DNA from: Candidatus Bathyarchaeota archaeon
GTDB taxonomy: Archaea; Thermoproteota; Bathyarchaeia; TCS64
NCBI GenBank assembly: GCA_963771885.1
Contig: CAVYVF010000002.1
Coordinates: 128,001 to 192,000 of the forward strand
Length of the DNA: 64,000 bases
Direction: 5' to 3'
Shown here: positions 1-64,000 of the stretch, in pieces
Position numbering within the stretch: position 1 is the stretch's first letter
Layout: each line of letters opens with the position of its first letter
Position numbers and translations under genes: made by a program
Notes under the pieces: generated by a model
Told to the model about the DNA's origin: nothing
The model's input: only the letters and a program-made list of their open reading frames with translations
The model's database searches: none

Positions 1-2
1 TA

Positions 3-2123
3 GAGATCGCGAACATAAGAGAGCATTGTGCCCTCCTCTACCCCGGCCAGATACTCAAGGCGACCGAGAAGGCTAAGTTCATAGTCAAAGCCGCCGTCGA
101 GAGGGCTAAGACACTCGAACCAGTCGAGAAGAAGAAGTTCCCCGTTAAGAAGTCCGTCCTCATTCTAGGTGGCGGAGTCGCCGGTGTCGAAGCCGCCAAG
201 AGGATTGGGGACCTCGGAATGGAGGTGTTCCTCGTCGAGAAGACTCCCTTCCTGGGTGGGAAGGTGCTACAGCTCGGCTCTGTTTTCCCGAGTGACGACT
301 GTGGTACGTGCGTCTCGCCGTGCGGAGATGACCTGCATCGCAGATGCTTCTATAGGAACACGATCTCCCACCACGAGCACGTCAACATCCTCACGTCAGC
401 CGAACTCAGGAAGCTTACGGGGCACATCGGCAACTACAAGGCGACCATCGGCGTCAACCCGCGCCTCGTCAACGAGGAGCTCTGCATGGGCTGCGGGAAA
501 TGCGCAGAGGTCTGCCCCGTCGAGGCGCCGAATGAGTTCAACTTCGGCTGGGACAAGAGGAAAGCAGTCTACATCCTGAGCGACCAGGCTCTGCCGAGGG
601 TTTACGCGATAGACCCCGGCACATGCACGAGATGCGGCAAGTGCGCGGAGGCGTGCCCGGTAAAGGCGATTGACCTGAGCGAGCAGCCACGTGAGTTGAC
701 TGTCGACATCGGCGCCGTTGTCGTGGCGACTGGCTTCCAGACCTTCGACCCCAAGGGCATGTACAGCTTCGGGGAGAACCCCAACATCGTCACCCAGATG
801 CAGTTGGCGAGGATGCTCGATCAGTCCGGCCCGACTAAGGGGAAGGTAATACGCCCTGGCGATGGGCAGGAGCCCAAGCGCATCGCGATGATACAGTGCG
901 TCGGCTCACGCGACCCCAAGGGGCATGAGTACTGCAGTAAGATATGCTGCAGCATCGCGGTGAAGCATGCGGTCGAGGTCATGGAGAAGAATCCTGAATC
1001 CGGCCTCGCAATTATCCATAAGGACATACGGTTGACCGGGAAGCACTACGAAGACTACTATTACAGGGCACAGAACTTAGGCGTCCGCCTTCTACGAGGC
1101 GAGGTCGAGGGTGTCACATCAATGCCCGATGGGTCGATACACATCGACGTGAAAGACGAGTACGGCGAGATTGTACCTCTCTACGTAGATCTTCTAGTAC
1201 TCTCGACCGGCCTTGAGCCATCCCTAGGAACCCCCGAACTGGCACAGAAGCTGGGCGTACCTCTATCCGTAGACGGCTTCTTTGCTGAGCGCGGACCGAA
1301 GATCGAGCCGCTTGATACCGCCGTCGAGGGCATCTTCATAGCGGGTACCGCACACGGACCAAAGGATATTCAGGAGAGCGTGACACAGGCACTCGGCGCG
1401 ACCGGGCGCGTAGCCTCGATGCTGATGCGTGGCGAGATGGAGATAGACCTCGCGAAGGCATGGGTGGACAAGGAGAAGTGCGTCGGCTGCGGCGCCTGCG
1501 CGAGTATTTGCCCATTCGCTGCCATCGAGTGGAGCGCCTTCGGCGAGCCTAAGGTCATTGAGGCGGCGTGCGAGGGCTGCGGTATCTGCAGCGCAGTCTG
1601 CCCAGTCTCTGCGATGCAGCTGCGCCACTACAAGGACGACCAAATCATCCCAAAGATCAAGGCGATACTGACGCCGAAATGGCTCAGCGAGGAGAAGAAG
1701 GACGAGCCCGTCATCGTCGCCTTCGCCTGCCAGTGGTGCAGCTACGCCGCCGCGGACACTGCGGGCAACATGGGGATGGAATACCCGGACAACATACGCA
1801 TAATCAGGGTTCCCTGTAGCGGGCGCATAGACGCCACGCACATCATCTCAGCCTTCAAGAACGGCGCAGATGGGGTGATTATCAGCGGCTGCCTCCCTAC
1901 TCAGTGTAACTACCTCACAGGAAACCTCGAAGCCATCGACCGCGTCGACGCAATGAAGAAGACACTAGACGTATTAGGCATCGGCGGCGAGCGCATCGAG
2001 ACAATCTTCACAAGCGCATGCATGCCGACGTGGCTAGTAATGATGTTTAAGGACTTCACGGAACGAGTGCAGATGCTAAACGAGGCCGCAAAACCGAAGC
2101 CTGAAACCGTCTCCCACGACTAG
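3..2123 (+). CDS. hdrA: HdrA-like heterodisulfide reductase flavoprotein fused to a C-terminal MvhD domain (5'-truncated by window edge)
   Basis: Frame is open from position 3 (EIANIREHC..., ILGGGVAG). Contains QCVGSRD...YCSKICC, several CxxCxxCxxxCP ferredoxin motifs and a C-terminal MvhD (ACQWCSY, PCSGR, GC...C). Confidence 0.92.
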   Translation, partial: EIANIREHCALLYPGQILKATEKAKFIVKAAVERAKTLEPVEKKKFPVKKSVLILGGGVAGVEAAKRIGDLGMEVFLVEKTPFLGGKVLQLGSVFPSDDCGTCVSPCGDDLHRRCFYRNTISHHEHVNILTSAELRKLTGHIGNYKATIGVNPRLVNEELCMGCGKCAEVCPVEAPNEFNFGWDKRKAVYILSDQALPRVYAIDPGTCTRCGKCAEACPVKAIDLSEQPRELTVDIGAVVVATGFQTFDPKGMYSFGENPNIVTQMQLARMLDQSGPTKGKVIRPGDGQEPKRIAMIQCVGSRDPKGHEYCSKICCSIAVKHAVEVMEKNPESGLAIIHKDIRLTGKHYEDYYYRAQNLGVRLLRGEVEGVTSMPDGSIHIDVKDEYGEIVPLYVDLLVLSTGLEPSLGTPELAQKLGVPLSVDGFFAERGPKIEPLDTAVEGIFIAGTAHGPKDIQESVTQALGATGRVASMLMRGEMEIDLAKAWVDKEKCVGCGACASICPFAAIEWSAFGEPKVIEAACEGCGICSAVCPVSAMQLRHYKDDQIIPKIKAILTPKWLSEEKKDEPVIVAFACQWCSYAAADTAGNMGMEYPDNIRIIRVPCSGRIDATHIISAFKNGADGVIISGCLPTQCNYLTGNLEAIDRVDAMKKTLDVLGIGGERIETIFTSACMPTWLVMMFKDFTERVQMLNEAAKPKPETVSHD

Positions 2124-2133
2124 TTAGTAAAAA

Positions 2134-2361
2134 TCACGCGGATATCAGACAGGTCATCGTCGAGACGACGCCCGGCATATTTCTGATGTCCATGACCATC
2201 TTCTTTATCCCCATCGTCGAAGGGTCCTGACAGAGTGTGTATATGTCATATGGACCGTAGATCATGTTTGCCTCTACCACGCCGGGGAACATCTTGATCT
2301 TGTTGTACAAGTTGGTGTCCACCTGCGACTTCGACTTCACCAGGACCAAGGCCTTCTGCAT
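2134..2361 (-). CDS. Stand-alone Lrp/AsnC ligand-binding (RAM) domain protein
   Basis: PGVVEANMIYGPYDI...IRNMPGVVSTMT; no HTH. Confidence 0.8.
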   Translation of the reverse strand: MQKALVLVKSKSQVDTNLYNKIKMFPGVVEANMIYGPYDIYTLCQDPSTMGIKKMVMDIRNMPGVVSTMTCLISA

Positions 2362-2561
2362 ATAGATCAATAAAGTAATTACAATAATTAATATAAATGC
2401 TTACATCAGCCCTGGGTTTGAACGTATCCGCTAATAATATCTTAAATATCTTATAATGCCTAAGAAAAAATAATGTTATCGGATATATGCCGAGAGTATT
2501 AGCTTTTAGAGTTATCTGGATAAATTTAAATCGCATGTTGACGAGTTTATCTACGATTGTC

Positions 2562-2795
2562 ATGGAACAGGCTCTCATCCTCGTTGTACTGGCGCCCACG
2601 TTCAAGTCAGAGACGCTTGAGAAGATACGCACGATACCCGGCGTAGCCATGGCTCATCTCCTCTATGGGCCATACGATCTCTTCGCGACGATTAAGGTTG
2701 AGACTCTCAACGAGATGAGGGCTGCCGTTTTAAAGATCCGCGAGACCGAAGGCATAAGGTCTACGATAACCTGCAACGTCATCAAGCAACCTTAA
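2562..2795 (+). CDS. Stand-alone Lrp/AsnC ligand-binding (RAM) domain protein
   Basis: PGVAMAHLLYGPYDLF...GIRSTIT; ATG at 2562 chosen by analogy to the paralogs. Confidence 0.8.
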   Translation: MEQALILVVLAPTFKSETLEKIRTIPGVAMAHLLYGPYDLFATIKVETLNEMRAAVLKIRETEGIRSTITCNVIKQP

Positions 2796-2843
2796 TTTTT
2801 TTACGTTTCTAATACCAATTCGCGTTTCGGGCATGATCTCAGC

Positions 2844-3191
2844 ATGACAGAGACTATCTTCTACGAGCGGAGGGAGGCAAGGTTCGAGTCTTTCCCCGCG
2901 GAAAACTACGTCGACTATATGACTAACGTTATGCCCATTCCTGAAAAACACTTTTTCTATCTTCCAAATAGGGGAAAGGTGATCACATGTGAAGTTAGAG
3001 CAGACGAAAGAGGGGGAAAAAATCTTGTGTGGGCGGTTGAAGAATTTGATGAAGTCGCCGTAGCCTCATTGATAAACGTGGACACTCGTAAGATCGACGA
3101 GATTTTGGCGGTTCTAATTGAGGGTGAGGCGTCTCGTCCCTGTGACTTGTGCGAAGAAGTCTTGGGTAGCCATCTGAATTTTTATCAATAA
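2844..3191 (+). CDS. Hypothetical protein with a C-terminal CxxC
   Basis: 115-aa ORF filling the gap; no family recognised. Confidence 0.55.
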   Translation: MTETIFYERREARFESFPAENYVDYMTNVMPIPEKHFFYLPNRGKVITCEVRADERGGKNLVWAVEEFDEVAVASLINVDTRKIDEILAVLIEGEASRPCDLCEEVLGSHLNFYQ

Positions 3192-3231
3192 TCGCATCAG
3201 AAAAGGAAGGGTGATAAGAAACAGCTGGTTT

Positions 3232-3468
3232 CTAGCCTACAATCAACAGAGTCGTTGTTGAGACCACGGAGGGGTATCCTCTCAGCTCCATAACCAGCTT
3301 GGTCATCTCAAGGGACTTGGAGACCTCGGCGATGAGGTAGACGTCGAACTCTCCGAACGTCATACCCGCCTCTTTGACCTCCGCCCTCTGCTTGACCCTG
3401 TTGAGCACTTCCTCTATGCAGTCCTCGCCTAGGCACTCGACTTTGAGTAGAATCAGGGCTTTTTCCAA
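3232..3468 (-). CDS. Stand-alone Lrp/AsnC ligand-binding (RAM) domain protein
   Basis: VKEAGMTFGEFDVY...SVVSTTTLLIV. Confidence 0.78.
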   Translation of the reverse strand: MEKALILLKVECLGEDCIEEVLNRVKQRAEVKEAGMTFGEFDVYLIAEVSKSLEMTKLVMELRGYPSVVSTTTLLIVG

Positions 3469-3516
3469 TGATGATCAATACTAGTAAGGATACTAAATAT
3501 TTAAGGCTGTTTTTGG

Positions 3517-4920
3517 TTAGGCGTGGTTTTGTTTCTTCGCTATGATCAACTCATGTATCGCCTTCGCCGCCTTCTTCCCCGCGCCCATAGCGCTGATTAC
3601 TGTTGCGGCGCCGCTGACAACGTCGCCTCCCGCGTACACGCCTGGTATCGCTGTCTGCATGGTTTCCTCGTTGACGACGATTGTTCCGTGACGCGTCGTT
3701 TGTAGCCCTTCGGTGGTCTGCTGGATGATGGGGTTCGGAGACTGCCCTATCGCTATCACTGCGGTGTCGATCTCTAGCATGAAGTTGCTTCCCTCGATTG
3801 GTTCGGGTCTACGCCTTCCAGACTGGTCAGGCTCGCTTAGGCGCTGCTTTACGCACTCAACTTTTTCTAGGAACCCGCGCTCGTTTCCGATGAACCGGAT
3901 TGGGTTGGTAAGGAGCATGAACTCTATGCCCTCCTCTTCGGCGTTCTCGACCTCCTCGGCTCTGGCAGGCATCTCGTCTTTGCTTCTGCGGTAGATTATG
4001 TAGACCTTTTCGGCGCCGAGGCGCAGTGCGCATCGGGCGGAGTCCATCGCGACGTTGCCAGCGCCGACGACTCCCACCTTCTTACCCACCCTGATCGGTG
4101 TGTCGTACTCAGGGAACCTGTAGGCCTTCATTAGGTTCGTGCGGATGAGGAACTCGTTTGCCGAGTATATCCCCTTCAGGTTCTCCCCGGGTACTCGGAG
4201 GAAGTTTGGTAACCCTGCCCCGGAGCCTACGAATACTGCGTCGTAACCGCCGTCCTTTAGTTCCTGGATGGTTGTGAGGAGGCCGACCGTGGAGTCTAAG
4301 CGCAACTCCACGCCGAGGCTCTTCACATACTCCACCTCGTTTTGCACTATCTCCTTTGGGAGCCTGAACTGTGGGATGCCGTACATGAGTACTCCGCCGG
4401 CTGTGTGCAGCGACTCGAACATCGTGACGCTGTGGCCGAGCTTGGCGAGGTCAGCCGCGACGGTCAAGCCTGCGGGGCCAGAACCAACGACCGCCACCTT
4501 TCCCCCGTTAACAGCAATATTTGATCTCTCCAGCTTAGTGTTTAGCCTCTCCCAGTCCGATGCGTATCTCTCGATGCGCCCTATTCCGACGGGGTCTCCT
4601 CTGACTCCAAGCACACAGAACTTTTGGCACTGCTCCTCCTGCGGGCAGACCCTGCCACATACTGCGGGAAGGGCGTTCTTCTCCTTGATCTTCCTCGCTG
4701 CGTCGCCGAACTTTCGTTCCTTTACTAGTTGAATGAACTCGGGGATTGGCACCTCGACGGGGCACCCCTTCTTGCACTGTGGCTTGGGGCAGTTGAGGCA
4801 CCTCGCCGCTTCATCGAGGGCGAGCTGCTCATCGAACCCGAGCGCGACCTCGTCGAAGTTATGGATCCTCTTCTCGACGCCCTGCTTCGGCATCTCGCTC
4901 TGTGGCTTCTTGTGCGCCAT
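3517..4920 (-). CDS. nfnB: NfnB/SudA (GltD-like) NADPH-dependent flavoprotein, large subunit of the bifurcating transhydrogenase
   Basis: EAARCLNC, CPVEV, CGRVCPQEEQC, GSGPAG, GAGNVAMD, YRRS; lies directly downstream of nfnA. Confidence 0.9.
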   Translation of the reverse strand: MAHKKPQSEMPKQGVEKRIHNFDEVALGFDEQLALDEAARCLNCPKPQCKKGCPVEVPIPEFIQLVKERKFGDAARKIKEKNALPAVCGRVCPQEEQCQKFCVLGVRGDPVGIGRIERYASDWERLNTKLERSNIAVNGGKVAVVGSGPAGLTVAADLAKLGHSVTMFESLHTAGGVLMYGIPQFRLPKEIVQNEVEYVKSLGVELRLDSTVGLLTTIQELKDGGYDAVFVGSGAGLPNFLRVPGENLKGIYSANEFLIRTNLMKAYRFPEYDTPIRVGKKVGVVGAGNVAMDSARCALRLGAEKVYIIYRRSKDEMPARAEEVENAEEEGIEFMLLTNPIRFIGNERGFLEKVECVKQRLSEPDQSGRRRPEPIEGSNFMLEIDTAVIAIGQSPNPIIQQTTEGLQTTRHGTIVVNEETMQTAIPGVYAGGDVVSGAATVISAMGAGKKAAKAIHELIIAKKQNHA

Positions 4921-4921
4921 C

Positions 4922-5741
4922 TCAGTCTCCTCCGTCAAACAACACCATCGCGATCTTCTCGCTTGGGTTGTAGAATCTCATTCTGTTGATCAGCTCCTCG
5001 TAGTTGACCTTGTGTCCGTCGAAGTCGGGTCCGTGCACGCAGGCGAACTTGGTCTCGTTTCCCACGCTGACCCTGCAAGCGCCGCACATGCCCGTTCCAT
5101 CGACCATAATGGGGAAGAGGTTCACCGTCGTGGGGATGCCATACGGTTTGGTCATCTCGGAGACGACCATCTGCATGCTAGTCGGTCCAATTGTCATCGC
5201 CTGAGCGAACTTTTTCTCGGCGAGTATCTTGCCGAGGAAGTTTAGGCCCTCCTCGCCCTCGGATCCGTCGTCCGTTGCGACGTGGAGCTCATCGCTGTAC
5301 TTTCTCAGTTCGTCGACAAGTATTAGGTGTTCCTTGCTTCTCGCACCAATGACAGTTGTTATTCTATTCCCAGCGTTTCTTCAACGCCTTCATTTGGTAT
5401 AGTAAAGCCCCCGCCATCACGCCTCCGCCGACGCACAGCACGTCGCCGTATTGTCGGATCTTCGTGGCGTTTCCTAGTGGGCCCGAGAAGTTCAGGATTG
5501 AGTCGCCTTCGTTCAGATTCCCTAGTTGAGTCGAGGATTTACCCACCTCGGCGAAGATGATGGTTACTAAGCCCTTTTCTGGGTTCGCGTCCGCGATTGT
5601 TATCGGGAACCTCTCCCCTTTCTCGTGGACGCGCACTATGACGAACTGCCCGGGCTTGGACTTTGCCGCAACAGCTGGTGCATGGACGTCGAATAGCTTG
5701 ATGTTCGATGCCAGTTTATCCTTCCGCACTATACCGTACAT
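4922..5741 (-). CDS. nfnA: NfnA/SudB (PyrK-like) FAD/NAD-binding [2Fe-2S] subunit, interrupted by a +1 frameshift near 5377
   Basis: PGQFVIVR...GERFPITI, then in the shifted frame NAGNRITTVIGARSK...ATDDGS, DGTGMCGACRV, CVHGPDF. Confidence 0.88.
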
Positions 5742-5882
5742 GAAGGGATCACAGTACATAGGGTCAATACTATAAAAACTTGTACATGTTGTATTTATTA
5801 TCCGTTAGTGTTCATTGAATGGAAAAACATGTGCAGGTAAAATGATTGTTTAGTTAAATGAAAAAAGATGAAATACGGGGGT

Positions 5883-7233
5883 TTAAGCGTAGACGCCTTG
5901 GGCGATCATCGCGTCGGCTACCTTGAGGAAGCCTGCGATGTTTGCGCCCATGACGTAGTCGCCGGGTTTGCCGAAGAGCTTTGCAGTGTCGTATGCGTTC
6001 TTGTGGATGTTGATCATGATGCCGTGTAGCTTCTGATCAACTTCCTCGAAGCTCCAGAAGTAGCGCTGGCTGTTCTGGACCATCTCGAGGCCACTTGTGG
6101 CTACGCCGCCTGCGTTGCTGGCCTTGCCGGGTGCGTATAGCACGCCACCTTCCTGGAGGACCTTGATTGCCTCTAAGCGTGCATGGCATGTTTGCGCCCT
6201 CGGTGACTGCCTTGCAGCCGTTATCGATGAGCTTCTTGGCGTCCTTATCGTTCAGCTCGTTCTGAGTCGCGCAGGGGTACGCGAGGTCACATTTGACGCC
6301 CCATGGGGTCTTCTTAGCCTCGTATGTAGCGCCCTTGAACTTCTCGGCATACTCGCTGATGCGGCCCCTCTTGACGTTCTTGAGCTCGAGTACGAAGGCG
6401 AGCTTTTTCTCGTCGATGCCGGCTGGGTCGTAGATGTAGCCGTCGGAGTCGCTTAGAGTGACTGGCTTAGCGCCGAGCTGGATGAGTTTCTGTACCGCGT
6501 ACTGTGCGACGTTTCCGGAGCCGGAGACGACCGCGACCTTACCCTTTAGGGATTCCTTCTTGGTCTTCATCATCTCCTCGCTGAAGTAGACTGCACCATA
6601 GCCGGTCGCCTCAGTCCTCGCAAGGCTGCCACCGAAGGTTAGGCCCTTGCCGGTGAGTACGCATGTGCCGTGGTTGTTCGTGATCTTGCGGTATGCGCCG
6701 TACATGTAGCCGATCTCTCGTCCGCCAACACCAATGTCGCCGGCGGGAACGTCGACGAACTGGCCGACGTGCCTGTAGATCTCTGCCATGAAGCTTGTAC
6801 AGAAAGACTCTACTTCTGCGTCAGTCTTGCCCTTGGGGTCAAAGTCAGAACCGCCCTTCGCACCACCCATTGGTAGGGTGGTGAGGCTGTTCTTGAAGGT
6901 CTGCTCGAATCCGAGGAACTTCATAACGCCTAGGTTGACTGTGGGGTGGAACCTGAAGCCGCCCTTGTATGGGCCGATCGCTGAGTTGTACTGCACACGG
7001 TAGCCGCGGTTGACCTGGATCTTCCCATCCTTGTCCTTCCAAGGAACACGGAACTGGATGATCCTCTCTGGCTCAACCATGCGCTCAAGAATGGCGTTCT
7101 CCTGGTACTTAGGGAACTTCTTGATCGCGGGCTCGATGGTCGCCAGAACCTCATAGGCTGCCTGGTGGAACTCCTTCTGCAGGGGATCCTTCTCAACGAG
7201 GCTCTTGTAGATGCTCTCAATATACTTATCCAA
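5883..7233 (-). CDS. gdhA: NAD(P)-specific glutamate dehydrogenase, interrupted by a +1 frameshift near 6176
   Basis: GPYKGGFRFHP, MGGAKGGSDFDPK, VPAGDIGVG, GSGNVA, EGANMP; continues as EAIKVLQEGGVLYAPGKASNAGGV in the +1 frame. Confidence 0.92.
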
Positions 7234-7503
7234 TTTTCGCGCCTCTCATAAACTCACGGTATCCCGTATATATTGCTATCCATCTTTCTCCATTATTAAT
7301 TTGATATTTATTTCCACTAAAATAAATACTGAATGTTATGATATTTTAAGAAAATTGTGTTCAATTTTATCGGATATGTAGATATTATTCGTTTATGTTA
7401 TTTGATGAAAGTTGACGTTTGTCATTACACTATTCTTATAATTTAGTCAAATTCAATTTTCCTTTTCGAAGCTTGTTTTATTTGTTCGACGATAGCTTTA
7501 AAT

Positions 7504-7630
7504 CCATTCCTTAGAAAGCCTAGGAGATGGTATGTACAGGTAAGGTAGGTGTATTTACATACCCTTACTCCCCATCTGCGCGAATGGGATATAAACTTAG
7601 CTTTACCTGTTGGAAGATATCATCTTCAGA
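7504..7630 (+). promoter_or_regulatory. Candidate structured leader upstream of the ech operon
   Basis: ACAGGTAAGG (7536) pairs with CTTTACCTGT (7601-7610), enclosing GTAT/ATAC and CCCAT/ATGGG hairpins. Further hairpins at 7504-7530 and GAAGAT/ATCTTC. TATA-like TTTAAA near 7497. Confidence 0.35.
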
Positions 7631-7656
7631 CTCAATCAGGTTCGTGAGTGGATAGC

Positions 7657-9597
7657 ATGGATAGCGAGTTACTTGTTGCGTTACTGGTCGGTCTCCCCGC
7701 GGTAGCGGGGCTGTTGTGTTATTTCCTCAAGAACAAGACCGCCATCAAGGCGATTGTTGGGATCAGCGCAGTTGCCTTGATCGGTTCGACGATTCTGCTT
7801 TATCAGAACGACGGCTTCGTGCTCAAGACGAGCACGTTAATCGATGACCTAGTCCTCATCGCGGACTTTGCCTTACTATTGTACTTCCTCTACATTGGGT
7901 GGCAGAAGGCAAACCTGCCAATCATCGGTTTGACTCTGACCTACATTGTTCCCCTTGCATACTTCGAGTACTGGCACTACAACGAGGAGATCACTCCTAC
8001 GATGTTTGCGGACCAGCTCTCAATCACTATGTCCCTCATTGTCGGCGTGATAGGCTCCATCGTGTGTATCTATGCGCTCAGATACATGGATGACCACTCA
8101 AAGCACATGGAGTCGCTGACTGGGCGCGACAGGTTCGTCCAGAAGGCGAACCAGCCCAAGTTCTTCCTCTTCATGCTTCTCCTCCTCGGCGCGATGAATG
8201 GGCTTGTCTATAGCAACGACTTGACGTGGCTCGCGTTCTTCTGGGAGATCACTACGCTCTGTTGCTATGAGCTCATCAGGTATGATGGGACAGAGGTAGC
8301 TGAGGCAAACGCCCAGCGCGCCCTCTGGATGGGCATAGTCGGAGGAGCCGCCTTCATGGGTGCACTCTGGCTGAGCTACCAATATCTTGGGATCCCGTCC
8401 CTAACGGCGCTCCTAGCCTCCCCCACCACGACCCCTGTCCTGCTGATATTCGCGCTGCTAGCCGTGGCGGCGTTTAGCAAGTCGGCTCAGCTACCATTCC
8501 AAAACTGGCTCCTCGGGGCCATGGTTGCACCTACACCCGTGTCGGCTCTCCTTCACTCAAGCACGATGGTCAATGCTGGTGTATACCTGATCCTCAGGAT
8601 CGCCCCCAAGCTAGTCGGGACGAATCTGAGCTACGGAATTGCTGCCGTCGGAATATTCACGTTCATGTTCACTTCCATCATGGCGCTGAACCAGCGTGTC
8701 TCCAAGTCTATACTCGCCTACTCCACGATCGGTAACCTAGGCCTAATGATCTTCTGCGCCAGCATGGCGACCCCACTTTCCTACTCCGCCGCTATTATTC
8801 TGCTCATCTTCCACTCGATGTCCAAGGGCCTGCTCTTCATGACGGCCGGGATAATTGAGAACAAGCTCCATAGCAGGAACATCGCCGACTGGCAGGGTTT
8901 GCTCGCGAGGCTGCCGTTCACGACGACCGTCATGATTATCGGCATTGTGAGCATGTTCCTCCCTATCTTCGGCGTGTTGCTTGGCAAGTGGGCGGCCGTA
9001 GGCGTCGTCTCCAACGCGCCTCTGCTCCCCGCACTTGCGATGATAATAATGCTTCTCATAGGAAGCTCGGCGAGCATGCTGTTCTGGGCGAAGTGGCTCG
9101 GTAACTTCATCATGGCACCCGCCGGTAAAGCCAAAGCCTCAGAGGAGGATTTACCCCTCATCTACAAGTTCACGCTACTCATCGTCCTCGCGTTGGACAT
9201 CGCAGCGAGCATAGGTTCAGGCTTCGTCATCGGGAACTTTGTCGTTCCAACGATGATCCGTCAGTTCACATGGGTCACCCCACCCGATCCATCGATATTC
9301 GTCGCGCAGCTGGGCGGTTTCCTAATCTGGCAGCTCTGGATCGCGATCGGCGCTGTCATCGCCTTTGGACTGATAATCAGCAGGACGAAGAAGGGACAGC
9401 TACAGCCTGCTTACCTATCAGGCGAAAACGTCGAAGACAACCCCATCGCCTTCAGAACGACGGGTGACACGGTTGTCGACACGACAGTGGCTGGCATGTT
9501 CTTCGACCCTACAATCTCTACCTCCCGCTGGGAGCGATGGGCCATCATTCTAAGCATCGGCCTAATCGCACTTACGTTCGCTCTGGTGGTGTTGTAA
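7657..9597 (+). CDS. echA: Energy-converting hydrogenase antiporter-like subunit (EchA; NuoL/MrpA family)
   Basis: FWEITT, KSAQLPFQNWLLGAMVAPTPVSALLHSSTMV, AYST; multi-TM. Confidence 0.9.
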   Translation: MDSELLVALLVGLPAVAGLLCYFLKNKTAIKAIVGISAVALIGSTILLYQNDGFVLKTSTLIDDLVLIADFALLLYFLYIGWQKANLPIIGLTLTYIVPLAYFEYWHYNEEITPTMFADQLSITMSLIVGVIGSIVCIYALRYMDDHSKHMESLTGRDRFVQKANQPKFFLFMLLLLGAMNGLVYSNDLTWLAFFWEITTLCCYELIRYDGTEVAEANAQRALWMGIVGGAAFMGALWLSYQYLGIPSLTALLASPTTTPVLLIFALLAVAAFSKSAQLPFQNWLLGAMVAPTPVSALLHSSTMVNAGVYLILRIAPKLVGTNLSYGIAAVGIFTFMFTSIMALNQRVSKSILAYSTIGNLGLMIFCASMATPLSYSAAIILLIFHSMSKGLLFMTAGIIENKLHSRNIADWQGLLARLPFTTTVMIIGIVSMFLPIFGVLLGKWAAVGVVSNAPLLPALAMIIMLLIGSSASMLFWAKWLGNFIMAPAGKAKASEEDLPLIYKFTLLIVLALDIAASIGSGFVIGNFVVPTMIRQFTWVTPPDPSIFVAQLGGFLIWQLWIAIGAVIAFGLIISRTKKGQLQPAYLSGENVEDNPIAFRTTGDTVVDTTVAGMFFDPTISTSRWERWAIILSIGLIALTFALVVL

Positions 9598-9598
9598 A

Positions 9599-10465
9599 AT
9601 GGCACAAGAACTCGACATGGCTTTACGCATCATATACGTACTATCCGCACCCATCATTGCGGGGCTACTAACAGGAATCGATAGGATTCTCACTGCAAGG
9701 ATGCAGAGCAGGATGGGTCCACCACTCCTTCAGCCATTTTATGATTTAATCAAGCTCTGGGGCAAGGAGCCGTTCATCTCAAACATGATCCAGCCAACGC
9801 TTGCATTCGGCTACCTCGCATTCACCGTGACGGGTATCTCCCTCATCGCATTGCAGGAGGATCTACTGTTCATACTCTACACCGTATTGATCGCAGACGT
9901 GTGCCTTGCTGTGGCCGCATACAGCACAACCTCCCCCTACAGTAACCTGGGTGGAAAACGTGAGCTTCTGGCGATGCTCTCAATCGAGCCCATCATGGTG
10001 CTCACCGCGATAGGCGTTCACCTGATCACAGGGAGCTTCCAGATATCCAGCATATTCGCATACCCCACCCCTCTCCTGCTCATCCTTCCCGGCGCCCTCG
10101 CAGTGCATGTCATCGTTCTAGTCATCGACATGAAGAAGTCCCCCTTCGACATATCCGGCTCAAGCCACGCCCACCAGTCGCTCGTCCGTGGCGTCTATAC
10201 CGAGTTCAGTGGTTACACGCAGGCGCTTGTCGAGATGGGTCACTGGCTAAAGGTCTACTTCACAATGAGCCTCATCGCCCTCTTCTGGGCTCAGAACTTC
10301 ATTATAGGCGCAGCGATCGCCTTCGCTCTCTTCTTTATAGCGATAGTGATCGATAACATCTATCCTCGCTTAGACTGGAAGGACATGCTCAAAACGTCCT
10401 GGACCTTCGGGTTCCTCCTGATACTTGTGAACCTGATCGTCATCGTCGTCTTCAAGGTGATTTAA
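9599..10465 (+). CDS. echB: EchB (NuoH-like membrane subunit)
   Basis: RILTARMQSRMGPPLLQPFYDLIKL; KSPFDISGSSHAHQ. Confidence 0.9.
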   Translation: MAQELDMALRIIYVLSAPIIAGLLTGIDRILTARMQSRMGPPLLQPFYDLIKLWGKEPFISNMIQPTLAFGYLAFTVTGISLIALQEDLLFILYTVLIADVCLAVAAYSTTSPYSNLGGKRELLAMLSIEPIMVLTAIGVHLITGSFQISSIFAYPTPLLLILPGALAVHVIVLVIDMKKSPFDISGSSHAHQSLVRGVYTEFSGYTQALVEMGHWLKVYFTMSLIALFWAQNFIIGAAIAFALFFIAIVIDNIYPRLDWKDMLKTSWTFGFLLILVNLIVIVVFKVI

Positions 10466-10466
10466 A

Positions 10467-10925
10467 ATGAAGTTGATGACTAAAGCCCGGCTCAAGTCTC
10501 CATGGGTCCTCCACTACGACACCGGTAGCTGTAACGGCTGCGATATCGAGATACTCGCCGCCCTCACACCAAAGTTCGATGCTGAGAGGTTCGGCATAGT
10601 CAACATTGGTGACCCTAAGCAGGCGGACATACTACTCATCACCGGGCCGGCGAACCATCGTAACAAGACCGTCCTCAAGAACCTTTACGATCAGATGCCT
10701 GAGCCAAAGCTAGTCATGGCGATCGGCGAATGCGCGTGTTCGGGCGCGATATTCCACAACTGCCCCAACACTCTCGGAGGCGTCGACAAAGTCGTACCCG
10801 TTGACGTCTACGTCCCCGGCTGCGCAGTACGACCTGAGCAGATAGTCGATGGCGTAATCCTAGCGCTAGGGAAACTCGCTGAGAAGAGCGAGCAAATGGA
10901 GCAGAAGGAGAAGAAGGGTGAGTAA
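10467..10925 (+). CDS. echC: EchC ([NiFe]-hydrogenase small subunit, NuoB-like)
   Basis: GSCNGCDIE, IGECACSG, YVPGCAVRP. Confidence 0.92.
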   Translation: MKLMTKARLKSPWVLHYDTGSCNGCDIEILAALTPKFDAERFGIVNIGDPKQADILLITGPANHRNKTVLKNLYDQMPEPKLVMAIGECACSGAIFHNCPNTLGGVDKVVPVDVYVPGCAVRPEQIVDGVILALGKLAEKSEQMEQKEKKGE

Positions 10926-10926
10926 G

Positions 10927-12723
10927 ATGACTGCACCAGCACAAACAAGCCTTAGCAACACGATCGATGATACAGTCGATAAGAACAATCTATTCTTCAA
11001 CCTAAATGAGCTGAAGGGATCGGGAGCCCGCTTCCTAACCATCACGGCACTCGACCTCGAAAAGGACTTTGAGCTAGTATACCATTTCGAAAAAGGCTCA
11101 AATATCATCAACCTTCGCCTAAAGTCTCCGAAGAAGGAGACCTTGCAGAGCATCACGACAGTCTATCCGATGGCTTTCCTCGCCGAGAACGAGTTACAGG
11201 ATCACTTCGGCATCAAGGTATCCGGACTCAACGTCGATTTCGGCGGCAAGCTACTACGTGTTGAGACCGCTGAGCAGGATACTTTACTCAAGCCGGCGGT
11301 TGGTCCGGTTCCATTCATAAAGAGGTTCTGGGGGAAGTGCCGCGAGGAATGCCCAGCGAACGTGAACGCGCCAAAGTACATCCGCCAGATAGTCGAGGGA
11401 AATCCAAAGGGAAGTTATAGCACTATTATCGAGCAGGCACCGTTGCCAGCAATACTCGGCAGGGTTTGCTTCGCCCCCTGCCAAGAGGGATGTAGACAGG
11501 AGAAGAACGACCACCCCATACAGATACGCCTCCTCAAGAGGTACGCCGCTGATTCGATCGGCAGGCTCAAGAGGGATGTATCCAGAGCTAAGCCGACCGG
11601 TAAGAAGATCGCCGTCATCGGCGGCGGCCCATCCGGAGTCTCCTGCGCATTCTACTTGGGGATGCTGGGCCACGACGTGACCGTCTTCGAGAAGAATGAC
11701 AGGTGCGGCGGCGCCATGCTTTGGGGCATACCCAAGTACAGACTCCCCAAGACCGTTATGGAGGAGGAGATCATTGCCCGCTTCGAGGAGGCTGGCGTGG
11801 TGTTCGAGAAGGGTAAGGAGATCAATAGCCTCAAGCCCATCTTGGACAAATTCGACGCCGTCTACATCTCTATAGGCGCCACCGACAGCTACAAGCTAGG
11901 CGTCGAAGGCGAGGACGCTAAGGGCGTCATCGACTTCCGTGACCTCCTCACTGAGGTCAACATGAGAAACAAGCACCTTAACGTTGGCCAGCGTGTAGCC
12001 ATCGTCGGTGGAGGGAATAGCAGCATCGATGCCGCACGCGTCGCCAAGAGACTCGGCGCTGCAAACGTTACACTGTACTATAGGCGCACTGAGAAGGAGA
12101 TGCCCGCGTCACCGCTAGAAATCCACGGCGCACTACAGGAGGGCATCAACTTCGAATACCTCACCGCGCCGGTCAAGATCATACCTGGCGAGCCCCTCAA
12201 GATGGTCCTACAGCACATGGAGCTCGGCGAACCCGACGAGTCCGGGCGTCGCCGTCCCGTCCCAGTAATCGGCAGCGACTTCACAATTGTTGTTGACACA
12301 ATCATCAAGGGCATCGGCCAGTCAGTCGTTATCCCGAAGGACTTCAACGTTGAGGTATCGCGCAGAGGCACGATAGTTGTCAACGACAACTACGAGACGA
12401 GCGTCAAGAACGTATACGCGGGCGGAGACTGCGTCTTTGGTCCCAAGTCCGTCATCGAGGCACTGCGCGATGGGCGTCTAGCAGCGTCCGTAATAGACAA
12501 GAGCTTCGGCGGCAACGGCTGGCTCGTTCCCGGCGTCGACATCAACGAGTACGTCGGCAGGGCACCGAACATCGACGAGATTAGGTTCCAGGAAGTAACA
12601 CAGGTGAGAGAGCTAGAGCCCGAGGAACGGGTTAAAAACCTCGATGAGGTTGAGCTAGGATACAACTCCGCAGAGGCGCTTCGCGAAGCGCAGAGATGCT
12701 GGAGGTGCGACTGGAATGAGTAG
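10927..12723 (+). CDS. EchD/NuoC-like domain fused to a GltD/NfnB-type FAD/NAD(P)H iron-sulfur oxidoreductase
   Basis: N-terminal FELVYHF...AENELQDHFGI, then CREECPANV, GRVCFAPCQEGCR, GGGPSG, GGGNSSIDAAR, YRRT and C-terminal EAQRCWRC. Confidence 0.85.
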   Translation: MTAPAQTSLSNTIDDTVDKNNLFFNLNELKGSGARFLTITALDLEKDFELVYHFEKGSNIINLRLKSPKKETLQSITTVYPMAFLAENELQDHFGIKVSGLNVDFGGKLLRVETAEQDTLLKPAVGPVPFIKRFWGKCREECPANVNAPKYIRQIVEGNPKGSYSTIIEQAPLPAILGRVCFAPCQEGCRQEKNDHPIQIRLLKRYAADSIGRLKRDVSRAKPTGKKIAVIGGGPSGVSCAFYLGMLGHDVTVFEKNDRCGGAMLWGIPKYRLPKTVMEEEIIARFEEAGVVFEKGKEINSLKPILDKFDAVYISIGATDSYKLGVEGEDAKGVIDFRDLLTEVNMRNKHLNVGQRVAIVGGGNSSIDAARVAKRLGAANVTLYYRRTEKEMPASPLEIHGALQEGINFEYLTAPVKIIPGEPLKMVLQHMELGEPDESGRRRPVPVIGSDFTIVVDTIIKGIGQSVVIPKDFNVEVSRRGTIVVNDNYETSVKNVYAGGDCVFGPKSVIEALRDGRLAASVIDKSFGGNGWLVPGVDINEYVGRAPNIDEIRFQEVTQVRELEPEERVKNLDEVELGYNSAEALREAQRCWRCDWNE

Positions 12724-13855
12724 CCAACACAACCACGGTGCCTCGCTGGCACGAAAGGAATACACAGTCTTCCCATTCGGGCCGCAGCACCCCGTGCTGC
12801 CCGAGCCCATACAGCTGAGGTTCACACTCGATGAGGAAAAGATAGTCGACGTTGTACCTCAGCTCGGTTACGTTCACAGGGGCATCGAGCGCGCCGCTGA
12901 GTTGAACGACTACAAGCGCAACGTCTTCCTTTGTGAACGCGTCTGTGGCATCTGCAACTACATCCACGGAATGACCTACAGCATGGCGATAGAAAAGCTG
13001 ACGGACACCGAGGTGCCCGAGAGGGCAAAGTACCTTAGGGTGATCTGGACGGAACTCGGCCGTCTGCAGAGTCACCTACTCTGGCTCGGCCTCTTCGCTG
13101 ACGCGATAGGGTTCGAGAGTCTCTTCATGCAGATCTGGCGCGACAGGGAGGTTATACTTACCCTGAATGAGAAAACTAATGGCCACAGAATACACCTCTC
13201 TACAAACGCCATCGGAGGGGCGAGGAAGGACATCGACGACTCCCTTGCTAAGGAGTATCGGAAGGACCTTGAGATTGTACGCTCAAAGATTAGAGTTCTC
13301 GAGCCAGTCTTTTACAAGGACAAGTCCTTCAGACAGCTCACTGAGGGCAAGGGCATACTCCCAAAGAGTCAAGCCAACCTCATGGGTGCTGTCGGTCCCG
13401 TGATAAGGGGTAGCGGCGTCGCCCAAGATATGAGATCCCTCGACCCGACATTCAAAGCGCTCGACTTTAAACCCGTCGTCTACGAGAGCTGCGACAGCTA
13501 CGCGAGGACTCTAGTCCGTTTCGACGAGGTCTTCGCGAGCATCGACCTGATAATCAGGGCGCTTGACCAGATGCCCGAGGGTCCTATCCTTAACAAGAAT
13601 GAAAAGTTCCCCGAGGGTACAGCCATAGTGAGGACGGAACAGCCTCGTGGAGAACTATTCTACTACCTCGAAGGGAACGGCACGAACAAGCTTAGTCGAG
13701 TCAAGATCAGGACACCGACGGGCGCAAACATTCCCCCTCTAGTGTCGATGCTCATCGGCCACGAGCTGCCTGATATCCCCGTCATCGTGCATAGCATAGA
13801 CCCCTGCATAAGCTGCACTGAGCGCTACGTGCAAGTTAGGAAGGAGGCGGACTAG
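12716..13855 (+). CDS. echE: EchE, group 4 [NiFe]-hydrogenase large subunit
   Basis: FGPQHP, GYVHRGIE; L1 ERVCGIC; L2 DPCISCTER. Confidence 0.93.
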   Translation: MSSQHNHGASLARKEYTVFPFGPQHPVLPEPIQLRFTLDEEKIVDVVPQLGYVHRGIERAAELNDYKRNVFLCERVCGICNYIHGMTYSMAIEKLTDTEVPERAKYLRVIWTELGRLQSHLLWLGLFADAIGFESLFMQIWRDREVILTLNEKTNGHRIHLSTNAIGGARKDIDDSLAKEYRKDLEIVRSKIRVLEPVFYKDKSFRQLTEGKGILPKSQANLMGAVGPVIRGSGVAQDMRSLDPTFKALDFKPVVYESCDSYARTLVRFDEVFASIDLIIRALDQMPEGPILNKNEKFPEGTAIVRTEQPRGELFYYLEGNGTNKLSRVKIRTPTGANIPPLVSMLIGHELPDIPVIVHSIDPCISCTERYVQVRKEAD

Positions 13856-13856
13856 G

Positions 13857-14195
13857 ATGCCGGAGATGTGGAAGGAAGTCCTCAAGAACCTAGTAAGTAA
13901 GCCTGCGACCGTCAACTACCCGTTTGAGAAGCCTACGCCGATGCCGGGGACGCGTGGCGCCCTCACCTGGGATATGAGCAGGTGCGACCAGTGCCAGGAC
14001 TGTGAGCGTGTCTGCCCCAGTATGGCAATCAAGGTTTTCCCCGAGGAGAAGAAGATAGAGTACCACCCATTCAAGTGCCTCTTCTGCTACATCTGCATCG
14101 ACAACTGCATGCAGCAGGCCATCATCGGGACCGAAGTCGTGCGTGCGCCTGAGACCTCGAAGGTCGTCGAGACCTACGAAGTCTCAAAAGCGTAA
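13857..14195 (+). CDS. echF: EchF, 2x[4Fe-4S] subunit (NuoI-like)
   Basis: KPATVNYPF; CDQCQDCERVCP; CLFCYICIDNC. Confidence 0.9.
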   Translation: MPEMWKEVLKNLVSKPATVNYPFEKPTPMPGTRGALTWDMSRCDQCQDCERVCPSMAIKVFPEEKKIEYHPFKCLFCYICIDNCMQQAIIGTEVVRAPETSKVVETYEVSKA

Positions 14196-14280
14196 GTTTT
14201 CTTCTCTCGAATTAGTCGATCGTTTTTATTTTAAGTTGATTTTCCGTAAAGCCATAATTGGGGATGTTGAACCCTGAGAA

Positions 14281-14682
14281 TTATACAGAGGCTTTGCCCG
14301 TGAGGAACTCTATGATCATCTGAGGCGACCCCTCGATCTCGACCTCTATCGGCCCAAGCGGGGACTTGCTTGCGTGGTAGATGCTGACGTGGTTCGCGTA
14401 TGCTGCCTGCCTGTTTAAGTGGAATGTGACCTTCTCGTTCTTCGCCGCCCAGCGGCTGAGCATTGCGCGGGCGGCGTCCCTTATCTTATCGCTGGCTATC
14501 CTTTGCTTTAACTGGCGGAGTGCGTCGATGCCCTCAGCCTCGAGGACGATGTAGGTGACGCCGTGCTCCTTGCTGCGTCTGAGGGGAAAGTTTCCAAACA
14601 GGTTTGTAATTGCCCTCTCTAGCTTCTCCTCGCTCTCGGTGGGGTTTATGTGCGCCTTGGCGGTTACCCTGACCTCAGCCAT
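14281..14682 (-). CDS. UPF0201/DUF54 archaeal RNA-binding-like protein
   Basis: INPTESEEK...AITNLF; LNRQAA; typically paired with UPF0200. Confidence 0.8.
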   Translation of the reverse strand: MAEVRVTAKAHINPTESEEKLERAITNLFGNFPLRRSKEHGVTYIVLEAEGIDALRQLKQRIASDKIRDAARAMLSRWAAKNEKVTFHLNRQAAYANHVSIYHASKSPLGPIEVEIEGSPQMIIEFLTGKASV

Positions 14683-15223
14683 TCCTTATCGTCACCATGA
14701 TCTCGTCGAAGGCGGGTTTTAGGCTGCCGATGCCGTCGTCATTCTTGATCATGTAGTCGCTTGAGGCGATGGCGTCCCCGATGCCGAATCCGAGCTCGCG
14801 GCGCTCTCGCTCCTTGAACTCCTCCCACGTCTTCGGGTCGTCGCTGCGGCCCCGGCGTGTGAGCCTCTTGTAGCGGCTGAGCGGGCTAGCCCAGAGGGCG
14901 ATGAGGACGACGTCGAACTCCGCCTTGAAGGCGTCGACCTCGGCGATGCTTCTAATGCCGTCGACGACTATGAGGCCGTCTGGCCCTTTCTTCAGCATCT
15001 CCACGCATCGGCGGGCAACAGCGTCTGGGCCCTCCTTCCTAATCTCCTCTGCGAGGTGCCCTATGTTCTCCCGCGTGGGCTCTAGCCCTTTGCTCTTGGC
15101 GAGTTCGCGGATGACATCTCCCATGGTGATGACACGTAGACCCGACTCACGGATCAGAGTAGAAAGCGTAGTCTTTCCGGAGCCGGCCATCCCTGTCAGG
15201 AGGATGAGTCGTCTCCGGGTCAT
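14675..15223 (-). CDS. UPF0200 P-loop kinase (dephospho-CoA kinase-like)
   Basis: GMAGSGKT, MGDVIRE, VDGIRS, RGRSDDP, RELGFG. Confidence 0.85.
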   Translation of the reverse strand: MTRRRLILLTGMAGSGKTTLSTLIRESGLRVITMGDVIRELAKSKGLEPTRENIGHLAEEIRKEGPDAVARRCVEMLKKGPDGLIVVDGIRSIAEVDAFKAEFDVVLIALWASPLSRYKRLTRRGRSDDPKTWEEFKERERRELGFGIGDAIASSDYMIKNDDGIGSLKPAFDEIMVTIRNG

Positions 15224-15225
15224 CC

Positions 15226-15993
15226 TCAGCCCATCCTCTCAAGCCCGTCTCTACGCGTCTTAATGAAGACGTTTGTGAGACCCGTCTTTAGAGCTTCCTG
15301 GGCGAGGCTCATCATTGTCTCCCTGCTAGGCGGTTGCTTCTCTTTAAGGGTTTGGCTGAGGACCTCGCCAAGGTTATCGAACTGCTGAAGGTAGTAGACG
15401 GCGCAGCGGCCCTTTATTGACTGGGCTATGCTGGCGATGTAAGCTGGCTCGTCGCTTAATCCCGGGGCGACAGTTGTACGCACCTCCATCTGAATGCCCA
15501 GCTCCTTTGCAAGGTCGAGGCAGTATTCCACGGCTTCGACTGATGCCTCGCCGAGGTCGTTTCGTCCTGTGACCCTGCCGTAGTCCCCAGGATTTAACGG
15601 CGCTTTGACATCGAGGGCGACGCGGTCTATGTAACTGCTTCGGAGAATTCTGTCGAGGTTCTCCTTGACGCTGCCGTTCGTATCGAGCATAACCTTCAGG
15701 CCGCGGCTCTTTACCAGCTTCGCCGCCTCGATTATAGCGTCTGGCTGTAGGACGGGTTCACCTCCGGTGAAGACGACCGCATCGTTAATGACCTTGTTCG
15801 CCTCGAGGCGCTCTTTGAGCAATTCGAGATCGATCTCCCTGCCCGCGTCGAGTGAGATGAGAGCTGAGTTCTGACAGTATGGGCACCTATAATTGCAGCC
15901 GGCACAAAAGACGATTAGGCTGACGTTGCCATACCAGTCGACGGTAGACATGTCAGTTATACCGCCGACCCGGAGCCTAACCTCTGGGTTCAT
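15226..15993 (-). CDS. Radical SAM activating enzyme (anaerobic RNR activase NrdG-like)
   Basis: GCNYRCPYCQN, TGGEP, LDTNGS, LDVKAP, EVRTT. Confidence 0.82.
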   Translation of the reverse strand: MNPEVRLRVGGITDMSTVDWYGNVSLIVFCAGCNYRCPYCQNSALISLDAGREIDLELLKERLEANKVINDAVVFTGGEPVLQPDAIIEAAKLVKSRGLKVMLDTNGSVKENLDRILRSSYIDRVALDVKAPLNPGDYGRVTGRNDLGEASVEAVEYCLDLAKELGIQMEVRTTVAPGLSDEPAYIASIAQSIKGRCAVYYLQQFDNLGEVLSQTLKEKQPPSRETMMSLAQEALKTGLTNVFIKTRRDGLERMG

Positions 15994-15996
15994 TTG

Positions 15997-16401
15997 CTAA
16001 CTGATTGATCTTGGTTCCCCTTTAAAGGGGTTGGGCTCGTCCGCGCGTACAGGTGCGGTGCCGCCAATGATGCTAATGTGGGCAAAATCCTCGCCGATAG
16101 AGCCGTGCCAATGGCTCTCCCCGGCAGGTATGAAGAAGACCAGCCCCGGCTCGGCGGTGTACTCTCGCTCCCTGCTTGCGACCTTTCCCCTGCCGGTTAG
16201 TATCCAGAGGCACTGGTCGTGTTCGTGAGTGTGCCACGTGTTCCTGACCCCTGCGGGGAATGAGACGAGGCTCACGTTGAGGCTCGTCGCCCCTGTCTCC
16301 CTACCGAACACCCTCTTTATAGAGACCTCACCCGTGAATATGCCGCCAGAGGTAGGCTCCTCTTTTACTTCGTCGAGCTTCCTGACCCTCATGCCGATCA
16401 T
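15997..16401 (-). CDS. Cupin domain protein
   Basis: RNTWHTH...Q...HWHG. Confidence 0.82.
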   Translation of the reverse strand: MIGMRVRKLDEVKEEPTSGGIFTGEVSIKRVFGRETGATSLNVSLVSFPAGVRNTWHTHEHDQCLWILTGRGKVASREREYTAEPGLVFFIPAGESHWHGSIGEDFAHISIIGGTAPVRADEPNPFKGEPRSIS

Positions 16402-16503
16402 GAATATATGGGCTGGTTGGATAGTTCAAACTAACGCTCGGGGGAAGGCTTAAACTACGCCTTGTGGGGGTGAGATAGTGGTATCACTCCGGCGGGTGAC
16501 TTT

Positions 16504-16761
16504 GTGGGCGCTAAGAAGCTCCAGCTGACTGAAGACGAACTCCTCTTCCTCGACACCCTTCAGGGGTGCGGCTTTGGACATGTCTCCGAGGGGAAGCTCA
16601 GGGAGAAGCTGCAGGACCATGGTATGGCTGAGTCGACGTACAATACAGTGAGAAGGAAGCTGCTCTTCGCCCGTTTCATAGGTTCGGTCTACGGGAACCT
16701 AACGCTGGAGAAGCCGGATTATAAGCCGTTAGAAGCCGAGGCTGATGAGCAGACCGGTTAG
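16504..16761 (+). CDS. Small hypothetical protein (possible winged helix)
   Basis: 85-aa ORF; ESTYNTVRRKL. Confidence 0.45.
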   Translation: MGAKKLQLTEDELLFLDTLQGCGFGHVSEGKLREKLQDHGMAESTYNTVRRKLLFARFIGSVYGNLTLEKPDYKPLEAEADEQTG

Positions 16762-18351
16762 TAGGCACGTTACTAGCGTGAGAAGTAGCGCTACGATCAG
16801 GTGTTTCCTCATTATTGTCGATTCGACCTCCTTACCGGCGGCGACGCAGGCGACGGCGTTGTTGATTTTGGAGGGGGTCACGGCGCTTGCGACTCCGCCG
16901 GCGACTGCGTGGCTGCCGTATATAGTCATGAACTGGTTCGGCGCTAGCCCGAGGCCGTCGGCGGCTGTCTTCTGGATTCTGTAAAAGAGGACGTTCGACG
17001 TTGTCTCGGATCCACCTACTATTGCGCCGAGGAAGCCTAGGCTGGCGGAGACATAGATGTACGCCCCGCCAAAGACGAGCGCGAGGGTCTCCCCGAGGAC
17101 CTGGTTCATTGTGGAGCCCGACATGACGAAGCTGACGCCAAAGTAGACCATGATTGTGAGTATAGGCGCAGGCGTACGCTTTAGCCAGAGGTTGAAGCCC
17201 TTGGTTAGTTGCTCCTTCGTTGGTTTGAGTGTTGTGAGGCTTATTGCAGTGGCGATGAATATCCAGGTGTATATCTGAGAGAGGATGTCGAGGTCGACTG
17301 TCTGAGTACCTATCTTGAAGACCTCGATGGTTCCGGGCGCATTTGAGAGGTAAACTCCAATCGCGGGGAGGCTTACGACGGCTGCGAGGAGGGTCAGGAT
17401 GACTAGGGGTGAGAAGCTTCGCCATATCTCGCCGCGCTTGATGTCTTCACCGGTTACGGCGACGGCGTCCTTTCCCTGTGTTGCTCTGTCGTAGATCGTC
17501 AGTGCGACCATGGTGAAGAGCCCTGCTATGACGCCGACTATTCGGAGTGGGATCAGCTCGTAGCCGAGGACATAGTCTACGCCCGCGCTGCCCAGACAGG
17601 CTCCTGCGAGGGCGAGTCCGCAGATAAGGCCGGGAACGAGCCCTTTCCTCATTGACTTGGTTCCGCCGATGAGCCAGAGGATGGCGAATGCGAAGCCTGT
17701 TGAGATTACTGGGAGGAAAACAGCTATTTTAAAGGCGAACTCGATGGGGTTTAGGCCGAAGAGCTGGCTGGGCAACGTGATGGGTATGCTGAGGAGGCTG
17801 AAGCTTGTGGTGGGGTCGTAGCCTAGGACGGCGATGCTGATGGCGGCGAGCTGGCTGAAGCCCATCGCGGCGAGGAGTGGTGGGAAGAGTGCTGGTGTGA
17901 CGACGCCGAGGGCGGAGAGGAAGGAGCCGAAGCCGACTCCTATGTAGAGCGCCTGCAGTTCACTCCCCGCGACCTGCTTCTTAATGACCGCTGAGATGGT
18001 TCTGAGGGCGCCTGCCTCCTGCATTATGTAGATGAGGAGCATCGTGGCAGCTACTGTGAAGGCTATTCCGAAGCTCTTCAGAAAGCCGACGATGGTTGAC
18101 ATGCCCGCGTCGAGGGGCGAGTTACCGAAGTTTGTGACGGCTAGTACAACAGCGAGGATGTAGCCGACGAACGCCATGTTGAGGCTGCCCTGTCTAAGGA
18201 ATGCGACGCCGATGAGAACGACGATCAGTGGGAAGAAGGCGAGTAGGAACTTCGCCGTTGGACCAGTTGTCATATATGCTGTTGCGATGGCGAGTACGCC
18301 GACTACGGCGATGACCGCTAACGATATCTCCCTGACTCTTTTCTCCTCCAC
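16729..18351 (-). CDS. L-lactate permease (LctP) family transporter
   Basis: Multi-TM; LGFLGAIVGGSETTSNVLF; TPSKI. Confidence 0.8.
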   Translation of the reverse strand: MEEKRVREISLAVIAVVGVLAIATAYMTTGPTAKFLLAFFPLIVVLIGVAFLRQGSLNMAFVGYILAVVLAVTNFGNSPLDAGMSTIVGFLKSFGIAFTVAATMLLIYIMQEAGALRTISAVIKKQVAGSELQALYIGVGFGSFLSALGVVTPALFPPLLAAMGFSQLAAISIAVLGYDPTTSFSLLSIPITLPSQLFGLNPIEFAFKIAVFLPVISTGFAFAILWLIGGTKSMRKGLVPGLICGLALAGACLGSAGVDYVLGYELIPLRIVGVIAGLFTMVALTIYDRATQGKDAVAVTGEDIKRGEIWRSFSPLVILTLLAAVVSLPAIGVYLSNAPGTIEVFKIGTQTVDLDILSQIYTWIFIATAISLTTLKPTKEQLTKGFNLWLKRTPAPILTIMVYFGVSFVMSGSTMNQVLGETLALVFGGAYIYVSASLGFLGAIVGGSETTSNVLFYRIQKTAADGLGLAPNQFMTIYGSHAVAGGVASAVTPSKINNAVACVAAGKEVESTIMRKHLIVALLLTLVTCLLTGLLISLGF

Positions 18352-18405
18352 GGAAAATCCCCTGAAATACCCAAGAATGGGGGCTAGCTAGATAAGACTT
18401 GGCGC

Positions 18406-18804
18406 CTACATCTTCTTCACTGCTTCTCGCTCAAGCTTCCTGATTAGGTGCTTGAGGTGGTCCTTGTCCTCGCGCGTAGTCTTGAACTCTGCACTATGAG
18501 GGCAGACTGAGTCGAAGACGAACTTGTGTAAGTCCATGTCGTAGATGAGTGGGTACATCCTGCAGCCCTGGGGACGGCATTCGTAGATGCGACACCTGCC
18601 CTCCTCGAGGAAGACGCACTGTCTCCCCTTGTTCTTCAGTCGGGTCTCGCCCTCGGCCTTGACGGTGAAGTCCGCTCTCTTGAAGCCGAGCTTCTCGATG
18701 TCCTTCAGGTCGTCATCTGTTAGTGGCATCTCGGTTTCGATACAGCAGGCGACGCAGTGGTGGCGCAGACAGGGTGAACCGTCTGATAATTTGCCATCCG
18801 CCAT
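18406..18804 (-). CDS. YkgJ/UPF0153 cysteine-cluster protein
   Basis: CVACC...CVFL...CRIYECRPQGCRMYP. Confidence 0.85.
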   Translation of the reverse strand: MADGKLSDGSPCLRHHCVACCIETEMPLTDDDLKDIEKLGFKRADFTVKAEGETRLKNKGRQCVFLEEGRCRIYECRPQGCRMYPLIYDMDLHKFVFDSVCPHSAEFKTTREDKDHLKHLIRKLEREAVKKM

Positions 18805-18893
18805 CCGAAATCACTTAGCAGACATGGCGTCTGCTCGGTTATCAACCTGCGTATGGAGACTCGGGGTTAATAAGAGGGGTTGAGCGACGTCTT

Positions 18894-18992
18894 CTAGGTG
18901 TGCTTCGCCGCTTCCTTATCCTTCTTCTTCTTTCTCTTCTCTTCTCGCTCCTTCTTCGTCAACGGCTTGTTCTTGGCGCTGTGCATTCCCAT
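18894..18992 (-). CDS. Small Lys-rich peptide (32 aa), absent from the ORF track
   Basis: MGMHSAKNKPLTKKEREEKRKKKKDKEAAKHT; uses the AAG/GAG codons typical of this genome; TTTAT TATA-like element upstream. Confidence 0.5.
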   Translation of the reverse strand: MGMHSAKNKPLTKKEREEKRKKKKDKEAAKHT

Positions 18993-19099
18993 GTTTGTTG
19001 CCTCAGAGATTACTTGTATCTGATAATACATAAAACTATCAACGGATCTCGGGGATCCCCCGCAGAACGCTTATACCGGTTTCACTCGATTTTGGTGCC

Positions 19100-20278
19100 A
19101 TGGCTCATCCCTACTGGCTCAGTCAGCCACAGCCCTCCGAGATCAGTCGAAGGATGGAGGGCTACGGCTCTTGGCTAGAGATCGACCTCGATGCCATCAC
19201 CAATAACCTCGCAGAGGTCAGGAAGCATACAAGGGCTGAGGTCATGCCCTGCATCAAGAACAACGCCTATGGGCATGGGCTGCTGCCCATCGCCACGCAT
19301 CTTGAGGAAAATGGCGTGAAGCGGGTGCTCGTGGCGAAGACTCGGGAGGCTATCCTGATCAGGGAGAACACGGGCCTCAGCGCGTTGAACATGGACCCGT
19401 TATGGTCGTCGGAGCAGTACGAGGCGTCCGTTGCAAGGGGGGTGACGCAAGTCATCTACACTCTCGACGCAGCGAAAGCGTTGAGCGTGGCGGCGAAGAA
19501 GCTTGGGAAGGAGGCGGGCGTATTCGTAAAGGTCGACACCGGTCTGCGCCGCGTGGGCGTCTGGCACGAGGAGGCACCCGCACTCATTGAGCAGATCGCG
19601 AAGCTCCCCGGGATTCAGATTGAGGGCATCATGAGCACCCTAATGCAGAACCCCGAACAAGACTGTCAGCAGATCGCCCGAGTCAAGGCGGTCGCCGAGG
19701 AATGCAGGAAGCGTGGAGTCGAACCGGGAGTATTGAGCCTCGCGAGTACTGACGCGACTCTCAATAATCCTGAGGCGCACCTCGACCTCGTCCGTCCCGG
19801 TATGAGCCTCTATGGCGTCTACCCGGAGCCCAAGGACGTGGGGTCGGGCACTAAGCTAAAGCAGGCGCTCTGCTGGAAGGCTCGGATTGAGTACGCGAAG
19901 ACAATCAGGAGGGGTGATTCCGTCACTTACTGGGGTAAATTCGTCGCCCCCGAAGAAATGAGGATAGGTACGGTGCACGTCGGCTTTTATGACGGCGTCC
20001 CACGCGAGATGGCGAATAAGGCTCGCATACTCGTCGGAGGCGAGTACCGCAACAGCCTCGGCTCAATAAGCCTCAACCACATCCTCCTCGATCTACGCGG
20101 TGTCAAGGCCGAGCAGGGGGATGTCGTAGAGATAATAAGTCGAACTGGTGAGAATGACCTGAGTCGCTTCGCCGCGATGGCGGGGTGGATGACCTACAGT
20201 GTCCTCAACCACCTCAACCCATACACCCCACGAATCTATACAAAAAAGGGCGAACCAATCGCGTTACTCGAACCATAG
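19100..20278 (+). CDS. alr: Alanine racemase-family PLP enzyme (divergent)
   Basis: EIDLDAI, IKNNAYGHG (PLP Lys), KVDTGLRRVG, VRPGMSLYG. Confidence 0.82.
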   Translation: MAHPYWLSQPQPSEISRRMEGYGSWLEIDLDAITNNLAEVRKHTRAEVMPCIKNNAYGHGLLPIATHLEENGVKRVLVAKTREAILIRENTGLSALNMDPLWSSEQYEASVARGVTQVIYTLDAAKALSVAAKKLGKEAGVFVKVDTGLRRVGVWHEEAPALIEQIAKLPGIQIEGIMSTLMQNPEQDCQQIARVKAVAEECRKRGVEPGVLSLASTDATLNNPEAHLDLVRPGMSLYGVYPEPKDVGSGTKLKQALCWKARIEYAKTIRRGDSVTYWGKFVAPEEMRIGTVHVGFYDGVPREMANKARILVGGEYRNSLGSISLNHILLDLRGVKAEQGDVVEIISRTGENDLSRFAAMAGWMTYSVLNHLNPYTPRIYTKKGEPIALLEP

Positions 20279-20396
20279 TCCGCGAGCATCCGCCGCGTCT
20301 CCACCGCAAATTAGCACAGAGATGCATTTAACTGGAAAATAGCTGAAAACGTAAGGGTGGCGGAGGAGGATACTGAAAATATGACACACGCGCGGG

Positions 20397-21752
20397 CTAG
20401 AAGTTGTCGGTGGGACGGAGCCATTTTCCCTGCCCCGGCTTCCCCACAACCTGGCCATCCTCGTAGATGACCGAGCCGCGGAGTAGAGTCATCACGGGGG
20501 CGCCTACCCCCTCGATTCCTTCGTAGGGTGTAATCTTCTGTATTGTCTTCAGGTCATCCCCTCTGATCTTGAACTTCTTGTCCAAATCAACGACGACCAC
20601 ATCTGCGTCAGCGCCGATGTTAAGCGCTCCTTTCTTCGGGTAGACTCCATTTATCATCGCGGGGTTAGTGCTGAACACCTCGACGAGGCGCTCCAGCCCG
20701 ATTTTGCCGTCGTTGACAGCGTTAAGCATCAGGGGGAGCGTGGTTTCGATGACAACGCCGCCACTCGGCGCGTCGAAGATGTTTTTCCAGCCTCTCTCCT
20801 TCTCCTCCTTCGTGTAAGGGGCGTGGTCGCTCGCCAACACGTCGATGATGCCGTCATTCAGTGCGTCCCAGAGCCGGGCTTGATCCGCCTCGGTCCTGAG
20901 CGGTGGGTCGACCTTTGCATATGGACCCCTCTCCTTCATTGTCTCTTCGCTCATCAGGAGGTAGTTTGTTGATGTTTCGCCCGTCGCGTCGACTCCTCTA
21001 ATCTGCGCCTCTTCAAGCACATCGACGACACCACTCGCGGTGATGTGGCAGACGTGGAGATGGACCCCCGTCTCCTCGGCGAAGAGGAGCGCTCTGCTCG
21101 CCGCCTCTATCTCCGCGATCGGTGGACGGAACTCGCCGTGAGCCATAGGGTCGGTGCGCCCCAGCCTCTTAGCCTCGGCGACGCCCCTGTCGACGATAAC
21201 CCCGTTCTCTGCGTGAATTAGGCAGGGGAGCCCCTCATCGGCGATGATCTCGAAGTTCTTCCGTAGCTGCCAGTCGTCTGCGGCCAGCTCCTTAAAGCGG
21301 GCTATCATGAAGCTCTTGAAGGCTGTGGCGCCTGCCTTTGCGAGGCCCCTAAGCTCCTCCTCTGGGACCTCCCCGGCTCCGCCGACGAGTCCGAAGTCGA
21401 CTAGCGACTTCATCCCAGCGATCGCCTTCTTCTCCTCAAACGCCTTGACGGTCACTGTAGCGGGGACCGTGTTCGGCATGTCCATGACGCTCGTTACACC
21501 GCCCGCCGCTGCTGCGCGTGTCCCTGACTCGAAGTTCTCCCTGTCAGGGTTACCTGGGTCCCTGAGATGGACGTGCATGTCAACCATCCCAGGGAGAATA
21601 TACTTCCCCGAGGCGTCGATTACCCGGTCCGCCATGGGCTCGCCGCTCTTCATTATGCCTATTATAGTGCCCTCGTCTATGACGAGGCTCCCCTCCCAGA
21701 GACCCGAGGGGAGAACTAGCGTGCCGTTCTTGACAACTACGTCGACTGGCAT
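20397..21752 (-). CDS. Allantoinase/dihydroorotase-type cyclic amidohydrolase
   Basis: PGMVDMHVHLRDPG, AAAGGVT, DMPNT, IHAE, PPLR, SDHAP. Confidence 0.88.
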   Translation of the reverse strand: MPVDVVVKNGTLVLPSGLWEGSLVIDEGTIIGIMKSGEPMADRVIDASGKYILPGMVDMHVHLRDPGNPDRENFESGTRAAAAGGVTSVMDMPNTVPATVTVKAFEEKKAIAGMKSLVDFGLVGGAGEVPEEELRGLAKAGATAFKSFMIARFKELAADDWQLRKNFEIIADEGLPCLIHAENGVIVDRGVAEAKRLGRTDPMAHGEFRPPIAEIEAASRALLFAEETGVHLHVCHITASGVVDVLEEAQIRGVDATGETSTNYLLMSEETMKERGPYAKVDPPLRTEADQARLWDALNDGIIDVLASDHAPYTKEEKERGWKNIFDAPSGGVVIETTLPLMLNAVNDGKIGLERLVEVFSTNPAMINGVYPKKGALNIGADADVVVVDLDKKFKIRGDDLKTIQKITPYEGIEGVGAPVMTLLRGSVIYEDGQVVGKPGQGKWLRPTDNF

Positions 21753-21803
21753 TTCCTACACCTGCAATAAGGCGGTGCGGTGAGGCTGATAACCGTTGCC
21801 TGG

Positions 21804-22940
21804 CTAGAAGGCGACGTCCCAGGGCATCTGATTGAGGACAATTGGGTCCCCTTTTGTCACGAGTACTATATCCTCCAGGTGGCTCCTCATACCAAGCTTC
21901 GCGTCGACCCGCATGGGCTCGTAGGTGAGCGTCATCCCAGCCTTGAGGGGAAGCGCATCCGTCTCGATGGAACCGAAGTTGGGTGCGTAGGGCATCGTGT
22001 AGTCGTGGACGTCCAGACCTATCTGGTGTCCGCTGCGGGGCGTTGGCTCAAATCCGAGTTCCTCGTGTAGGGAGTTCGCGTAGCGGAGTACATCGTTCCC
22101 CGAGACGCCCTCGCGGATGTGTTTAATGCCTTCTCTCTGCACCTTGACGATGCGGTCGAGGAAGTCCTTTGCCTGCGCGTCCAGTGTCACAGGCCAGGTC
22201 CTGCCCATGTCGCTGCAGTATCCAGAGTCTACACGGACGCCCACATCTACGCTGAGGATGTCCCCATGCTTGATGGTCCCATAGGGTCTGCGTGGCCCCC
22301 TGCAGAAGCTAATGGAGGAGTCGAAGCTATGGTCGAGGGCGCCAAGCTCAATGAGGCGGGCGTCTAGGCGCTTCTTGATCTTCCAAGTGTCAGCTCCGGG
22401 GACGCCCCACTGTATGAGCTCATAGACGACGTTCTCCGTGATGTTTATGGCGCGCCTCATCTCGGAGACCTCGTAATCGTCCTTAATACTCCGCATGGTG
22501 AAGATGTGATCGCTGACATCCTTCTTAGGGTCGATCTTGATGTGGAGAGTGTCTGCTAGGGCGTAGGCGAACTGGCTACTCATCGTGCTGAGATCGAAGC
22601 AGATCCTGTCGGGGTTGTAACCGGTTAGCGCGACCTGCGTTCCCCTCATGTGGTGCCCTTTCTCCTGGCGGACTGCAATGACTTTGCTATACTTGCCGCT
22701 CTCCTCAGCCGCCTTCGCACCCCAGTGGGGCGTGACAAGGGAGACATCTCCGTTGACGCTTAGGATGAGGCTCTGATGCTCATCCCCGATGCCGTTTGGG
22801 CAGAGGTAGGTGAAGTTGCCCGGGTTCTGATTTACTACTTCGTTAAGTAACACGACGGTCTCGAAGCCGCGTCGCTCAATCTCTTTTAGGAGCTCCCTTT
22901 TTCGCCTAGCTAGAGACTCATCCTGTTTCATCTGGGTCAC
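21804..22940 (-). CDS. M24 (Xaa-Pro) metallopeptidase
   Basis: DVG...YCSDMGRT, GHQIGLDVHD, TYEP, LEDIVLV. Confidence 0.85.
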   Translation of the reverse strand: MTQMKQDESLARRKRELLKEIERRGFETVVLLNEVVNQNPGNFTYLCPNGIGDEHQSLILSVNGDVSLVTPHWGAKAAEESGKYSKVIAVRQEKGHHMRGTQVALTGYNPDRICFDLSTMSSQFAYALADTLHIKIDPKKDVSDHIFTMRSIKDDYEVSEMRRAINITENVVYELIQWGVPGADTWKIKKRLDARLIELGALDHSFDSSISFCRGPRRPYGTIKHGDILSVDVGVRVDSGYCSDMGRTWPVTLDAQAKDFLDRIVKVQREGIKHIREGVSGNDVLRYANSLHEELGFEPTPRSGHQIGLDVHDYTMPYAPNFGSIETDALPLKAGMTLTYEPMRVDAKLGMRSHLEDIVLVTKGDPIVLNQMPWDVAF

Positions 22941-23073
22941 TTCTGGGAGTAGAAGCGCTTGTAGTGGATATGGCTTTTCCCCTTACATATAACGAGGTTA
23001 AAGTTACGAATTAATTGTGTGCTCATATGCATAACTTTTTAAAAGATTTCTGATAAAAGAAGGGAGATATTGT

Positions 23074-23835
23074 ATGAATAGGAAACCTCTGATAGGCTTA
23101 ACTTCCAATTATTCGACAAATGGTGAAGTTGGTACGTTAACCAAACTCGGAGCTTCTAGCCAGAAGTGGCAGCTGCTTGCAGAGGATTATATCTGTGCCG
23201 TGGAAGAGGCTGGCGGTATACCTGTTATAATCCCTATTACCGACAATCCAGAGGTTGCGGTGCAGAGTCTTTCTGCAATTCATGGCCTCATACTCACCGG
23301 CGGAAACGATGTTGATCCACGGCGGTACGGTCAGGCTCCGGATCCTTCACTCGGCGAAGTCTCAATCAAGCGTGATCTTGTTGAAATGAATGTTCTGAAG
23401 AAGGGATTAGGGGAATATAATATGCCGATTTTGGCAATTTGTAGAGGCTGTCAGCTTATGAACATAGTTTTGGGTGGTACTTTGTATCAAGATGTTAATA
23501 GATCAGGTCTGACTACTCAACCACATTTTCTTCTTTCCTATCCTATTGAAGAGGTGAGTCATGATATTTCGGTGGTCGAAGGTAGCAAGTTGCATTCGAT
23601 ATTAAAGCAGAAGAGAGTTGGAGTTAACAGCTTCCACCATCAGGCGATAGACAGGCTTGCGAATGGGCTGAGAATTACAGCTGAATCGGATGATAAAGTG
23701 ATTGAGGCTGTTGAGCTCGAAGGCGACAGATTTGTTGTCGGGGTACAGTGGCATCCTGAAATGATGATTAATGGCACAACAAGCTATCTTAACCTATTCA
23801 AGGCATTTGTAGACGAATGCGCGAAGAACTGCTGA
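23074..23835 (+). CDS. Gamma-glutamyl-GABA hydrolase (PuuD/peptidase C26) family
   Basis: GGNDVDP, ICRGCQ, VNSFHHQA, VQWHPE. Confidence 0.88.
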   Translation: MNRKPLIGLTSNYSTNGEVGTLTKLGASSQKWQLLAEDYICAVEEAGGIPVIIPITDNPEVAVQSLSAIHGLILTGGNDVDPRRYGQAPDPSLGEVSIKRDLVEMNVLKKGLGEYNMPILAICRGCQLMNIVLGGTLYQDVNRSGLTTQPHFLLSYPIEEVSHDISVVEGSKLHSILKQKRVGVNSFHHQAIDRLANGLRITAESDDKVIEAVELEGDRFVVGVQWHPEMMINGTTSYLNLFKAFVDECAKNC

Positions 23836-23878
23836 TTAGTGTCATGTGTATTTCGCGGGAAGTCACGCGCGCTTGTAT

Positions 23879-24784
23879 TCAGCGATCTTTTACCCCTTTA
23901 ACAACGCCTTCTACCATCTTGTAGACTGCTTTTAAAGCCGTTCCCTCGGGATCGCCTTTAGTTGGTAGGCTAGCGACACCGAAAGAAGCGACTTTTGGGT
24001 ATCTGAACATGATTTCGAGGGTCTTCATTAGTTGGTCGCTGTTACAGCCATTAGGCACCGGTGTGGTGTGGCCTGGGACTTCATCGGAACTCAACACGTC
24101 GGTATCTACATGTACGTATATTCTATCAGTCAGTGAGCTCAAGCGGTCCATCTGTTTTATCACGTTTTGACTTTGTTTTCTTATATCGTCAACTGTGATT
24201 AACTCGATTTCACTTGTGTCAATTATCTCCTGCTCTAGAGGGTCTGTATCTCGAAGGCCTGCCAGAACTACGTAACGTGTGGGCAGTGGGACCTCGAGGC
24301 CAGTTTGATGTCTTAAGCGTTGTAGGCATAACCCACAGCTTACAGCCACTGGCATGCCCCCCATCATCATACTAAGACTCGTTTCCGGGGTGTTAATGTC
24401 TCCGTGGGCGTCGAAGTAAACCAAACCTACTCGCAGAGGTTTCCAATCTGGGCCTGACTGTTGTACCCCTGCTAGCATCCCCATTAATCCGACGCAGTTT
24501 GAGAGTAATGAGATGTTTTGCTCGCCTTTCTTTATCTGGGTGGAGACGATTTCTGCGAGGTGGTGACTGGCTAATCCGAGTCTGTTGACTGTGCCGTATT
24601 GTTTCTCTTCCTCGGGGGTCAGGGCTGCGGTCTTTGTTTCTGTTACGTTTACATTGAGGCTCTTGAGGAGAGCATAGAGCCCCCCACTCTCCATGATGTT
24701 TGGTCCTTCGTCGAATTCTTTTCTCCCAAAGTTACCATCGTGAAGAAATTTTGCTATTCCTACTTGAATTTGCCCTTCATTCAA
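23879..24784 (-). CDS. Arginase/ureohydrolase family protein
   Basis: FDAHGDINTPETS, GLRDTD, HVDTDV. Confidence 0.85.
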   Translation of the reverse strand: MNEGQIQVGIAKFLHDGNFGRKEFDEGPNIMESGGLYALLKSLNVNVTETKTAALTPEEEKQYGTVNRLGLASHHLAEIVSTQIKKGEQNISLLSNCVGLMGMLAGVQQSGPDWKPLRVGLVYFDAHGDINTPETSLSMMMGGMPVAVSCGLCLQRLRHQTGLEVPLPTRYVVLAGLRDTDPLEQEIIDTSEIELITVDDIRKQSQNVIKQMDRLSSLTDRIYVHVDTDVLSSDEVPGHTTPVPNGCNSDQLMKTLEIMFRYPKVASFGVASLPTKGDPEGTALKAVYKMVEGVVKGVKDR

Positions 24785-24851
24785 TCTCTGTCAGAGAGTA
24801 TGATGTTATTCTGTATGATATATTCTCACATGCACGCGCGTTAATCTTGGA

Positions 24852-25853
24852 TTAAATTTTAGGAAACCAGTGAGGAGAACAAGTGGAGGCTTTTGTGACA
24901 GCCTTCACATCATATGCTCCGAACACGGCTTCGGACTCTCTCAAGTAACCTACCTTTAAAGGATCTACCTTAATCAAACCACATAACACCGAGTCAAGCT
25001 CAGCGAGGTTATCTCCACATGCTGCAAACCCGTCGCCATCTTCAACTCTGTAGGCCCCCCATGGAGCCTTTACCTCCCCATATTGATCGGAAACCGTGTA
25101 ACAGTTGAAGCTCTCACAGACTCCGACGAGTGAAAAGTACGAAGCATATATCTTCGCGATATCTACAATGCTTCGGTTAATGCGGGTTTCCCCCGGGCCA
25201 TGCCACCAACTTCTCCATGGATCAGGGATGAGCCCGAACAGGTTCTTGATGGAGAGACTCGGAAAAGTGCCCCCGGCGCCTTTCACGTGTCCGAAGCTTA
25301 TCAGGGGAGCACCGACGTATGCAGCCAATCTCTCCGGCATATACCCGTAGAGCTTAGGATACTCGACAGGGGGATAATTTGCTTCAACCCGCCTCTTGAC
25401 CGCATCGACTTCTACTACTCTGCCAGATAAAGTCTCCTCGGTCACGCTGAGGTACTCGCAGCCATATCGCTCCATGACGTCTGTAAGACCATAGTTATCT
25501 CTGAACCACTTATCCTGAGTCCTCATAGTATCCAGGTTATCCTCTTCTTGAACCCAGCTAAGGTCTGGGTTTCTGAGAAGCCACCTCCAGTCCACTTTTT
25601 CGCCCTTAACTCGATAGACGGCTTGCCCGTTCTGTCTATCTATGGAGTAGCCTTCTATGATGATTGGTTTTCCTGGAAGGATTGCTAGCAATGTTTCGAG
25701 TGTAGCGGCGTCTGTGAATCCACCTTTAAGGGGGCTATACCAGTTTGGTTTAACCATATAGACCTTTGATTCGGGGAGGATGCCTTTTAGCAGGCGCTTT
25801 AAGCCACGGGGAGATCTGATTCGCCCAATTTTTACCGAACCAAAACGGGTCAA
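24852..25853 (-). CDS. DUF362-like protein
   Basis: VKPNW; SLSIKNLFGLIP...WHG. Confidence 0.65.
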   Translation of the reverse strand: MTRFGSVKIGRIRSPRGLKRLLKGILPESKVYMVKPNWYSPLKGGFTDAATLETLLAILPGKPIIIEGYSIDRQNGQAVYRVKGEKVDWRWLLRNPDLSWVQEEDNLDTMRTQDKWFRDNYGLTDVMERYGCEYLSVTEETLSGRVVEVDAVKRRVEANYPPVEYPKLYGYMPERLAAYVGAPLISFGHVKGAGGTFPSLSIKNLFGLIPDPWRSWWHGPGETRINRSIVDIAKIYASYFSLVGVCESFNCYTVSDQYGEVKAPWGAYRVEDGDGFAACGDNLAELDSVLCGLIKVDPLKVGYLRESEAVFGAYDVKAVTKASTCSPHWFPKI

Positions 25854-26051
25854 GGAGAATCAATTTGGTTTCTGTTCGAGGTACTAATTAAGGCGACGTG
25901 CGCGTACTTAACTACCTGAATTTTTGACATGCATATGCGCCACTTTACTGTAGTACAAGTTACGCAATAAGTATAGGATTTAGCTGTCGAATAGTAACTC
26001 TCACTTACACCTGACTCTAATCCAGTGATGCACGCGCCTCGAATGGAGAAG

Positions 26052-27842
26052 CTAATTGACTCGCCTGATCGCAACGCCTGGAGTAGCGCCGGTGTGCTTA
26101 CCATTCGAAAGGACTGGGACGCCGTTCACGAGGACGTAGACTATCCCTTTCGGGTATCTCCTAGGCTCCACAGCGTCGCCTGTTACCTCGAGTTTGTCGT
26201 AGTCGAAGATAGTGATGTCGGCTATGCTCCCAGGGGTTATCCTGCCCCTACCCTTGAGGAAGTGATTGTCGGCAGCTTGTGTACTAATGACGCGTATCGC
26301 CTGCTCGAGTGTGAAGAGCTTGTGCTTCTTGACGAACTCGTTAATGAAGCCGGGGAAGGCGGCGAACGTGTTGTTCCCAGGGATGTTGTAGGGGGGTGTC
26401 TTCTGCTCCCGTGTTGTGTCGACTACGGTCTGGTCGAGGCTGAGGGCGCAGACCGGGTGTTGGAAAAATAATGCGCGGAAGGGCTTCTGTGGGAAGCTGC
26501 CCGTCTCTGCTACACCCACGGCGACTCCTCTGCTGTCTGGGTCTTCGCAGATGAGATCGAAGTAGGTCTCAAGCGGGTTCTTGCTCCTCTCCTTAGCGAT
26601 CTGGGCGACGTGCTTCCCTGCGAGCCCCTTGTCCTTGTGTTTTGTGACCCAGATGTTCTCCGCCCACTGGGGGTTGCTGTTCGGGTTGTAGGCGAGGCGT
26701 ATGAACCACTTGCCCGTCTGGATGTCGTCTATTACCTCCTTCCGATAGTCGGGTACTCTGAGCCACTCTGCGAGCTTCTTGCGGCTACCCTGTTCCTTGA
26801 GCCAGGGCGTGAGAAGGCTGCATAGGTAAGGCATGACACTGAAGCCCCCGAGAATGAACCAGGGCATATGGTCGAATGTTAATTGTAGTCCCTCGGCGCG
26901 TGCGTCGTCTATGTACTTGAGAGTACGTCGGTAGTTCGCCTCCTCCATGTCGTCATCCCCCTCGGGGACCAGACGCCACGCGGGGGTGAGGTGAGCGAGG
27001 TTCGTTGGTACGCCCGTCTTCCTGCAAGTGTCGATTGATTCGAGGATGCCATCGAGCTTGTTGGGTCGGTAGTCCCCCGCTTTCACGTCCCTGCGGCGCC
27101 CCGTCCTTCTCCAGTGGGGGCAGTAGACGCTGTTTGGGTACTCTTTGAGGATGGAGACACATGCGTTGATCTCTTCCATGCTCGCCCAGACGCCGGGGTC
27201 GTAGTCGAGTCCCGTGCTCAGTCCGATGCAGCCCTCGTCCATGGCGGATTTGATGTAGCCCTTGATGCCCTCGATCTCCTCCGGCTTGGCGTGGCGCTTG
27301 TAGTCCTCGCCCATGACCATGTATCGGGCATTTCCCTGACCTACGAGTGGCGCCGCGTTGACTGAGACCTTTCCGTCCACCCTCTTGAACCACTCAGCCA
27401 TAGTGTGCCAGTTTACGGTCCACCCGAACCTCTCCTTCATCAGCTTGTTTACCGTCTCGCGGGGAAGGAGGTCCTTCTCCGGGTAGAACTTGTGGGGCAT
27501 CAACTCGTCGAGGTAGTCACCGGCTATCCCGGGGAGCTTCATTAAGTCGCCAACTGGGGCGGGTGAGCCACCGCACTCTCCGCCGACGAAGGTAGTGACC
27601 CCCTGATAGACGTAGCTCTCCGCCTTTGGGTAGAAGAGTATGGTTGTGTCGCTGTGGCTATGGGCGTCTATCCAGCCTGGGCTGGCGTAAAGTCCCTTCG
27701 CGTCTATGGTTTTCTTCGCGTCTCCCTTGACCTCGCCGAGGGCGGCGATCTTTCCTTTGGATACACCTATCGAGCCAGAGTAGGCGGGCTTGCCCGAGCC
27801 GTCGATGACCCGGGCGTTCTTAACCAGAACGTCGTACTCCAT
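26052..27842 (-). CDS. N-acyl-D-amino-acid deacylase (D-aminoacylase) family
   Basis: PGWIDAHSHSD, QGVTTFVGGECG, GLSTGLDY, VLVNGV...TGATPG. Confidence 0.88.
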   Translation of the reverse strand: MEYDVLVKNARVIDGSGKPAYSGSIGVSKGKIAALGEVKGDAKKTIDAKGLYASPGWIDAHSHSDTTILFYPKAESYVYQGVTTFVGGECGGSPAPVGDLMKLPGIAGDYLDELMPHKFYPEKDLLPRETVNKLMKERFGWTVNWHTMAEWFKRVDGKVSVNAAPLVGQGNARYMVMGEDYKRHAKPEEIEGIKGYIKSAMDEGCIGLSTGLDYDPGVWASMEEINACVSILKEYPNSVYCPHWRRTGRRRDVKAGDYRPNKLDGILESIDTCRKTGVPTNLAHLTPAWRLVPEGDDDMEEANYRRTLKYIDDARAEGLQLTFDHMPWFILGGFSVMPYLCSLLTPWLKEQGSRKKLAEWLRVPDYRKEVIDDIQTGKWFIRLAYNPNSNPQWAENIWVTKHKDKGLAGKHVAQIAKERSKNPLETYFDLICEDPDSRGVAVGVAETGSFPQKPFRALFFQHPVCALSLDQTVVDTTREQKTPPYNIPGNNTFAAFPGFINEFVKKHKLFTLEQAIRVISTQAADNHFLKGRGRITPGSIADITIFDYDKLEVTGDAVEPRRYPKGIVYVLVNGVPVLSNGKHTGATPGVAIRRVN

Positions 27843-27921
27843 GGAGTGTGAGCGTGGCTCGGATTTATAGGGTCTCGGGTCCCCGGAAGGGATTTAACCG
27901 GTCTCGACGGCTCTGCTCAGT

Positions 27922-29076
27922 ATGAATAGGGACATCGTGACCTTCGGCGTCCTCGGTGCGGCGCACTCCCTCAACCATAGCCTATTCCTCGTGCTCCCGC
28001 CGTTGCTCAGCAACATCGCCACCAGCCTTAATGTGAGCTTCCAGACGCTTGGGCTCGTCGCGACGGTCACATTCCTCATCTACGGAACGGGCGCACTCGC
28101 GGGTGGCCCACTCTCGGATATGATTGGAAGCGTCAAGGTCGCACGGATCAGCGTCGGTTTAGCCGGTGTCTCGAGCCTCCTGTTCCTCGTCTGCACGGAG
28201 ATCTACGTGTTCTCTGCAGCTATGTTCCTGATGGCTCTCTGGGCGAGTTTCTACCACCCGACGGCGAACAAGCTTATCGCTCAAGCTTTCCCGAAGGCGC
28301 CTGGGAACGCGATGGGCATACACAATGCAGCGGGAAACGCTGGGCAGGTGCTGACGCCGACAGTTGCCTTCCTGCTAGGCGTAACAGTCGACTGGAGATT
28401 CAGCTTCGTCTTCTTCGGCGTCCTAAGTATCGTTACCGCACTCGTAATGAACAAGATAGTGATAGCCGAGGATGCCCCGACGGGGATGAAGAAGCTGGAG
28501 ATCAGGGAGTTCCTTAAAATACCCAATCTCTGGATGCTGCTCCTTTTCAACGCCTTCGTCGGCTTCATCTTCAGGGGCGTCGAGGTCTACTTTCCTACTT
28601 ATCTCCGCCTCGGTGAGGGGTATACTGGCGAGTTCGCTGCCGTCAGTAGCTCCCTAATACTCTTCTTTGGGATCGCTGGACAGCTCATCGGCGGGAGGGG
28701 ATCGGATAAACTGGGGCCTACGAAGCTGGTCCTAGGTTCAGTTGCCTTCGTGTTCGCTTCCCTGCTTCTCCTACTCCTTCTCCCGACCAGCTATGTGTCC
28801 GTGGTCGCTTTCACCTTTATCTATGGCGTGGCGGTCTTCGCCCACCAGCCCTCGATGACGAATCTGATTAGCAGGGTTACTCCCCGCAGCCTTATGGGGC
28901 TGAGTTTTGGGGTGATGTTCTTCTTCAGCTTTGGAGTCGGTTCGATTGCCGCTGCAGTGCTGGGCTGGTTGACCGACGGATACGGGGTCGTGATAGCGTT
29001 CTGGTCGAACGCCGTCGTCTCTGCGGCGCTACTCCTCCTCACGCTACTAATCTACAGGACGTTCAGGAACGCGTGA
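27922..29076 (+). CDS. MFS transporter
   Basis: About 12 TM; GPLSDMIG, FYHP, GRGSDKLG. Confidence 0.85.
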   Translation: MNRDIVTFGVLGAAHSLNHSLFLVLPPLLSNIATSLNVSFQTLGLVATVTFLIYGTGALAGGPLSDMIGSVKVARISVGLAGVSSLLFLVCTEIYVFSAAMFLMALWASFYHPTANKLIAQAFPKAPGNAMGIHNAAGNAGQVLTPTVAFLLGVTVDWRFSFVFFGVLSIVTALVMNKIVIAEDAPTGMKKLEIREFLKIPNLWMLLLFNAFVGFIFRGVEVYFPTYLRLGEGYTGEFAAVSSSLILFFGIAGQLIGGRGSDKLGPTKLVLGSVAFVFASLLLLLLLPTSYVSVVAFTFIYGVAVFAHQPSMTNLISRVTPRSLMGLSFGVMFFFSFGVGSIAAAVLGWLTDGYGVVIAFWSNAVVSAALLLLTLLIYRTFRNA

Positions 29077-29584
29077 GGTAGCTGAGGACGCCGGCGACGG
29101 TTTTCGCGTCTTCTATCATGTTCTTCTCAATCATGTCGAGGAGCTCGTCGCAGCCGTAGGCCTCGGTGGTTATATCCTCGTCCTCCTCGGTACTCTTCTC
29201 GCCCTGCTTGAGGGTTGTTGCGAAGAAGATGTGTATTAGCTCATTGCTGTAGCCGGGGGCGACGTAGAGGCTGATTACCTTCTTCATGTAGCCGGCGGTG
29301 TAGCCCGTTTCCTCGCGTAGTTCCCTGCGTGCGCAGGTATCGGGGGCCTCGCCCTCCTCAAGTGTTCCCGCGGGTATCTCAAGGAGCTCTTTGCCCGTCG
29401 CGTACCTGAACTGCTTGACTAGTAGGATGCGTCCATCGTCGAGGATTGGTACTATCGCTACGGCGCCGGGGTGGTCGACGATGTCCCGCGTCACGGTTTT
29501 CCCAGTCGGGAGCTGGACTTCGTCGGTCTTGAAGCTGAAGTGCTTGCCCTTTTGGAGGAGCTTGGAGTTTATTGTCTTCTCCAT
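29063..29584 (-). CDS. NUDIX hydrolase (ADP-ribose pyrophosphatase NudF-like)
   Basis: HPGAVAI; EIPAGTLEEGE...ARRELREETG. Confidence 0.9.
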   Translation of the reverse strand: MEKTINSKLLQKGKHFSFKTDEVQLPTGKTVTRDIVDHPGAVAIVPILDDGRILLVKQFRYATGKELLEIPAGTLEEGEAPDTCARRELREETGYTAGYMKKVISLYVAPGYSNELIHIFFATTLKQGEKSTEEDEDITTEAYGCDELLDMIEKNMIEDAKTVAGVLSYLTRS

Positions 29585-29590
29585 GTTGGG

Positions 29591-30205
29591 CTATGTGGAC
29601 GCTTCTGTGGTTATGAACCTGTCTAGGCGCTGCAGAGCGCCCTGGTGGGTCTGCTGTAGAGTCCTCTGGGCGAGCTGAGAGACGGCGCCGTCGACTTGAA
29701 AGCGGGGGAGCTCACGGTAGATGGGGTGCTTAAGGACTCGCAGCCCGGTTATCTTGTATGGTCTGTCGGGGTGGTCGTCTGCGTGCTCGCAGCTCCACTT
29801 GTGCTTATTGTACTCGATGAGGCCGACACCTCTCGGGACCTCTGATGGGGCGAGGAGGCGCAGGGGTGTGAGGATGTAGTGGTAGTTGCAGCCGCTACAG
29901 GCGAAGCCGGCGCGGAAGTCGCCGCGTGTTACCTTGACCTCGATGCCGCGGAGGACGCACTCCCCTGCTTCTGATCCGGCGAGGGATGCTGGGTCGAAGT
30001 CGTCTGAGCCCTCTGACTTCCCGTTCTCAGCCCTGAAGCGCAGCCCCACGCCAACGGCGTCGACGACGGTCTTGTTGTCGAACTCCGTGTAACGGCGGAG
30101 CCCGACCTGGCTGAGGGCAACCTCGGTGTCTGCGAGGAAGCAGCCCTGGTTTAGGAGCCAGAGGACGGCGATGTTCTTCAGGTGTTTGTGCTCGGGGGAC
30201 TCCAT
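29591..30205 (-). CDS. PD-(D/E)XK nuclease-like protein (MmcB-like)
   Basis: H...E...VVDAVG...IEVKVTRGDF. Confidence 0.55.
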   Translation of the reverse strand: MESPEHKHLKNIAVLWLLNQGCFLADTEVALSQVGLRRYTEFDNKTVVDAVGVGLRFRAENGKSEGSDDFDPASLAGSEAGECVLRGIEVKVTRGDFRAGFACSGCNYHYILTPLRLLAPSEVPRGVGLIEYNKHKWSCEHADDHPDRPYKITGLRVLKHPIYRELPRFQVDGAVSQLAQRTLQQTHQGALQRLDRFITTEAST

Positions 30206-30314
30206 GAGGGTCTTCAGCTTCCCCGCTGAGATATTTAAGCGGATTAGGACTCAAGTTGTGTGAGACGCATGAAAGTGGCGGAGGTTTCTTCACTTACTGA
30301 GGCGTTCAACCATT

Positions 30315-32027
30315 ATGGGCTCCTTACGCTTTGTTAAGGATGAGGTGACCGCCGAGCACGGTATGGTCACAGCGTCAACTCCCCCCTCTGCCGAAGCAGG
30401 ACTCGCTATACTCAAGGCTGGTGGAAACGCCTTCGACGCCGGCGTCGCCATGGGCTTCTGCAACACTGTCCTAGAGCCCTACCTCGCTGGGCTCGGCGGA
30501 CTAGGCTTCATGGTAGCTTTCTCTGTCGAAGAGGGCAAAGCTATCTCAATCGACTTCAACACGCGTGCACCGAGAGCGGCGCGCCCAGACATGTTCAAGG
30601 TCATTAGCGAAGCAGCGGCGGGTGGCACAAAGATATTCGAAGTCGAAGGGAACGCGAATAGCGTCGGAGGATTGGCCCTTACGATTCCAGCGACATGCGC
30701 CGGCTTCCTCAAGGCTCACGAGCTATACGGCCGTCTTCCCCTCTCCGACGTGGTCGAGCCAGCACGAAGGCTTGCGGAGGAAGGATTCATTCTCGGCTGG
30801 GACCAAATGATCGTGCTCGCCACGCTCGCGAGGGAGAGCCACCGATGCCCCGCGATAGACGACGTGTGGCTTCCCGGCGGCTTCCCCGCGGCTCCTGGCA
30901 CCCGGATAATTCAGAGCGATCTCGCCCGCCTTCTGGGAAAGATCGCCGCCGAGGGGCGGGACGCCCTATACTCGGGGGAGGTGGCTGAGAAGGTCGAGGA
31001 AGCCGTTCAAGCAGCGGGCGGCATAATGACTGCCGAGGACCTGGAAGGCTATGAGCCAGTCGTCGGGCAGCCGATTCGCATCGGGTACCGGGAATTGGAG
31101 TTCGCCACGACATCCACCCCAAGCGGTGGCGTCACCATACTTGAAGCGCTGAAGATACTGGAGGGCTACGACCTAACGGCGATGGGACACAACTCTAGTG
31201 AGTACCTCCACATGCTTGTCGAGGCGAGCCGGCATGCCTTCGCGGATAGATACAGCATGCTCGGCGACTGGGAGCACACCGACGTCCCGCTGCAGGGAAT
31301 GCTGAGCGACGCATACTCCGGGGAGATACGTAGCCTCATCGATGACAAGGCGAAGTTTAGCACATCGGGATCGGAGCCCTGGGTAGGCTACCTCGCCAAC
31401 CCGATCCACGACCCTTGGGTGCACGAGGGAAGGCGCAGACCGAAAGGCGCAGGCGTCGCCTCCTCAAGCCCCCGATTAGGGGAGACGAGCCACTTCAACG
31501 CAGTCGACTCCGAGGGCAACGCAGTCGCCTGCACTCACACACCCGGCTTTCAGGCAGGCGTAGTTCCCGAGGGCACCGGCCTCTACCTCACCGCCGCCAT
31601 GGGCTGGTTTATACCCGCCCTTGGTTACCCAAACAGCGTCGCGCCGTGGAAGCGCCCCGTAATGAACATGGGGCCACTGCTCGTCCTCAGGGATGGGGTA
31701 CCCCTGCTCGTCGAGGGTGCACCGGGGAGTAGGAGGATAATCGAGAGGAACCTGCAGGTCGCCCTAAACATGGTCGAGTTCGGTATGGGGCCGCAGGAGG
31801 CGATCGCCTCCCCCACGGTCGACGCGAGCGGACTAGACACGCTCGTCGATGGCAGGATAAGCCACGGCGCCATAACCGACCTCATAAAGAGGGGGCACAG
31901 GGTCAAGGTGGTCGAAGAAGGCCCCGGGCTTAGCCACTTCGCACGCCCATCCGCCATACTAATCGAAGAGGAGCATCTCCGCGGTGGCGTCGACCTATAC
32001 CGCCGCTCGTCGGCACTCGGCTACTAG
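30315..32027 (+). CDS. ggt: Gamma-glutamyltransferase family Ntn hydrolase
   Basis: GGNAFDA, DFNTRAP, AFADR; ETSHFNAVD (Thr nucleophile). Confidence 0.87.
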   Translation: MGSLRFVKDEVTAEHGMVTASTPPSAEAGLAILKAGGNAFDAGVAMGFCNTVLEPYLAGLGGLGFMVAFSVEEGKAISIDFNTRAPRAARPDMFKVISEAAAGGTKIFEVEGNANSVGGLALTIPATCAGFLKAHELYGRLPLSDVVEPARRLAEEGFILGWDQMIVLATLARESHRCPAIDDVWLPGGFPAAPGTRIIQSDLARLLGKIAAEGRDALYSGEVAEKVEEAVQAAGGIMTAEDLEGYEPVVGQPIRIGYRELEFATTSTPSGGVTILEALKILEGYDLTAMGHNSSEYLHMLVEASRHAFADRYSMLGDWEHTDVPLQGMLSDAYSGEIRSLIDDKAKFSTSGSEPWVGYLANPIHDPWVHEGRRRPKGAGVASSSPRLGETSHFNAVDSEGNAVACTHTPGFQAGVVPEGTGLYLTAAMGWFIPALGYPNSVAPWKRPVMNMGPLLVLRDGVPLLVEGAPGSRRIIERNLQVALNMVEFGMGPQEAIASPTVDASGLDTLVDGRISHGAITDLIKRGHRVKVVEEGPGLSHFARPSAILIEEEHLRGGVDLYRRSSALGY

Positions 32028-32066
32028 CCGAAAGGGTCTATATCCACGGAATCCGTGGAACTACCA

Positions 32067-32681
32067 ATGGTCAAGAGGGCTGTCGTCGAGATAGACGAGG
32101 AGAAGTGCAACGGCTGCGGCGAGTGCGTCCCCAAGTGCGCGGAAGGTGCGTTGAAGATTATTGGCGGCAAGGCGAAGCTAGTCAGCGACGTATACTGCGA
32201 CGGATTAGGCGCCTGCTTGGGCACATGCCCTCAAGATGCGATAAAGGTTACTCAACGCGAGGCACAGCCCTTCGACGAGGAGGCCGCCAAGAAACATGCG
32301 AGCGCCGAGAAGCGCCCCTCGCGCTTACGGAACTGGCCCGTCCAGCTCAACCTAGTCAACCCCAAAGCCCCATTCTTCAAGGGAGCAGACCTGCTTATCA
32401 TGTCGGACTGCGTCCCCGTCGCCAGCCCCGATTGGCAGGGCACGCTCCTCAAAGGCCAGGTCGTCCTTATCGGTTGCCCCAAGTTCGATAACGTCCCCGC
32501 TTACGTCGAGAAACTCACCACCATATTCAGGGACAGCGACTTGCGGAGCGTCACCGTCGTCAACATGGAGGTCCCTTGCTGCAACGGGCTTGCCGGGCTC
32601 GTTATGAAGGCGATGAAGGATGCCGGGAAGAAGGTACCCTTCGAGCAGCTCGTACTCAGCGTTGAGGGGGAGCCACTCTAG
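32067..32681 (+). CDS. 2x[4Fe-4S] iron-sulfur protein
   Basis: CNGCGECVPKC, CDGLGACLGTCP, NWPVQL, GCPKFD, MEVPCC. Confidence 0.85.
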   Translation: MVKRAVVEIDEEKCNGCGECVPKCAEGALKIIGGKAKLVSDVYCDGLGACLGTCPQDAIKVTQREAQPFDEEAAKKHASAEKRPSRLRNWPVQLNLVNPKAPFFKGADLLIMSDCVPVASPDWQGTLLKGQVVLIGCPKFDNVPAYVEKLTTIFRDSDLRSVTVVNMEVPCCNGLAGLVMKAMKDAGKKVPFEQLVLSVEGEPL

Positions 32682-33009
32682 TCAGTCTTTTATCCCTAGG
32701 CTCCTTTCAAGCGCCGTGTACACGTTTCAATACAGCCCTAGCTGGTACCTACTCCTAGCCGCGTTCTTCATCGGCTGGCTCTCGGTGACCCTCTACAGGA
32801 AGAAACTGTTCGATCGAATTGAGGCGAGGCAGCAGCTCCTCCTCGGAGCCCTCGGAATGGTAGCTCTGGCTAGCATGGAGTTCTTCGCCATATCTAATAA
32901 CCTCTGGAACTACGTCCCCGCCAACTGGCCAGTGATACTCTGGCCCACTTACTTCATCGCCATTCTATTTGGTTACCAGCTACTCAGGTTCGTGGAGAAG
33001 ATAGTTTAA
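32620..33009 (+). CDS. Small membrane protein (about 3 TM; start uncertain)
   Basis: Hydrophobic segments; EFFAISNNLWNY. Confidence 0.55.
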   Translation: MPGRRYPSSSSYSALRGSHSSQSFIPRLLSSAVYTFQYSPSWYLLLAAFFIGWLSVTLYRKKLFDRIEARQQLLLGALGMVALASMEFFAISNNLWNYVPANWPVILWPTYFIAILFGYQLLRFVEKIV

Positions 33010-33041
33010 CGCGCGCGCTCCGGTTACTAATAATTCTTCCT

Positions 33042-33566
33042 TTAACGTGCGTTGAGGGCCCGTTCGAGGGATACTAAATTAAACAATCCGTAATTGGCGT
33101 AAAAGACTCTCCCCTCTTCATCAATAAGGAATTGAGCGGGGCTCTGTGTTTCCTTTCCTTCATATAATCCATGTTCCTTGCCGAGGCTTCTAGCCCGTTT
33201 AGCTTTCTGGAATATCCCAATAAAGCTATTTACTCCTAAATTGCCGACTCCGTAAAGATCGTATAACTCGTATTTTCCATTGGTCTTTTGGGAGGTAATT
33301 ATTGGGAAATCAACGTTTTTTCCCTCGATGAACTTTTTAGCGGATTCTGGGAACGACTGGTTCACATAGATAACTTTCAAGTCACTGTGTTTCTTCATGA
33401 ACTCTCTGAGCTCATCGAACTCCAGCTGGCATACAGGGCAGCCAAAGTATCTGCTGAAGTTGAGTAATGTCTTGTTTCCCTTGAACTCGTTTAGGTTTAG
33501 TATCCCTTTATTGATTGATTCGGCGGCGAAATCTGGAGCTTTGTCACCTGGTTTAATGCGAGGCAT
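33042..33566 (-). CDS. Redoxin/AhpC-TSA family protein
   Basis: GDKAPDF; RYFGCPVCQ; PAQFLID. Confidence 0.82.
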   Translation of the reverse strand: MPRIKPGDKAPDFAAESINKGILNLNEFKGNKTLLNFSRYFGCPVCQLEFDELREFMKKHSDLKVIYVNQSFPESAKKFIEGKNVDFPIITSQKTNGKYELYDLYGVGNLGVNSFIGIFQKAKRARSLGKEHGLYEGKETQSPAQFLIDEEGRVFYANYGLFNLVSLERALNAR

Positions 33567-33718
33567 AATACGCGTATAGCTGCAGTGGGATAATTGGTTT
33601 ATGAGTAAATATTACTTAGTCATGACATTACAGTAAGCTGAGCGTGTGTGCGCGAGACTAAGCGTCCGCTGGGGGTGGCACACTCCAGCCCTTTATGTGC
33701 CGCCTGGTTCAAATCATA

Positions 33719-34015
33719 CTATTTTAGGGGGAATCTGGTAACAGCTTTCTGCATGGCTCCTCCCTGGCCATCTATGACCGCTTCAAGCCACCAGTCCTCC
33801 GTGGGCCACCAGAACGCGACTAGGTTCGCTAGTTGTTGCTCGTTGTCGGCCTCAATGAGCCTGAAACCCTTACCTCTGCCCGTGTATAGCGTATTTGTAA
33901 GCATCCTTGGGAATTGACTGGGGTCCTCCTGCAGCGCCTTGGCAAATTTGTCAGCGATTTCCTGTTCCCTATCAAAATTCTCCATGCTCCACTCCCAGTG
34001 CCAAACATACTTCAT
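33719..34015 (-). CDS. DUF3303-like small protein
   Basis: MKYVWHW...GKGFRLIEADN. Confidence 0.55.
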   Translation of the reverse strand: MKYVWHWEWSMENFDREQEIADKFAKALQEDPSQFPRMLTNTLYTGRGKGFRLIEADNEQQLANLVAFWWPTEDWWLEAVIDGQGGAMQKAVTRFPLK

Positions 34016-34226
34016 TTTTTTTCACCTGTTTTACCCTGGACGGTACAACAAGAACGGTATGCTGTACCTGTTTGAATCTTGAAACCCTTGATATTTAGAA
34101 CTTTTCACATGGTAAATTTTCGCGTGCGCACGCGAGTAAGAGAGAGTGTAGGTAGGAGAGAGTAGTTGGGTTTGGGGCTAAAGTCTTTTCACTCATATCC
34201 TTTAGTTAGTGTACAGAGGACAAGCG

Positions 34227-36200
34227 ATGAACCATTTTCCCAGACTCTTCAGCACGATGAAGCTAGGACCTTACACGCTCAGGAACCGCATCGAGGCGGC
34301 GCCCATGGGGGCGCACGGCTCTCCGGATGGGTTCCTGACACCCGAGAACGCGGCTTACTACGAGCTACGCGCCAAGGGTGGACCCGCAATAGTCACCCTC
34401 GGGGAGAGCATGATCGACTCGAAGGGGACATCGCACGGGAGGGTAACGCCACTGGACGACCCGGGCATACTGCCCTCACTCATCAACACAACTGACGCCA
34501 TCAAGAGGCACGGCGCCCTCGCCTCAATCGAGCTGCTGCACGCGGGCATCAGGTCGGGTACTCCGCGGCCTGACGACCCCGTCTACGGCCCCAGCGCTGG
34601 GACATCATTCTACGGCAAGAAGATCATCGAGATGGGGGACGCTGAGATCGATAAGGTGGTGAACTCCTTCGGTGACGCTGCGGCGATGGCGAAGCTGGGT
34701 GGCGTCCAGATGTGCATGATCCACGGCGGCCACGGCTGGATGCTATCCCAGTGGTTCTCCACGCTCCACAACCATAGGACGGACATGTTCGGCGGGAGCA
34801 TCGAGAACAGGGCCCGAATCGCCCTTATGATAATCGACAACATGAGGAAGAAGTGTGGGCCGAACTTCCCCATAGAGATCCGGCTCAGCGGCGACGAGTT
34901 CACGCCCGGCGGTATGCCTCTCAGCGAGGTAGTAGAGCTCGCTAAAGTGTTGGACGGCAAGGTCGACATGATACATGTCTCCGCCACTACATTCAACGAC
35001 AGATCCGCAGGTCTCAGGATGTTCCCCAGCGTCTTCCTCCCCCACGGCGCCAACGTCTACCTCGCTGAGGCAGTCAAGAAGGCAGTGAAGACCCCCGTCG
35101 CCACAGTCGGCTCACTAGATGACCCTGCACAGATGGAGGAGATACTCGAGAGCGGTAAGGCTGACATGGTGACACTCGGCAGGGCGCTACTCGCCGACCC
35201 CTACCTGCCCGAGAAGGCTAGGAAGGGAAACGCGGACGACATCACGCCCTGCCTCCGATGCAACTACTGCATCAGCCAGAACTTCACTCCATACGTCAAG
35301 TACCCAAGAGGCATCGTGCAGTGCGTCGTTAACCCTATAATAGGCAGGGAGATGGAGGCTAAATTCGCCCCACCTTATAGCAGCCCGAAGAGGGTCATAG
35401 TAGCTGGCGGAGGACCCGCGGGGATGCAGGCAGCAATAACGGCGTCTGACCGTGGTCACGAGGTCGTCCTCTGCGAAAAGGGCAAGCGCCTCGGCGGCAC
35501 CCTACTCTACGCCGAACATGAGTACTTCAAAGAGGACATTAGGAAGCTAACCGAGGTCCTGATACGCCGCGTCAAGAAGAGGCCGATAACCGTGATGCTG
35601 AACACGGAGGTCACCCCCGAGTTCGTCGAGAAGATACACCCCGACGTCCTCATTGCCGCGGTTGGCGCCGAGCCCATAATTCCCAAGATACCCGGCGTGA
35701 ACGGCAAGAACGTCGTCGTCGCAGCGAGCATGTACGACGAGGCCACCATCGGCAAGAAGGTCGTCATAATAGGCGGAGGGCTCGTCGGCTGCGAGGAGGG
35801 GCTGCACCTCGCCCACGCGGGCAGGGACGTGACAATATTGGAGATGCTCGAGAAGGCGGCGCCTGAAGCGCCTTATCTTCACTGGCTCGCCGTTATGAAG
35901 GAGATCGAGAAGATCGGTGTCAGACTGCAGACACGCCACAAGGTTACCCGGGTGACCGAGGAGGGTGTCTACGCGGTGGACGAAAGCGGGAAAGAGAAGC
36001 TCTATGAGGCAGACACGGTGCTATTGGCCGTTGGGCTCAGGCCGAGGACCGACTTGGTTGAGTCGCTCCGCAACTCCGCGCCCGACTTCATGGTAATTGG
36101 AGACTGCCAGAAACCGGCGACCGTCATGGAGGCGATCCACGGGGGCTTCTTCTCTGCCCTCGGATATAATGGAATCTCGCGTGTGGGCGTAACGATATAG
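34227..36200 (+). CDS. NADH:flavin oxidoreductase (OYE/2,4-dienoyl-CoA reductase-like)
   Basis: LRNRI, HGGHGWM, RTDMFGGS, CLRCNYC, GGGPAG, GGGLVG. Confidence 0.9.
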   Translation: MNHFPRLFSTMKLGPYTLRNRIEAAPMGAHGSPDGFLTPENAAYYELRAKGGPAIVTLGESMIDSKGTSHGRVTPLDDPGILPSLINTTDAIKRHGALASIELLHAGIRSGTPRPDDPVYGPSAGTSFYGKKIIEMGDAEIDKVVNSFGDAAAMAKLGGVQMCMIHGGHGWMLSQWFSTLHNHRTDMFGGSIENRARIALMIIDNMRKKCGPNFPIEIRLSGDEFTPGGMPLSEVVELAKVLDGKVDMIHVSATTFNDRSAGLRMFPSVFLPHGANVYLAEAVKKAVKTPVATVGSLDDPAQMEEILESGKADMVTLGRALLADPYLPEKARKGNADDITPCLRCNYCISQNFTPYVKYPRGIVQCVVNPIIGREMEAKFAPPYSSPKRVIVAGGGPAGMQAAITASDRGHEVVLCEKGKRLGGTLLYAEHEYFKEDIRKLTEVLIRRVKKRPITVMLNTEVTPEFVEKIHPDVLIAAVGAEPIIPKIPGVNGKNVVVAASMYDEATIGKKVVIIGGGLVGCEEGLHLAHAGRDVTILEMLEKAAPEAPYLHWLAVMKEIEKIGVRLQTRHKVTRVTEEGVYAVDESGKEKLYEADTVLLAVGLRPRTDLVESLRNSAPDFMVIGDCQKPATVMEAIHGGFFSALGYNGISRVGVTI

Positions 36201-36226
36201 TCTTTGACTATCTGCGGACACATTGA

Positions 36227-37453
36227 TCATGGGTTGGACTGGTTTTCGGGGATATGACCCTCGAGTGCCCGAGCCGCCGTATTCATCTTCTCAGCCGATT
36301 CCTGGATGCATTCCTTTACTACCTCCCAGCTCTGGTCGTGTATGGGGGTCTTAAGGTGCGCTTGGGTCACGTTAGCCGCTGCCTTAAGGGTCTTCACGAG
36401 GAGGTTGAATGCGTCCAAGGGTTCCATATTGATGCCCTGCGGGTTCTCTAAGAGGTGAATGACTCTTCTGACGTCGCTGTTTTCGTTGTAAACCCTAATC
36501 GCCTCCGCCAACTGGTATTGATAAGCGTTGAGCTCGAGTTTTATCTCGCTTGCCTGTTTGCTGAGTTTAGCCTTCTCCCCCTCGAGGTTGATGATTGGGC
36601 CCTGTTTGTTGATGGCGCTGAGTACCTTCGCGGCGTTTCCAAAGGTCCGTGTAGCCTGCAGCGTTGCTGCGAGGCTCTGCTCATCGTGACCGAGCGCGAT
36701 GAGTTTGTTGGTGATGGTGTATTCTTTTTTCAGGTTCTCGTTGTCTGTTTCTATCTTCAACTTTTCTATCTGCTGCTGCATAATTTGCGCATTCTGGAAG
36801 TCGTTTAATACCTTGAGGTCAGCGACATTGGTTTTTAGCTGACTTAATTCTTTGTCTAATACTTGCTTTTCGATGACAGCGTCTACCGCTTCGAGGGTAT
36901 CTGAGGCTCCACCAAATTTGGTGAAGGCGGTTTTAAGCCTTAGTCTCGCTAATCGGTCAAACCCCTCCTCCTCGAGTTCCTTGTCTCGGTGAATCCACCA
37001 TCTGACATCATCTATCATGAGGGGATCCGTCCCGTCTCCTTTGAGCTGCCCAACGAGGTCGATGATTTTCCCGACTGCTCCGGGTTTAAGATCATATGGT
37101 CTTAGCGCGGCGACGAGCTCCGCAACCTCAAGTAGGGTGGACTTCTTGGCCTTGACGGCTGTGTCGAGCCTTAGGACCGCCTCCACGTCGTCTAGAGATA
37201 AACCCGAGTTGACGAAGTCCCGGAATACGCTCATAACGTTAACCCTCTCAGCGTTCAATGTTCCGTCTATGCCTCCCCATTCAAGCGTGTATGTCCGTAT
37301 GTTGCCTTCATCCCAGCGGTCACCCGAGAATCTGCTGATGTCCCCGCTTGAGTACCCCGCCCTCCGAAGAGTCACCATTAACTCCTTGACTCTCTGTGGG
37401 GCACCCCTGATATCTAGTTTAACTCCCAAGTAGGCGTAACGATATAGTTTCAC
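36227..37453 (-). CDS. Hypothetical coiled-coil protein
   Basis: 408-aa ORF with heptad-rich middle; start uncertain. Confidence 0.55.
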   Translation of the reverse strand: MKLYRYAYLGVKLDIRGAPQRVKELMVTLRRAGYSSGDISRFSGDRWDEGNIRTYTLEWGGIDGTLNAERVNVMSVFRDFVNSGLSLDDVEAVLRLDTAVKAKKSTLLEVAELVAALRPYDLKPGAVGKIIDLVGQLKGDGTDPLMIDDVRWWIHRDKELEEEGFDRLARLRLKTAFTKFGGASDTLEAVDAVIEKQVLDKELSQLKTNVADLKVLNDFQNAQIMQQQIEKLKIETDNENLKKEYTITNKLIALGHDEQSLAATLQATRTFGNAAKVLSAINKQGPIINLEGEKAKLSKQASEIKLELNAYQYQLAEAIRVYNENSDVRRVIHLLENPQGINMEPLDAFNLLVKTLKAAANVTQAHLKTPIHDQSWEVVKECIQESAEKMNTAARALEGHIPENQSNP

Positions 37454-37575
37454 ATCTCGGAGATCAACGGTTCAAGTAGATGTGTGGGACTAAGTTTTTT
37501 CAAACATAAGCCCCATCAGATCCAGTCAGATGCGGAGGTACGGAACACGAAGATAACAGACATTAAGACTTACCC

Positions 37576-38637
37576 ATGTGGATACCCCTAAAGGAGACTG
37601 AGCCCCTCTCCGCCTATCCGAAGAGGCGGAGCGTGCACATACTCGTCGAGGTTACAACCGACGAGGGGATAAGCGGCTACGGTGAGGCGATCCCCTACAC
37701 CTATGGCGCCGTTGGTGGCCACATCGAGCAGCAACTCAAGCCCCTCCTCGTCGGGGAGGACCCGATGCAGGTGGAGAGGCTCTGGAACAAGATGTACCAC
37801 ATCAGCTTCGGTCACGGTGTCATGGGCATGAGCATACACGCCCTCAGCGCCGTCGAGATAGCCCTCTGGGACATCATAGGCAAGAAGCGTAGGCTCCCCG
37901 TCTACGAGATGATAGGCGGCCTCGCCAAGCCCAGGGTCAAGGCATACGCCAGCCTCATGGAGTACAAGAAGCCCGAGGAGGTCGCCAAGATCAGCCAGCG
38001 CTGGGTCGAGGAGGGCTACACTGGCATCAAGCTTCACCAGGGCAAAGACGATGGCGTTAGCTGTACGAAAGCTGTCCGAGACGCAGTGGGCGACGACGTC
38101 GATATCATGCTCGACGTCAACGGGGCATGGACCCCTGGGCAGGCTCTCAAGGCGGTGCGTCAGCTCGAGCGCTACAACCTCACGTGGCTCGAGGAGCCCA
38201 TCTGGCCGGTACACGACTACGCTAGCCTAGCCTGGCTCCGCACGAAGACGGACATACCCATCGCCGGCGGCGAGAACGAGTACACTGTCCACGGCTTCAA
38301 GAAGATAGTCGAAGCACAACCATACGACCTCCTACAACCAGACGTCATCATGACCGGCGGCATCTCCTCGATGAGGAAGATATTCGCCCTCGCCGAGGCA
38401 TGGAACCTCGACGTCGCCACGCACAGCTTCTTCTTCGGCCCAGGCATACCCGCAAGCGTCCACCTCAGCCTTAGCAACGTCCGAAACGAGTGGGTGGAGA
38501 TCAATGCGGTGCCCCTCGAGGCCTACTTCATCCAACCCGCCTATCGACCCGAGAGGGGCTGGCTTACAGCCCCAGACAAGCCGGGGCTCGGCTTCGAGGT
38601 CGACTGGGACGTCGTCAAGAAGTACGCCATCAAGTAG
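37576..38637 (+). CDS. Mandelate racemase/muconate lactonizing (enolase superfamily) protein
   Basis: EIALWDIIGK, KLH, DVN, EEP, GGENE, PDKPGLG. Confidence 0.88.
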   Translation: MWIPLKETEPLSAYPKRRSVHILVEVTTDEGISGYGEAIPYTYGAVGGHIEQQLKPLLVGEDPMQVERLWNKMYHISFGHGVMGMSIHALSAVEIALWDIIGKKRRLPVYEMIGGLAKPRVKAYASLMEYKKPEEVAKISQRWVEEGYTGIKLHQGKDDGVSCTKAVRDAVGDDVDIMLDVNGAWTPGQALKAVRQLERYNLTWLEEPIWPVHDYASLAWLRTKTDIPIAGGENEYTVHGFKKIVEAQPYDLLQPDVIMTGGISSMRKIFALAEAWNLDVATHSFFFGPGIPASVHLSLSNVRNEWVEINAVPLEAYFIQPAYRPERGWLTAPDKPGLGFEVDWDVVKKYAIK

Positions 38638-38670
38638 CCTAGAACGACGTTTATACCAGGGGTATCCTTC

Positions 38671-38952
38671 TTGACGGCGATGTCAGACGAGGAGATAAGG
38701 CGGCAGCTAGGCGTATGCGAAGCGGCTAGGGGGACAAAGGAGTTCGCCCCCGCCGTCGAGGCACTCCTCGCTATGTTGCCCCCGGATATCCGCTCCGAAG
38801 TTGAGAATGTGGAGGGCGTCTACAAGGAGACTGAGCAATACACAAACCGTTTCGTAAACATGGTGCTAGTCTCCGTCGAGTTCGCTACAGTCAGGACATT
38901 AGACCCCGAAGCGGCCCTAGCTGCGATTAAGAATCGAGTGGACAAGTCCTAG
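38671..38952 (+). CDS. Hypothetical protein
   Basis: 93-aa ORF with genome-like codon usage. Confidence 0.5.
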   Translation: MTAMSDEEIRRQLGVCEAARGTKEFAPAVEALLAMLPPDIRSEVENVEGVYKETEQYTNRFVNMVLVSVEFATVRTLDPEAALAAIKNRVDKS

Positions 38953-39211
38953 ACTCTATACAAGTGCAGCTTCCGACCAAGGAGGCGTCTCAGTCAAGCA
39001 GCATTACCTTCCACCTGGACAGCACACGCCTACCATCCCCTGAACAATTAAGGATTAGGATCAGCACCGTACTCGTCTCGAAGTGCAGCATCCTGGGCAC
39101 GAACGTGACCGCACCCCGTTCACGCTGCCCACACTCGGTAAAGGTGGGATTAGCATAATGGGGCGAGAACTAGATGATATGCGTCTGAATAAGTAGGGTG
39201 ATCTTCGGGAT

Positions 39212-39499
39212 CTAGTTTGCGATGATAGACTCCGTCTTTAAGATGTCCCTCGTCTTCTCGAAATAGCCTAGCACCGACTCCCCCTTCTCGGTTATCCCAT
39301 AAAGGTTCTTCGAGCGGCCATCCTTTCCCTCGTCTAAGGCCACGATAAGGGCCTCCTTCTCCAAGGAGCCGAGTATCTGCATGAGGGGCTTCCAGGAAAG
39401 GTTTGTAGCATACATTATTCGTGTCGGCCGTGGCTCGCCATCCCGTATGGTTGTTAGGACTGCGAGATAGATCTCAATCTTGGCGCGCCGAGTCGTCAT
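39212..39499 (-). CDS. Winged-helix regulator (archaeal ArnR1-like/HTH_45)
   Basis: RRAKIEIY...PTRIMYATNLSW...YGITEKG. Confidence 0.85.
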   Translation of the reverse strand: MTTRRAKIEIYLAVLTTIRDGEPRPTRIMYATNLSWKPLMQILGSLEKEALIVALDEGKDGRSKNLYGITEKGESVLGYFEKTRDILKTESIIAN

Positions 39500-39789
39500 G
39501 TTTCTTGCCCATGTCTTCTGTAAATAAATCAAATGCGGAGCACTAATACTGATTAGTTAACCTCGTTTAGACGAGGATAAAATAAAAATAAAAATAAGAA
39601 TCGTCTCTTTGAAGGATAATATTGCCGGTAAATATCAATTTTACTGCTTTCTGTGAAGACCTGGCATCTCGCCACGCTTCTTAAACTGAGCATGTTCCGT
39701 TTCAGCTCACGTTTGCGAGGATCAAAATGACATCCGCACGCGCAGCTAATTGATAATGCAAAATGGTCTTCTCATAATGAAACACTATA

Positions 39790-40182
39790 CTATGCGATCG
39801 GTACTTTGATCGAATCCATAGTTGGTTTTTCCGTGAGTTCTCTTAAAGCCTCAAATAACGCAGATATATCGAGCGGTTTCTCCAGTACATAGTCAAAGAC
39901 TTTTACAGAAGTTGGGTGCATTATTATCTTATAACCTGTAACTAGAATCAGGTGAATATCAGGGTTAATACCTTTAATCAACTTAGCCAGTTCATCACCC
40001 TGATAATATGGCATAACATAGTCTAAAATCGCCACAGTATGTTTCTGAGCTTTTACCCTATCCAAAGCCTCGAGTCCATGTCTTGCCACATCAATTGAGT
40101 AGCCCTTATTCCACAATATTTGACTCAATACATTGACTGAGTCCCAATCATCATCAACTAAGAGGACGGAACCTTTCGACAT
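39790..40182 (-). CDS. Single-domain response regulator (REC)
   Basis: LLVDDD, ILDYVMP, LVTG, EKP. Confidence 0.85.
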   Translation of the reverse strand: MSKGSVLLVDDDWDSVNVLSQILWNKGYSIDVARHGLEALDRVKAQKHTVAILDYVMPYYQGDELAKLIKGINPDIHLILVTGYKIIMHPTSVKVFDYVLEKPLDISALFEALRELTEKPTMDSIKVPIA

Positions 40183-40340
40183 GCCTCTTTATTATTTCAA
40201 CTATTATTAACAGTGATGGATTTTTAATAGATATTATTTTATAAAAATTGTAGATGATGTAATAGCGCAGCGTAGAGATCCAAACAAACCATCTAATTGA
40301 ATTAATGTATATCATTACAGTATGATTAACAAGCTTAGAG

Positions 40341-40856
40341 TCAACCCCGAATACGTTGATTCTTAAGAGACTCTATGCTTGAAAAACACTCAGACTCACC
40401 CCACCCGCCATCATTCCGCCTCTTAACACACTCTGCGTACAATCTCTCAAGGAGTGTCTCTCTATCAACTCCTACCGTTCTCAAAGCCTCATCGAGGGCA
40501 TCCACTGCCCCGTCGTAATACAACTTCAGTGTCTTTTCGTAGTGGGGATCAAGGTTCTCACTCTCCCCCTTCCACTCGAAGCTAGTCTCATACTTGTATA
40601 CGGCTATGGCAGTTATGTAGACTCCCCATTTGGATGCGAGGCAGTCAACTTTCTCTTTCCCTTCGAGTAGTTCGCATGCCTGCGATAAACAGCGGGCTTC
40701 TTTAATGTAGGAACCTAGCTCATGGTGTGCCGCTGCGGCCTTTCTGAAGAGAGCTATTCTCTGTTGGTCGTCTATGGCTTGCGCCGCTTGATCCTCGTAG
40801 AGCCTAGCCAACTCGAAGCGGTTACCCGAAGTCTCCGTGGTGTCTGATTCTTCCAC
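40341..40856 (-). CDS. Hypothetical helical protein
   Basis: 171-aa ORF; no family recognised. Confidence 0.55.
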   Translation of the reverse strand: MEESDTTETSGNRFELARLYEDQAAQAIDDQQRIALFRKAAAAHHELGSYIKEARCLSQACELLEGKEKVDCLASKWGVYITAIAVYKYETSFEWKGESENLDPHYEKTLKLYYDGAVDALDEALRTVGVDRETLLERLYAECVKRRNDGGWGESECFSSIESLKNQRIRG

Positions 40857-40943
40857 AGTGTATTACTTATGCAACTCATCTAAATAACCAATTTCTATCA
40901 AGACGCTCCTTAAAAGTGGCGTAAAAACACCACGCGTGCGCAA

Positions 40944-41084
40944 CTAGTTCAAGGGTCTAACAGACCGTGGAGGGTAATACTTCTTTGTCCCTCGAATCGT
41001 CTTCAACGCACCAAGAATTTGATCGTCCCGCTTTTCAGATTCTGTTAATGGTCTATACCCTTTCTTCGCATCTTTCATCTTCAT
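40944..41084 (-). CDS. Small basic ORF (46 aa), absent from the ORF track
   Basis: MKMKDAKKGYRPLTESEKRDDQILGALKTIRGTKKYYPPRSVRPLN; GGAG upstream. Confidence 0.4.
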   Translation of the reverse strand: MKMKDAKKGYRPLTESEKRDDQILGALKTIRGTKKYYPPRSVRPLN

Positions 41085-41149
41085 CAATTAGTCAACTCCA
41101 TTAATCTTTTTTTGAGGGAAATTTAGAACCTCTACACGCACCCGCGCAT

Positions 41150-41481
41150 TTGGGGGGTGCCCAGGCGAGATTACCTCGCTGAACCCCGCTTTGGCGTTGT
41201 CAACTGGGGAGTGCAGAAATCTCAACCAGCCAAAGCCAGTCAAGCTCCTTTACAGTCCACTCCTCAAGGCTCCGCGGCTTTCAGGTCTTACACTGCTTCG
41301 ACCTTTCGTCCGCTCCCACCTGGACAAATGCAATCAATGCCGCCAGGATATAAGCGCATTCCATTGTTCTCAGCTATCAACTAATGATTTTTCAGCCTAT
41401 AATAATGCCCCTACATGCGCTGTATCAAGCAAATCTCAATCGAGGTCTAAATACGTCAAAATATTGTATCCCTTAGCACGA
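41150..41481 (-). ncRNA. Candidate large structured ncRNA, copy 1
   Basis: Homologous to 44466-44796 with indels; nested stems whose mismatches become G-U pairs on the minus strand. Confidence 0.55.
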
Positions 41482-41532
41482 TATCTTATTGACGCGTTTA
41501 AGAATAATGAAATTCATAGAGCAGTAAAGACG

Positions 41533-41859
41533 TTAGTCCTTTGACTTCCTCTTAGCTTTCCCAATCTCTTCCTGAGCCTTCCCCTCGAGTTGCTCAATCT
41601 TACCCTTAAGCTGCTCAGTCTTATTATCAGTAATTTTCCCAATTTCCTCACGAATCTGGCCCTTGATCTTCTTTCCTCTACCCTCAAATTCAGCATCGCT
41701 CATATCGGTAACTTTACCCACATTCTCTTGAACAGTCCCCTCCGCCTGCTCAAGTTTGCCCTTGAGCTGCTCCGTCTTATTATCCGTGATTTTGCCTACT
41801 TCTTCACGGATCTGGCCCTTGAGTTTCTTCGCTCTACCTTCAACTTCGTCTTTGTTCAT
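41533..41859 (-). CDS. CsbD-family stress protein with two tandem CsbD units
   Basis: Two copies of EG+xK+xKGQIREExGKITDNKTEQLKGKxEQxEG. Confidence 0.88.
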   Translation of the reverse strand: MNKDEVEGRAKKLKGQIREEVGKITDNKTEQLKGKLEQAEGTVQENVGKVTDMSDAEFEGRGKKIKGQIREEIGKITDNKTEQLKGKIEQLEGKAQEEIGKAKRKSKD

Positions 41860-42008
41860 GTTTGCAGGATAAGAAGCGCGGTTTATAAATGAAGGCAGAT
41901 AGAAGAGGACCCGCAATTTTGACTATGTTGAATTTTTTATATTTAATCACGCATAGATTTTTTTAATTATTTTGGGGTAAGGGTTTATCTTTATGATTTT
42001 CATAAAAC

Positions 42009-42074
42009 TATGCTAAAGGAACGCCATACTCCCTTAGCCTCCGTAGTAGGGGCCGAAGAGGCCCCGAACCCTCA
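42009..42074 (-). ncRNA. Candidate two-hairpin small RNA, copy 1
   Basis: 56 nt identical to 46735-46790; hairpins GGGGCC-UCUUC-GGCCCC and GCUAAGGGAGU-AUGGC-GUUCCUUUAGC. Confidence 0.5.
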
Positions 42075-42169
42075 ATATCGCTCACAAATCGAATGCGATT
42101 ATATAATTAATATTATCATTAGTAAAACGTGTATCTAGGTAAAGTAACTATTAAGCAGATAATAATGCT

Positions 42170-42355
42170 CTAATGTCCGATATCTGCCTCATCTTGCTTG
42201 GCTGTTTCTACATAGCAATCCATGCAAGCCTCCCCAAGTGTGGGGATATAGGCTATAAAAGTCGTCAATTTTTTATCACATTTGATGCATCTCCGCACCA
42301 AACTAGGGCTTGTAATATTTATCATCCAAAATTCCTCACTACTGCATCCACACAC
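42170..42355 (-). CDS. Small Cys-rich (zinc-finger-like) protein
   Basis: CIKC...CMDC; paralog at 46889-47074 keeps the reading frame. Confidence 0.65.
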   Translation of the reverse strand: MCGCSSEEFWMINITSPSLVRRCIKCDKKLTTFIAYIPTLGEACMDCYVETAKQDEADIGH

Positions 42356-42373
42356 TATTCAGCCCGAAAGCAA

Positions 42374-42532
42374 TCATCCGGTAGCAATATTTCTACCCTG
42401 AATGAATCGGATGAGCACGACTATAACCGCGATGACCAGCAATGCATGGATCAAACTTCCGCCGATGTTACCAATCAGCCCAAGCACCCAGAGAACCACG
42501 AGGATCGCTACAATAGTCCATACAATATCCAT
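42374..42532 (-). CDS. lmo0937/DUF5670-family small membrane protein (52 aa)
   Basis: MDIVWTIVAILVVLWVLGLIGNIGGSLIHALLVIAVIVVLIRFIQGRNIATG; below the ORF-track cutoff. Confidence 0.85.
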   Translation of the reverse strand: MDIVWTIVAILVVLWVLGLIGNIGGSLIHALLVIAVIVVLIRFIQGRNIATG

Positions 42533-42537
42533 TCAAC

Positions 42538-42729
42538 TCAACTCCTGTGAGCGCGCTCGAGTTTATCCTTCTCCTTCTCGATACCTTTCTTAAGGTTATG
42601 AGCGCCCTTACCCAAGGCTTTTCCCACTTCCTCAGCCTTATCCTCGATGGCATCGCCTGCCTTTTTTGCGCCTTTAGCTAGGTCTTTTCCCGCTTTCTCT
42701 AACTTTTTCTCAATTGTTTTTGGTGACAA
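42538..42729 (-). CDS. LEA/hydrophilin-like small protein
   Basis: Amphipathic K/E/A/G repeats (LEKAGKDLAKGAKKAGDAIEDKAEEVGK); TTG start. Confidence 0.7.
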   Translation of the reverse strand: MSPKTIEKKLEKAGKDLAKGAKKAGDAIEDKAEEVGKALGKGAHNLKKGIEKEKDKLERAHRS

Positions 42730-43143
42730 GTAACATCTAATTTGATAGGGGAAGCATTCAATATAAACCGGCGCGCGCGCTTCATCGCTCACGCACACAG
42801 TTACTCCGGCGAATAATCACGATGAGTTGCGCGGGTGGCTCGATCTGCATAATTATTCAGTAACCACATTTCTTCCCTGAATGAGCCTAATGCACGCGCG
42901 CTCTTCTGGTTGGCGCTTTGGGTGACGAGACTCTAACTGTCAAGATGCGCTTGTTCTGAGTTTAGGGCCAAGGCAGCGTGTGCGCGATTTATTCAAAAGC
43001 CTTATTGTTCCGTAGTTTAGCTATGAAGAAACCGCGTGCGCACTATACGCCTCTCCACGGAAAGGGGGAGGTAAGTAGATGAATCGCATGCAACGGTGTC
43101 AGTTTTAAATTTATATGTTGGAAATGAACTATTATAGGTTAAC

Positions 43144-44361
43144 TTGTACCTTGGATCGACTTCTTCAATCAAAGTTCTACTTGTCGACGACGAACCCGCC
43201 GTTATGGACATAACAAAACTGAATCTCGAAGCAGCCGACACATCGTTCAAGATAACCCTCGCCCCCACGCCAAAAGACGCACTCACCCTCCTCAAAGGAG
43301 AGTCCTTCGACTGCATAGTCTCCGACTACATCATGCCGGAGATGAATGGCATCGAACTCTGCACCGAGATTAAGAAGACCCGGAAAATCCCGTTCTTAAT
43401 ATACACCGCTAGGGGAAGCGAAGAAGTCGCCTCCGCCGCCTTCTCAGCGGGAGTCGACGACTATGTGAGGAAGGAACCGAATCTCGCCCATTTTGCCTTA
43501 CTTGCGCGAAGGATCAGACAGTCAGTAGAGAAGAATAAGGTTGAGGAGTTCAAAGCCGCGGCCAACAAGGAGCTAGCCGAAACAAATGTTGGACTGAAAG
43601 AATCCTACGCAGAACTAGCAAAGGCAAGAACGGCTGCCCAAGAACACGCGGACAAGCTTGAGGGGATAGTTGAGAATGGGAGAGCCAAGCTGCGGGTTAG
43701 TGAGGAGAGGCTGCGTAAGTTGCAGCAGATGGATACGATTAGCAGGATTGGGGCAGTCGTGGCGCATGATCTCCGTGGTCCGCTTGTGACTATTAGTCAG
43801 GCATCGGAGATGGCCCGGGTGAGGCAGGAGCTATCTGAGAAGATGCTTGAGTTGATCGCTGAGAACGCGAGGAGGTCCCTGGAGATGATTGAGGAGTTCA
43901 GGGAGGGCACAAGGGAGGTGAAGGCGGAGAAGAGAAGCGCGGATTTATCATCTCTAGTTAAGAAGACAGTGGAGGAGATGACTAGGCCGGGTAACGTCTC
44001 ACTCGACCTTAACCTGGGGGAGGGTTTGGATGCTGTTTCGCTTGACCCCGGGTTGATTCGTAGAGTGTTTGTGAATCTTGTCCAGAACGGTGTGGAGGCG
44101 ATGCCTGAGGGTGGAAGGCTTACCGTTTCGGCTAAGCGTAATGACGGCGATGCTGTGATTGAGGTCTGTGATACGGGTGTGGGCATCAAGGATGAGGATC
44201 AGAAGCACATCTTTGAGCCTTTATTCACTAGGAAGAAGGGTGGCTTGGGGCTCGGGCTGTACTTTGTTCAGATGGCTGTGTTTGCGCATGGTGGTGTTGT
44301 TAACTTTGAGTCAGGACCCGCTAAAGGGACAACTTTCAGGGTAGTATTGCCTATTGCCTAA
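43144..44361 (+). CDS. Hybrid histidine kinase (REC-coiled coil-HisKA-HATPase)
   Basis: LVDDE, VSDYIMP, AHDLRGPL, NLVQNGVEA, DTGVGI, GLGLGL. Confidence 0.9.
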   Translation: MYLGSTSSIKVLLVDDEPAVMDITKLNLEAADTSFKITLAPTPKDALTLLKGESFDCIVSDYIMPEMNGIELCTEIKKTRKIPFLIYTARGSEEVASAAFSAGVDDYVRKEPNLAHFALLARRIRQSVEKNKVEEFKAAANKELAETNVGLKESYAELAKARTAAQEHADKLEGIVENGRAKLRVSEERLRKLQQMDTISRIGAVVAHDLRGPLVTISQASEMARVRQELSEKMLELIAENARRSLEMIEEFREGTREVKAEKRSADLSSLVKKTVEEMTRPGNVSLDLNLGEGLDAVSLDPGLIRRVFVNLVQNGVEAMPEGGRLTVSAKRNDGDAVIEVCDTGVGIKDEDQKHIFEPLFTRKKGGLGLGLYFVQMAVFAHGGVVNFESGPAKGTTFRVVLPIA

Positions 44362-44465
44362 ACAACTCCTAATAGATTAGTATCGGCTAGAAGTGAGAAT
44401 AAAAATAACCGGTGCGCACAGCTCCTATCCTATTGAAGAGAAGGAGAAACACTTCACGCTCGCTC

Positions 44466-44796
44466 TTGGGGGGTGCCCAGGGGAGATTACCGCGCTGACC
44501 CCGCTTTGGCGTGATCAGCTGGGGAATGTAGGTGTCTCAGCCAGCCAAAGCCAGCCAAGCTCCTTCGCAGCCCACTCCTCACGGCTCTGCGGCTTTCAGG
44601 TCTTCCACTACTTGGACCTTTCATCCGCTCCCACCTGGGCAAAAGCAACTACATCCGCCGGGGTATAAGCGCGTTCCATTGTACTCAGCTATCAATTAGT
44701 GGTTTCTCAGCCTCCAATAGCGCCCACATATGCGCTGAATCAGCTAAATCAATGTCGAGGCCTGAAAGGGCCGATATATTGTGTCTTTTTGCGCGA
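44466..44796 (-). ncRNA. Candidate large structured ncRNA, copy 2
   Basis: TGCCCAGG/CCTGGGCA closing stem; GCTGA/TCAGC, AGGTC/GACCT and AAAGCC/GGCTTT stems; homologous to 41150-41481. Confidence 0.55.
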
Positions 44797-44844
44797 ACAC
44801 CTACTTGAAAACAGGATCGTCACGAAACCTGAATAGGTAATATT

Positions 44845-45057
44845 CTACTCCTCATCCTCTCCGCGTTCCTCCTCTTCTTTTTCCTCGGGATTCTCTACAG
44901 AATATTCCTCCTCCTTCTCCCACTCCTCCCGATCCTCTCTCTCATCCTCCTGACTTTCCTCCTCTTCTTTCTCTATTTCCTCTTCCTCGTGTTCTTTCTC
45001 GCGCTCCTCTTCATGTTCAGCCTCACGGGTCTCCCGCTCGCTTTCAGAGTAGTTCAT
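44845..45057 (-). CDS. Extremely acidic small protein (38 of 70 residues Glu)
   Basis: ATG preceded by GGAG and an upstream TTTAAAA. Confidence 0.55.
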   Translation of the reverse strand: MNYSESERETREAEHEEEREKEHEEEEIEKEEEESQEDEREDREEWEKEEEYSVENPEEKEEEERGEDEE

Positions 45058-45215
45058 CTACGTCTTCTCCTAAGACTGCCCTAAAGATCCCAGAATTTTA
45101 AATGATCCTTAATATTTCGTACACAATTTAACGGCGCGTGCGACTTTACCTGGCATTATCGGGGTATTTTGTTTATTGGAGATGCATTATCTAGTTTCGC
45201 GCCAATTACTGTGTC

Positions 45216-45584
45216 TTATACACCCCATACGCTTCGGAGGTAAACAGATATTTTACCCCCTTCTATCCTCAACTCGTACGTCTTCAGATCACTTGTAGTT
45301 CCCCTATGCATGAAGAGCTTCGGCCCCTGGATGTTCTTCCCGCTTGTTACATCGAATCGAGACCCGTGGACTGGGCAGGAGATTATGTTCCCTTCAATGA
45401 CACCGTTGGAGAAGTCTCCTAGCTTATGGGGACAATGATTGGCGATGGCATAGAATTTGTTGTCGACATTAATTATGAGGATCTCCTCCTCCTTGATCTT
45501 CACAACCTTCATCTTGCCTACGGGGATCTCGGCGGTCTCTGCGACATACGTGAATGATGACTCAGGGTTTGCCATAACAATCAA
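45216..45584 (-). CDS. Rieske [2Fe-2S] ferredoxin
   Basis: CPH...CPVHGSRFD. Confidence 0.88.
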   Translation of the reverse strand: MIVMANPESSFTYVAETAEIPVGKMKVVKIKEEEILIINVDNKFYAIANHCPHKLGDFSNGVIEGNIISCPVHGSRFDVTSGKNIQGPKLFMHRGTTSDLKTYELRIEGGKISVYLRSVWGV

Positions 45585-45840
45585 TTAGGACTAAGGATTT
45601 GTATGTAATAAACAGTCCATAATCGCGTGCGTATGCGCGCGCATATCGATAATTTATCCAAAATTCTCCTGAACAGTTCTCTTCGCGCGCGAAATGTCAG
45701 AGTATAATAATCAAAATAATCTAACATATAAATTAAACCCATAATTAGCTAACCTTTTTTAAAATTTAGTTTCCAATGCATAAATTTAAACGAAAATGAA
45801 AGTCTTAATAACCTCAACCGAAGGTGCTAGTCGATAAGAT

Positions 45841-46140
45841 ATGACGATAACGGCACCAATCCAGAATGAAGTACTAAAGGTATTACTCCAAAGCAGAAGA
45901 CCCCTATCATTGAGACAACTAACTCATAGCTGCTCCCTCACATACCATCAGGTAGCAAGTTGCCTAGGAGCACTTCAGTCAAAAGGCTATGTGAGAAAAG
46001 TAAAAACTGGCATTTACGAGGTCACTGAAGACGCAAAACTTGTGGAGCTCTCTCCCGAGACCCAAATTAGGATACTTAAAGATAAGATTGGTGAACTCGA
46101 GAATATTATAAAATCCCTTATGATAAAAATTCATAAGTAA
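45841..46140 (+). CDS. Winged-helix protein with a C-terminal coiled coil
   Basis: LSLRQL...LQSKGYVRKVKTGIY. Confidence 0.7.
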   Translation: MTITAPIQNEVLKVLLQSRRPLSLRQLTHSCSLTYHQVASCLGALQSKGYVRKVKTGIYEVTEDAKLVELSPETQIRILKDKIGELENIIKSLMIKIHK

Positions 46141-46459
46141 ATAAATTAATTTGACCCTTAATCGTGCGCGTGTGAATTGCATCGTGGTTTAGCTCGCGCG
46201 CGGAAGATTTTCCAGTTTAAATTTCTAGCTTCTCTGAAAGCACTATATGCAATTTGGCCAAAAAAAGGTGAAAAAGTGGATGACGCTGGAAAAGACTTGG
46301 CACCGGGATTGGAGGAAGGCGCCGCTGAACTTTAGAAAGGAATCAAAGCCGATGAGAGATAAAATCGTGAAATTGTTAAGGAAATAATTAAATAAAATTG
46401 AATGCAATCAAACTGACTGATTTAAAAAACTTTCACATTCGCGTAACTAGGCCGATACT

Positions 46460-46630
46460 CTATTCTTTCGCCTTCCGCTTAATTTTCCCAACGGTCTCCT
46501 GGACATCGCCTTGGACCTGCTCGATCTTACCCTTGACCTGCTCAGTCTTATTATCCGTGATTTTGCCTACTTCTTCACGGATCTGACCCTTGAGTTTCTT
46601 CGCCTTACCTTCAACTTCGTCTTTGCTCAT
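46460..46630 (-). CDS. CsbD-family stress protein (single unit)
   Basis: MSKDEVEGKAKKLKGQIREEVGKITDN. Confidence 0.88.
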   Translation of the reverse strand: MSKDEVEGKAKKLKGQIREEVGKITDNKTEQVKGKIEQVQGDVQETVGKIKRKAKE

Positions 46631-46734
46631 GTTTACCGGATGAGAAGCGCTGTTAATAAATGAGGACAGGATCGAAGGATGCACGTATTCGGCAATAGGT
46701 AAGGGTTTATCTATAGGGGTTTTTAATTTCCTTT

Positions 46735-46799
46735 TATGCTAAAGGAACGCCATACTCCCTTAGCCTCCGTAGTAGGGGCCGAAGAGGCCCGAACACTCA
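46735..46799 (-). ncRNA. Candidate two-hairpin small RNA, copy 2
   Basis: See copy 1; a TATA-like element lies about 25-30 nt upstream on the minus strand in both copies. Confidence 0.5.
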
Positions 46800-46888
46800 C
46801 AAGAGCTAAAAAATCGAATGTGATTATAAAATTTATGCTAATATTAATAAAACGTGGACCTGCGTGTGGTTACTGAGCAGATCATAAT

Positions 46889-47074
46889 TTAATGTCGAAT
46901 GTTTGCCTCATCTTGCCTGGCTGTTTCTACATAACAATCCATGCAGGCCTCCCCTAACGAGGGGATATAGGCTATAAAAGTGGTTAATTTTCTATCACAT
47001 TTTACGCATCTCGGCACCAAGCTCGGACTTGTTGTATTTATCATTCCAAATTCCCCTATATCGCATCCACACAC
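46889..47074 (-). CDS. Small Cys-rich (zinc-finger-like) protein, paralog
   Basis: CVKC...CMDC. Confidence 0.65.
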   Translation of the reverse strand: MCGCDIGEFGMINTTSPSLVPRCVKCDRKLTTFIAYIPSLGEACMDCYVETARQDEANIRH

Positions 47075-47092
47075 TACTCAGCTTATTGTAAA

Positions 47093-47251
47093 CTATCCGG
47101 TGGTGATGTTTCTACCCTGAATTAATCGGATGAGTACGACGATAACCGCGATCACTAGCAATGCGTGGATCAAGCTTCCACCGATATTACCAAGCAGCCC
47201 AAGCACCCAGAGAACCACGAGGATCACTACAATAGTCCATATTATGTCCAT
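47093..47251 (-). CDS. lmo0937/DUF5670-family small membrane protein
   Basis: MDIIWTIVVILVVLWVLGLLGNIGGSLIHALLVIAVIVVLIRLIQGRNITTG. Confidence 0.85.
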   Translation of the reverse strand: MDIIWTIVVILVVLWVLGLLGNIGGSLIHALLVIAVIVVLIRLIQGRNITTG

Positions 47252-47256
47252 TCAAC

Positions 47257-47448
47257 TCAACCCCTGTGAGCGCGTTCGAGTTTATCCTTCTCTTTCTCGA
47301 TACCCTTCTTGAGGTTATGAGCGCCTTTACTCACGGCTTTTCCTACTTCTTCAGCCTTATCCTCTATGGTGTCGCCTGCTTTTTTAGCGCCTTTAGCTAA
47401 GTCTTTTCCCGCCTTCTCTAACTTTTTCTCAATGGTTTTTGGTGACAA
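47257..47448 (-). CDS. LEA/hydrophilin-like small protein, paralog
   Basis: Near-identical protein to 42538-42729. Confidence 0.7.
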   Translation of the reverse strand: MSPKTIEKKLEKAGKDLAKGAKKAGDTIEDKAEEVGKAVSKGAHNLKKGIEKEKDKLERAHRG

Positions 47449-47842
47449 GAAACATTCAATATGATCGAGGAAGCATTGAATATAAACTGGAATCTTTGCG
47501 TCTAGAAGCTTTATCGCGTCTCTCACAAAAAGATCAATTAGACGAGGTGGCCGCTTTAGGAAGGTCATCCTCACCCAGATTCAACTATAAGGATTTCAAT
47601 AAATTCGAACATGTGTTTTTTCACTCATCGTAATCATCATATGCCGTTGCTCTGAAGCTTGTGCATTGATGAGCGAGCGGCTTGGTCTGCATCATTATTC
47701 AGATACAATACTTATTCTCCGAATGAGCCTAATGCACGCGACTCATGGTTGATTGATAAATATCGCTGTTAACAAAGTAAAGAATGTAAGTACACCGTAG
47801 ATATCTAATAAATAGCAGGGTTCCTTACCTCCAACGAGTTAA

Positions 47843-48454
47843 TTGAGTAACACAAACCCACTTCTTGAAGCAAATAAAGTAGTACTCAAAAAGAGAATTC
47901 TCTCCTTATGGGAACATTACGATTTTGAGACTCCTGAAGGAATAAAACTCGGCGAAGCCGACGCCAACCTAATTCAGCTACCCGCAAGATTCAACATCCA
48001 CGACGCAAATGGCGCTGAAGCAATGCACATTGAAGGGAAACTGATCTCGCTAAGACCACAATACACCATATATGACCCCGAAGGAGTTGAACTTGGAACA
48101 ATTACCAAGAAACTGGTAAAGTTGATAGGCACCGAGTTCTGGGTGGAGAAGGATGGCGTTGAATTCATGCGAATCTATGGGGATTTCACGGAGCATGAAT
48201 ACAATATAATCGTCGACAAAGTCCAAGTAGCGACTGTTCACAGGAAGTGGATCTCAATACGCGACCAACTCGAAGTCTCCATCACAGGCGAGTTTGACCA
48301 CCGAGTTGTACTTGGAGCCGTCACGGTGATCGAGCACATATCTTATACGGAGAGGGAAAACAAAGCCGCTCTCTCGACAACTGCATCTAAGAAAGCAAAA
48401 AATCAAACCTCAGAAAAAGATAAGCAGATGAGTAAGAAGACCGCACACGCATAA
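47843..48454 (+). CDS. LURP-one/Tubby C-like protein
   Basis: IYGDFTEHEYNI...VATVHRKWISIRD...VTVIE. Confidence 0.75.
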   Translation: MSNTNPLLEANKVVLKKRILSLWEHYDFETPEGIKLGEADANLIQLPARFNIHDANGAEAMHIEGKLISLRPQYTIYDPEGVELGTITKKLVKLIGTEFWVEKDGVEFMRIYGDFTEHEYNIIVDKVQVATVHRKWISIRDQLEVSITGEFDHRVVLGAVTVIEHISYTERENKAALSTTASKKAKNQTSEKDKQMSKKTAHA

Positions 48455-48537
48455 CTCCTTTTCACGTTTAATACGAACTAAATTCATTGTTACTGCGTCC
48501 GAACATAACGGTCATTTTTTTAGGAGGTGTGTTCTTT

Positions 48538-49053
48538 CTAGAAGTGATTCATGACAAAATCGCGAACACGTCTGTGATCAGTCATAATCAAAACTATCTT
48601 TTTCGCGACCCTGATTAGTTGCACATCAAACAATCGAGTGATGACGAGAGAAAACACGAACACAAAAACACCGATAAAAACTCCGCCAACCACATCTATT
48701 GTACCATATAACAAAATGATGAGGGCCGTTACTATACCGCTCATCAGACCCATTATTGAGGATCTTATGATAAAGTAAAGTCTCTGCAACCAGGTGGAGA
48801 GTAATAGGACCTTGATTATCGCTCTTTTTCCGACCTCGTTTTTATCTTCAGATCCAACTCCCCCAACTTCTTTTAGAATATGTTTAGTATAATTAATATC
48901 TGATAAATTCAATATTGTCTCTGCGTAATCCGCGTCATATAAATCAAAAGAGGTAGCGTCTTCAAGCTCCGCCAGTATTCTCTTCGAGATCTCCTCCACC
49001 TCATATTCTATCGCATTTACAAAGTAAGTTGTACTTTTTTCATCAGCCAACAC
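48538..49053 (-). CDS. Hypothetical membrane protein (2 TM)
   Basis: C-terminal hydrophobic hairpin. Confidence 0.55.
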   Translation of the reverse strand: MLADEKSTTYFVNAIEYEVEEISKRILAELEDATSFDLYDADYAETILNLSDINYTKHILKEVGGVGSEDKNEVGKRAIIKVLLLSTWLQRLYFIIRSSIMGLMSGIVTALIILLYGTIDVVGGVFIGVFVFVFSLVITRLFDVQLIRVAKKIVLIMTDHRRVRDFVMNHF

Positions 49054-49115
49054 AATTCACCAAATTTTGCCTTGTATGCTCTCGCGTAATTTGACTTCTT
49101 TTTCAAATATTCAAG

Positions 49116-50753
49116 TCACTTAAAGAATAGGTACAAGATTATACCCGCTAGTATAATGAAACCAAATAATATCCTATTAGCAGCACTCTTCACGGATTTA
49201 CCAATATTATTTCCAAGACGATCAACATCTCCATCAGTTAACCTTACAATAAGATTCCCATTTGTTAGAACCTTACTCACATCGTTGACGCTACGCGGCA
49301 TCTTCGCAACCTCCTGTGTCGTATCTGGGAGATTGTAGACCGTTTTCTTAACCTGACTCACAATCCTGCCCACTAAGATTTCACCCAGATAGGGTTTAAC
49401 CTCGACGAGGAAATTAAAGTCCGGATAAATCCTCAGACTAAAGTCCCCAATCATCATGATTACCTTAATCATCAACATGGCAACCGTCGGGACTTTTAGA
49501 CGATACTTTCTCAAAGTGCTAGTAATTGCTAAGAATGCCTCAGTGTCCGGCTTATCGGGATCAATAGTTTGGCCCTCCAAGAGGCTAACGTAGAGTTCAT
49601 CCTTGAAAGACTCGACCCACGCATCGTTAATCTTCATACCTAATTCCTCAAACACGCGAACTAGCTCATCGACATCGGAATTGAGGACCCCTGTTAACAT
49701 TCTTAGTAATAGATCTCTTTTCTCAGGGCGAAGAACACCTACGAGGCCAAAATCAAGTAAAACAATATCGCCACTCTTCGTCACAAGAAGATTACCGGGA
49801 TGGGGATCACCGTGGAAGAATCCGTCACGGAATATTTGCTTCAAATATGCGTGTAACCCATTGCGGGCAACGTCTCGGGCATCGACTCCCATCTTCTTCA
49901 TTCCATCAATATCATCGATCCGAACCCCGTACATATGCTCCATAACTAGCATACGGCTTCCAGAGAACTCCCAATAGATCTTAGGAATACGGATGCCCTT
50001 CATTCCCTCCATATTCTTTGATATTAATTCAGCATTTTTTCCATCCCTAGTAAAATCGAGTTCGGAAGTTATCTGCTTGGAAAAATCATCAACTATCCCT
50101 GGGAAATTGTAGATGTTTAAGTCGTAGAGGGTATCGAATTTCTTTGCTATGAATTTTAATATGCTTAAATCAATGGCAACTTTCTCCCTTATGCCCGGCC
50201 GCTGTACCTTCAAAACGACCTCTGATCCATCTTTCAATTTTGCTTCATGTTCTTGGCTGAGGCTGGCCGCTGCAAAGGGCTGCTCATTCAAGTACGTGAA
50301 ACTCTTTTCGATTGGAGCGTACTCCTCAATCGTTGCCTTAATCTCTTCAAATGGCACCGGTTCTACTCGGTCGTTGAGCATCTTCAGCTCCTTGATCAAT
50401 TCAGCTGGCAAAGACTCCTGGCGGGTGCTCATTATCTGGCCAAATTTCACGAATACTGGGCCGAGCTCCTGGATAGCTAGACGGAAACGTCTGTAGATGT
50501 TCAAATTAGCGAGATTAGGATCCTGTTTCAGAATCTTTGCCTTTATTCCCCTAGGTACTAGTTTGGGAATAATATCTGGGATAACTATAGGAATGATCTC
50601 TGGTGCAGGAGTCTTGTCATATTTATGAAACCTTTCCCTTATCCTTCCCTGAAAAACATCCAATAACACTATCTCAAAACCATACTTCGTCAGTATGGCG
50701 GAGATTTCCCGCGCACGCTTACTACGACTATATGGATGAGTATTAACCAACAA
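49116..50753 (-). CDS. AarF/UbiB (ABC1) family atypical kinase
   Basis: LGPVFVKFGQ, AAASLSQ, LKVQRPG, FHGDPHPGN, LDFG. Confidence 0.9.
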   Translation of the reverse strand: MLVNTHPYSRSKRAREISAILTKYGFEIVLLDVFQGRIRERFHKYDKTPAPEIIPIVIPDIIPKLVPRGIKAKILKQDPNLANLNIYRRFRLAIQELGPVFVKFGQIMSTRQESLPAELIKELKMLNDRVEPVPFEEIKATIEEYAPIEKSFTYLNEQPFAAASLSQEHEAKLKDGSEVVLKVQRPGIREKVAIDLSILKFIAKKFDTLYDLNIYNFPGIVDDFSKQITSELDFTRDGKNAELISKNMEGMKGIRIPKIYWEFSGSRMLVMEHMYGVRIDDIDGMKKMGVDARDVARNGLHAYLKQIFRDGFFHGDPHPGNLLVTKSGDIVLLDFGLVGVLRPEKRDLLLRMLTGVLNSDVDELVRVFEELGMKINDAWVESFKDELYVSLLEGQTIDPDKPDTEAFLAITSTLRKYRLKVPTVAMLMIKVIMMIGDFSLRIYPDFNFLVEVKPYLGEILVGRIVSQVKKTVYNLPDTTQEVAKMPRSVNDVSKVLTNGNLIVRLTDGDVDRLGNNIGKSVKSAANRILFGFIILAGIILYLFFK

Positions 50754-51078
50754 ATCACATCCAACTATCCACGAATGTATGATTCCTAATCTACGAAAGA
50801 CTAGACTTAATTCTGCTCCGTGGGATGGTTCTTAAACCACTCACGAAGGGCCTGAATCGCAATTATGGAAAGCCCACCTTTGATTCCAGCATAGTCAACC
50901 TCTGTTCTCTGCCTAAGCTCGTTCTCCAAATCATCGGGCAAACTCAGCGTTATCTTCTTCATCCTATACCACACAATATACCACCATATACCTCAATATA
51001 TATCTATCGTAGAATACATTGGTATATATACTATCATGTACCATTATAGTTGAGTAAGCTCGAAGGATTGAAAATAAA

Positions 51079-51474
51079 ATGACAAGTCACTCAACTACAG
51101 AAAACAAGACAATTGAAGAGACCGCATATGAGATCGGATTGGCCGTTGGGATGAGCACTGAGAAGGCCCGCACAGTAATGATGGCATTTGGAGAGGGAAT
51201 TAGAAAGGGTATCGAGGATAGTAGACCCCTAGAGGCGAAGGTCGGGGAAGCTAAAGAGGCCGTATTTAAGGGAGTTAAGGAGAGCGCCGAGATCCTCGGT
51301 AAGACTGCTGAAGCGTTTGGAGACGGCGTTAAGAAGGGCATCGACGACGCTAAGCCCTTGAAGGTTAAGGTGGAAGAGGCGGGGGATGCCTTGGTTAAGA
51401 GTGTAGCTGAAGGCGTCGATAATATTGCGAAAGATATCGAAGCTGAGAAAGACAAGATCGAGAATTCTGTATAA
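51079..51474 (+). CDS. LEA/hydrophilin-like repeat protein
   Basis: Internal repeat AFGEGIRKGIEDSRPL / AFGDGVKKGIDDAKPL. Confidence 0.7.
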   Translation: MTSHSTTENKTIEETAYEIGLAVGMSTEKARTVMMAFGEGIRKGIEDSRPLEAKVGEAKEAVFKGVKESAEILGKTAEAFGDGVKKGIDDAKPLKVKVEEAGDALVKSVAEGVDNIAKDIEAEKDKIENSV

Positions 51475-51494
51475 ATTTGAGAGGGATGTTGTAA

Positions 51495-51656
51495 ATGGAC
51501 CTTTTCTGGACGGTTGCCGCAATTCTAGTGGTTCTATGGCTGCTCGGATTTTTGGGTGGGATCGGTGGGGGCTTAATCCACATTCTGCTGGTAATCGCAG
51601 CCATCGTAATCGTAATTAGACTAATACAGGGAAGAAATATTGCAACTGGAAAGTAA
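51495..51656 (+). CDS. Third lmo0937/DUF5670-family membrane protein
   Basis: MDLFWTVAAILVVLWLLGFLGGIGGGLIHILLVIAAIVIVIRLIQGRNIATGK. Confidence 0.85.
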   Translation: MDLFWTVAAILVVLWLLGFLGGIGGGLIHILLVIAAIVIVIRLIQGRNIATGK

Positions 51657-51735
51657 TCTCGTGAAGGGCGGTTTGACCATCACGCGATTTTTGTAACGGA
51701 TTAGACTGCCCATTTTGATCCCAAAATCCAAGTAT

Positions 51736-52320
51736 TTAGACCCTCAATGAGCCACGGAATCCTCTAACGCTATAGAACGATGGCGCGCTGTTGTGGTACA
51801 TGAAGACGGTGTCATAGCGGCGATCGGCGAAGATGGCGCCCCCGAGTATTCTAATTTTGGGCGGTGTCTTCACCCAGCTTGAAGTCTTCGTGTCGAATTT
51901 TCCTAGTTTCTGCAACTCTCTGTATTGTTCCTCTGTTAGAAGTTCTATGCCCATGGCGGCTGCCGTATCGATAGCGTTGCCTTCTGGATGTACCCCTTGC
52001 TTTTCTCTCTCTTTCTGCCCCTCACCGTCGTAACAGACGTTTCTGCGGCCTTTGGGAGTTTCCGCTGAACAATCGAAGAAGATGTACTCCCCCGTCTTTT
52101 TATCTTGGCTAACGACGTCCGGTTCGCCACCGGTTCTCTCCATTTCGTTGAGTGACCACAGTTTTTCTATTTTTACTTCCAGTTTCGCTTTTACTTTGAC
52201 CCATTCAATACTATTATGGCGGTTCATGTTTTCCTCAAAGCGGGCTTTTAGTGTTTGGAGTAGTTCTTCACGTTTCTCCGATGACAAGACTTTTTTAATA
52301 TCAATTGATGGAATGTGCAT
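51736..52320 (-). CDS. DUF4256 family protein
   Basis: EMERTGGEPDV, FDTKTSSW, YSVRGFRG. Confidence 0.8.
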   Translation of the reverse strand: MHIPSIDIKKVLSSEKREELLQTLKARFEENMNRHNSIEWVKVKAKLEVKIEKLWSLNEMERTGGEPDVVSQDKKTGEYIFFDCSAETPKGRRNVCYDGEGQKEREKQGVHPEGNAIDTAAAMGIELLTEEQYRELQKLGKFDTKTSSWVKTPPKIRILGGAIFADRRYDTVFMYHNSAPSFYSVRGFRGSLRV

Positions 52321-52443
52321 AATTATTGAATTTACATTGTTTTAATTAAATACATCTTTGAAGGGTAACGTCCTTGGAGCTAACAATTTACGCGTTTAAT
52401 GACTTTATGGCTAGTACTTGTCTAGAATAGTCAAAATATTTGT

Positions 52444-53211
52444 CTATTTCTTCCTGCCACGAATTATGGCAATGACCGAGTCTATTGCTACAACAGCGGC
52501 GCCGATTATTGCCGTATACGCGACAGGGGCCAGAGCGGACTGCTTAACGTAAATTCCCACGAGTGCCCAGACAATAACTGCCGCGTATCCCAAATCCCGG
52601 CGTTTCCAAAGCACAATTCCGGTTATTAGAACTGCGACCACTATCACGCCTATTGTCCAGTTGACTGCTCCAAGTATCAGCTCAGTCTGTCCCAATGATA
52701 CAAGCGCTGCGGCTATGTTAGCGATCGTTGCTACTGTTATCCAACCTAAATAGACGCTGAAGGGAAGATGTACGAGTAACATATCATTTCTAGAAACCTT
52801 TTCGACCCCGATTCCAAGTCGAGTGTATATAGTGATAAGTGATAGAAGCAAACCGAGCATGAGTAAGACTGATGCTGCTATCATCTCGTAGTGCCAGAGT
52901 AACAACCAGCATATGTTTATGATGCAGCTAGCGATGAATAGGTACCCAATTTTTTCTTGGAAGGGCGACTCCTTCATCTTCGCTGAGAGTTGATAGGCAA
53001 CAAAGCCAAGAAGGAGCAGATAGATTACTCCCCAGATGCTGAAAACGTACCCCGCTGGGGCGATTAAAGTCGCGTATTTGTCGGATATTGCTCCTGTTTG
53101 CAGCCCGTTGATGCCTATGGCTCCCGCTATCGAGTTGACTATCACAACAACAACGTAGGCAAGTAAATTGCCGAATCTAAGAAGTTTTGAATTGGATTTC
53201 AAATGGAACAC
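52444..53211 (-). CDS. TspO/MBR-related tryptophan-rich membrane protein (long form)
   Basis: ISDKY...APAGYVFSIWGVIY; PFSVYLGWITVATIAN. Confidence 0.75.
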   Translation of the reverse strand: MFHLKSNSKLLRFGNLLAYVVVVIVNSIAGAIGINGLQTGAISDKYATLIAPAGYVFSIWGVIYLLLLGFVAYQLSAKMKESPFQEKIGYLFIASCIINICWLLLWHYEMIAASVLLMLGLLLSLITIYTRLGIGVEKVSRNDMLLVHLPFSVYLGWITVATIANIAAALVSLGQTELILGAVNWTIGVIVVAVLITGIVLWKRRDLGYAAVIVWALVGIYVKQSALAPVAYTAIIGAAVVAIDSVIAIIRGRKK

Positions 53212-53518
53212 TGTTTTCTCTAATAGGAATTGGGAGTTAATTGTTTTTCTCTTAGGTACGTATGGTCAACAAGAGGCGCGCGCGATGTCGAGAAGGCAGC
53301 ATATTTTCAACTCATTAGTAAAGGAATTCTAAATATTGAAAAAAAAACATCGATCCGAATAATTCCGCACAGAGTATATGTTGGCTAGCCTCGCGCCCGA
53401 TTTGAGTTATTATTGACATTTTAAATGCGCGTGTATTCTATTGTAATACGTAGACATGCGCGCATACGTCGGCTTGGAAGTGCCGCACTCTGTCTGCATA
53501 GTTATATGGTGAGAGGAT

Positions 53519-54436
53519 ATGCAAGTCAAGGACCTTCGACGCTACATCAAGATCACCGAGAAGATGGTTGTACCAGCCAAGGTCGCATCAGTGACCCAAG
53601 GTAGCAATATGCTCCGCAAGCTGCCGCTCAGACTCCAGAAATATATCGTCAACAAAGGGGCTCAAACCAACCCATACCTGAGCTTCATCGTCGAACCATA
53701 CGCTATATTCCTCTCCTTTGAGGTCACCGACACAGAGGCGGCAGAACGATTGTTGCCACCGAACTACCGCTTGCTCCCTTCAGCGATGTTCAACGATACC
53801 CCCAAGAGACCATGCGCGATCATAAGCGCCTTCAACGTCCACACAAGCGTGTTTTGGGGAAGCCGCGTCGAGTTCTACATGATCGCTGAGAACTGCAAGA
53901 CCGGGCTTCTCTCATGGATCATCACCGAGTATGAGAGCAACACACACAGCTACGACCCAAGTAAGGGTTTCATCGGCCCTAGCACATCACATTCGGTGGT
54001 TACGACGTCTTATCTCGGAGAGATCATCATTGACGTTGCGAGTGGAAAGTCTGGCAACAGCCTCACCCTCGTTGCTAGTCTGAAGAATGGTGTGCTCACA
54101 GAACTTGATAAACGCCTTTGGGTCGAGGGTAATCTCTCAGTCGACTATGGCGGTGAGTTGCAGCAAAGCACCAAGCCGTTCAGTCTAGTGTTCGATCCGA
54201 AAGAGATGGCACAAGCCCTGAAGCTTCCTCTCGACGAAATCTCACTATGCACCAACACGTTCGGCGCTGGCGCACTGAACCCAATGCCGTTTGAAGCCGC
54301 TTGCTTCCCGTACGCTCAGCACTTCGTCACCACAAGCGTCCCGAAAGCTACCTCGATGCGGACGACCGAGGACCTTGAGCGGGCTGTGAACGAGATCAAC
54401 GAAAAGATGAGCGAGCCTCCGGAGAATGTCTGCTAA
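53519..54436 (+). CDS. Hypothetical soluble protein (possible acetoacetate-decarboxylase-like fold)
   Basis: 305-aa ORF; AERLLPPNYRL, GSRVEFY. Confidence 0.65.
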   Translation: MQVKDLRRYIKITEKMVVPAKVASVTQGSNMLRKLPLRLQKYIVNKGAQTNPYLSFIVEPYAIFLSFEVTDTEAAERLLPPNYRLLPSAMFNDTPKRPCAIISAFNVHTSVFWGSRVEFYMIAENCKTGLLSWIITEYESNTHSYDPSKGFIGPSTSHSVVTTSYLGEIIIDVASGKSGNSLTLVASLKNGVLTELDKRLWVEGNLSVDYGGELQQSTKPFSLVFDPKEMAQALKLPLDEISLCTNTFGAGALNPMPFEAACFPYAQHFVTTSVPKATSMRTTEDLERAVNEINEKMSEPPENVC

Positions 54437-54521
54437 TGATGTGCACGCGAGTCCTACCCCCTACCCTATAGCGCATGCGAGCAATTCGCGTAAACTCTAA
54501 ATTGTCCTCCTCTGAGAAACA

Positions 54522-55565
54522 ATGATCCAGTTGACCGGAGAAAAATCCTCAAGCGGGTACTCAGCAGCCAAGGCTTGGGTTATCGCAGTAGTTTTCGCTT
54601 TCATCTTTCCATTACTGATCTGGTACCTTTCACCTGGGTTAGCAAGATTCACCTCGATCCTACTTCCGGACCAGGGTGCAGACTGGTACTACTGGAAACT
54701 CCCCGCGAGAGATACCTTCACCATGGCAGTCGTCTGGGGGTTCTACCTCGCGCACCAAGTAAGTGTCTGGGGCTTGATCTGGTGGGCTCAACGAAACCTC
54801 CTCGAAAAAAACCAGTTAAGTAAAAACTTATCAAAATTCAATTTCGCGATGCTGGCTGTGAACATACTTTTTGTGGCATCACATCTTGTTGAAAGCCAGT
54901 ATCTATTCGATGGACTCGCACAAGATGTTCCGATCATGACTAGTCAGGGCTCCGTGATAGTCATGCTAGCGATTGTCCTCATCCTTGAGAACCCTCGCCG
55001 GGGGCTCCTCCTAGGTAGAAAGGCAGGAAAGCCCTTCACCGCTAGCGTAGTTGCTTGGTTCCGGAAGAGTCACCAATACCTCTTTGCATGGGCACTCGTC
55101 TACACTTTTTGGTTTCACCCCATGGCAGGGGATCCTCAACTCCTGACTGGGTTCCTATACATGATGCTGCTCTTCACACAAGTGAGCCTAGCGTACACCT
55201 GGATCCACCTTGATAAGAGGTGGGTTGTCTTCCTTGAAGGCTTCGTAGGTCTCCACGCGTTATTCGTCGCGGTCTACAACACGTTGCAGCATGGAAGCCT
55301 TGATATGTGGCCAATGTTCTTCGCTGGCTTCGCTGCGATGTTCGTCTTCACCGGACTGTATGCGTTCAAAGCAGAGAAGAGAGTTTACGGGGTGGTCACC
55401 GGTGCTTGGCTTCTTTTGTTAACGTGGATCTATGCACCGGCTCCTTATGGATATGCTAGACAGCTATCCGGGTTGATTAGGTTTGAACCATTCTGGATAC
55501 CTATAATACTCTATCTACTAGCAATAGTATTCGCCGGGGCAGCTTACCTGAAGATAAGGAAGTAG
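54522..55565 (+). CDS. Hypothetical His/Trp-rich polytopic membrane protein
   Basis: WYYWKL, YLAHQ, FDGLAQDVP, YTFWFHPM. Confidence 0.7.
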   Translation: MIQLTGEKSSSGYSAAKAWVIAVVFAFIFPLLIWYLSPGLARFTSILLPDQGADWYYWKLPARDTFTMAVVWGFYLAHQVSVWGLIWWAQRNLLEKNQLSKNLSKFNFAMLAVNILFVASHLVESQYLFDGLAQDVPIMTSQGSVIVMLAIVLILENPRRGLLLGRKAGKPFTASVVAWFRKSHQYLFAWALVYTFWFHPMAGDPQLLTGFLYMMLLFTQVSLAYTWIHLDKRWVVFLEGFVGLHALFVAVYNTLQHGSLDMWPMFFAGFAAMFVFTGLYAFKAEKRVYGVVTGAWLLLLTWIYAPAPYGYARQLSGLIRFEPFWIPIILYLLAIVFAGAAYLKIRK

Positions 55566-55653
55566 AGTAGCCAGACGCACAAGGGAAACGCGTTTAAATA
55601 CCTGTGAAGTAAAAAGGAGGTCACAGTGGTTTTTTAAAAGTGCCGTAGGAGAC

Positions 55654-56412
55654 GTGATGACCTTTATTGACATATTTATTATTTTAATCGCGTTCTTAAC
55701 GGCAGTTATTGACATAATATTTGGTATGGGCTTCGGATTAACTTTAACACCGATACTATTATTCTTTAACTATACTCCTAAAGAAATTGTACCCGCACTC
55801 CTACTTAGCAGTCTAGGAGGCAACATTTTCAGCAGCTTCTTCAATCATAGATTCAAAAACGCTGATTTTACACCGGGTGGTCATCACTTCAAAATCGTCA
55901 TGGCGATTGGAGGGGTTGGCGTTGTGGGCAGTATAATTGGGGCAATGGTAAACACTGGAATATCAAACTTCACTCTAACCCTCTATATTGGCATCTTGAT
56001 AATAGGAACCGGATTCTTCTTACTACTGAATAAGACTCTTAGCATCAAATTCAGTTGGATTAAAATAGGCTTACTTGGCCTCTTCGGCAGCTTCAACAAA
56101 GGCATTAGCGGAAGCGGTTTCGGACCAATCGTGACTACCGGGTTGCTATACATGAATACTACGGAGAAGGAGGCAGTCTCCATTCAAAGCTTCTCTGAGC
56201 TATTCGTGAGCCTCGTTGGATTTGCAGCGTTTCTCGCATCGGGTACAACTATGAACTGGAACCTAACTTGGTCACTATTAATTGGCGTCATAGCTTCAAC
56301 TCCCTTGGCTGCCTTCATAGTGAAAAAGGTAAAGGGAGGTACACTACGTACCGCTATCGCAGTTGTGACTGTAATACTTGGAACGGCAACGCTTCTTCAA
56401 CTTTTCATTTAA
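55654..56412 (+). CDS. Sulfite exporter TauE/SafE family
   Basis: FGMGFGLTLTP; GISGSGFGP. Confidence 0.82.
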   Translation: MMTFIDIFIILIAFLTAVIDIIFGMGFGLTLTPILLFFNYTPKEIVPALLLSSLGGNIFSSFFNHRFKNADFTPGGHHFKIVMAIGGVGVVGSIIGAMVNTGISNFTLTLYIGILIIGTGFFLLLNKTLSIKFSWIKIGLLGLFGSFNKGISGSGFGPIVTTGLLYMNTTEKEAVSIQSFSELFVSLVGFAAFLASGTTMNWNLTWSLLIGVIASTPLAAFIVKKVKGGTLRTAIAVVTVILGTATLLQLFI

Positions 56413-56429
56413 TGCGTTATTAGTCTGCT

Positions 56430-57488
56430 TCATTGAAATTGCAGGAATTTCTTTGGGTTATCAATGAGGAGTGAGTGTATCTCTTCTTCTGTGATCCCGT
56501 TCAATCGCATTAATGGAATTGTGGTTAATTGTATATGGCTATAACCGAAGCCACCGAATCTTTGTAGATCTGTTTTATGGAAGATATCGTGTGAAATAAG
56601 TAGCCTATCTAGATACCCATGATCTATCATCTTCCTTATACATGTGATACGCTGCCAATCGCTCAAAGCGTAGAATGTTTTCTCAGGGAGAATGATTGGA
56701 TTAGTATAGCTACCGAAGCTATCATACTCGATATAACACCCAGTCTTAGCGAGTTCTATGGTGAGTTCGACGTCCATTCCATGTCTGTTGCATATATGGC
56801 TTACAGCAGTATGGTGAATATCCCCGCCGAAGGAATTATACAATTCAATTATCTCCAAAGGTGAAGACTGGCTTCTTCCGGGGTGGATATTTACCGGTAC
56901 CCCGGTGGCATATTGGGTTTCTGCGACGGCTTGTAACACCTTAATCTCGTTGTCTTGTAATGGGTATGAGCAGCCTATCTCCCCTAATATTCCCGCCTTA
57001 ATCCCTGTTTTCCCAACCCCTACTAGTATATCATGCTCCATTTCCTCAGATAGCTCACTTACGCTTCGTTTAGAAAGGTCTGAGGGGTGGCTTGCCCCAA
57101 CATAATACCCGGACCCCATTATTATGTGAACGTTTGTTGTCTTAGAGATGTGGCTTAATCCAATTGGGTTGCGATGTAGTCCATTGTTTCCCATATCCAC
57201 AATCGCGTTGCCTCCGGCATTCTTGAATAGACGTAACTCATCCATTGCTACATCTTCTTCTAGTTGCTTCAAATTGTCAACACTGGCATGCTCATGTCTT
57301 TTTAACCAGTCAAGATTCTCCATTTTTACAGGTTCTAGCCCACGCGCACTCTCATCAGATTCTTGATACATATAGCTGGCATCCCATAGCAAATGCTCAT
57401 GGGATAGCGTTACGCCCAATAGGTCTGGATTAATAGGTCCAGATACACTTTGTATACTACCTGAAAATCCATGCCTTGGCATCATCAT
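56430..57488 (-). CDS. Phosphotriesterase-family metallohydrolase
   Basis: LGVTLSHEHL, GEIG, NIHPG, SH, LISHD; ATG at 57488 more likely than the longer ORF start. Confidence 0.85.
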   Translation of the reverse strand: MMMPRHGFSGSIQSVSGPINPDLLGVTLSHEHLLWDASYMYQESDESARGLEPVKMENLDWLKRHEHASVDNLKQLEEDVAMDELRLFKNAGGNAIVDMGNNGLHRNPIGLSHISKTTNVHIIMGSGYYVGASHPSDLSKRSVSELSEEMEHDILVGVGKTGIKAGILGEIGCSYPLQDNEIKVLQAVAETQYATGVPVNIHPGRSQSSPLEIIELYNSFGGDIHHTAVSHICNRHGMDVELTIELAKTGCYIEYDSFGSYTNPIILPEKTFYALSDWQRITCIRKMIDHGYLDRLLISHDIFHKTDLQRFGGFGYSHIQLTTIPLMRLNGITEEEIHSLLIDNPKKFLQFQ

Positions 57489-57585
57489 ATAATGTATTGC
57501 ATTATTATAAAACACGTATCGCACGCGCGAAATTTGAGTTAATTTATTAAATTGCCAATCAATTAATATCGATAGGTGTTCTGTT

Positions 57586-58410
57586 ATGGATAATGATTTA
57601 AGGAGAGAACTCATAGCAAAATCCCCAATAACCATAAATGGGCTAAGAAAACTCAACATCGGTGCCGGTATTCTTCATCTAGTTCAGGGAATAATAATGC
57701 TGGGTTTAGGATTATCAATAACCTGGAATAGAGAAATCTACACATTCTACATTAAATTTAAGATATTATCATTAAACCCACCAAATTTCCAGGTGTTGCC
57801 CGACCCGAAAGTAGCCTTGAATCTAGAATATCTAGGAGTTATCCTATCCTCCTTTCTACTAATATCTGCTGCAGCTCACTTCATAATAGCCTTCCTCAGA
57901 ATTAAAAATTATGAGGAGAATTTAAAGAAGGGAATGAATCCATACAGATGGTATGAATATGCAATATCTAGTTCCATTATGCTGACGTTCCTCTCTACAT
58001 TCGTAGGCGTCTGGGATTTATGGTCTCTAGTGATGATTTTTGTCTTAAACACTATGATGATAATGTTTGGTTATCTTATGGAGAAGATCAATCAGTATAC
58101 TAAGAAGACGGATTGGTCTCCCTATCTACTTGGTTGCATCTCAGGGTTCACGCCTTGGCTAGTCACCGCTGCTTACTTTATTGCTGCACTAGGTTCAACT
58201 GATACTCGACCACCTACTTTCGTCTACCTAACACTGGTAATTTACTTCATAATGTTCAATACTTTCTCAATAAATATGATTCTTCAATACAAGGGAATTA
58301 GTAGATGGAAGGATTACTTATTTGGCGAAAGAGTATACATCATACTCAGCCTTGTTGCAAAGACAATACTTGCATGGCTGGTTTTCATAGGCATTTATGC
58401 GCCATTCTAA
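57586..58410 (+). CDS. Heliorhodopsin
   Basis: LHLVQG, AAHF, NPYRWYEYAISSSIM (counterion Glu), GERVYIILSLVAK (retinal Lys). Confidence 0.93.
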   Translation: MDNDLRRELIAKSPITINGLRKLNIGAGILHLVQGIIMLGLGLSITWNREIYTFYIKFKILSLNPPNFQVLPDPKVALNLEYLGVILSSFLLISAAAHFIIAFLRIKNYEENLKKGMNPYRWYEYAISSSIMLTFLSTFVGVWDLWSLVMIFVLNTMMIMFGYLMEKINQYTKKTDWSPYLLGCISGFTPWLVTAAYFIAALGSTDTRPPTFVYLTLVIYFIMFNTFSINMILQYKGISRWKDYLFGERVYIILSLVAKTILAWLVFIGIYAPF

Positions 58411-58597
58411 ATTGATTATATGGTGTAACCTGTGAACTAATTATTAATTAAGACTTTTTCATTATTAAATGAGTATATTATGACTGATTTACTTTTACTT
58501 TTCAAACCGAACACTAACGTAAACTGCTGAGCTTTTAGTAAGCGTATATTCGCGTGCATTCCTGATTTATAAAAACGCGTGCGGTAAGGTGGCTGAT

Positions 58598-58888
58598 TTA
58601 TTGCACTGCTTCTACTGATTCGCTTCTCTTGTATGTGTTATTGAGATCCCTGTTCAAATCTTTCAGAAGTATGCTGACAGCGCTGTCTGAAGAGTGGGGG
58701 TTGTTGTCTCCCCATGCCTTAATCTTTGTGTATGGCGGGGGCACTTCGATAAGTAGGCACATAACGCCTCCTATGCCTCTATTGCAGTACTTGCTTGCTA
58801 GGAGGGTTCCTTCATTTTTTTCTATATGGTATTCGTTGGATGTGAGTACTTGGAGGGCTCTTTTACGGTTTTCTTCGAGGTATCCCAT
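58598..58888 (-). CDS. Hypothetical protein
   Basis: 96-aa ORF with upstream AGG. Confidence 0.45.
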   Translation of the reverse strand: MGYLEENRKRALQVLTSNEYHIEKNEGTLLASKYCNRGIGGVMCLLIEVPPPYTKIKAWGDNNPHSSDSAVSILLKDLNRDLNNTYKRSESVEAVQ

Positions 58889-59008
58889 CCTCTAATTCGC
58901 TTGATTTCAATTTAACTGCATTATGGATTACAAATTAGATTATATTCATCGGTTTTTACATGTCTTGTTTAATGCATATTCTACCTGCATGCGAATGTCA
59001 AAAAGCAC

Positions 59009-60136
59009 TTAAGTCTTAACTTTATATTTTTCATAAAGTCTCTTCAGTCCAGACTCAAGCTCCTTCTGACGGCCCTCCTGATCAAATGGTCCAAGCTCCT
59101 TACAGTCATACCCGACAACCTCCTTCATGTACTCAACGTTCTCATCACAGAACACAACGGTTCCATCAGACTTCACATCCTCGATCCCATCAATTCTACC
59201 CCCCGCCTCATTCACACTAATCGCCTCATCGAGACTAATGCCGGGAAGGACCAACTCGGCACCTTTTTCACTCAACTTACACGGGTAAGCACCCGGGAGA
59301 CCATTAGGCCCAGCAACACTGGCACAAACCTCACCAGTGTTATAATAGATGGCGAGACAATGCTTCAGGAAGCTGCTACTCGTCCTGAACTGATCGACGA
59401 GTGCGCTCGAGTACTGGATTGATTTACCGTACCCGAAGTCTTGGTACAACTCTACAAGCCTTTTATGTGGGTATTTGTCTGTGACGTCATTTCCGTCGGC
59501 TATGATCTTGTACCACATAGGTCCATCCATCCTAACTGTATAGTAGGTTCCATGGTGTCCCACACCGTAAACGAAGACATTCCTGAACGGTATCTTCAAG
59601 TCCCTTGCGACGATACGACGTACCCTACTTATGCCGAGATCCATGTTACCCCCACCGCATGTCGGAGCCATGCCAAGTTTTGAGAGGATAACGTTTGTGA
59701 GGTCGGGGAAGGCTCCGTTTACAACTTTTGTGTTGATCTTGGACTTCTTTACTGCCTGCATCAGCTTGTAGGCGAGTGTGAAGTGGTTTGGTATCCAGGG
59801 TCCTACGGGTCCAATTTTGTGGTAAATATCATCTGGTAGGAGTCTGGTTACCCACCAGCTGCCTAGGCTTCCTAGGTTGCAGATTACTTTTGGTTTAATC
59901 TCATCTAGTGCCTCAGCGGTGCCGTCGATGTCGAATAGGTTTATTTTTCGGAAGCTCAGGTCTGGGTAGTTGCCGAAGTTGTGGGCGGAGTGGAGGGCTT
60001 CCTCTATCTCGTATATTCCTTTCTCTTCGTTAACATCTGCGCCTATAACCTTGATGTCACTTCGCATTGATGCGATTTGGTACATCATGTCGTGTCCTAC
60101 GCTGCCGGCGGATCCTATAATCAGTAAAGAGTCCAT
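59009..60136 (-). CDS. NAD(P)-binding Rossmann oxidoreductase (LDH/MDH- or saccharopine-dehydrogenase-like)
   Basis: IIGSAGSVG; VNGAFPD; GPNGLPGAYP. Confidence 0.65.
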   Translation of the reverse strand: MDSLLIIGSAGSVGHDMMYQIASMRSDIKVIGADVNEEKGIYEIEEALHSAHNFGNYPDLSFRKINLFDIDGTAEALDEIKPKVICNLGSLGSWWVTRLLPDDIYHKIGPVGPWIPNHFTLAYKLMQAVKKSKINTKVVNGAFPDLTNVILSKLGMAPTCGGGNMDLGISRVRRIVARDLKIPFRNVFVYGVGHHGTYYTVRMDGPMWYKIIADGNDVTDKYPHKRLVELYQDFGYGKSIQYSSALVDQFRTSSSFLKHCLAIYYNTGEVCASVAGPNGLPGAYPCKLSEKGAELVLPGISLDEAISVNEAGGRIDGIEDVKSDGTVVFCDENVEYMKEVVGYDCKELGPFDQEGRQKELESGLKRLYEKYKVKT

Positions 60137-60297
60137 AGAGAAAAAATCTTATTAATTAGTATTTAAGATGCGTTTCTCAGCGCGTGCTAGTCTGTAGCTA
60201 AACGGCGCGCGCAGAAATGCTACAGCTAAAAATGCCTTGGTACATATTGCGCGCATAGGGCACGCGCTCTGTGGAAAATTAACTTACATTTACTTTA

Positions 60298-60406
60298 TCA
60301 TTTCATAGTTTGTCCGCAGCAGACTAGTTGTCCAGCCCCCGATTCGAGAACTTGAACTTTGTTTCCACATACCTCACAGTAGGTAGATTTCCTTGACTTT
60401 AGTCAT
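60298..60406 (-). CDS. Desulforedoxin-like Fe(Cys)4 mini-protein with a +1 frameshift near 60382
   Basis: MTKVKEIY[+1]YCEVCGNKVQVLESGAGQLVCCGQTMK; CxxC...CC pattern. Confidence 0.75.
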
Positions 60407-60561
60407 GTTGACCAAACTAACATTGAGGTATCTCTATTTAGCTTTGTTTAATAGTCGAATTAATGCTTTCAACGCCTACGCGCGTAATACTGTCCAAGTT
60501 TAATTCATGTCAGTGCGCATCCTTGAGATACATTAAAAAGCCAGAATATTTTAATCAAATA

Positions 60562-61929
60562 ATGTTATTCCGAATAATAAAATCTGAGATTGTATCTCAC
60601 CTAAGCTACATAGTAGCCTCAAAGGGAGAAGCTTTCGTTGTGGATCCTAGACGGGACAATGAAATCTATGTCGAAGTAGCTCAGGAATGGGGCGTCAAGA
60701 TAAAAGACATCTTCGAAACACATAGAAACGAGGACTATGTAATCGGGTCAATCGATTTATCCAAAAAAACAAACGCCAAAATTCATCACGGTCCGGGGCT
60801 TGACTGGAAATACGGCGAAACACTTCAAGACGGTGAGACATTTAAAATCGGTCAGTTAAGAGTAGTCGCTTTACACACTCCCGGTCACTCCCCCGATAGC
60901 ACATGCTATGCATTATATGATATCGAGAGTGGAAATGTACCAATCCTAGTATTCACAGGCGACACTCTCTTCATTGGGGATGTGGGTCGAACAGATTTCC
61001 TAGGACCAGAAAACACGGCGATGATGTCGGGAAAACTCTATGACGGCATACATGACAAACTCATACCACTCGGAGATGGGGTAGTCGTGTTACCTGCCCA
61101 TGGATTCGGGTCGGTCTGTGGCGGTAACATTAGTGAACGAGAGATCAGCACAATCGGCGCAGAAAGACTAACAAATCCAATGCTTCAGCAATCAAGGAGC
61201 GAATTCATAAAGAAAAAAGTCGCCGAGCTTCATGAAACCTCGCCTTACTTCAAGGTAATGGAGAAATACAATCTTGAAGGCCCACCGACGACATCGCACC
61301 TACCTATCCCCCCTGCACTCAAACCCGCCGAGTTCAAAGCTGCTATCGCCAAAGGAATACCAATCATCGATACGAGGGCACCGCCTGCTTTCGGGGGAGC
61401 ACACATCCAAGGTTCCTACAGCTTACCCCCTTCGAGATTATCTAACGCCGGTTGGGTCATCCCCGTCGAAAAAGAGTTGCTTCTCGTTGTCGATGACTCT
61501 GAAGCCCTAGATTTCGCTATCAGGAACCTATACCGTATGGGATACAACTCTTTTACCGGTTACTTGTCAGGTGGCTTAGAATCATGGTACAAGGAAGGTT
61601 TCCCCTTATCAAAAGTCGAGCTAATAACATCCCAGCAGCTGAAAACGATGCTTGACTCAGGAGCACCTCCAGTTATCTTGGATGTCAGAAGATACAATGA
61701 ATGGGATGAGGGGCACCTTAAGGATGCTATACACATCTACCTTGGAAGGTTACCGGAGAGATTAGGTGAATTACCTGAAGAGAAGACCATTGTAGTCATG
61801 TGTAAGACTGGGACACGTTCCAGTTTTGCTGCGAGTATACTCCTTAGAGCGGGTAGAACGAAAATCTACAACCTTCTTGGAGGAGTTGACTCTTGGAAGA
61901 AACTCGGCTATCCCCTGGTTAAAGATTGA
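60562..61929 (+). CDS. MBL-fold hydrolase fused to tandem rhodanese domains
   Basis: HTPGHS, FTGDTLF, PAHG; C-terminal CKTGTRS. Confidence 0.88.
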   Translation: MLFRIIKSEIVSHLSYIVASKGEAFVVDPRRDNEIYVEVAQEWGVKIKDIFETHRNEDYVIGSIDLSKKTNAKIHHGPGLDWKYGETLQDGETFKIGQLRVVALHTPGHSPDSTCYALYDIESGNVPILVFTGDTLFIGDVGRTDFLGPENTAMMSGKLYDGIHDKLIPLGDGVVVLPAHGFGSVCGGNISEREISTIGAERLTNPMLQQSRSEFIKKKVAELHETSPYFKVMEKYNLEGPPTTSHLPIPPALKPAEFKAAIAKGIPIIDTRAPPAFGGAHIQGSYSLPPSRLSNAGWVIPVEKELLLVVDDSEALDFAIRNLYRMGYNSFTGYLSGGLESWYKEGFPLSKVELITSQQLKTMLDSGAPPVILDVRRYNEWDEGHLKDAIHIYLGRLPERLGELPEEKTIVVMCKTGTRSSFAASILLRAGRTKIYNLLGGVDSWKKLGYPLVKD

Positions 61930-61964
61930 TCGAGTTTTTATGATATTGATAATAGAATCTAGCT

Positions 61965-62424
61965 ATGTTTCCACTCGGCATCGAACCCTACCTAGTAGGT
62001 GGGTTAATCGTTGGAACCGGGGTCAGCCTTATCTACATATTTACCGGGTTGCACGCTACACAGAGCAGCTTCTTCACAACAACCCTCTCATGGTTCACAA
62101 AACTAGCGCACTTTCAAGAGAAAGAGAAATCTAGAGGAACGTGACTGGCGGGTCGCGTTAGCGCTGGGTGTAGTAAGTGGAGCTCTAATCTATACGTTTA
62201 CCTTATCTCCATCAGGCCTATGGGTGACAAATGTCGAATTGTGGAGGCTTGCCCTAGGTGGACTACTTATTGGTTTTGGTACGCGACTCTCAAATGGTTG
62301 CACTTCTGGGCATGGCATTAGTGGTCTCGCTTCGCTTTCAACGACCTCACTATACGCCGTTCTAACCTTCATGGGATTCGGCATCATAACTGCTCACCTA
62401 CTTGAGCTATTGGGGGTCGTGTGA
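61965..62424 (+). CDS. YeeE/YedE (PmpB-like) sulfur transporter subunit with a +1 frameshift near 62128
   Basis: MFPLGIEPYLVGG...FQEKE, then in the +1 frame NLEERDWR...GTRLSNGCTSGHGISG. Confidence 0.82.
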
Positions 62425-62831
62425 TGAACTCGAGAAACATCGTAACTTACTTGGGCGGCATTTTATTCGGCTTCGGCCTCGCTTATAGCGGCATGACAAA
62501 GCAGGAGATCGTCTTAAGCTTCCTTAGACTAGATGATCTAGGCCTCATCTTCGTAATGGGTGGCGCAGCAGTGGTCACGTTCCTAACTATCAACGTCGCG
62601 CCGAGGTTCATGCAGAAGCCGGTGTTGGGCGGGGTTTTCAAGCCCAGAATCAGTGTTTTAACGAGAAATACTTTGATCGGTGCAGCTATTTTTGGCGTGG
62701 GGTGGGGAATATCTGGTCAATGCCCCGGCTCAGCTGCGGCTAGTTTAGGAACTGGTAATTGGCCTGTAATAGTAGGCATCTCTTTCATGTTTGTAGGCGC
62801 TTACCTCAGAGGCAGATTCGTTAAAAATTAA
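62421..62831 (+). CDS. YeeE/YedE (PmpA/DUF6691-like) subunit
   Basis: GILFGFGLAYSGM; FGVGWGISGQCPG. Confidence 0.85.
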   Translation: MMNSRNIVTYLGGILFGFGLAYSGMTKQEIVLSFLRLDDLGLIFVMGGAAVVTFLTINVAPRFMQKPVLGGVFKPRISVLTRNTLIGAAIFGVGWGISGQCPGSAAASLGTGNWPVIVGISFMFVGAYLRGRFVKN

Positions 62832-62910
62832 GCTAACAATTAGCGCGCGCGACGCAGCAATCAATTCGTAAAAACTAAATTGCCTGAGAAAGGCTGACCT
62901 ATTGATCTAT

Positions 62911-64000
62911 TTGTCCCTTGGCATCAGAGGCAGCTACATAGTAGGATTCGACGGCGCCGAGCACCGGATGATTAGAGACGGCGTCGTAGTCGTCGAGGAT
63001 AAGCGAATCAAGCATGTGGGAAGAAGCTACGACGGGCGAGTCGACAAGTGGATAGACGCGAGAGGCTGTCTAGTGACTCCCGGCTTCATCAATACACACA
63101 TACACGCATCGAGCGCCCCGAAGGACAAGAGCTTCCTTGAGGACATCGGGATTCGTCAGCTCTACGGGAGTAACCTGGGTGAGAACCTCACGGCTCTTGG
63201 AGCGAGCACCACCGAGGAGGACTTCAGGGCATTCGCGAGGTACAGCTTGAACGAGTGCCTACTGAGTGGCAACACAACAGTAGTAGAAATCGGGATGGTC
63301 ACGCATCTCGGCGAGGAGAATGCCTCCAAAATAATCGGCGAGGTCGGCATAAGGGCGTATGAAGGCCACGAGATAGAGGACGGGAGATTTGAGCGCGTTG
63401 ACCGGTTCGACTTTAAAACCGCCTGGTCGGAGCCTGAAAAAGGTATAAAAGAACTCGAGGCCGCCGAAAAGTTCGTTGAAAAGTACTCTGGCACCCATGG
63501 CGGGCGCCTGATGGGGGCGATCTACCCTAGCAGCCCCCTCGACGTCAGCTTGGGACTCATGTCCAGGGTCAAGCAATCCGCAGATAGGCTGGACTGCCCT
63601 GTCTCAATGCACGCCGGGGAGTGGGTTCTAGAGTTCCAGAATATGCTCAGGATGTATGGGAAGACCCCAGTCGAGGTAATTGCAGAATCCGGCCTCTTAT
63701 CCCCCCGCCTTATAATCGGGCACGGCTGGGCTGTGGCGGGTCACCCTCTCCTCGGGTACCCGGCAAGGGACGGCGGCGATCTCAGCATACTAGCCTCTCA
63801 CGGTGCAACGGTTAGCCACGACCCGGTCGTATTTGTGAAGAGAGGAAACCGCATGCAAAGTCACTCCACGTTCCTACGCGCGGGCGTGAACGTGAGCATC
63901 GGCACGGACACCGCTCCCCAGGATATGCTCAACGAGATGAGGATCGCCAGCTACGTAAGCAAACTAGCTGACTGGGACTATTCCTCGGGGACGAGCCGAG
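62911..64000 (+). CDS. Amidohydrolase (MTA/SAH deaminase-like), runs off the window
   Basis: Read by hand: PGFINTHIH, SMHAGE, IGHG, IGTD; no stop before 64000. Confidence 0.85.
   Translation, partial: MSLGIRGSYIVGFDGAEHRMIRDGVVVVEDKRIKHVGRSYDGRVDKWIDARGCLVTPGFINTHIHASSAPKDKSFLEDIGIRQLYGSNLGENLTALGASTTEEDFRAFARYSLNECLLSGNTTVVEIGMVTHLGEENASKIIGEVGIRAYEGHEIEDGRFERVDRFDFKTAWSEPEKGIKELEAAEKFVEKYSGTHGGRLMGAIYPSSPLDVSLGLMSRVKQSADRLDCPVSMHAGEWVLEFQNMLRMYGKTPVEVIAESGLLSPRLIIGHGWAVAGHPLLGYPARDGGDLSILASHGATVSHDPVVFVKRGNRMQSHSTFLRAGVNVSIGTDTAPQDMLNEMRIASYVSKLADWDYSSGTSR

Follow-up and report, generated by a model that had tools for sequence, protein, structure and literature searches.

The question raised by this locus is what accounts for two similar stretches of about 330 nt in the window, the 64,000-nt piece of a Bathyarchaeia contig analysed here as a whole. 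The stretches (41150-41481 and 44466-44796) align end to end with 80% identity (E 5e-83), which bears out their reported duplication, and a comparison of neighborhoods agrees that their flanking genes are not alike. The original prediction took each copy for a single structured RNA of some 330 nt on the minus strand. The strand is right for both copies, but the extent is not: the whole ~360 nt folds at z scores of -1.0 and -0.31, and a ~175-nt core at -2.0 and -1.7; the two copies are identical at 151 of 173 positions in the core and 114 of 156 in the 5′ part; and across 25 loci the median pairwise identity falls from 82% in the core to 59% in the 5′ part and 31-37% beyond the element. The conserved RNA is the 3′ part only, on the minus strand at 41152-41325 (copy 1, 174 nt; model R1, E 8e-30) and 44468-44640 (copy 2, 173 nt; E 6e-32), as delimited by alignment, covariation, and the model matches, with predicted transcription starts at G41325 and G44640 that derive from TATA spacing rather than reads. 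Both belong to the long form of a family that we call type I. Core identity to the best relatives is 87% for copy 1, below the 91% of copy 2, so copy 1 may be decaying.

Covariation identifies the core as a structured RNA. In 38 distinct sequences, which as relatives are not independent and were counted against a structure drawn from copy 2, 93.3% of cells are paired and 25 of 60 pairs show double changes, compared with 0 of 500 shuffles reaching this level and 35-39% in slid controls; in 59 divergent type I members, likewise related and aligned by fitting to the covariance model, 91.1% of cells are paired and 27 of 38 pairs show double changes. RNA-level selection on the minus strand, first suspected from the differences between the two copies, is thus upheld by strong covariation across homologs, and the closing helix, the AGGUC/GACCU hairpin, and the last GCUGA/UCAGC hairpin are all kept. 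The proposed AAAGCC/GGCUUU pairing is no conserved helix, one half being part of P2/P3 and the other of the P5 tip. The type I fold includes a 5-bp pseudoknot between a 5′ strand in the P2a loop (41292-41296 in copy 1 and 44607-44611 in copy 2, minus strand) and a downstream partner (41252-41256 and 44567-44571). All of its cells are paired in the 38 distinct sequences, and although the covariance model used to align the 59 divergent members does not contain it, 46 of the 59 have all 5 pairs (permuted mean 30, maximum 36), the sequence varying freely while the pairing covaries. This compact fold carries invariant unpaired purines and an invariant P5 hairpin tip (41228-41237 and 44543-44552, minus strand), nine of whose ten bases are the same in 39 of 39 sequences.

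Could the conservation instead reflect a small protein encoded on the plus strand (41157-41384 and 44532-44699)? Both copies do contain a common open reading frame of some 55 codons, but it has no Pfam match, each antisense frame is interrupted by a stop in 26 to 37 of 39 homologs and each sense frame in 65 to 80 of 98, and the lengths fall evenly into the three classes modulo 3; we consider a coding explanation extremely improbable.

What had been read as a 5′ RNA domain is promoter DNA, consisting of a TATA box and a TTG-N11-CAA box. The upstream region that was duplicated together with the long-form subfamily (41326-41481 and 44641-44796, minus strand) has a median identity of 59% and no conserved helix; of the 25 loci, just 2 can form every one of the five pairs of the AGCGC/GCGCU helix once assigned to it (77 of 125 cells paired). 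The A/T profile places the TATA box of copy 1 at 41346-41353, spanning -28 to -21 relative to the predicted start and with a BRE-like stretch just upstream, and that of copy 2 at 44661-44668; over 82 loci, A/T content reaches 90-100% at positions -27 to -24. Transcription would accordingly be expected to start at the G that follows the TATA box by 28 bases. Contigs from three runs of the same study do not cover 40900-44900, which weighs neither for nor against expression. Further upstream, a motif shared by 68 loci, the palindromic TTG-N11-CAA box, lies at 41364-41380 in copy 1 and 44679-44695 in copy 2, again on the minus strand. It is likely a transcription-factor site common to type I promoters, judging by its recurrence, and the factor binding it would co-regulate all type I copies; the upstream sequence of the other paralogs is otherwise unrelated to the long-form promoter region. 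A protein regulon for the box did not emerge from the large contigs, where 18 composite matches compare with 10 to 26 in five column-shuffled controls, that is, no enrichment.

The core corresponds to no RNA class that we could name. Rfam 15 yields no hit in the window at the gathering threshold and chance matches only at E up to 10, both for the region and for 20 short type I loci; ARAGORN finds no tRNA or tmRNA gene in the window; the sole genome matches to archaeal SRP RNA (RF01857, C23:4201-4512) and archaeal RNase P RNA (RF00373, C23:455651-455945) lie elsewhere, and model R3 matches neither locus; and SAM-I, HDV-like and hammerhead ribozymes, group II intron domain V, SECIS, and the rRNA GTPase center were rejected for lack of a matching topology or Rfam score. 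With Rfam silent and covariation strong, the claim of a new archaeal structured noncoding RNA on the minus strand is sustained. Full-text searching, most subscription journals lying outside its scope, listed no publication that deals with structured Bathyarchaeia RNAs. The main text of one preprint (10.64898/2026.10.21.760802) does not mention Bathyarchaeia, and its clusters may hold members of the present family.

The family is multicopy. A covariance-model search of this genome returns five type I copies including the two in the window, and 50 of the 70 genomes of the window's Bathyarchaeia family carry one to six, as genes of 140 to 215 nt each with its own TATA promoter. Among weak matches of model R3, G048 may be a diverged type I gene and G051 was dismissed as chance, while a loose terminal-helix pattern gave 120 mostly bacterial chance matches and was discarded whole. 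The genes around these loci have little in common. A hydrophilin-like neighbor is present for the two window copies (CsbD and a Glu-rich ORF), but neighbors elsewhere vary widely and are not conserved across genomes, leaving the suggested link to stress unsupported. Often a convergent gene follows, in keeping with a free-standing RNA. At some loci a same-strand gene does follow at 50 to 320 nt (an AlaX or SPFH gene, for example), as it would if the RNA were a cis-acting leader, either riboswitch or attenuator, of that gene; we nevertheless regard a leader as quite improbable, since many downstream genes are convergent (that of copy 2 lies 103 nt away), genes downstream of type I share no function, and a U-run follows most family members, although not the two window copies.

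Another candidate is a selfish, nonautonomous mobile element, resembling a MITE or SINE or consisting of a retro-copied circle, whose structure would serve only its own spread. The long-form subfamily is present in 0 to 4 copies at mostly unrelated genomic sites; both window copies lie within a low-GC (41-48%) mosaic island; and the predicted splice junction that we describe below, inside the gene, suggests passage through RNA. The search of 5 relatives showed no synteny for the island and hence offered no orthologous empty site for comparison. Against this, i) two type I paralogs occupy fixed, syntenic sites across the genus; ii) promoter spacing is kept in every copy, where retro-copies would lose it; iii) the 23 long-form loci have neither terminal inverted repeats, as the original prediction held, nor target-site duplications of consistent length, and their longest flank repeats, 5 to 12 nt, differ between loci, unlike those of a MITE; iv) this 92%-complete genome contains no PF00078 reverse transcriptase, and hence none adjacent to the RNA as in a retron; v) viral contigs searched with two patterns gave 0 matches; and vi) a TnpB-like ORF, recognized by eye, adjoins just 1 of the 23 long-form loci, ending 358 nt upstream. 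Mobility as the main explanation is therefore unlikely.

A second form of the RNA came to light through weak matches of the type I model. Type II RNAs of other Bathyarchaeia, among them the weak R3 matches G027 and G094, consist of one to three tandem modules akin to type I, closed by a bulge-helix-bulge motif; 35 of 44 pairs covary. Rfam 15 gives chance matches only at two type II loci, and only a tRNA passed at 7 other cassette loci. The terminal cassette was at first read as a kink-turn or yybP-like loop, but a bulge-helix-bulge fits better: it is in register with the terminal helix in 18 of 19 type II RNAs by a relaxed definition and in 15 of 19 by a strict one, whereas a strict bulge-helix-bulge, in which a 4-bp helix with two 3-nt bulges links the 5′ and 3′ ends, is in register in just 2 of 59 short and 1 of 39 long type I members, and there in nonhomologous registers; and GCUC occurs on its 3′ strand only with G-starting 5′ strands (7 of 7). 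The presence of a central helix and junction consensus in 81 of 81 cassette RNAs is partly built in because the pattern that selected them contained the splice motif; 25 of the 81, with tandem type II modules, have predicted circles of 192 to 208 nt. Two splicing-endonuclease genes are present, and a bulge-helix-bulge RNA is also found in a family (f36) of another class of Thermoproteota.

The two types appear to be related by circular permutation. The predicted ligation junction of type II, GGCUUAG/GCU (the slash marking the join), coincides with the invariant hairpin tip that lies midway along type I RNA, and the other type I motifs follow the tip in an order rotated relative to type II; the third loop base of the type I tip, the bulge A of type II, is A in only 36 of 98. 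Aligned to type II, the type I profile places its 5′ segment at positions ~50-130 and its 3′ segment at ~20-48, and a rotation scan has its maximum at offsets 18-33. The scores of these permutation matches are low, the best being 20 bits and the median at the maximum 7.8, and most native type II sequences match no type I segment, so the homology rests mainly on short motifs, pseudoknot topology, and the common terminal helix. Type I and type II exclude each other across genera: type II is absent from the genomes of five type I genera (0 of 17, 0 of 32, 0 of 5, 0 of 1, and 0 of 1), this genome included. The rotated motif order, together with the match of tip to junction, suggests that type I descends from the type II form as a circular permutation that is already ligated, does without splicing, and became multicopy. 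As a mechanism, tRNA splicing endonuclease would cut the ancestral type II transcript at the bulge-helix-bulge and ligation would create the tip; a type I gene would then have arisen already containing the junction, broken open at a different loop and held closed by the former terminal helix, and so would need no splicing. The folded module with its invariant tip would present a protein-binding surface, its dose raised by two or three tandem modules in type II or by one to six separate genes in type I.

We conclude, with a probability of roughly 0.6, that the window elements are multicopy covarying RNA genes whose predicted linear, pseudoknotted transcripts are likely permuted from a predicted circular RNA and likely bind protein. 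By elimination, type I and type II RNAs are most likely protein-binding, with dose set by copy number. A bolder version, which we offer only tentatively, is that an undescribed class of circular RNA, produced by the tRNA splicing machinery and residing in a particle with a conserved PD-(D/E)XK-fold protein, exists in Bathyarchaeia and in one or more further classes of Thermoproteota, and that one family copied the circle back into DNA, reopened it elsewhere, and expanded it as a co-regulated multigene family.

The candidate protein, of ~215 amino acid residues, is encoded head-to-head with type II. A narrower reading of our conclusion, by analogy with type III antitoxin RNAs, would make the RNA its partner, whether inhibitor, scaffold, or guide. 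By pattern, a splice-motif RNA lies just upstream of the gene in 10 of 10 f36, 4 of 5 f13, 2 of 2 f6, 1 of 2 f19, and 1 of 3 f11 loci; the protein has a confident predicted fold (pLDDT 91) and invariant acidic and lysine residues; its top PDB matches, none reaching E 0.001, are all PD-(D/E)XK nucleases; and it is kept in 63 of 70 genomes of the window's family. Yet within 1.5 kb of the gene at 30 loci of that family there is no type I and no more than a single weak type II match, of 43 nt; neither RNA type lies near the gene in this genome, at C23:747189-747812; type II is located away from it in f4 and f1-g4; the gene has no detectable cassette in f32, f53, f46, f45, f55, f42, or f9, nor, beyond chance-level matches, in f44 or f41 (the loose-motif background being 91 of 690 windows); and no variable guide segment is apparent in the RNA. 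Partnership with this one protein, which has no Pfam or NCBIfam match, is possible but doubtful.

Alternatively, the RNA could itself be active, either in catalysis as a ribozyme or in sensing a ligand or metal as a free-standing element, with the invariant junction bases and pseudoknot as active site or pocket. The compact fold with its invariant unpaired purines would suit such a role, and tandem type II modules resemble tandem aptamers. Even at E 10, though, the 20 short loci match no Rfam ribozyme or riboswitch (including yybP-ykoY, whose L1 loop the cassette recalls, and whose place upstream of a gene the unrelated, often convergent downstream genes do not reproduce); neither an expression platform nor a consistent downstream gene was found; and the pseudoknot is free to vary in sequence. 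We think a catalytic or sensing role unlikely.

Several known RNA systems bear comparison. The type III antitoxin RNAs such as ToxI are tandem pseudoknot modules encoded beside a nuclease gene in one operon, and type II resembles them in having tandem pseudoknot modules beside a nuclease-fold gene; it differs in being head-to-head, with modules of ~95 nt, a single-copy and widespread protein, and no Rfam match, and the window copies are far from the gene. Nor do the loci have the layout of a type III toxin-antitoxin pair, where a repeat array precedes a ToxN/AbiQ/CptN/TenpN toxin gene within a single operon, the neighboring protein lacking a Pfam or NCBIfam match, being divergently encoded, and not lying near type I. 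CsrB/RsmXYZ and 6S RNAs are multicopy small RNAs that titrate proteins, and like them the present family comprises free-standing genes in several paralogs with a common upstream regulator box and repeated, putatively protein-binding modules; unlike them, it has no repeated GGA loops or 6S rod, is pseudoknotted, and has no Rfam match. The IS200/IS605 omega RNAs are archaeal structured RNAs with circular forms, lying at tnpB or iscB gene ends, according to PMC12558985. The present RNAs are of similar size, and circular forms are predicted for type II, but they have their own promoter and paired ends, and no tnpB or iscB end abuts any of the 23 long-form loci (ORFs by eye). The closest parallel is the permuted SRP RNA of Thermoproteus, which according to PMC4731332 is circularized through a bulge-helix-bulge, ligation by the tRNA splicing machinery restoring a conserved hairpin tip, with a TATA box ~26 nt before the start. 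Type II has the same arrangement of ends and predicted junction; the differences from the SRP case are that our RNAs have no Rfam SRP match, that this genome has a normal SRP RNA gene elsewhere, and that the direction is reversed, type I being multicopy, without a splice motif, and encoding the junction itself.

The permuted linear type I form and its link to type II are newly proposed here. Bathyarchaeia are among the most abundant archaea of sediments, and to our knowledge uncultured archaea have so far yielded few classes of structured RNA. Here a covarying pseudoknotted module occurs once, twice, or three times per RNA, or in up to six genes, and a candidate RNA partner is named for a widespread archaeal protein without assigned function. 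Since type II is predicted to need splicing for the tip that type I encodes, the two form a natural before-and-after pair for the permutation of an RNA gene, through which the origin of permuted RNA genes becomes testable. If a circle was indeed copied back into DNA, the type I gene would record its own RNA ligation junction.

The two minus-strand stretches of about 330 nt paired in the original prediction (copy 1, 41150-41481; copy 2, 44466-44796) are true homologs, sharing 80% identity (E 5e-83), and an alignment of 25 loci divides the element into two parts of unequal conservation. Median identity is 82% in the 3′ portion, at 41152-41325 in copy 1 and 44468-44640 in copy 2 (both minus strand), against 59% in the 5′ portion of about 155 nt and 31-37% in the flanks. 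The proposed 5′ helix fails as an RNA domain, all of its pairs being present in just 2 of the 25 loci. A TATA box closes the 5′ part, 28 bases ahead of the G that opens the terminal helix; A/T reaches 90-100% at -27 to -24 relative to the predicted start (82 loci, the whole family), and a TTG-N11-CAA box is located at about -55 to -39 (68 loci). Taken together, the two boxes show no enrichment elsewhere in the genome (18 matches, 10-26 in controls). Judged by its sequence, the 5′ part is probably promoter DNA that was copied together with one subfamily of the RNA.

In our estimate, the probability is about nine in ten that the conserved core, which we call type I, is a functional RNA gene. In the core, the terminal helix (P1) is accompanied by two arms, P2/P2a, whose loop is 12 nt long, and P3-P4-P5 (with P6 optional); the P2a loop forms a pseudoknot with five bases just 3′ of the 5′ strand of P4. 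Selection on RNA structure, as originally claimed, is borne out: among 38 distinct sequences 93.3% of cells are paired and double changes occur at 25 of 60 pairs, a count favored by the structure having been drawn from copy 2; none of 500 shuffled controls matches this pairing score, and slid controls are 35-39% paired. In 59 divergent members, whose alignment was fitted to the covariance model, 91.1% are paired, with double changes at 27 of 38 pairs. The pseudoknot, included in no model, has all five pairs in 46 of these 59 members; in 1000 permutations this number averages 30 and never exceeds 36, the count taking the best 5-mer per loop. We rejected a coding ORF as the cause of conservation: every frame is stopped in most homologs, and lengths are even modulo 3. 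The element had been matched to no familiar RNA, and Rfam agrees, giving only chance-level matches to it (E up to 10) and none at family thresholds in the window; normal SRP RNA and RNase P RNA genes are present elsewhere in the genome, and no tRNA was found in the window.

BLAST detected type I in 12 of the genus's 17 genomes and in none of 23 other genomes. Successive covariance models extended this, R1 to 16 of the 17 and to 3 of the family's 7 other genera, and R2 to 50 of the family's 70 genomes, at 1-6 copies each. R2 matched 0 of 8 other genomes of the order and 0 of 115 genomes from other families of the class, and R3 matched 0 of 150 across the phylum; with just 20-87 candidates scored in each genome, these searches may miss weak members. 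Three members are broken (L124, G014:C219:366-487; L023; L067): one lacks the P4-P5 arm, one ends after P4, and one lacks the 5′ part. A weak match (L214, G048:C12:139394-139517; E 0.008) with a terminal helix, a U-run, and a shortened P2 arm may be a third variant; its genus otherwise lacks matches.

This genome holds five copies, two of them in the window. Those at C2:72674-72823 and C23:967550-967689 keep the same neighbors across the genus; the fifth is at C23:512740-512951. Close to the C2 paralog, the most conserved (L064:2672-4052), many genomes of the genus have a free-standing AlaX-like tRNA-editing gene; a member in another genus also has an AlaX-like gene nearby. The long-form subfamily, to which the window copies belong, varies in genomic site, and both copies lie within a low-GC island (about 40-62 kb) whose genes scatter in relatives, as might be expected of a selfish element. 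We consider this the weaker reading: terminal inverted repeats, already reported absent, were not found at 23 long-form loci, nor were target duplications; no reverse transcriptase was found in this genome, and no type I copies in viral contigs.

The island (40000-62000; GC 41-48%, versus 48-61% outside) is a mosaic of signaling and stress-type genes; no integrase or transposase was recognized by eye among its ORFs from 47.5 kb onward. It contains a duplicated block of small genes (41553-42898 and 46480-47740; CsbD-like, DUF5670, a zinc-finger-like ORF, and a Lys-rich ORF; 74-89% identity), within which a 56-nt stretch with two hairpins (42009-42064, 46735-46790) is 100% identical and may represent a further small RNA or a regulatory element. 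Directly downstream of copy 1, an ORF of 47 codons (40944-41137, upstream region included) without a Pfam match is repeated together with that upstream region at several sites in relatives; a long-form RNA is linked to it in two cases and absent in at least four. An intergenic stretch of about 80-90 nt in the region 42887-42980, with several matches of 76-82% in three relatives, is possibly another repeated element.

Two further families gave weak R3 matches (E 0.44 and 0.026), which led to a related RNA, type II, of equal size, with a common terminal helix, a P2a-like hairpin that has a pseudoknot partner, and both a TATA box and a U-run. With one type II sequence as query, BLAST (E up to 0.01) matched 55 of 401 Bathyarchaeia genomes, of which a handful close to the cut-off are probably chance matches, and 0 of 56 relatives in the five genera carrying type I. 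Across all GTDB species a pattern scan yielded 69 matches, of which the type II profile scores 55 of 55 labeled archaeal and 1 of 14 labeled bacterial; a complete type II RNA on a contig of a Bacteroidales MAG (L414) is likely misbinned archaeal sequence. Tandem modules inside one terminal helix (2-3 profile matches) occur in 19 of the 55 RNAs, or 13 by a stricter pattern. Covariation is seen at 35 of 44 predicted pairs, and Rfam gave no match. The terminal cassette also encloses other inner folds in further Bathyarchaeia families and in a family of another class (f36); such RNAs lie beside a PD-(D/E)XK-like gene at L465-L479 and L508 (f36), L468 and L469 (f19), L476 and L480 (f6), and L474 (f11).

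A bulge-helix-bulge splice motif lies in register with the terminal helix in 18 of 19 type II RNAs (strictly in 15 of 19), and the strict motif in 2 of 59 short and 1 of 39 long type I members; this genome encodes two splicing-endonuclease proteins. Splicing of such motifs cuts after the second base of each bulge. Cutting and ligating 81 RNAs would yield circles of 105-110 nt (42/81), 124-141 nt (13/81), 192-208 nt (25/81), and 289 nt (1/81), with GGCUUAG predicted to be joined to GCUU in 60 of 81, choice of these 81 RNAs by pattern building in part of this outcome. The predicted junction equals the invariant hairpin tip at the center of type I, where nine of ten bases do not vary in any of 39 sequences; the third loop base, which corresponds to the bulge A of type II, varies among 98 type I RNAs (55 U, 36 A, 7 G), the freedom expected under permutation because the splicing constraint would be gone. 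The order in which type I profile segments land on type II is rotated, and a scan of rotations has its maximum at offsets 18-33; scores are low (best 20 bits). Type I is thus probably a permuted relative of type II. Copying from a spliced circle would explain the junction inside the type I gene; so could a head-to-tail duplication of the gene in which the inner ends were deleted. Bulge-helix-bulge ligation restores a hairpin tip in the permuted SRP RNA of Thermoproteus (PMC4731332), a precedent for the route.

A literature search found no published work on this RNA, and the main text of a large preprint does not mention Bathyarchaeia. As far as the literature and Rfam searches reach, the class, its module, and its permuted multicopy form are without precedent; the biogenesis route is not.

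The usual head-to-head neighbor of type II is a gene for a protein of about 215 aa, with a high-confidence predicted fold, no Pfam or NCBIfam match, and a weak resemblance to PD-(D/E)XK nucleases (best E 1.4e-3; atlas score 0.86). This protein is a candidate partner of the RNA; however, no RNA was found adjoining its gene in 30 loci of the window's family, nor in several other lineages, and the gene is nevertheless retained in 63 of 70 genomes of that family. A ribozyme, a sensor, or a leader of the downstream gene are weaker readings of an RNA that is free-standing, shows no apparent guide-like variable strand, keeps an invariant tip with no need for splicing, and has been multiplied as modules or genes; because of these same features we lean toward protein binding, in which copy number would set the dose.
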